Positions 1 through 63,981 are shown, counted from the whole stretch's first letter. The stretch is 63,981 nt of DNA, filler included, from Choristocarpus tenellus KU-1152 (GCA_964200185.2; 15 parts of 15 records of this genome joined end to end with filler, not necessarily neighbours in it); one strand, 5' to 3'. Numbers and translations are program-made. The notes: a model not told the origin generated them from the letters alone.

Positions 1-993
1 GGGGGGGGGGGGCAGAGGGGAAAAAAAATGTCAGTTACAATCATTTCATGATACCAGTGGGAGAACATTCTCAAGGCAACCAGAGGATAAGAAATTGGGC
101 CTTGGCCAGGCAAGGAGTTTAATGCATATGGCCAACAACAGAGGAATTTTTTTTTTTAATAGGCTGAAATATATTTCGACCAATTTTTTTTTTTTTTTTG
201 ATCCAGATGTATTTACACGGGGTTTTGGCAATTGAGCAGCCTGTGAGTGCAGTGGCGCTTGGGAAAAATATGCATAAATATATAAAAATGCATAAATATA
301 TAAAAATATGCATATATATATTATAATATGCATAAATGTGATTGGTATTGATGCATATATATAGAGAGAGAGATGTTTGTGTGAATGTAAGCATGTGCAT
401 GAATATGAAACGGAGAATTGGGGTTTTCCACGAATGTGTATTTTGGCGTGTCCAAGAGTCATCTCCCATGCACAGCAAAATGCCTTATTCTGTAGTCAGA
501 AGGAAAAATTAAAAAAAAGGTGCATACGGAATTAATTCATCCTTACAAAAAAAAAAAGTATCCACAAAAAGAGAGTCAGGTCATATGAAATGGAGAAATA
601 AGGATATGGCTTCACATCGAGAAATTTTGAGGATATTTTTCTTTTTATCAGGGTGCCGAAAAAAGAAAATGGCTCCGTTCCAACAGGGTTTCTACATTCA
701 TCCATCTGGAGTGGGAAGAAGAGAAGAGCTGGGTTGGCGGAAGTAAGCTGCTATCACAGGATATCTGGACAAAAGATCACCCATCATGCCTGCAACAGAA
801 TAGTCGTTGAGCTTTTTCGATACAGAGCAATTTGTGCAGCTCCTGAGCAATCTACTGCAGCCCAGAGCTCAGGAACCACCGGGAGGCCATTCAAATCTTG
901 TACAACACCAAAGCAGCTCTAACCAACATGAAGACGTTGAATTCATAATGACACAGAGCAGTGGAGTATCTCTTCTCTTCCTTTTCGAAGCCA

Positions 994-1016
994 AGGGTTA
1001 GGGTTAGGGTTAGGGT
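994..1016 (+). repeat. Interstitial telomeric repeat (TTAGGG)~3.5
   Basis: AGGGTTAGGGTTAGGGTTAGGGT read directly. Confidence 0.9.
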
Positions 1017-1082
1017 GAAGACCAAGGGCATCCATACCGCCACTGCCATCGTGTAAGATAGTGGTGTTCAACTCCTAACTTC

Positions 1083-1114
1083 AACCCTAACCCTAACCCT
1101 AACCCTAACCCTAA
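1083..1114 (-). repeat. Interstitial telomeric repeat (CCCTAA)5
   Basis: AACCCTAACCCTAACCCTAACCCTAACCCTAA read directly. Confidence 0.9.
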
Positions 1115-2820
1115 GAGGTGGATGCAGGAATACTACTGTGCAACTGTTGTGGGTGGGAAATATTATTGGAACTAGAATGTACATGTTCATGTAGTCATAT
1201 GTAGTCATAAGTAGTCATAAGTAGTTAGGGGGTGATACTGATGGTAACATGCAGGTTTTAATGCCTGATGGACAACAGCAGAAACAGTGGTAGGAGAACT
1301 CAATCAGTAGAACCACTGCACAACACTCCATTAATACGAGGGATGTCTCTGTGGCAGCAACATCCAAAACACCATAAAGTCGTGCAGTTGTACGGCATGC
1401 CAATAGAGGTGTCTCATCCCAGCCTTACCATAACTTACACAAACCCTAACCCTTCAGCAAGAAGAGGAATGCAGGGGACAGGGAACATTTCACGCAAGTG
1501 TAATAATTTTGCGACGAAAGTGTAGATCTCTCGTCCTACAGTGGATTCATTTGGTTTCACAGCGAGAAACAACTGCCATGAATCTATTCCAGAGTTGCTT
1601 GTGTTTGGAAGACTAGCCAATACGCAGCAGCAATTGGCAACTCATCCTCACACATATTGCATGGTGATTCACTAAGCTGGATACAGTGATATCTAGGGAA
1701 AATATAAACCCGAGAATAGAGGAAGCTTTTTTGGCTTGAGGTTCAGAGTAAGTGAAGGCAGTTACAGAATGGCAAGGTCTAGTCGCTACAGTCGCACTAA
1801 CGACATCAATAAATATACAACCAGTAGGGCATAGGGGAAGTGAGATGGACACTACACCAAGTCGAAACAATAGATCTAAGCCCAGCCTGACGCCCGCCAA
1901 AATCCGCTGGCGGTGAAGATTATCAGCGGCCATACTGGAGCAGGATAACGTATTGAAGTCGAAATCAGACGCTGGGTGAAAGACTGACTCGACAATATCG
2001 CCCAACCTGAAATAGTCAATAGGGGTCTAACTTCGTTGCGAAAATGCTGGGTTCCTATCGTACTTCGTACTTTGAGCTTTGTGGTCTTCCATGCTACCTA
2101 CTTGTAATTGGGCGACATCCCTGGGTTGGGTTGGATGAGATATCGAATCGATACTCAACAACAAAAGCGGGCGGATATCCCACTGCGGAAGTTTCCAGGT
2201 ATAGCACAAGCCTGAATTATGTAGCAGGTGGGCAAAATACATTCCTATCAAACGTCAAGTGATGCATACACCTAGCCATTTACAGCTTCCAGTCCAACCC
2301 AATAAGCCAGCAAATTTGACCCACCTGTAGCGAACGATAATGTAGAACGATGCCTCAAAGCAGGACCTATACGGCGCCAGATACCAGTAGTGACAGTTTG
2401 AGGTACCGCCAGTCTCAGTGCCCTAGAGTAAGGCATCGTGAGTAGCAAGACTTGTAGAGACAGTCCACAGTGACTTCAATCTTTAGTCTTCAGCACCTGC
2501 AACTCGTGCATGTATGCCTGCCTGGTACTCTAAGTGTCTCCCTCCACCCAAGGAGCCCTATCGCAGCACAATCTTTAAAGTAGTTCCCAGAAATACTAAG
2601 TGTAAATGAGAAGGAGGTGGAGGACGATCAGATGATGAGAAGAGGATCAACTGAAACTAAACATCAGGATACAAGGATACATCAATATGTTCAACACTTG
2701 ATCTTGAATATGGATGTGTATTCTTTTTTATATATTGCCCACTGACATTTTCCGCATGTGTCGGGGGGAAACCAATGAAACTATATACACGTCAGTATAA
2801 GCCCTAAAGAATTATAAGGT

Positions 2821-3516
2821 CATAAATGTGAAAGACACTAATCCACTGTTGTTGTACTATTGCCTTCCTGTGTCTCCAATCTACCTATACCTGTACCTCG
2901 GGGGGAGAAGGTAGGGAAGCATCCCAAGAATCCAATAAACCCCTCCGTGCCCATCTCCCTGGTGATTCCAGCTTAAAACGCATGACACGTCTAGACAGTG
3001 CCAATTGCGTAGTTAGCGAGACAATTTGGCGTAGCCAGGATTTGAATACTCCTTTTCCTGCTATACCCTCCCGCCCCTGCCCCCCCTTCCATGTGAGTAG
3101 CCAGCTCATCCAGGGAGCATTCAGCTTGCTTGCCGAGGCGCCCGAAAATTTCCACCACGAAGTTGTTGAGGTTACAACTACGAGATCAAAAGAGCCCTTG
3201 TAGTGGGTGCACTTTCACGCCTCGGCTGCAGTAGCAGCTAAACCAATGCTGGTGGATGAGTGTGTGAAGTGGGAGGTTGCCTGTACTTCTGCGAATGTGA
3301 CATCTAGCGGAAGGCCTTTGTCCCTGTGTAGGGGGCTATTCCAGCGTCCGCCAGTGCCCCTGCATGGAAAACTAGATCCATGCGGAGATTCCTGTCATCT
3401 GTGAAAGGGCTGCCGTCCTCCGTAGTCCATGGGATGCCCGTCCCCTTGCATAGTTGGTGCAGGCGTTTCACCATTGGAGTGTGCTGTCGCACCTGTCCCC
3501 CTGCCCTGGGGCAGTT
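2821..3516 (-). mobile_element. 3' fragment of an RLE-type (CRE-like) non-LTR retrotransposon, frameshifted
   Basis: Minus-strand frames give CPRAGGQVRQH (zinc-knuckle half), PFTDDRNLRMDLV, LDVTF, AATAAEA.K..HY and FVVE.FGRLGKQA..LDELATH, the motif order of the restriction-like endonuclease. A close DNA paralog lies at 62700-63055. Confidence 0.8.
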
Positions 3517-4568
3517 TAAATTAATGTTTCTTACATTACTTTTGAAGTAATTTTTTTCATTGGATGTTGAACCCTCTAACCGAACCACAACCTGTCCTCT
3601 TTTCGCCCTCTATAACGTTAACACAAAAATGTCTTACTGGACCTCGACCACTGGAACTCTTTCCACCATTTGTGGAAATCTCTATACATACTTTCTTTTA
3701 ACCTCTCTGATGTGATTCACTCCACCAAATATTATCACTAACAAGAGCCAGCAATGAACCAACCATACACCTGCAAACAGTAGGCATGTAAGCAATTCAT
3801 AGTCACAAGGTGGTGTAATGGCTCATACGCGCTTATCACGTTCTGATGGCATCATCACTGGTGTGAAACAGGGTCAGACCAAATCCAGGTCAACCTCTGC
3901 GAGGGGCTACTCCGTTCTTGAACATCGCGCATGGTCAGGCAAGACCACCCACCTCATACACGGGAAGGTGCTCCTTTTGTGAACTCTCCTTCAGTATGCA
4001 CATGGATCGAGTGGTCAGGTTTTTCACCAAACCTGATCTATATAGCCTTAAGCGTTGTCTAGACCCTCACCCAGACGAATGGAGGCGACCACAAGGTAGT
4101 CGGATGACAGAAAGACTAGGACGGACCACCGCCAAACAGTGGACAGTAGAGTAGGGGGAAGTTTGTTCTTCCAAATATATGGCGCTGCCTGATGTGTTGG
4201 AGGAAGGAACTCGAAAGACTACAGAGCAGGCCTACACGCAACGGGTGTGTGGTCCCTCGCAACCATTCGATCTCAGGCATCATCAACTGTATTGGTATTA
4301 TAATGCTCCAATATCCACCATTATCCACCATTCTCATAAATATAATAATGTTAAGAATGGGACACGAGGCAAAGTTCACACGGGGGCAGTCAAGGGTCAA
4401 AGTAGCCATTACCTGAGATATTTGCCCTTAAAAAACACTACTACTACATAGTAGGTACTAAGGACTAATTTTGTAATACTAGTTATTGTTAAGTGAAAAC
4501 AGAAAAAGTACAAACACCTAATTCAAGAGGGGGAGCACAAGAAAATCAAGTGCCATTGAAAATGTATA

Positions 4569-6299
4569 CTTCCTCCAATTGGAAATAAAAGTAATAGAAC
4601 TTTTGCAAGCTCTGTTCTCTCCCAGGAACAGCCCAAGTGATAAACCTTCTAGGCGAGACTTAGTTTTCATATAGAATCGAGGAGTGCAAAGTTTGAGACG
4701 GTGGGCTGTCATGACTGTGGAGGATCACCAGCACAAAGTCGACCAAGTCGCATTTGAGAGGATTCGTAAACTTCGCGAAACTGTCAAAGTGGATGTTTAT
4801 TGGGGTGCCTGGGACAAAGGCCCCCCATCATTTAAGGAGGTGACAGCGGCCATCGTGGAGAACTTCGGAATTTCCTGAATCACTATGTTCCGTCATCTGG
4901 AAGAGTATGATAGCCAGATCGAACGTGGTGAATGCTGGACCTTGTGTGACGTTGTTAGGAGTGATGCGGTCACCATACAAGTATCCTTGACGTTTGGGAT
5001 GTTCCATCGGTACACCTCACATCCTTCCACAAATGGGTAACCAAAGCTGGGGTCTTCCCTTGCGACTCAAAGTATCAAAAAGGGTAGGGCCGTGTCCGTT
5101 TGGGGTCCAAAACCCAATGTTGCGATTTTGATATATCTTTGGCTATCGTATTTGTTAGGAAGTGTCAATACCCTTGCTCCGGACACATCTTTCAATGTCA
5201 TACACATTTTAGGTAACTGTGTTCAAACAGAAAACCGAACAAGGACATAAAAAACCGTGGGAAACCAAGCCCCAAACAGACAAACAGGGCAAAACTGTTA
5301 CCCAATAAATTTTTGTTGGGTCTTCCCTTGTGGGATCTATGCAAATGCAAGAAAGTGAAGGTCAAGTGGTGGATTAAGCCAGTCCTCTCAGACCAGCAGA
5401 AAGTTAACAGGGTGGGTTTCGTCATCAGTCACATACACAGGAGGGGAGAAAATGGGGGATTAGAGGGCAATCTATATGACTGGGCACATGTGAACGAGAA
5501 GTGGTTTACACCCTCAGAGCTGGGCAAGGTGTTTTGATTATTCTTTTTTCTCTGGTGGCCTCGCCACCACTTAGACCTCGAGTTAACTCTACACTAAGTG
5601 TATTTGACACCCAACTGGATACAATATATCCACAGTAAAAACATCAACAAAAGCCTTCTTCACAACGTGACAAGCCTCTACACAGAGCATGAATCTCTTC
5701 CTTTAATGTACCAAAGAATACCCTACATCACTGTACCAGAAAACCTCTGACTGTGCAAAGCATGTCACTAGGTTCATCAGCATGAATCCAACAGTGTTTC
5801 ATTGCACTACGACACTCCTTCACCAGAACCAACCTGCCACCGTACAAGAGCACAATTCGTTCAATCCCAGGTTTCAACAAGGGGTGACCAACACAGAGAA
5901 TCTGGTGGAGGCCACAATGGAGGCGTTCGATGTGTACCCACGGGAGACACTAGAGCACGTCTGGCAGAGCCTAATCGAAGTCTGAGGTGAAGTGTTTAGG
6001 TCCAAGGGTGACAACGTCTTCAAAATTCCCCATCTTAGCAAGGAAAGGCTGAGAAGGCGACCAAGCTCCCCCAAATGCCCTAATGGATGCAGTGAAATAC
6101 CATGCTGGAATGGAGTTTGGAGATCTTCAGGGGAAGAATCATTGATATGTGCAGGCTGCCCCATTTTGCTTGAGATTTTGATGGGCAAAATTGTAGTGTC
6201 TATGCAATACACACAAAAAAATATGAACATGGGAAAAAAATCTTGCGTCTTCATCTTGGCTGCAAAGGTTATGGTACATTTATTTACAAACGGAGAAAG
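4569..6299 (+). mobile_element. Decayed DD39D plant-type mariner, copy 1 (MITE inserted, catalytic core replaced)
   Basis: TA|CTTCCTCC...GGAGAAAG|TA termini; peptides DWAHVNEKWF and KGDNVFKIPHLSKE; collinear with the copy at 14046-15809. Confidence 0.85.
5064..5322 (+). mobile_element. MITE family 1 (subtype b) nested in the mariner
   Basis: Matches the family consensus (TCAAAGTATC...GGGAAACCAAGCCCCAAACAGACAAACAGGGC) and interrupts the transposase frame. Confidence 0.85.
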
Positions 6300-6660
6300 T
6301 AAATACGTATTTGTGTTAAAAAATGTTTTTCTATGTGATGAATCCCAGCCTAACTGACAAAGAAAGTCAGACGAAGACCCACAAAAGGATAGATCCCCAC
6401 AGAAAAGTGTTGTTGCATCATTTTGCCATGGTCTTGACCTTAGCCCTTCATAACGACGAATCGAGTGATTCAGCATGCCTGAAGACCTTACACAAAAACG
6501 CCATAGTGTCTTTTTTTTGTCCCACATGCCAGTACTCCATACAGTACCTGCCCCGATTTTGTTCACCCATGGGTATGCCCTAAAAAAGCAGCACAGAATC
6601 TATATGGTATAATATCGATTTTGTAGTAATTAGGTTTAGGGTTAGCTGGGAGATCAATCG

Positions 6661-6760
6661 NNNNNNNNNNNNNNNNNNNNNNNNNNNNNNNNNNNNNNNN
6701 NNNNTTAATTAATTAANNNNNNNNNNNNNNNNNNNNNNNNNNNNNNNNNNNNNNNNNNNN
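6661..6760. other. Artificial contig spacer N44-TTAATTAATTAA-N44 (first of 14)
   Basis: Identical 100-bp spacers also at 13323, 16351, 19755, 24169, 28037, 31171, 34247, 40161, 45298, 48049, 51944, 57785 and 61018. The core gives stop codons in all six frames. Confidence 0.99.
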
Positions 6761-6764
6761 TAGT

Positions 6765-6886
6765 GAAGGGGAGGTCGCCCTGGTTGGTCATCAGATGTGG
6801 GGGGTGACTGGAAATCAGTGCCGAAAGGGGTTCACCCTGGTTGGTCATCAGATGTGGACGGTGGCTGGAAATCAGTGGCGAAGAGG
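6765..6886. repeat. Tandem repeat, 57-bp unit, about 2 copies, at a contig start
   Basis: CCTGGTTGGTCATCAGATGTGG recurs at 6779 and 6836. Confidence 0.8.
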
Positions 6887-6901
6887 TCGCATTGTGTGTT
6901 A

Positions 6902-9025
6902 CACTAAAGGACAAGATTGTGTTATCCCCATAACACTGTTGATGAAACCATATGCAACTCTATGTAGTGGCTATAAGACTCCAGTTCGAAACGTATACAA
7001 TACTGTGTTATTCCCCGTAGCACCTCCAGACCAAGTCATGTGAAACGTATGTTACGTGCGTAACAGTTAGCGAAATGTTAACATATTGTGTTATGAAAGT
7101 GAAATGGTGTCCAAGGTGCGAAATAATGTCTGGTTGATCTGGGGTCCTACGGGCAAGCCATAAGTGTCATGTATGGGGTTTTTTAAGTGGAGTGTTATTG
7201 GCATAACACATTGCCTTGCATGTTTTCGTCTTCATTTGTATGGGCATAAAATAGTGTTATCATTCTAATGTATTGCATAACATAAATCTGATGTTGTATT
7301 ACTAACATTATGACATATCGTAACACTTATTGAAATATTCCACACTGGACCCGCGGCTTTGGTGCTTTGATGAAAGACAATGAATAGCTTGATGTAGATA
7401 TGCAAAGTTAATATTAGAAGGGGCTGGTGGTCTTGATTCCGCTGACTGACTATGTGGGTAAGACTATAGCCTAGACTACCATTATTATTTCTATAGTGTG
7501 GGGTTTGTAATCGTCCACACTAATTTACTATGAATCACTTATTTACTTGTCTTAAGTATGGAAAGCGTTTCATGAACATGATACAAAAATCAAACACTAT
7601 GAGTCAGTACGTATAATATATCTGTCACTGGCTCTCCATCCTATTATCTAATCCACCGGTGGTGTCTATGTGTATCAGCAGCACTATCTACGAACAACAC
7701 TGTGTTAAATATCAATTCAATATCGCACATACATGATATTTATTGTTGTAATGTAACATAACGGTGAGTGTACTTATATGTATGTCGATTTATCTGAGAT
7801 TCACAGCATGATTACAAACAAGGAAAGGATAGCTTCATCAGCTTTTGCCATGACACATCACCATAGAACAAGAATTACACACCTTGGTCAGTGTAACACT
7901 TTTAAAACGCTACTTTAACGATTTTTGTTAGCATATTACAAAATTTCTTGTACATACGATATCTCACGTATCTTTGGGTCTGAGGTTTTCTTGGCATATC
8001 ATAGTGATACTATGTTCTAGAGCGAAATGTACTCGGGACTTTAATCCAAACTTCGACTTTTTTTTCAAAATCGACCATTGACCCAGCACGAATGCCTTAT
8101 TCGATTCTTTCCACCTACCTACAAAGTAATTTATTTTGCGGTAGGGAACTAAATCGTTTTCAGGTTAGGGTTAGGGTTAAGGACGCCGTGAAAATAGACA
8201 CCTCCCTCTTCGAGCACAACCCAGATCGACACCTCCCTTTGGACCACGTTAATGTCCACACAGTGCTAGATATGCAGTACAGATCATCGTCAGGAGATGA
8301 ACCACAACACTACAGTCTGTGCCCAAGGGAGGCATGCTGGTTGTGCAGCTCAACAAGGGGGTTATTTTTTCGTTTATATAGGATGCATGCACCCTAACCA
8401 TAACCCTGAAACATAGGGCCCTATGGAATCCATATCTTGAATCCATTAATCATTAGGCATACTTGAGATAATAATTCCATGCGCGTGCTGTGCAACACGC
8501 GATCAATTTTATCTTCTTGGAGGTGAAGCATATACACGGGAGGTTTCTACTACAACAGGCAATGCGTAATTGCATTCTCGGAACTCCCACAGGACTTGAG
8601 AGAAGCCCTATCGACCACTTTGAATGTATCATTATCAACAATAAGAAGTGGACCTTCTCTGGCAACAAATACATAGGCAAGCCCTTGCGCACTCGTCCTG
8701 GAATTGCTAAAGTGAATCCTTGGAATGTTGTGTTACGGCACAACATAATGGGGTGGTACCACAACACTTTGGAGAGAGTTAAGTCATAACATTATGTCGA
8801 AAGATACCACAATATTTGAACACAATATGTTGTGTTATGGTGTAATGTACGGTATTGTGTAAGAATAGCAATATGTGAATGTTTTGGGCTGGAGTGCTAT
8901 GAACGTAACACAGTGTTTTGTATGTTTTGAACTGGAGTGTTACAGGTAGAAACATAGTGTTGCGTATGTTTAGACTGGATTGATACGAGCATAGTATCGC
9001 ACTATTTATGTCTTCCCCTCCAGTG
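6902..9025. mobile_element. Non-autonomous DNA element with long (~130 bp) imperfect TIRs and CACT...AGTG ends
   Basis: Left CTATAAGACTCCAGTTCGAAACGTATACAATACTGTGTTA matches the reverse complement of the right arm (CTGTAACACTCCAGTTCAAAACATACAAAACACTGTGTTA). TGTGTTAT/ATAACAC motifs are reiterated subterminally, and TA flanks both ends. Confidence 0.55.
7328..7696. mobile_element. Solo LTR with a 5-bp target-site duplication
   Basis: T(A)TTG...GAACA ends, perfect ACACT on both flanks, and a highly similar copy at 19974-20340. Confidence 0.85.
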
Positions 9026-10553
9026 TAATGAGCGTAACATATTGTTGAGTCTTGCTTCAAGCAAAGTCATAGAGGAGGAAATGACCAACTTGCTGGACAT
9101 GTGGCAATGTAAGGCAGGGAAAGTCACATCTGATTGTTCAAGTATATCAATCAATTGCTCGTCCAGTGGTATGTCTCTGTCGACACCGATGTATGGGGAG
9201 CAGCAACGAAAAATATACATTTTTGCTTATTTAAAAGTAAGGCTTGATACTCTTCACCAGTTGAACAAGGCTTAGCAACTTGTCAAAGAAAATCTACGAG
9301 GAAATTTCCCTAGCAAGAAAAGTAGAAGAAAATTTCACATTTGTCTTCAAAATTACCCAATCATTGCTTATCCTAGGGAACACCTTTTTGGCCAGGAAAG
9401 GGTGGGAGCATGCAGTACCGTAAAAAAAAGACTAAAATCTCTGTTGAAGAAAGCTTGGTAATTTCAGTTGGAGAAGGCTTGGCATTTTCAGTTAGATAGT
9501 GGTGCTTGGGATGATGCTTCTCCTCCTGTTGTTGTCTCTGTTGGTCCTAAGGTCACTCCATCCAGCTAAAGTGACAACTGCTAAAACGCATGTGGGCTAT
9601 AGTGTTAGGGATGGGCCATCTATGGAGGTAAACATGGTAGTCCTTTTCTCCTAGAAACAGGAACCAGTCGTTCCAGTCGACATGGTCTATGCGTTGCCTC
9701 ATGCAGCTGCCGCCGCACCTCCAACTGTCTTTTTCTGCTGCCAACGATGCCTCTGAAGGTGAGGCATTCAACAATAATCGTTAAATGTGTCAACCATTGT
9801 TAACAGGAGGTCGGAACCAAGAGAACAGTAAGTCAAATATGCAGGAAAAAAGGGGCATGATATATGACAAAATGTACTTTTTTGTTCCCTAAAGAAGTGA
9901 CAAATATCGATGTTGAAAAGACAAATATCAATGTCGAAAAGCAGCTGACATCGCTTGTTTCAAAACATTGAAGATAATATATCAAAGTGGTACACCTTGG
10001 ACGGCCTATCAAAAGTTCCGATCCGATCTAAACGGGGTTGGCGAGGTCAAGTTTTTTGTTTTTCGTGAGCTTCAATCCTCTTGTGACTTGGGAGAATCAA
10101 TCTGTTTTGAAGATTGAATCAAACTGAGTAGGGAGGTATTCACAATTGTATTATACGAACCCCCAGAAATGGAAAAATGTGTATCTTTGTACATTATGAG
10201 GGGGGCTGTTCCTCATTTTTTTCCCCCTCTGTCTCTGCTCCACAGGGACAATTTCGTTTTTGAGTGCTTCTATTGTGCATGTTAAATGTTGAGAATAGGG
10301 TTAGGGTTATTGCACAGAGTGAACAAAGGCTTGAAATGCAAAATGTTCAAAATACTTCTACCTCTTGGTCAGTGCAGTGGCTAACAGTGATTAACCCTAA
10401 CCCTGCAAAGCATATGAACAATATGTTGGTGTCTTCAAATTGTTGAAATTCGTTGGGAAGAAACCTCTTATCGGAGTGATTCATACTCACAAGCCAAGAT
10501 GGAGCGTCTCACTCACCACATTCATACTCACATGTATTACTGGGAGTGACAGT

Positions 10554-10848
10554 TCCCCAAAGCTTTTAAGAGGGTAGGGACGTGTCCGTTAAGGGTCATA
10601 AATCCAATGTTGCGATTTTGATGTAATTTTGGCTATTGTGTTTGTTAGCAAGTGTCAATATCCTTGTTCCAGACACACCATTCATAATTGTGTACATTTT
10701 ACCTATTCCGAAACATTTCGGAGTAGCTAACTGTGTTCACACAGAAAACCGAAAAAGGGCAAAAGAACCACTCGGGAAGCCAAGCCCCAAACGGACAAAC
10801 AAACAGAACAAACAGGGGTAAATTCTACCCTCTTAAATGCTTTGGGTC
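10554..10848 (+). mobile_element. MITE family 1 (subtype b)
   Basis: TIRs CCCAAAGCTTTTAAGAGGGTAG / CTACCCTCTTAAATGCTTTGGG plus the internal family consensus. Confidence 0.85.
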
Positions 10849-11185
10849 AGTACGGCAGTGATGACCCTCTCGAAACATCATCAAACGTCTATGAGGTGGT
10901 ACATCAGTTCAGATATAATTCTAGACAAGTTAGGGATAAACTTTTTTCAAATCACCTGTCTTGAGCAGTGTTACCAATACTTAACATCGAGGGGGCAGTG
11001 GAGGGTATATATCATCCCATTGATCCAATTGACACAGAAATCATTTTAATTGGTGAAAGCTGTTTTTCAAACACATGTATCCTATTTCCCAGAACAATAC
11101 GAATCTTATTGATCTCATTGTATCTCTTTCTTTGGTGCTACATGCCAAAAGAGCAAGAACGAAAAGAATCCAAAGATCCAACAAG

Positions 11186-11217
<32 letters not shown>
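11186..11217. repeat. (ATT)n microsatellite
   Basis: About 10 ATT units. Confidence 0.95.
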
Positions 11218-11218
<1 letters not shown>

Positions 11219-11227
11219 CTTTATTTA

Positions 11228-11437
11228 AGTCAAGATACTTTCGATTAAGTCAGGATGCGTTCAAAGAAGTTGAGATACTTTCTTTTTAGTCAAGATGCTT
11301 TCATTTTAGTCAAGATGCTTTCATTTTAGTCAAGATACTTTCACCTCAGTCAAGATACTTTCATCTTAGTCAAGATACTTTCATTTTAGTCAAGATACTT
11401 TCATTTATGTTAAGATACGTCCATTTAAGTCATGATA
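11228..11437. repeat. Minisatellite, 20-bp unit AGTCAAGATACTTTCATTTT, about 10 copies
   Basis: Strict 20-bp period visible in the sequence. Confidence 0.92.
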
Positions 11438-11978
11438 GGTAGACCCGATGTGAAAGTGATACTACTAGCAGAGAGAACCTGTATGGGAAATTTTTCAGGG
11501 CAAATGTAGCATATTGTCAAAATGAGAATATCATGCACATATTATCCACCATGACAAGTCCAATCCTGTACACGAAATTTTCCGCACCTGCTGCTACACA
11601 CACTCTGCAGGTCTGCGGCAATGCCAATATGTAGGCTGTTTTGATTCAGATCCCTTGTCCTCAACATGAAGACTGATTCCCGATTCGAAGAACTTGTTGC
11701 AGTGCAAATTGGTCTCTGCTTGTTTTCATATCTTGACCATGCCGGTCTTGTTGTTATTGTTGTTCATCGCAAAGACATTTGAGAACAATGGACGCGTAAT
11801 GTGGTCTTGTCAGTAGATCAGACACGGATGGAGAAGGTTATTCTCATATTACACTGCTGGCTGTCATACTTTGAATCAGAGTCAGAGTAAACGAGAGGTA
11901 CCCAGGTTTTGGTTGTTTTGAATATTAAGACAGTTTTTCGATCTTTCACGATTCAACCATATTTCTATAGATGAAGTT

Positions 11979-12250
11979 GAGTAAAAGTATCTTAGGGTTA
12001 GGGTAGATCCACGTCCGTTTGGGGGTCAAAATCCAATGTTGCGATTTTGATGTAATTTTGGCTATGGTGTTTGTTAGGAAGTGTCAATATCCATCTTCCG
12101 GGCGCATTTTTTCATAACGTATACATTTTACCCTAACCCTAACTCCTAGACATTTTGGAGTAGGAAAATGTCATAAAAGGAACCCATGGGAAGCCAAGCC
12201 CAAAATGGACAAACAGGGCAATACTCGTACCCTCTAAGATACTTTCACTC
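11979..12250 (+). mobile_element. MITE family 1, full length, with two telomeric-repeat insertions
   Basis: GAGTAAAAGTATCTTAG...CTAAGATACTTTCACTC, flanked by AGTT on both sides. Confidence 0.9.
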
Positions 12251-13150
12251 AGTTGTAAGTTTGACTTGAGAGCCGTATATTTCTCTATAGTTCCAAAAAT
12301 TTCGACACAACTCAGAAAATGTTCTAAACGTATTTGGAAAAAAATGACGATTTTTCACATATTTGTCAGCATCCCTAAAATGCATCTCTGGGTACCTCTC
12401 GTTTACTTTGATTTGATCATTATTTGTTTCTTGTTGATTTCTGACTTAGGGTTAGGGTTAATACTACATGGTATACGGGCTATTGTCTTGTGGCATGGAA
12501 ACAGTTCATCATCCATGGTGAATTCTGCTCAAACACACTAAGATAATAATTTTGTGTTTTTAAGATGTTACATGACACAATTGGTGATTTGTCTTATGTG
12601 AGGATTACTTAGTCACCCCAAGCAGTGTTTACACATCTGTGTACATGAATAGTGTGTACAAATAATACATTTTCAAACATGTTGAATGGCACAAATGTGC
12701 ACTTGCAAATGTATTTGTGTGAAGGAACACCCCAGTTGGAATTGAGAAAACATCTTGCAGATCTTCTCTTCGATTGCTCAAGTATACAAGTTGGAATTCA
12801 AAAATTATCACATTTAGAAGCATGCACAACTCTAACTGTCAGGGTCTGTAGCCCTAACTCTAACTTGACCCTAACCCTAAATGCGGTTAGAGTGCGATAC
12901 ACCTTCTCGCTTCGCTTAGGGTTAGGGTTAGATATGCTTGTTAGACATGCTTGTTAGATATGCTTGTTAGATTTTATTGCCTGATTGTGACAAGACAATG
13001 GGCATCTATTCATCATGCACACAAGGTGGGTAACCTTGTCAATCCCCACCAAATCGCACCACCTCAGCATGTTCTGCCCCTGCCATGCAATGGCCATTGC
13101 TTGGAATTCGACGGAGAAATCAGGACTGTACAGCCTGGGCGCTCATTTTG

Positions 13151-13322
13151 GGCTCAAAGTATCTGGGGGCGGGGGCCTTGGGGGGTGGGCGGCTGTCCAT
13201 TTTGGGCCTATTTTTTCAAGTCGCGATTTTTGTGTGATTTGGTTGCATACGTCGGATGGATAATGCAAGTGCACTTTTCCTGGTTATGGTCCAAATGGGC
13301 ACCCTTTTGTAGACCCCTCCCC
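13151..13322 (+). mobile_element. MITE family 2, truncated by the contig end
   Basis: GGCTCAAAGTATCTGGGG start; collinear with 52296-52472 and 56270-56446. Confidence 0.85.
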
Positions 13323-14045
13323 NNNNNNNNNNNNNNNNNNNNNNNNNNNNNNNNNNNNNNNNNNNNTTAATTAATTAANNNNNNNNNNNNNNNNNNNNNN
13401 NNNNNNNNNNNNNNNNNNNNNNCCCTAACCCTAACCCCCCCCCCTTTTCACTCATGTAGCTGTACTAAAGAGAAGCCCGTTGCAGACCAACGTGATTCTA
13501 ACTCCTATATATTTATTACTAAACATTAAAAAAAAACATAGCCGAATGAGGACAATTTTATGGGACAAGCTGCATTATGTTTCAAGCAACATGGCTGCAG
13601 AGAAACAACTGGAAAGGTTGAAGTGAACAGTAATATTCGGAGTGTTTGAGTCCAATCACAATTGAACAAAAAGCAAGTGATGTACTCGATATACCTAATC
13701 CTCACTCACAGCTGACAAAAATACAGCACACACTGGTTCCCATCCAATGCCCAGTCAGCAGCAAGGAGGAACCTCTGAAGGTAGATATTTTTGATGAGCT
13801 ACATCTGAGTTATTCTGCATTATTTTCATTAGGCATTCACCGCACTAGCTCTCAACTGGAAAAAAAAAGTAGGGGGGAACCTTAACCAGATGCAGCAACC
13901 TTGATGGGTATACAAGAACAGGTACTACTACTTTTCATAGGTATACCCTAAGATACTTCTACACACTGGGAGCAACAGGTAAGTCCTCACGAAAGTAAGT
14001 CATTAAACCATACATTCCAGGAATCATCTACTATATTAATACACA

Positions 14046-15809
14046 CTTCCTCTGTTTGGAATTAAATGTAACATAACTTTTGCAGCCCTGATCAAGAAGC
14101 GTAGTTTTTATTCACATGTTCATATTTTATGGGTGTATTGTGCAGACACTAAAAGGTTGCCCACCAAAACCTCAAGCAAAATGGGGCAGCCTAAACCTAT
14201 CTATGATTCTGCAGCCAAAGCTCTCCAAAACTCCATTCCAGCACAGTATTTTGCCACATCCACCAGGGCATTTGGGGGGACCTCGCTCGTCTTCTCAGCC
14301 TTTTCCTTGCTAAGATGGGGAGTTTTGAAGAGGTTGTCACCCTCGGATCCTGGCATTTCACCAAAGATTGTGTGAAGAGGCTCTGCCTGATGCACTCTAG
14401 CGTCTCCTGGTGGTACACACTAAACGCCTCCATTGTGACCTCCACCAGCTTCTCTGTGTTGGTCACCCATCCTTCAGTTGCTGGATGGAATGAAAGAGTC
14501 CCAAGTCGTTGATGTTGAGGTCACATGAGTTGGCTGGCTGGCTTTCTATGACAATGTCGTCCCCCGCCGCCTCCTTGATTGCCTCGATGATCCCTCCTTG
14601 GTGTGTGACTTTGCCCTGTCCTGCTGCATGAAGATGATGTGTCCTTCTGGCCTAGGCACACGGGCCTTGATTGCCAGGATGATATCCTCCATCATGAGCT
14701 TCTTATACCTCTCCACACCCACCGTGGCGGGCACAAGCACCTTGCTGCCCTTGGGGCATTGTTTGCTGGAGCACTGAGTGACCTTAGTGTCCATGATTGG
14801 CCAGATTCCAATTCTCCCACTGAACCACATCCCATTGGAGAGCTTTCTGGGGCGGGCCACAGCTGCAAGGAACATCACCTTCATGACGTAATTCTTATTC
14901 TTTGCCCGTGGGGGTATGGGGGGTTTCTCAGTGGAGTGAAGATACACACCTTGCCCATCTTTGAGGATGTAAAACCACTTCTCATCCACATGCACCCAAT
15001 CACTTAGATCGTCCACTACTACCCCACTTCCCCCCCTCTCCTGTGTGTGTGGCTGATGAAGAAACCCACCCTGTCGACTTCCTGCTACTGCGAGAGGACT
15101 GGTTTAATCCACCGCTTGAACTCCTTCACATTATCGCACTTGCACAGATCTCACAACTACGCAACGGAAACCCTAGCTCTGGCCGCCCATTTGTGGAAGG
15201 ATCTTCAGTGTACCGATGGTAAATCCCAAACATCAAAGGTACTTGTATATTGTCCACATTGCCCCTTGCCATGTCGTACAAGGTCCATGCATTCACCCCA
15301 TGTCATCTGTCTGTCATACTCCTTCAGATGACGGAACACAGGTGATTCGGGAAATTCTGAAGTCCTTCACAATGGATGCCACCATCCTCCAAGGAACCTG
15401 AGTCTTGTGCCCTCTCACCTCCAGGCATCGTGCCACGCTGTTCTTCATCAAGGTGGTGGACCCATAACCCTGGACAGACTTCTGGCCCTAAGAATTGGGA
15501 CCGACGGGCGATGACGGGATGAGCAAGCCGCTCAAACTACGGGGGCCTTTGTCCTAGGCATCCCAATGATCACCCGCTATGACATTGTGATGAGGTTTTT
15601 GAACCCTGTCAAGTGCGACTTGGTTGACTTTACACTGGTGGTCCTTCACGGTCTTGACAGGTCACCATCTACAACTTTCAACACCTCCCAATCTATTTGA
15701 GAACTAAATCTCATCCAGAGTTAATAGAGAGGGTTTATCACGTGGGTTGCTCCCAGGCGAGAACAGAGCTTGCGGAAGTTATGTTACATCTAATTCCAAA
15801 CAGAGGAAG
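14046..15809 (-). mobile_element. Near full-length decayed DD39D plant-type mariner (Soymar/Osmar-like), copy 2
   Basis: TIRs CTTCCTCTGTTTGGAATTA(A/G)ATGTAACATAACTT at both ends. Motifs WVHVDEKWFY, KVMFLAAVARPR, GRIGIWP, QQDRAKSH and QPANSCDLNINDLGLF. Frameshifts and stops are present. Confidence 0.93.
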
Positions 15810-16133
15810 TAATAAATAAAAAACAACAATAAGCAGCAACCACACCATCACCACGAAAACACTCCTGTCCAAAAATTGCTCAACAACCCCCAAAAAAATC
15901 ATAACACACCACAATCAGTAAGACCTTAGAACCCAATAAAAAAACCGAGAGCTTCTAACAACCTACCACATTCTGGAGTAATCAAAACAGCAAAGTAATC
16001 AGTGAAATATTTTGGGGGGGGAGGGGGGGAAGGGGGGGAGGACATACAAATAATACCTTACAAACAAAAAACAGTCACATCCTACCAACTGCAACCTTCA
16101 ACGACATGACTGCACTTGTAACATGAAACGCAC

Positions 16134-16322
16134 CTTGGTCTCCTGACCCTTTTTCGGGGCCAGTAGGAGGGTGGAAAAGTCCACCGGCAGGCCATATCGC
16201 ATTACACTCTCCACAAAAGCACGCACGACCTTGATGTGCATCCATGCAACAAACGCCTCCCCAAAGTGGGCACGGCACCACCGGACCATGCCTGTGTGCA
16301 GCTGCTGCGTTTCTAGTTGAAG
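16134..16322 (-). CDS. ATP6V1C: V-type ATPase subunit C, internal exon (63 codons)
   Basis: RWCRAHFGEAFVAWMHIKVVRAFVESVMRYGLP is the conserved VMA5/subunit C block, bounded by ccag| and |gtgcgt. Confidence 0.92.
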
Positions 16323-16450
16323 CTGGTGAGGAAGGGGGTGACGGGGGGGGNNNNNNNNNNNNNNNNNNNNNNNNNNNNNNNNNNNNNNNNNNNNTTAATT
16401 AATTAANNNNNNNNNNNNNNNNNNNNNNNNNNNNNNNNNNNNNNNNNNNN

Positions 16451-16726
16451 CTAAACCGAAACATTTTGGAGTCGGAAAATGGCATAAAAAACCCCCATGG
16501 GAAGCCAAGCCCCACAAAGGTATACATTTTACCTAATCCGAAACATTTTGGAGTCGGAAAATGTCATAAAAAACCCCATGGGAAGCCAAGCCTCACAAAT
16601 GTATACATTTTACCAAATCCGAAACATTTTGGAGTAGGTAAATGTCATAAAAAAAACCCATGGGAAGCCAAGCCCCACAAATGGACAAACAGGGAAAAAT
16701 TCGTACCCTCTAAGATAGTTTCACTC
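16451..16726 (+). mobile_element. MITE family 1, 3' part, with an internal 81-bp unit triplicated
   Basis: CCGAAACATTTTGGAGT recurs at 16457, 16538 and 16619; ends TACCCTCTAAGATAGTTTCACTC. Confidence 0.85.
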
Positions 16727-16744
16727 ATTCTATACCATATTCAC

Positions 16745-18784
16745 CTAGATCTGGTAGCTGAAGTCCGTCGCCACCGTCGCAATGAAAATGGTCACCTCAT
16801 CGCGTCCCATCGCCTTTCCCTGAGGATGGACGTCCTCAGCAAAACATTGCTGCGTCTCCGTTGGGACGAGGGTCTGCCCTAAGGCTTCCAGCAGGCAGGA
16901 AGGGCCTATCATGCGTTCTTGAGCGAGAGACGTGATTACCTGCAGCGTCATGTGCGTATATGTGACAGTCCAACAATGTGGCAGTGAAGTGGGTTAGCCA
17001 TATGATAAGGTTTTGTCATATATGTATGGGTTATTCCGGCGTTGGTTAAAGATGTTGTGGTGTACTGCAGCACTTTTTTTTTTTTCGTGCGGGGATGGAG
17101 GACATTATGACGTACCGACGATCACAGCAAAGTCTTGGGGACTCGGGATTTCCATCGGTGGTGTGAGTAACTGCATGCACTCTGTTGGCAACGTGTAAAC
17201 ATCTACAAGGAAACATCACCAGTACAATTGCACGCCCGAGACCTATCCATGGGAACGTAGGCAAACAAAAAGTTGGAAAGCAATGGAAAAAAAAGGCCAG
17301 CACATCCTTCTTACCTTCCACTTACCGTCCTTGTAGGCTTGGCCAAAGGACGTGTCCATCTTCTCTTTCACCTCGTCCTTTGACGCCGGGTTGGACACGA
17401 ACACCTCCACCCTCCTGCTCCGTTCAGGGGCCGCCTCCACCACATTGTGCCTCTCTACGCTGTAGGAGACGACGGTGTCCCCAGCATTCGTGTACCTACC
17501 GTGGGAGGGCAGTTCGTAAATTAGCCCTAACGTGGTATATTGTATTGCGCACGGATTAATCATTTCGCAGTGTATGAGTCACGTTCCGATACAGGGCAAC
17601 AGGCTCTTGGTGCGTTTTGACGCTTAACGTACCGATTCGGGAAACAAACTAGTGGGATGGATTAACGCCCCTGAACCGTCACCCAGCTCGTTCTGTTACT
17701 GTTTAACAATGTCCTACACCTTCTACAAAAAAAAAATCAATGCTTCTGTGAAGAAGGATGCGTGTGACGTTATTAACGAACCTGTTAACGAGGAAGTAGA
17801 GGGCCCTCATGGGGATGTCCGAGGCAGCACCTTTGTATTCGACGTCCGTCATGGTTTGGAGTACCGGAGGAGATGCATCACATCCGTGGCCAAAGATGTC
17901 GTCGACGGTGACTCGCTTATTGCATGTGAATATTGTCCCATCGTAGTGCGTGAGAAGAATAATGTCCTGACAACCTTTGAGATGGTTATCTGTGCCTAAT
18001 TGAGGGCGCCCCCCCCTTCTCGTCTTGTATATTAGGGTTGGGGGATAATCCTCCACAATCAAGCCCACCTTCGACGCAGTTAGAGCCTCTGAATGAAGAG
18101 AAGGCGGGAGGGAGCGCGTGGGTCCGGCATGCGTCAAACTTGACAGTGATATCACACAAGTAGTTATCGTAGGGATTCATGAAATCTCATACCACTAACA
18201 TTATAATAGTACAATGAGTGTGGAACGCAAGGCAAATAACCAATGCAAAAATTGCAAACAATAGGAGATGAAGTAATAATAGGAGTAAAAATATGGCAAA
18301 TAAATGTGGTGAAGACGAGTAACGCCAGCATGCGATTCGTGGACAATGAAACAAAGAAGTGCGTAGTTGCAAGTGAAAAAAAAAGCAAGCAACACAAAAG
18401 GAAGTAGAAGGTACGAAGGACAACATGGGGAAAGTGAAAAACATAGGAATACACACGACCTAATCTGCATCTCCTGAACGGTCGCACAATATTCGATTGG
18501 CACACGGACGAAATGATAACGGCCATGGTGGATTGCAATAGTCTCCCGCAATACACCCCGTATTTCAGCGCTGGCGAACTCTGCAACTCACCGTGTAGGC
18601 GGTGTACTTGCGCGGTCCATGGGGGGGGAACAGTGAGCGCGATGGTGCCCTGAGGATGCATCTTAGGCCGCAAGCACTGAAGCATCTCGCGCAGGTGTGT
18701 GTTGGTCGCCTCTTCGTCGATGAGGAGTCTTGGCTCGTCGGCAATGGACACTATGGCGAGCTTTGGCGCGTTCGGAAGGCGAAA
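16745..18784 (-). CDS. Multi-exon gene (or young pseudogene) for a degenerate beta-class N6/N4 DNA methyltransferase-like protein
   Basis: Exons ~18784-18460, ~18160 (or 17995)-17782, 17495-17315 and 16939-16745 join through phase-compatible GT-AG introns. The spliced peptide IPMRALYFLVNR|YTNAGDTVV...RR...KEKM fits the C-terminal pattern of N6_N4_Mtase. The 5' boundaries are uncertain. Confidence 0.55.
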
Positions 18785-19223
18785 TCACCAAGTTTGTCTA
18801 AGGGTACCGTGAGGTCGAGAGGGCGAAGGTCGTGTAGTGCAGTGTTCTCACTCCTACTTAGACATCATGACACACGACACAGCAGACAGACAGCACGACA
18901 AGAAGGACGGCATAGTAAGCTACGGTGCAGGAAATATTTTCATTAAGTGAGTGTCTGACAATATTTCCACGGCATCTCCAAAATGTCAGGCCGTACCCTC
19001 CACAACACCAGACTCATCAGATACATCTCGTGGAAGGAGGGTAGACGTCAAACACTAAGTTCGATGGCGCATGAAACCCTCCAAAAAAGCGACACATCCA
19101 AGGCATAAAGGATGAGCAATCCACATGATGTACAAGCAGCCAAGACCTACGTGCAAACCAACGCGAAAACAAACACACAGAGACGACTTGTGTGTCTGTA
19201 TAATGTGCAACAACGCCGAGACC

Positions 19224-19579
19224 CACATGCACTTCTCCATGTCGGCCGTTTCGCTGCGTGAGGGGGGAGGTAAAAGGCTTTGCGTCGTGGGTGACCCGCC
19301 CACGCTCCTTGCGCAAGCCTTACCCTTACCCTTGCCCCTGCCCCGACCCGCCGCTTCGTTCCCCGCCGATCCAGACCCTTCACTGCCCTCCTGTGCCATG
19401 GGGCAATTGATACATAATCGATCCTTGTGCCTTTCGTCGCCTACAATCTCCGCGTAGGCACATTCGCCCATATGCGTGATTGAGCACCTTGGGCATGAAT
19501 ACCTGTCGCGCGTGTCATCGAACGAGAGCATTAAACAGACAGGATAGTATTTTTCCAAATCATTAATTGGGCTCAACAA
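19224..19579 (-). CDS. Probable exon with a PHD-like Cys/His finger
   Basis: (Y)PVC...CPRC-x3-H-x3-C...CINC followed by a Gly/Lys-rich linker. The first Cys position reads Tyr and the exon limits are approximate. Confidence 0.45.
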
Positions 19580-19973
19580 TTAATCGCGGGAATCCACGGT
19601 TACGAAGGATCACGAAATTGGTGGCGCAAAACAGCACGAAGTAGTACAGGTGAGATACAACAGTCGGTGATTTACATGCATTAACACACAATCGGACAGT
19701 GGCAAATAAAGAGACGTGGGGGTAGCGACCGCAGCGCTGCACACAGAGGGACCCNNNNNNNNNNNNNNNNNNNNNNNNNNNNNNNNNNNNNNNNNNNNTT
19801 AATTAATTAANNNNNNNNNNNNNNNNNNNNNNNNNNNNNNNNNNNNNNNNNNNNCACCCCCCCCCCAAATACTTTGACCCTGCTGGCAGATATCTTATAC
19901 ACAATAATTTGCTCACTACTAAACCTCGTCGATCAGCACAACATCCCAGGACCAATCGGTCTGCTACGTAGCG

Positions 19974-20340
19974 TGTTGAAATATTCCACACTGGACCCGT
20001 GGCTTTGGTGCTTTGATGAAAGACAGTGAATAGCTTCGTGTAGATATGCAAAGTTAATATTGCAACAGGGCTTGTGGTCTCGATTCCGCCGACTACGTGG
20101 GTAAGACTATAGCCTAGACTACAATTATTATTTCTATAATGTGAGGTTTGAAATCGTCCACACTATTTTACTATGAATCACTTATTTGCTTGTCTTAAGT
20201 ATAGAAAGTGTATCTTGAAAATGATATAAAAATCAATCAACACTATGAGTCAGTACATATAATATATGTCACTGACTCTCCATCCTATTATCTAATCCAC
20301 CGGTGGTGTCTATGTGTATCAGCAGCACTATCTGCGAACA
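19974..20340. mobile_element. LTR copy, same family as 7328-7696
   Basis: TGTTG...GAACA termini and collinear with the first copy; flanks do not form a TSD. Confidence 0.8.
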
Positions 20341-21529
20341 TCAAAGAGTGGGTGCGCGAACACACGGGAAGAAAGGGTGGGGGGGACGTTTCCTCCTCCT
20401 AAACCCTGTACTTTAATCAAGCAATACTGTATCTGTTGCCCCTCTTGGTGACATACAATCAAGGGTTCGAACCCCAATATGAGCGGTCTTTCTTCAAAAC
20501 AAGAAAAAATGGTGAAAAAAAACACGAGCCCGTACTCTGGAGGGCATTGTGACGGGTATCACGAATATGCTCTTATTTTTTTCATAAAATGTCTACATCA
20601 AAGGGTATGACGGGATATCCCCAGAGGGCGAAGCTACTGGTACCACTATAGGTCGCCATCGGCTAATCAACTGAAAAGTGGATGTAATGTCCTGCTTTAA
20701 AGTCTAATTTTTGGGTTTTGGTGTCATTATATTGTGCATAAGGTTTGCGGCACGGTTAGGTATGTGTGCGTGACCTCTGTGTATGTATCGACACTATGTT
20801 TGGATGATACTTGATCGAAGAGGGTGCTATATAGAGATCAAACATCTGAGAAGAGAAGCAATAATCTACTGTAATATCGGTAATGACCTACGAGCTGTCG
20901 GGGTTATACTCGAGGATATGATTAGAAATTGTAAGAAAATTACATGTAATATTTATCCCCCAATGGCGAGTTCCTATTCGTTTGTTCATCTGTGCATAAT
21001 ATTCCCTTTCAAACAAGGAACCTAGGAAGTCACTAGTGGTACTTACAAATATCAAATTATCCATCTGACTCCATTGGCTCTAGGCATTTCGATGTTAGAA
21101 GGGCAAGCCTATTGTAGTGGATTCCTATTGTGGTGATCAATGCTATCCAGACTCTAAACTTTAAATCAAGACTTGAGGACTATGTCTAGATTCTGACAGT
21201 GCGGATACTAAAGGGAGTGGTAAACCTACTGAATATTGTATGTGAGGGTGAGACTCTAGAGAAGATTTATGTCAATTCCTAGACAACATTGGCATCTTGA
21301 TATCAGAAGGAACAATGTCGAGCAGACTGTGCATGGGGCGTTTACTTGAGCCAGTACCAATTGTCAACATTATTTACCATGCACAATCTTTGGCATCTCC
21401 CTGCTAGCCTTCCACCTGCAAGGGAGTTTGTGAATTTCAACACAGTCAGGGTATCTGTTGCGTACGCGAGAGTGTCATGTGTAACACAAGCTCCACAGCA
21501 GTCAGAGATTGGTGTAGGGCTTATGTACT

Positions 21530-22260
21530 CCCTCTCCTGGAATGATGAAACCAGGGATCCTGACTCTGCTGGCTATAGGTTAAAATTTGGGCACTGTTGG
21601 CATTGAGTGCGGGTGCTACTCCTACAATCAGAACTGCAACCGTTGTGGCTTTTGGGAGGATGGGAGGGAGTTTTGTAAGAGTTTTGGAAAGAGATCTGAA
21701 GTCCCTCGATCTCTCGATTGTTATTTAATGGGTGAAAGATTCGTCTGCATCAGTTATGGGTGTGGTTACTCAGATGTACTTCGAGGGCGTTCGTAAGCTG
21801 AAGGTTTGACTCCTCCTTTGGCATATATTATTTCGAATGATACCACAATTGGCAAAGTAGGTTTCACCACGAAAGAAGCAAGGCAGAAACAGAGGCAGTA
21901 CAATTTGTCGTAGTGCAATAGTTAGTCGGGGGTTGTTATGATTTTGTGTCTTCATAATGCATCATAGCACTGTGGCTTTGATATGGAGGTGAAGTGTCCT
22001 GAACGCAACTCCAAGGGTACAACACAAACCTGTAAGCAAGTGCAATGTTGAAACGATCAAAGTTGGGTGGGGGAAAAGAGAACACAAGGGGCTTATCCAG
22101 TCACTACCCAGACAAACTCCTTGAGCGGGGAGAGGCGTTCGTGAGGAAGAGTGCTGGGATATGATTTGGGCACCGCCTTATATGCCCAAGTATCTGCACA
22201 TAGAGTTTCGGCAGCATGAGAAGCAATATGTCAGCTTTCAGTATGCAAAGGGGAGAGAAA
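21530..22260 (+). pseudogene. Heavily decayed IS630-Tc1-mariner transposase, DD82E (Sailor)-like
   Basis: Ordered remnants WNDET, GERFVCI, MILCLHNAS*H (~DNASYH) and IWAPPYMPKYLHIE. The second D position and the E codon are 250 nt apart. Confidence 0.55.
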
Positions 22261-25206
22261 GACTGCCCAAGTTAAAGATTAGACAAGACCGGGGTGGTAC
22301 GGTGACCCTAGTAGGGATTGAATTGAGGGTGGGTGAAAACCAACAGAGATGGCATGCTGGTTGCCCTTGACCAGAGGGAGATGACATGTAAAGAGACAGA
22401 GGACAAGATAAGGGATACACATTCAACCTGAATGATAAAGATGAGTAAGCAAGACCACTGGATGCTATAGAGGGAGGAGTAGATGAGGAGATTTTGCAAG
22501 AGGATTAAGAGGTGGAACTCATGGTGGAAGATGGCAACAGTGATAACGTCGAAGCTAACAAACTGTCACAGGCGATATGTCTTGATGATGGTTTCATAAA
22601 CGCCGTTATGACATTGAAGTTCTAGATTTGATATATTTGTACTTGTTGATTATTTATTTATTATTTGTTCATTATGGTCCCCGATTGTGATAAGACAGTG
22701 TTGATCAGTTCCTTTCTTATACGATGATATTGGTGATAATCCAAGTGAGAGATCCAGCATAATTGACGACTTGTGCATCAGGAGTCCTATGCGTACATCA
22801 GTATCATCTATAAGCCCGTAGATTGGAGCTACACATCCTGTGAAGGTGAGCTTTCGGGGGTGCCTGTAACAAAACCTGACCCTGTCATTAATGATGAAGA
22901 TCAGAATACAACTCAGCAACATTTGGAGTACTCTAAGCACACTCAGAATAGTTCCTTTATGTTCTGCGCTGCCAACCAAAACGGTTTGAGCCATCAAAAA
23001 ACATCAACATTCCATGACATGAGTTTCATATTATGAACCAGTAAAGCAATCATGTAAATTTGCACACAACCAAAATGCCTCGAACAACAGAAGCGTTCCC
23101 CTTACACCGATAATGCACCTTATTGCAGGCTACATTGTGAATCAAAGGAGCTACTACGGCTTGATTGACGCGGCAGGACGTCAGCTTTTGTTCCTTATGT
23201 ATTTCATATGACGAATCGAATTGTAGCAGGTTTTGTACTGGTTTAAATGCCTCCAGTCTACTTTGTGGTTAGTATTTTCTCCAATTTGGGGCTAAAACAA
23301 AACCTTTCTTGGGTTTCACGTGGACTGCAAAACTGCAACTGCATCATTCCTAGTTTGCCCCCACGTTTCCAACCATGTTTTATTTGTTTTCTAACTCGAA
23401 ATATTCCAGCATATTTTATTAAATACTTTGATTCCTACTCCCTCATTATAATACTTCGAAGGGTTTTGCACTGGGTCGGTAACTAAAATGGTCCGTTTGG
23501 TCAGACTGGTCCCACAATTATCTGACATGTCCTTATCTATGTCTAATAGGTATCGTACCGCTTCATGTCCACGGGATACTGTACCGGTCAATGTCTGCCA
23601 TAACATGTCCAGAACGTGTTGACTAGGTATTGTACGACTCTATGTCTGTAGGTTAGGCTGGGTTTAACATTCTCTAACATGCTTGGAACATGTCTGTTTG
23701 CCAGTCTGTTTAACTTTTTTTCCTGATATGTCCGGACCATGACCAGTACGTGTTGTATTAGGCCAACGATCCAGTTCGTTTGGTCGCCACCATCCACTCC
23801 TGAGAAAATGTATGCAAAATGTTCAGGGTGAAGTTGTATGTGCACGCATATAGATAATAGGCAATAGAACTCTTTCTATTTGTCACTGAACCTTCCTTTT
23901 TTGTTCAAAATTTCAAAGGAACATATCCTTAACAAATGTTCGTGTGTCGCGGAATGAGGATGTAAGGAGGCATGTGTGGAAACTTGAAGTTATACGTACT
24001 ATCTTATCTCTACAAAAATCGCAAATCACCCTAACCTACCTTACTATTGGTTCTCAAATCCACATATCATTTGTTTTATTATGATACAGCATGTGTGAAA
24101 GTGTCAAAGGTGCCAAGTTCTTTTTTGCTCAAGGGGGCAATCACAATCACCGGACTGAACTCTTTCACNNNNNNNNNNNNNNNNNNNNNNNNNNNNNNNN
24201 NNNNNNNNNNNNTTAATTAATTAANNNNNNNNNNNNNNNNNNNNNNNNNNNNNNNNNNNNNNNNNNNNTTTTTTCCTTTTTCTCGCCCCCCCCCCCCCTC
24301 TCCCCCTGGTGCCTGAATAGAGCGGTGTGTTGAAATCCGTACGCGTGTAGCGCACGTTGAAGTTTGATTTGTTGACTTATACATAGAAAAAGATTAGCTT
24401 CCATGAATTAAGGTGAGACCTAAGGGCATCCCTGAGCATCCAGTGAAAACAGCACCCTGAGGCGACGTCATCATGGTCGGATGGAAATATATTTATTTTT
24501 TGGTGGCTTGACTCCGGTGCCCCAGTGTCTCCCCTTGTTGGAGTATTTGAAATTGTGAAAAACTAAGCGGTTATATGGAGGGGGTTCTTGTCACCAAAAA
24601 AAGTGACAAGTTTTTTTTTTTACACTGAATGGAAATATATTTATTTTTTCTGAGCAGTGTCCCAGAAGGGGTATACCCTTGCATATTTTTTATCGACAGG
24701 GGTACAAGAAGTTTGTGTGTGTGTGTGTATTTGGACTGTTCCTGATTGTGTTTTTGGATGCCTCATCCGTGACGAAAGCAGACCTTCTTGTTTGTTGTTT
24801 TGGAACTTTCTTGTCTTTTTTTGCTTTAGTTGTTAGTGGTTCGTAATGGCTTCTTTTTTTTTTCTAGTACTTTTTTTCTTTTTGAAGGTGGGGGGGGGAG
24901 GGGGGGTGGGGGGGCTTTACGGCAAGAAAGTTCTGGTCTCGAAATGAATATAATGAGAGTTTTTTTATTTTTTAAGAAGCGGAAAAATCAATTTCTAGAA
25001 AGTGGCGTCTTGTCTTCTACCTACAGGTTTTTTTTTGTGTTCTGAAGATTTTTGTGTGTTCACCCGTAAGTTTAGTTAGCAGGAGGGAAATGAAAATACA
25101 AATGATAATTCAATAGGGACGGCTCCGGCACACGTCTCTTCTTACTCTGTTGACACTCTTTGTCTGCATCATGTTGTCCCCTTCCCATTTTTTTTTCTAA
25201 TAAAAA

Positions 25207-25207
<1 letters not shown>

Positions 25208-25239
<32 letters not shown>
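25208..25239. repeat. (TG)n microsatellite
   Basis: About 16 TG units just upstream of a splice acceptor. Confidence 0.95.
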
Positions 25240-25240
<1 letters not shown>

Positions 25241-25247
25241 TGTGTAG

Positions 25248-27323
25248 ATTGTATGAATGGACACTCTTTCTGTGGGTTGTGCTTGGAGCAGTGGATGGGC
25301 GAGGGTGGTGGGCGAGTTTGTCCATCCTGCATGCAACCCATTGAAAAGGCCTTACCTGTCAGACACCTTGATCAGGCGAGTTTTTTTTTTGTTGGTCGGG
25401 AGAAGGTTTTTGAGTGGCGTTTCTCTGAGTTGGGCACTGCTGTTATAGTTTTAGCTCAAACTATACTTAATTTTTTTTTTCTTTATCTTTTACTTCACTA
25501 TTCCAGCTTATGTAATTGCCAGAGCAGATAAAGCAGAAGTTGTTCAAATAGCGTTAGATCCAACAAAAGTACATGTATTAATGTAATTAAGAGATTATCA
25601 TGATACTTATTTGCTAATAGGTAGATTGATTGACTCAAAAATATTTGATCGCATAGATAAGACAAATGGGACTGCAACAGAATATTTTAAACTTAAGAAA
25701 CAATTTTCAAGCACGCAAATGAAGTTCTCTATGGTCTTTTATATTATTTAGTCTGATTCTACTAATGGTAGCAATAGTTTGGGGAAGGAGTGTTGCAATA
25801 TAGATACGTATGTTTGTGTTCCATGTAATAGTTTGTAACTCATAATAAAGAATGCCATTTTTGACAGCTTGAAGAAGTAAACAGTTGGATCTTGTGGACT
25901 GTTTCACTTCTTCTCTTGGGGTTGAACAAATATATCGCGGCTCACCTTTTCTGCCATGTGCGCTTAATTCTTGCTTGAAAATCGCTTTTAGTGTGTGGCA
26001 AGGGACTGTTGATGACATCTCAGTGTTGCTTATGCCATTGTGTACTGACTGACTCCCTATTTTTCACTGGTGCAAATTGGGGGTTTCCTGGATTAGTGGG
26101 TGGCCTTGTTGTAAAGCAAAGCTCTATTTTTTGTTGCGCCGGTCCGTAACTATATCAGGGAGGCATTCCTGTTAATCTTGGTTTTGTTTTGGACAACGTC
26201 TGTTGCATTTTTTTTTTTCAGTTGGCTTGGTTCTCCCTCTCACCGCGATCAGACCTCTTGTTGTTGAACTTGAAACTGTGTTGACACCTCTCCCCTATGT
26301 GATGCTCCGTGGCACTCTGTGGTGCTGGATGTCTATGTGCTGCGTTGTATGCGGATTTCCTCTCTCAGGATATTGTTAGTATGTGGATTGTGGACTATTG
26401 TGACCTCCTTTCGATCATCATCCTCTTACTTAGCAGTTTACTTCTGGTTCAATGAGGTTGTACTAGGAGTTGACACGATATTGAATTATTTCAGTTGTGT
26501 TGACCCAGTCTCCACCCGTACTGATGTTTCCTTCTGCCTGAGCAGTCCTGGTTAGGTACATGGTGAAGGACTCACACGCACACACACAACATAACACAAC
26601 ACGACACAACACAACACAACACAACACACACGTGGGCAGTCAGACACATGCACACACCAATTAACCCTGTTGGCTGAGATTAGCCCTCTTGCATGCATCT
26701 CAATGTTCATTCCTCGTCTTGCTTGCAATTTCCGTCTGTGCTCTGGTGCGCATCTAACCATGCACGAACAACAATCAATTTGTTGATACCAGGCCATTGA
26801 GAAGAAGGTCAGTGCTGCAGCTGATGGTGAGGAGCGAGACAATTGGTTCCTTCGAAAAAAGGACTGGGAAGCCACTGTCAGGGCTAGGAGAGGAAGTGGG
26901 ACCAAGGTGAAGGTCCCCACCCACACCAGGGCCCGTGATTCTGTTGGAATTGACAGTGGTGTCATGTCGAGTGATGTGTTGGGTTTGGACAATGTTGGGG
27001 AGGCGGAAGCGTCGGTGGGGGCACGGGAGGTGGATTTTAGACCGCTTGCTGGTGGCTTCGCTCGACGTTTGTTTGGATGGGGTGACCAAAGCATGGGAGG
27101 CGGGGGGGGGGTGGCTGTGGCGACTGAGAGTGAAGAAAAGGAGGACCATGTAGAGTTTGAGGAGGAGGAGGAGGAGGGAGGGGGGGGGAGGGAGAGGGAC
27201 AACGAGTCAATGCCGTTTGTGCACCAGGTTGCCCTGGCTGTTGCTGTGGCTTTGCTGGGAGCTATCTATGCAGTGAGGAGTGTCAATGGTGGGAGGTGGA
27301 ATGGAGGGCGTTGGTTCCATTAG
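25248..27323 (+). CDS. RING-HC finger protein with a C-terminal transmembrane helix (exons 25248-25375 and 26793-27323; 5' exons not located)
   Basis: CMNGHSFCGLC...W...CPSC splices in phase 0 to AIEKKV..., then an acidic run, hydrophobic VALAVAVALLGAIYAV and a stop codon. Confidence 0.75.
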
Positions 27324-28136
27324 ATGCCGCTGGAAAAAATGTCTTTGGGGTTAAGGAGAGGAAAATAAAGTCAATGAATCGTTGCTGCACCAATTTAGTG
27401 GTCAAGTCAAAGTCTCCTGCCAACCTGATATTGAGGGGATTGGCAGATTGGTACGACATTATGAGGTATACAACCACCAATATGCGCGCATACACTGCTG
27501 AAGGTATATACTCGATGGTTCATACTGTCATTGGTATCTTTGACATATCGTTCTACTGTTCTGCCAACTTTCACTTTCTTTTTCATATTTACTTCCTTCG
27601 TGGCACTTTAAACTATTGTTCTGTATTTGCACTGTAGAGCTCTGGGCTATCCTGGAAGCATCTCGTGGCTCCTGGCGATCGATTCCCTTTTGGTTTGGTG
27701 CAGAGTGTTTCTTGGATATGGTGTTTGATACAGATAGTTTTGTATGTCGCCTCCAGAGGTGATGTGGTATGAGGGGCTGTCCTTGTGTGTACAGGCTCAT
27801 TGGTGTATTACTCCCCCCCCCCGCTCCCCTTGGTCACTTGCAGGGTGTGCAACCACTTTTTTTAATGTTTTTTTCTGCAGGAGAGATGTAGGCATGTATA
27901 ATGCAGTGCATTTTGAAGCTGCTGTGTATTGATGTACATAGGATATGAGGAGATTGTGGATTGGGAAAAATCAAAGGGTTGGGGGGGGGGGGGGAATCAG
28001 ATAGGAAGCAGGGTGATAATAGTTGGGGGGGGGGGGNNNNNNNNNNNNNNNNNNNNNNNNNNNNNNNNNNNNNNNNNNNNTTAATTAATTAANNNNNNNN
28101 NNNNNNNNNNNNNNNNNNNNNNNNNNNNNNNNNNNN

Positions 28137-28191
28137 ATTGGATTTTGACCCCCAAATGGACGCGACTCTACCCTCTTAGATACTTTGACTC
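28137..28191 (-). mobile_element. MITE family 1 terminus at a contig start
   Basis: CTCTACCCTCTTAGATACTTTGACTC. Confidence 0.85.
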
Positions 28192-29437
28192 AAAGTGTAG
28201 CAGTTGATGTGGAGTTCATTGTGGCGGAGTGTGGAGTGAGGTTATATTACTATTTGTGTCAAAGGTTGAATGCCTAGCACCTTTGTCACATTGTTCCTGC
28301 TGACCGCAATATGAATTTGGTGCAAGCTACCACGTCCTTACTTTGAGAAATGTGCAGTCTGTCCTTGTTCAGAGACATTGTCCCTATTTTCAACTAACCC
28401 TTTGCCAACCAGTGACAGCTGGCAATACAACTCGAATAAAGCATATAATTTTCAATTGTTACACTCCCAAGTTGATCACTATTTGACCCATAGTATCCTA
28501 GAGGGGGGGGCAGGTGTCATTTCGGGGCCTGTGTGAACCTGTAGTGATTTTCGTATAATCTGAATGAATGTGTCAGATGTAAGGGCAATTTCACTCATCT
28601 GAACACACCTTCCTTTTCCACCCCCCTGCCTGAACCAAATCCAAAGGAAAATCACTCGCAACAATGGGCATCAAACTGTGGTATTTTGCAACACCCCATC
28701 AAGCCCCAAGTGGACACCCTGGGGTAAACAGATACTACGGCACTTTGATGTTTGACAAATGATACAAATTCCTTCAAGTATGCCATTTCCTAAAGTGTTG
28801 ATTTCCAACAAAGCAGCTCCTACTTAAAAACTTCACCCTCTATTAAGAACAACCCTGATGCCAAGGGCTTCATAGACACTGTTGCCACTGGTATCTACTT
28901 TGTCAAGGGCTCAGCTCTCATTAGGCTTGCATCAATTAGTTTGCGCATGGAATGTACTGCTGATATGGTCATAGCCTGGAACAAACCAGTAAAGTTGGAG
29001 AAATATAGAAAATTCAATGCCTACACTGTATCTACAATGCCCCCAGAGGCCAAAATACTACATTATCCATAAAGAATAGTATTTTATGTAAGAAAAATAG
29101 GAGGACGGTATATCTACCCTAACTGAATGGAATACCAGCAAGACAAATTACTTTTGGTCACACAGATTGCCTAATGTATCTTGATGCAAGAAAATACTCC
29201 TTCGAGTACAGTCATTGCACTGCAATCGATGCAAATGACATTGCTTGAAAATTCACTATGCCATTTAGTGTTCAGTCGATACCAGAATTTAAGTTGGATC
29301 AAAAATCACTGGATAATACGATTTGAAGTCATAGGATGCAGTCAAGGGAAAGATTACACATGCGTTGAAGTACTCAGGGTTGTTTCCCCACCTAATTGAA
29401 GTTTGGTTATGTTGCGCAACCTAAATGTTTGCCCACC

Positions 29438-30897
29438 TCTTGAAATTTATTGCTGGCGATTGGACTGTTGTCCTTGAGTTTTCTCCATTCTTATGAAGGT
29501 TGCTTTCTTGGACCATGCCCACTACTGTGATTCCTTGATCGAACTGTAAAGCGGGATCAAGGTCATGGTGCTTCCAGATTAGATGAAGTGGGAATGATGC
29601 TAAGATGTATTTTTGCTGCTGTACAAGAAAAACATGGTGAAAAATGTTTATGGGTCAATACTGCAGTATATGGAACAAGTAGTCCCATCAATCAATCAGA
29701 CGACGCAGCATGTGAACATATTAAAGTCATAAGCCTGGTTGGTAGGATGAGATATAGGTGTTAAGATAAAACTGTTGAAATTGACCCATTTGCAAGTTGC
29801 CATCCCTCCTTTACACTGGGATTGCTATTATTCCTAGCTTGTCCGGCAGAGTTGATAGCAGAGTTATCGCATTACAATAACAAAGCTCAAGTCATATTCC
29901 AGGCTATGATAAAGGGGATAAACCTGTGTCAGAATACAGGGTAGAGTAATCTTGATGTTTGCTCACTTGCTCACCTGTGATAAGTAATTCCTCCTCAAGC
30001 GGTCCTTCTTTGACATCATGACCACCCCGGCACCAATGAAAGCAACAGTTGGTATAATGAGCATGACCCAGCCCACATTTCGCTTGTCTATATCAAATCT
30101 TATATGGTCTGCCATGACCCCTGTAAAAATAATCGCAACCGTCTGAAACGGAGAAAAGCACAAGAAAGGGTACAATTGTCACAATATGATAACGCCTCGC
30201 CATCCAGTATAAGGGTTGTTCTGGGCATACAAGTCACTTGATTTTTTAGCCCTAATATGAAGCTTGTACCAATTATCTCATTCTGTATAGGGAGGATTTA
30301 ATGTTCATATTTTGCCATGCACACCCTACACCTGAACTCCTACTCCTAACTACCCCAAAACATCAGTCCCTCTTGCACCAAGAAAGAATTTCAGTTCGGT
30401 AAAAAATATTCATGCACTATACTGAGGTACTTCAACAGGAAAACATATTCACCAAACTCCAGCCTCTTATGGTTTGCACACATACCAGTTTGAAGCTTAC
30501 CAACATTTGGGCAGTTGTGTAAAATAGGTCGTCCACCCACTCAATGAAGGGACGGAGGAAATTCTGCACAACTAGCGATATCTGGGTCAAAAGTGGAATT
30601 ATTTGTGAAGTCAGGCAACAGAAGGCTAGTTGCGGAAATTAAATCCCAGAGCCAAGCACACTGAATCGCTCATACAATATGTGTGTTGGTTTCAAGTGAC
30701 GCTGTGCATGTGATTTAAAACATCGCAAAAAATATTGGGCGCACAAGCATGGTTGAAGTAGTTCACGAATCTCACCAGTAAGATGAATACCATTACCATT
30801 ATCTGCCAATATGTTGGCGTATATAACACCATTACACCGGAAAGGAGGATGTGGCGCCCAGTCTCAAATAGCTCAAACCACCACATTCGAGGCTCAT
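29438..30897 (-). CDS. Multi-pass membrane protein, partial (exons 30897-30776, 30581-30501, 30142-29975, probably 29620-29438)
   Basis: EPRMWWFELFETGRHILLSG, NFLRPFIEWVDDL and further hydrophobic helices, typical of protist C-terminal TM bundles; GT-AG, phase-0 joins. Confidence 0.75.
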
Positions 30898-31090
30898 CTG
30901 GTACGTTCAAGAGAATTAATAACACTATTGAATATATTTTATAGGTCAAGAAGGACAACGATTACAGTGAGGAAGGACTATTGGTCAGCTGCTAGTACAT
31001 AAACTGTAAGCCCCAAATACCCCGTAGTAAAGAGTGGAGGGATGGAATTTGTAGGGATGCATATCATCCTGCTCTCTTTCTATGAAGCTA

Positions 31091-31170
31091 GGGTCAAAGT
31101 ATCTTGGGGGGGGGGGTGGTTTGTGAGGGGGCGGCGGTTCAGGCTAAACAACTCCTTTTTTTTGCTGACA
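31091..31170 (+). mobile_element. MITE terminus (family 2-like, different interior) at a contig end
   Basis: GGGTCAAAGTATCTTGGGG. Similar termini at 19855-19880, 40083, 45256, 57767 and 57885-57900. Confidence 0.75.
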
Positions 31171-31615
31171 NNNNNNNNNNNNNNNNNNNNNNNNNNNNNN
31201 NNNNNNNNNNNNNNTTAATTAATTAANNNNNNNNNNNNNNNNNNNNNNNNNNNNNNNNNNNNNNNNNNNNCTATCGAAGCTCGGCGCGTAATGGGGCAGA
31301 GAACAGATATGAGAGAAGGCAGGTGGTGGTGCGACCAGGGCGGGGGGGGAAGTGGATGTTGCAAAGATACGACTCACCACTGAGTCATAAAAAAACACAA
31401 ACGCACACACATACATACACACACAAAAAAAAAAAGGGAAGGACTCAAAACAAACAAACAAATCAGAAATAGACACAAAATGGTACACCATAACAAAATA
31501 AAAAAATACACGCATCTCTACAGCTGTGTTCTTAGACATACAAAAAACAAAAAAAGGTGTACGGTCTGTTGTACACCTAGAGGCGTGCAGTGGTTGTTCA
31601 TCTACGCCCTCTCAC

Positions 31616-34038
31616 CCCTGCTCTGAAGGTGACGGCAGTGATCCTCGACCCGTAGCTCTCCGAGTTGGCACGGGTGAAACGCATGCAGTTGGAAATCTTC
31701 ACCCACCCCCTGAACAATTTGCATTTTCAATGCCGAAGCAAGCAGTCGATTGTAAGTCCACAAAGAGAATCTGTGTTCAATCAATTAAGAAACGGTTACC
31801 GAGAATGAAGAACTGCCTCCGGCACCACCACCCACTGTTGTGGCAGTTTGTGAATTGTGTTAGGAACAAAGTCTCGTCTTCTTACAGTGTGTGTGTCTGT
31901 CTGTGTGAGTGTGTGTCTGTCTGTGTGTCTGCGTCTGTGACTGTGTGATATCAATCTGCCAACCAATCAAAATCAGCGATTTCAAAATACTTAAAAGCAG
32001 AAGGAATCTAAGGACTGCTGCTTCCATATGCTCTCACCATCGTTGCAATACCTTCCGGGAGATTGTTCAATAAGAGCTACTGAAAAAACATGGGTGCAAG
32101 TCAACTGCAACAAATCTAATGCACAGCACAGGATTAAAACAACTAGTATCGTCCCCTTTCCTTGGTGGGTAGGGAGGGTAGGGGGAGGTTATGGCAAGCA
32201 AGGGCCCTGGTAAAGTTAAAGACACCATAAAATAAAGGGGGGGTGTTGTGCATAGGGCAATGGCAGACACAATCAACACAGCATGGATGCATGGCGTGCC
32301 TGCCTCATTCATACCCTACCAGCTTTCAGGAAGAAAATATAAATCCAGAAGATGGAGAGGGGAGGGATAGATGGAAGAGGTATGGCATCTTCACCCTTGC
32401 CCCTGGAAGACTATGCAAGCACTTGGGGGGAGGGAATGAGGAAAGAGACTAAACATGTCACAACTATAAAGTCTCTGAAAAGGGCAAGATTTCTGGATGC
32501 AAACACGAGTATTTGCTAGATGACAGAGGCATCACATGCTGTACCATAACTCTGCACATCACCGTGCCTTGCCAATTTCAGGTTTCCTTTCTCACACATA
32601 CATACCAACTTCCACTTGTTCATTGAGTGATTCTTGCACAAACCACATACCCTCTGCTCAAAACAGTAATCATATACGAAGGTCGTCCGTCAGCTTCTGT
32701 TCCAGATCGATCTTTTCCATAACTCTTCTCATCTATATTTCTCTTACATAGCGTCCTTCCAACCCCCCTCACCTTCGCTTCCCCTACATAGAGCAAAATT
32801 ATCTCCCATCGATCCTATCTTCTTATACTTTGCTATCTCTTATTCATGCTCCTTTTTCCTTCAACAATGAACTTCACCCCTCTCAATCTGCTCTCCTTCT
32901 CCACAATCACACTTCTGCATAAGAAACACCGCAACCTCATCCACCCCTTACTCTCAAGTATCCATTTCCTCCTCAAAACCTACAGTTCTTAACATTGTTG
33001 TTGAATCTCTCACTCACACATTGTTATCTCCAAGAAACCAGATGCACACCATATCTTTGCCAGGTGACCTGGCCTTGAAACGACGAATCTCTTCTGGGGT
33101 CGCCACCTTTAACAGTGCCGAAATGGGTAAGGTCACAAAAGTGTTCAAAGGTCAGGGGGGCAGTGAGGGGGAAGTTGTGTGAGGAAGAGGGAATAGTTAC
33201 AACTCTAAAACAGTTGTAAGCATATTCAAGGACAAAGTCAAAGAAAAGCATGATTTCATAGACCCCTCTCTCCCCGTCATAATAATACATCCTGAAGAGA
33301 GTTGATGAAATTCCAGGAGCAGGGAAAGGGATACGGTTTACCGCACACAAGTGTGGGGCAGACTCCTACAGATTTGTTGGGTATCGCAACACCTACCTTG
33401 AGTGTCACATGATGAAGCACACCCGAAGCTCACCTGTTCCAAAATGATCCTATAGAGGTGATCAACCAGTGAAAAAGAATGCTTGAGACCACCAGCAATG
33501 TTCTACCCCTTGTTCTACCTCACGGATTAGATATCTTGCTCTTTACCTGAACATACTTGTATCTACTCCACTCGTGATACAAGAGACCCCATGAGCTGAG
33601 GATCCAGTACAGTAATTCTCTGCCAACTCCGAGGATATCACACTTTCCCCTTGCTCCATATCCTCACTCTCTATCTCCATTCTTCAGCCACACTTGTACC
33701 CAGAAATTGCTTGGAGGCGTTTTTGGCAGTGGGTGACCCCCACAACAGCCTAAAGGACCCGTAAGTAACACGAAAGAGAAAAAGAGAGATTCACTGACCA
33801 CGCTGGGGGGGTGCCATCTTCAATCTTTCAAGGGCGAAACATTACCAGGGGCGTAGCAACTGACACTACCCACCCGTGCAGGCCACCAGGAGTAACCCGT
33901 AAGCTTCGCCCATAAGACAGGGCCTCGGCGTATGTCTTCCACGGTCATGGGTGCTCCATTATCAATAGGTCGAGTTCCCGTCTTTGAACCTTTCCCCTCT
34001 CTTCCTGTTGATGGACCAAAATTCGGTTTTAGCACAGG
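31616..34038 (-). CDS. PWWP-domain protein, partial (exon 34038-33874; probable later exon 31709-31616)
   Basis: VLWAKLTGYSWWPAR bounded by tctag| and |gtgggt. The downstream GWVKISNCMRF fits the second half of the domain; an intervening exon was not found. Confidence 0.75.
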
Positions 34039-34420
34039 CTAGAGATACATATATCGCTTGATGAGGATACATTTTTCATATCTGAGGACGGCTTACCTCC
34101 CTTAGCCATTGTCGGTGGAGCGCCAAGACTCCCAAAAAGGAGAAAAAGATGAAATTATCTCACAAGGAAAAGCTGTACCTTGCGTCCAGTTTGATATGAT
34201 GTGAGGAGTATTTGTCGGGTAGGGAGGGGGGGGGGGGGGGAAGGGTNNNNNNNNNNNNNNNNNNNNNNNNNNNNNNNNNNNNNNNNNNNNTTAATTAATT
34301 AANNNNNNNNNNNNNNNNNNNNNNNNNNNNNNNNNNNNNNNNNNNNACCTTTGGCTTGGTCGAGGTCGCTTCCAAATCGTTTCGGTGCCCTCCACAAGCA
34401 CCGAAATAGTTTTGAACAAA

Positions 34421-34680
34421 GAGTCAAAGTATCTTAGAGGTTAGAGCCGCGTCCATTTTGGGGCCAAAATCCAATGTTGCAATTTAGATAAGATTTGGCT
34501 ATCATGTTCGTTAGGAGAAGTCAATATCCTTGTTCTGGACACTCCTTTTCATAGCGTGTACATTTTACCTACTCCAAACCCATTATTGAGTAGGTAATTT
34601 GTCATTAAATACCTGTGGGAACCCAAGCCCAAAATAGACAAACAGAGAAGAAACTCGTACCCTCTAAGATACTTTCAATC
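34421..34680 (+). mobile_element. MITE family 1, full length
   Basis: GAGTCAAAGTATCTTAGAGG...CCTCTAAGATACTTTCAATC. Confidence 0.9.
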
Positions 34681-34968
34681 AAAAATATATCCCATTCAAA
34701 AAGGGGCCCTTAAAAAGTGCCGCAACATTTACAAAAAAAACATATCGACACTTTTTCCAGGTCAATTTTGGGTCAAACCCATCCTCCATAGTATGCTCCA
34801 TCCTCAATTTTGGTGAGATGCTGTTATTTGTTTGATGCATGATGGAATGGTGGTAACAGAGTTGAGAGTTCCGAGGTGGAGAAAACGCAACATACAACAT
34901 AGTTCGGAGAACTGTTCTTGCGTCAATGAGGAGGATTAAAATACTAAGAAAAAGCTAGCACATTGTCA

Positions 34969-35041
34969 TACAATCACGGGGATCTGAACCCGGTACGTCT
35001 ACTTGGGAGGCAGAAATGATTTACCACTTCACCACAATTAT
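34969..35041 (-). pseudogene. Decayed tRNA-Gly(CCC)-like sequence
   Basis: The reverse complement folds as acceptor ATAATTG/TGATTGT, D-arm GTGA/TCAT, anticodon arm TCTGC-CTCCCAA-GTAGA and a damaged T-arm CCGGGTTCAGATCCCCG. Confidence 0.7.
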
Positions 35042-36402
35042 ATACGACGTAGCACGTTATTATCGCATTGATGTTTATTTCCGTAGATTGGAACTTTGGA
35101 GAAGTTCTTTTTGCACCAAATGTGTCTCATCACCAGGGATGTATTTCAGGAGAAAAATCGAGGCTGGAAGAGGTTTAGATTTTGACCTCCATGAGTGCTT
35201 TACATAGTTTGCTTGCAGATTTTTCCTGGATCAGACAGATTATGCCCAAAACAAAATGAGGCAGATAGGTTAGGTTCTATACCTCAAAAAGAAATGGATC
35301 AAGAACATTGTATGACCTAATTGGTCTGATTTATACAAAACCTCCATAGATTTCTTCTGTACAAAGCATATGTGCAGTGTTCTATTTTGATCGTCATCTT
35401 GGGAGTAACCTGTTGCTGACACATATGACGAGATCATAGGACTAGACCCAAACTTGTTTCAAACAATTATTAAATTCCCATCAAGTACTCGTGGGGAGTT
35501 TGAAGCAAATCTAAGTGGTGATTGAATAGGTTGTTATTGTTCCGAACAGATTCCAAATTCGTTAAGCCAGAGTTGGCGGCGGAGGTATCCCCGTCGACTT
35601 TTTTTCCTCCTTGACCGCCTGCGGTAGTGTGTTAAACCCGATGAAGTGTCCCCATCAGTTTGAGCTCCAGACTGTTCATTTTCCATCTCTTTGGTGTCCG
35701 TCTTGCTTTGACTAGATTCTGGTTCTGCTCTCTGCCTCTTCTGTGCATTACATTTACATTTTTTGTGCACTTGTTAGGGGTTGATGGTTTATGCAAGGCT
35801 GATTCAGGTTGGGATTGCAGTTTTCTTATGATGGGATAGGAACCTTGATTTGTGTTGTGGGTCGGGTATGGGTCACTGTTGGTGGGCCACTGGTTGCTAT
35901 TGGTGACAGTGTGTGACGCAGCGTTTGAAACAGGATATCTGTTTTGTCATTAGTATGTGTTAACAATTTATTCTTCCATTGGTGGAAAATATCGTAACAT
36001 CATTCCCCTCCTCTAACTAACAGGTTTCTTAGTCACTGGAAATCGGGAATTGTCCGGTTTAGTCTTTCGCCTGCCGACTAAAAGGGTCCGAATTAAAGTA
36101 TTGGTGTGGCAGCGGAGATCCTTCCGTCACTGACACAAAAGGAAGGGTCGATGGGGGTGTTGTATCCTTGCACTGGATATTTTTTATTATATATTCTTGG
36201 GTCTTGGATTGCATATTGAAGCATATTTTACGTAGCACATGCCCCTAGTCACTAATTAAAGAGACTTTACTCCCTCCTTCTACCCAATTCATCTTTCTCA
36301 ATGTACATCTCAAAATATCACACACACTCCACCGCTCCTTCGTCTTTGTATTGTACAAGATGCTGCGATAAGTTCCCTCTATAATAAAATGCAACATATC
36401 AC

Positions 36403-63690: not shown

Positions 63691-63981
63691 TTTATTGTTC
63701 TAAGTCAAGGTTAGCACTTCATCCATAGATAGGTGAATCACAAAAGATTGGAAAACTGAGTTAAAATGTAATACGGGAAAGCCTGGGTACCTCTTGTTAA
63801 CTTTTACTCAGTACGTAGACCAACAGAAACGCTTGTCCTCACGACTACTTCTTCTGTTGTAGTTATTATGTCGCATTGATTCGTCAATATGATAATTTTA
63901 CCAGCCAATAACAGCCGATTTCAAAAATTGAGGATGGAGCTTTTCATTGAGGATGGGCTTGATCCAAAATTGACTGGGATA

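What the first reader, a model, noticed from the sequence alone, without database searches (positions are those of the whole stretch)
16745..18784. Intron-containing gene for a bacterial-type beta-class DNA amino-methyltransferase fold with degenerate catalytic motifs
Seen: splicing aacag|gttcgt (17782) to ggtag|g (17495) gives ASDIPMRALYFLVNRYTNAGDTVVSYSVERHNVVEAAPERSRRVEVFVSNPASKDEVKEKM. This aligns without gaps to the remembered N6_N4_Mtase C-terminal pattern PTQKP..L..LI..YTNEGDTVLD.F.GSGTT..A....GRR.IG.E.......AKERI. Upstream exons supply the other blocks in beta-class order: LPNAPKLAIVS (motif IV position), LREMLQCLRPKMHPQGTIAL (R.LKP.G-like) and GL...TLIYK...QDIILL (IIW.K...E.IL-like). 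The DPPY/SPPY and FxGxG residues are absent, so it is predicted to be inactive. Established: beta-class enzymes have been co-opted in eukaryotes (bdelloid N4CMT with a chromodomain), and inactive MTase partners exist (METTL14). Inference: a domesticated or transposon-borne pseudo-methyltransferase, perhaps part of an undescribed 4mC/6mA chromatin system. The contig also looks more CpG-rich than its neighbours.
Basis: partly seen in the sequence, partly recalled or inferred. Interest (0 to 1): 0.78.

Follow-up and report, generated by a model that had tools for sequence, protein, structure and literature searches.

The report
Brown algal transposon pseudo-methyltransferase gene
This is a broken copy of a spliced, many-copy brown-seaweed gene whose protein is predicted to have the shape of a bacterial DNA-methylating enzyme but lacks its usual catalytic motifs, so it likely rides in a giant jumping gene and likely binds that element's own DNA rather than marking it, a design already noted in the seaweed Ectocarpus.

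Summary
The gene is real. Five minus-strand exons (19502-16745) are joined by four GT-AG introns, all seen joined in contigs of run X4. This copy is decaying: a 1-nt frameshift near 18772, 18 of 21 listed coding differences non-synonymous, and a MITE end 18 nt past the stop. All named homologues are brown algal (Choristocarpus 85%, Ectocarpus, Pylaiella, Scytosiphon), with several copies per genome. The Atlas model of a Pylaiella homologue matches N6_N4_Mtase clusters in 10 of 10 rows. Sequence searches alone do not detect the fold. Motif IV, motif I and the motif II acid are replaced in every member that spans them, so the family is predicted inactive. Longer Ectocarpus homologues carry a weakly supported ParB-like N-terminus. 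This matches the published ParB-methyltransferase cargo of the giant transposon Sola1-1_Ec32 (PMC12477816), whose sequence I could not read. Best reading: transposon cargo, a pseudo-enzyme that likely binds its own element, and not a host 4mC/6mA system. No transposase or element end lies on this contig. New points: family-wide motif loss, a Cys/His finger, and undepleted CpG in a CpG-poor window.

The parts
19227..19502 (-). First exon held on this contig: Cys/His-rich finger-like segment (C-x2-C-x3-H-x3-C-x15-C-x2-C, PHD-like by eye only) followed by a Gly/Lys-rich linker. The gene probably continues upstream of the contig start (19754).
   Evidence: Donor at 19226 joined in X4. The 5' edge is inferred from an AG acceptor and X4 cover, with no join seen. 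The linker aligns to Ectocarpus P0040/P0044. No PHD hit.
18854..19226 (-). Intron, 373 nt, GT-AG
   Evidence: X4 joint 18852>19226, CT..AC; absent from X1-X3
18592..18853 (-). Exon: start of the methyltransferase-like domain, with the motif IV position (KLAIVSIADE here, KLV[LF]LNVGA[FY] in Ectocarpales) and the 'LRPKMHPQGTIAL' block. This copy has a 1-nt frameshift near 18772.
   Evidence: Translation. One extra base at this place in contigs of all four runs (table 4). Colinear with P0040 across the break.
18089..18591 (-). Intron, 503 nt, GT-AG
   Evidence: X4 joints with net skip 503
17782..18088 (-). Exon: central strands and variable (target-recognition-like) region; holds the family's most conserved residues
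   Evidence: 33 homologues at E<=0.001 among 1.84 billion representatives; near-invariant H, T-x-N-x-x-V, G, P, R
17496..17781 (-).
   Evidence: Five X4 contigs join across it; same junction in gene models P0004, P0038, P0040, P0028
17315..17495 (-). Exon: SAM-binding-like half with degenerate motif I (SYSVERHN in place of DPFxGSGT) and no motif II acid
   Evidence: Ungapped register with beta-class enzymes; hhalign
16940..17314 (-). Intron, 375 nt, GT-AG
   Evidence: X4 loose end at 16941 (3 contigs) continues exactly into exon 17315. One further contig gives a net skip of 374, one base off (coordinates).
16745..16939 (-). Last exon, 64 codons plus TAG, function unknown
   Evidence: Open in the joined frame; covered by X4 contigs
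16451..16726 (.). Separate MITE-like element: 23-bp terminal inverted repeat starting GAG at 16726, 18 nt past the stop codon, facing away from the gene, followed by an 82-bp tandem array (2.9 copies) cut by the contig end. Most likely an insertion, not part of the gene.
   Evidence: About 10 related stretches in the window. TIR pairs in four complete copies. Hundreds of unlike flanks behind 16726 in X1-X4 (table 7). Tandem array.

Best explanation
This is a frameshifted copy of a spliced, multicopy brown-algal gene, likely the accessory gene of a giant cut-and-paste transposon of the Sola1-1_Ec32 type, whose product is predicted to have a beta-class DNA amino-methyltransferase fold, is predicted to be catalytically dead, and likely works as a DNA-binding module for the element's own sequence. 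Shown: the exon structure, the frameshift, many divergent copies, brown-algal homologues, and loss of the canonical motifs in every member that spans them. Predicted: the fold (from homologue models) and an N-terminal ParB-like domain (in Ectocarpus homologues only; that part is off this contig). Inferred: the carrier is a Sola-like element. The ParB/HTH part would bind repeated sites in the element, and the dead methyltransferase domain would dimerise and grip DNA through its conserved variable-region residues. That would help the element stay active or assemble for transposition without writing 4mC or 6mA. Step estimates: fold about 0.9, mobile-element cargo about 0.85, inactive about 0.8, self-binding role about 0.6.
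For: Splicing. Multicopy: in the gene-only lay, 469 contigs of X4 and 121 of X3 at 80-100% identity with about 730 variable places in 3023 bases. Six models from one Ectocarpus strain and three from C. tenellus. One 90%-identity cluster of 131 members on long contigs. Deeply split subfamilies within one genus. Decay: frameshift; 18 of 21 listed coding differences non-synonymous (only 47 of about 700 differences were visible); longer end branch (0.17) than the Choristocarpus sister rows (0.03-0.05). Fold: Atlas model of P0047, 10 of 10 rows are N6_N4_Mtase clusters, TM by target 0.69-0.74 in 8 of 10. Foldseek ranks 1-10 are all beta-class DNA methyltransferases. hhalign score 25.9 against at most 20.9 in 30 shuffles. 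Inactivity: 0 of 97 family sequences hold [DSN]PP[YFW]; 7 span motif IV and 8 span motif I, all degenerate, with Glu at the first motif I glycine in 8 of 8. ParB: Atlas rows for P0017 20-330 are mostly ParB-family, the first a phage ParB-methylase cluster. P0044 39-68 aligns to the ParB GxxR motif, score 22.0 against at most 21.4 in 40 shuffles. Overlapping Ectocarpus models add up to about 1181 aa, against 1104 aa for the published Sola1-1_Ec32 protein.
Against: No transposase, TIR or TSD of the carrier lies on this 3.3-kb contig, and no flanking DNA of any homologue was seen. Identity with the Sola1-1_Ec32 protein was not tested, because the FASTA supplements cannot be read. The fold evidence rests on low-confidence models of a homologue: own model pLDDT 59, best Foldseek E 0.024, beta-class Z only 3.1-4.0 and below unrelated Rossmann fragments at 4.8. 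All ParB rows are under the Atlas bar and Pfam finds no ParB. Ectocarpales members keep N-x-x-x-Y/F at motif IV, which might retain some function. No palindrome array is present in the held part. The runs are from one study and none is on record as RNA.
Confidence: 0.55

Rival explanations
1. The family is an active but atypical 4mC/6mA methyltransferase (N-V-G-A-Y/F as a variant motif IV) that marks the element's own DNA, as proposed in print for the Sola1-1_Ec32 gene; only this copy is dead.
For: Ectocarpales members keep Asn and an aromatic residue around the motif IV position. The published prediction is an active N4/N6 enzyme. Red-algal Plavaka elements carry a PF01555 gene.
Against: Both prolines of motif IV, the FxGxG loop and the motif II acid are replaced in all members that span them (7 and 8 sequences). 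The window's family has no aromatic there.
Confidence: 0.12
2. The same pseudo-enzyme, but carried by another mobile element (KDZ, EnSpm/Plavaka, Mutator, a non-autonomous giant element, or an endogenous virus) rather than by a Sola1 element.
For: No carrier sequence was seen. Such accessory genes move between transposon superfamilies in red algae. Ectocarpus has giant KDZ and EnSpm elements with accessory genes. Two deep subfamilies exist.
Against: The only ParB plus N4/N6-methyltransferase gene in print for brown algae among my searches is in Sola1-1_Ec32. Four long spliceosomal introns are unlike recent viral DNA (general knowledge).
Confidence: 0.15
3. A domesticated host chromatin gene, or the inactive partner (METTL14-like) of an active paralogue in a host 4mC/6mA system.
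For: Spliced forms are abundant in X4. The family is conserved from Discosporangiales to Ectocarpales. A Cys/His finger is fused in this lineage. There is precedent in bdelloid N4CMT and METTL14.
Against: Many divergent copies per genome, and a decaying copy here. No motif-retaining paralogue among 97 sequences, though most are single exons that do not span the motifs. 4mC/6mA calls were at background in the sister taxon Schizocladia.
Confidence: 0.1
4. The methyltransferase likeness is superficial and the protein has another fold.
For: No Pfam, PHROG, NCBIfam or PDB sequence hit. Weak structure scores with my own model.
Against: Atlas structure rows meet the bar for N6_N4_Mtase over 205-235 residues. 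Three further weak tests name the same family. Blocks occur in beta-class order.
Confidence: 0.06

Closest known systems
Accessory gene of the 21.5-kb Sola1-1_Ec32 transposon of Ectocarpus (PMC12477816; passages, part 1 of section 5 and supplement table rows seen; figures and FASTA supplements not seen)
   Same: Brown alga. ParB-like plus N4/N6 DNA methyltransferase architecture (ParB seen here only in Ectocarpus homologues, weakly). Similar length (about 1181 aa from overlapping models against 1104 aa). Transcribed, in a repeated family.
   Different: The paper predicts a 4mC- or 6mA-producing enzyme and calls the gene Ectocarpus-specific in its table. The family studied here has lost the motifs, reaches the Discosporangiales, and in this lineage has a Cys/His finger. 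Sequence identity with that protein and linkage to a Sola transposase are untested. The adjacent MITE has GAG termini, not AACCG.
Plavaka accessory genes PAG2 (PF01555 + SET) and PAG3 (ParB + 2OG oxygenase) of red algae (10.1101/2025.02.11.637652; section 8 and passages read)
   Same: Giant DNA transposon cargo with bacterial-type methylase and ParB modules, proposed to act on its own element.
   Different: There the two modules are on separate genes with SET or oxygenase partners, and the methylase is Pfam-detectable. Here there is no Pfam hit and no SET.
Beta-class DNA amino-methyltransferases (M.RsrI, M.MboIIA, M.PvuII, CcrM, YhdJ; PF01555)
   Same: Predicted fold and block order (motif IV, variable region, motif I), with ungapped register around motif I.
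   Different: Motifs IV, I and II are replaced. Spliceosomal introns. Sequence identity 10-17% in structural alignments.
Bdelloid N4CMT (PMC8885841; passages read)
   Same: Intron-containing eukaryotic gene with a permuted N6_N4_Mtase domain fused to a further module.
   Different: N4CMT is an active host enzyme present as an allelic pair, with a chromodomain. This family is multicopy and motif-degenerate.
Inactive N6A-methyltransferase domain of DIRS1 retrotransposons, and METTL14 (PMC4738411; passages read)
   Same: A dead methyltransferase domain retained by a mobile element, or as a partner subunit.
   Different: The DIRS1 domain is PCIF1-like, in a retroelement polyprotein. METTL14 is an MT-A70 single-copy host protein.

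Membership tests
Beta-class DNA amino-methyltransferase (PF01555) | Permuted Rossmann fold, catalytic half before SAM-binding half | tested here: met
   On the homologue P0047: Atlas structure rows 10 of 10 N6_N4_Mtase clusters, TM by target 0.44-0.74. Weak agreement from my own model and hhalign. The window's model aligns to P0040 at 31% over 347 aa.
Beta-class DNA amino-methyltransferase (PF01555) | Motif IV [DSN]PP[YFW] | tested here: not met
   0 of 97 family sequences; the 7 that span the position read NVGA[FY] or SIADE
Beta-class DNA amino-methyltransferase (PF01555) | Motif I (D/E)xFxGxG and motif II acidic residue for SAM binding | tested here: not met
   8 of 8 spanning sequences have [GS][AV]E in place of the loop. 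In the 6 that reach motif II the acid is replaced by Val.
Beta-class DNA amino-methyltransferase (PF01555) | Pfam profile match above cut-off | tested here: not met
   No PF01555 hit for any exon or for the 33+3+3 homologues scanned; P0047 itself was not scanned against Pfam
Beta-class DNA amino-methyltransferase (PF01555) | SAM-dependent methyl transfer to A-N6 or C-N4 | not testable with these tools
   Needs purified protein
Sola1-1_Ec32-type transposon accessory gene | N-terminal ParB-like domain | tested here: inconclusive
   Off this contig. In Ectocarpus homologues: Atlas rows ParB-family but under the bar; GxxR motif alignment at 22.0 against at most 21.4 in 40 shuffles; no Pfam hit; model of P0044 unusable.
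Sola1-1_Ec32-type transposon accessory gene | C-terminal N4/N6 methyltransferase-type domain | tested here: met
   Fold as above, though motif-degenerate
Sola1-1_Ec32-type transposon accessory gene | Lies inside a TIR-bounded element with a Sola transposase on the opposite strand and a 4-bp TSD | not testable with these tools
   The contig ends at 19754 and in a MITE at 16451. No genome is held, and no flanked locus was found.
Sola1-1_Ec32-type transposon accessory gene | Sequence homology to the published 1104-aa protein | not testable with these tools
   FASTA supplements cannot be read
Sola1-1_Ec32-type transposon accessory gene | Dispersed multicopy family, transcribed | tested here: met
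   The spliced joins are in one run (X4) whose kind is not on record, and dispersal in the window's own genome is inferred from contig diversity.
Domesticated host methyltransferase (N4CMT-like) | Single-copy gene with intact frame and catalytic motifs | tested here: not met
   Frameshift and decay in this copy, many copies, motifs absent
PHD finger (exon 19227-19502) | C4HC3 zinc ligands with PHD spacing | tested here: inconclusive
   Six Cys/His ligands are present, the His is one place early, and the first pair is not on this exon. No Pfam or PDB hit.

The most novel reading that the evidence does not exclude
Brown-algal giant transposons turned a phage-type ParB-methyltransferase into a catalytically dead, self-binding shield. 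In the Discosporangiales, the one brown-algal order reported to keep DNMT1, it gained a chromatin-reading Cys/His finger and protects the element from host CpG methylation. That is why the element, introns included, keeps CpG o/e near 1 in a window at 0.54. This would be a VANDAL-like anti-silencing system built from a pseudo-methylase, and the published 'methylating' Sola1 cargo would in fact be a pseudo-enzyme.
Probability: 0.12. Interest if true: 0.78.

Novelty: new variant of a known kind. Interest (0 to 1): 0.4.

Why it matters
The only paper my searches found on this cargo in brown algae treats it as a possible writer of 4mC or 6mA on its own transposon. If the Ectocarpus homologues found here are that gene, it is more likely a pseudo-enzyme. 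That changes the experiment to run (DNA binding and protection, not methylation) and argues against hidden 4mC/6mA in brown algae from this source. The family spans lineages that kept and lost DNMT1, so it offers a natural test of whether transposon-encoded pseudo-methylases counter host CpG methylation. This particular copy is broken and is of no functional interest by itself.

Tried and rejected
No whole genome is held. No RNA holder was listed by the run search; X4 is read as RNA-like only from its GT-AG joins and exon-high cover. Single exons gave no Pfam or PDB hit and no longer homologue by word search. No flanked loci were found in viral or metagenome contigs or phage records; this is no evidence of absence. 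A 12-sequence beta-class HMM gave E 0.04-0.17, not significant; that control set was chosen by requiring the motifs, so its 36 of 36 motif count is by construction. The AlphaFold model of P0044 (pLDDT 31.5) was unusable and was not searched. The PPR hits of P0017 were rejected: they come from a duplicated exon in that gene model matched to designer repeat proteins. An extra exon at 17116-17202 and the alternative donor at 17325 were rejected because X4 joins 17315 directly to 16939. A candidate exon at the contig start (19715-19754) has little X4 cover and no join, so it is left open. The adjacent repeat was considered as a solo LTR or as the carrier's own end. It was rejected as an LTR because it has terminal inverted repeats. 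It is thought unlikely to be the carrier's end because its TIR faces away from the gene and has hundreds of unlike flanks; whether other gene copies share it was not resolved. A palindrome array (lead from earlier findings) was not found in 16728-19754: counts fell within the range of 40 shuffles in all 5 settings. CpG decay in this copy: 10 of 24 listed A>G/T>C sites against 30% by chance, not clearly enriched. An early guess of an ichthyosporean host was dropped once the homologues were named. The Sola superfamily paper is not held; GAG termini as a Sola2 trait is recalled, and the 4-bp AT-rich TSD is from PMC3627910 passages.

Full report
Setting. The window is a chain of short contigs joined by N-padded linkers. 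The finding lies on contig 16451-19754. Other contigs carry fragments of ordinary eukaryotic genes such as V-ATPase C and NatA auxiliary subunit. No whole genome is held. The nearest named homologues of the gene are Choristocarpus tenellus gene models (85% identity over 60 residues). The host is therefore likely a Discosporangiales brown alga; this is an inference from homology.

Observation. The gene is on the minus strand, with exons 19502-19227, 18853-18592, 18088-17782, 17495-17315 and 16939-16745 (stop). The introns are GT-AG and 373, 503, 286 and 375 nt long. Four public runs of one study hold the stretch; none is on record as RNA. In run X4 only, contigs join across all four introns, and cover is far higher over exons than introns. 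I read X4 as spliced transcripts of the family; processed DNA copies in that sample are not excluded. One of the joins at the last intron is one base off, while three loose ends fit it exactly. The 17782/17495 junction is also read through in independent gene models (P0004, P0038, P0028, P0040). The CpG remark holds: o/e 0.96 over the gene (exons 0.90, introns 1.00) against 0.54 +/- 0.10, maximum 0.84, in 218 overlapping 3-kb windows elsewhere.

A multicopy family, and a dying copy. With the gene alone as target, 469 contigs of X4 and 121 of X3 lay on it at 80-100% identity, introns included, with about 730 variable places. Depth is no copy number and I do not use it as one. A full search with the central exon gave 33 homologues, and two more searches added others. 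All named ones are brown algal: C. tenellus (3 models), Ectocarpus sp. CCAP 1310/34 (6), Ectocarpus sp. 12, Pylaiella littoralis (2 divergent) and Scytosiphon promiscuus. Most hits are unnamed, so the range is not bounded. One 90% cluster has 131 members; the 15 listed lie on contigs of 0.1-2.2 Mb. A tree of 52 rows on 96 columns (3 of 55 rows dropped as too short) shows two deep subfamilies, both with Ectocarpus members. Among the 47 differences that the tool listed between this copy and the reads (of about 700), 21 are coding and 18 of these are non-synonymous. The copy also has a longer end branch than its sister rows. A MITE-like element with a 23-bp TIR ends 18 nt past the stop. It has about ten relatives in the window and hundreds of different flanks in the runs, so it is most likely an independent insertion.

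Fold. Sequence methods do not see the family: Pfam, PHROGs, NCBIfam and PDB searches found no methyltransferase, and a small beta-class HMM gave E 0.04. Profile-profile alignment of 55 family rows against 12 beta-class enzymes scored 25.9 (pairwise P 0.008), above all 30 shuffles (maximum 20.9). With the window's model as master it aligned 155 columns in order. The strongest evidence is structural and comes from the Pylaiella homologue P0047: the Atlas's own model gives 10 of 10 rows in N6_N4_Mtase clusters, all over the naming bar, 205-235 residues aligned, TM by target 0.69-0.74 in eight. Atlas features for P0040 name the same family at 0.85, a lead only. My own AlphaFold model was poor (pLDDT 59). 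Even so, Foldseek ranks 1-10 were all beta-class DNA methyltransferases, but with best E 0.024, and the wide VIA search gave them only Z 3.1-4.0, below short unrelated Rossmann matches. I put the fold at about 0.9.

Catalysis. None of 97 family sequences holds [DSN]PP[YFW]. Most are single exons, and only 7 span motif IV. They read NVGA[FY] (Ectocarpales) or SIADE (this copy; the reads differ from it at the Asp codon). The motif I region aligns without gaps: DPFxGSGT is replaced by LFGAEHNT, SYS[AV]ERHN or GIGVETTT, with Glu at the first glycine in 8 of 8, and the motif II acid is Val in the 6 that reach it. By established knowledge of SAM-dependent amino-methyltransferases, these residues bind SAM and the flipped base, so the family is predicted inactive. 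Meanwhile residues of the central variable region are nearly invariant, which suggests selection for a non-catalytic role such as dimerisation and DNA binding (inference).

Architecture. Longer Ectocarpus models extend N-terminally by about 500 residues. For P0017 20-330 the Atlas structure rows are mostly ParB-family, the first a phage ParB-methylase cluster, all under the bar. P0044 39-68 aligns with the ParB GxxR motif at a score just above 40 shuffles. This is suggestive, not proven, and that part of the gene is not on this contig. Where Ectocarpus has an acidic linker, the window's family has a Cys/His segment that resembles the second half of a PHD finger by eye but has no database support.

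Comparison with print. PMC12477816 (passages, part of section 5, table rows) describes a 1104-aa ParB-like plus N4/N6 DNA methyltransferase gene opposite the transposase in the 21.5-kb Sola1-1_Ec32 element (1989 annotated fragments, 2 intact) and suggests it binds and modifies its own element. Overlapping Ectocarpus models of the family found here sum to about 1181 aa. They are likely that gene or close kin, but the FASTA supplements could not be read, so this is untested. Red-algal Plavaka elements carry related modules on separate genes (section 8 of 10.1101/2025.02.11.637652). PMC4738411 (passages) lists ParB-HTH methylase fusions in chlorophytes and chytrids and inactive methylase domains in DIRS1. 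Searches for transposon + ParB + N4-methylcytosine + algae, and for ParB + Sola + DNA methyltransferase + transposon, returned only PMC12477816. In the passages seen it does not mention motif loss; figures were not seen. DNMT1 is reported in Discosporangium and lost in later brown algae (10.1101/2024.02.19.579948, passages; PMC12459048, passages). A later preprint found no MET1 in the brown algae it surveyed and background-level 4mC/6mA in Schizocladia (10.1101/2025.09.16.676480, passages; bioRxiv supplements are closed). Unreviewed notes from this scan report the same Sola design in plants and an animal, some with dead methylases and palindrome arrays. I treat them as leads, and found no such array in the held part of this gene.

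Mechanism and verdict. Most likely the intact gene is cargo of a giant Sola-type transposon. Its ParB/HTH part would bind sites in the element, and the dead methyltransferase domain would add a dimeric DNA-gripping surface, helping the element remain expressed or assemble for transposition. Shown: exon structure, copies, decay and motif loss. Predicted: fold and ParB. Inferred: carrier and function (overall 0.55). The undepleted CpG fits protection from host methylation, but fits a recently active or recently arrived element equally well. It is a new variant of a known kind: real, already anticipated in print as a design, with family-wide motif loss as the useful new point. Interest 0.4.

Noticed in passing
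window 5064-5303, 10558-10801, 11979-12250, 28137-28191, 34421-34680, 42783-43041, 47003-47282, 49402-49636, 51892-51941, 61118-61186 and 16451-16726: A roughly 260-bp MITE family with 23-bp TIRs beginning GAG, about one copy per 6 kb of the window. Of four complete copies the 4-bp flanks match 4/4, 3/4, 3/4 and 2/4; Sola2-like by recalled criteria. Two copies carry inserted telomere-like (TTAGGG) units.
   Followed up: partly
window 16451-16683: The MITE-like end next to the gene continues into an 82-bp tandem array (2.9 copies, 92% match) derived from the MITE's subterminal sequence, instead of the usual MITE body.
   Followed up: partly
window 16725/17604 (run X1 joint): One contig joins the MITE end to intron sequence of the gene family at 17604, suggesting a MITE insertion into another copy or an internal deletion derivative.
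   Followed up: no
window 17387-17497 (run X3): In organism B a piece of the SAM-half exon sits within unrelated long flanks on both sides, a possible captured exon fragment.
   Followed up: no
window 43945-44259: A 315-bp near-perfect foldback: 113-nt arms at 83% plus inner 32-nt arms; probably another MITE family.
   Followed up: no
window 4567-6300 and 14045-15811: A longer repeat present twice in inverted orientation at 74-81% identity, with ORFs of 241 and 185 aa without Pfam hits; one copy is interrupted by the MITE.
   Followed up: no
window 41340-41717 (-): Weak CENP-B N-terminal DNA-binding domain match (E 0.0017, under cut-off), possibly a pogo/Tc1 transposase fragment.
   Followed up: no
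window 16101-16349 (-), 60533-60883 (-), 45398-45745 (+), 25241-25528 (+), 38625-38924 (-): Host gene exons: V-ATPase subunit C, NatA auxiliary subunit, CBS domain, RING finger, EF-hand.
   Followed up: no
whole window: CpG is depleted (o/e 0.39-0.69) with TpG/CpA excess on 15 of 16 segments, as expected for a genome with present or recent CpG methylation, which is unusual among brown algae.
   Followed up: partly
window 1069-1114: Interstitial telomere-like AACCCT repeats.
   Followed up: no
proteins P0017, P0045: Two Ectocarpus gene models contain duplicated exon blocks, either mis-annotation or internal tandem duplication in element copies; this produced a false PPR hit.
   Followed up: partly
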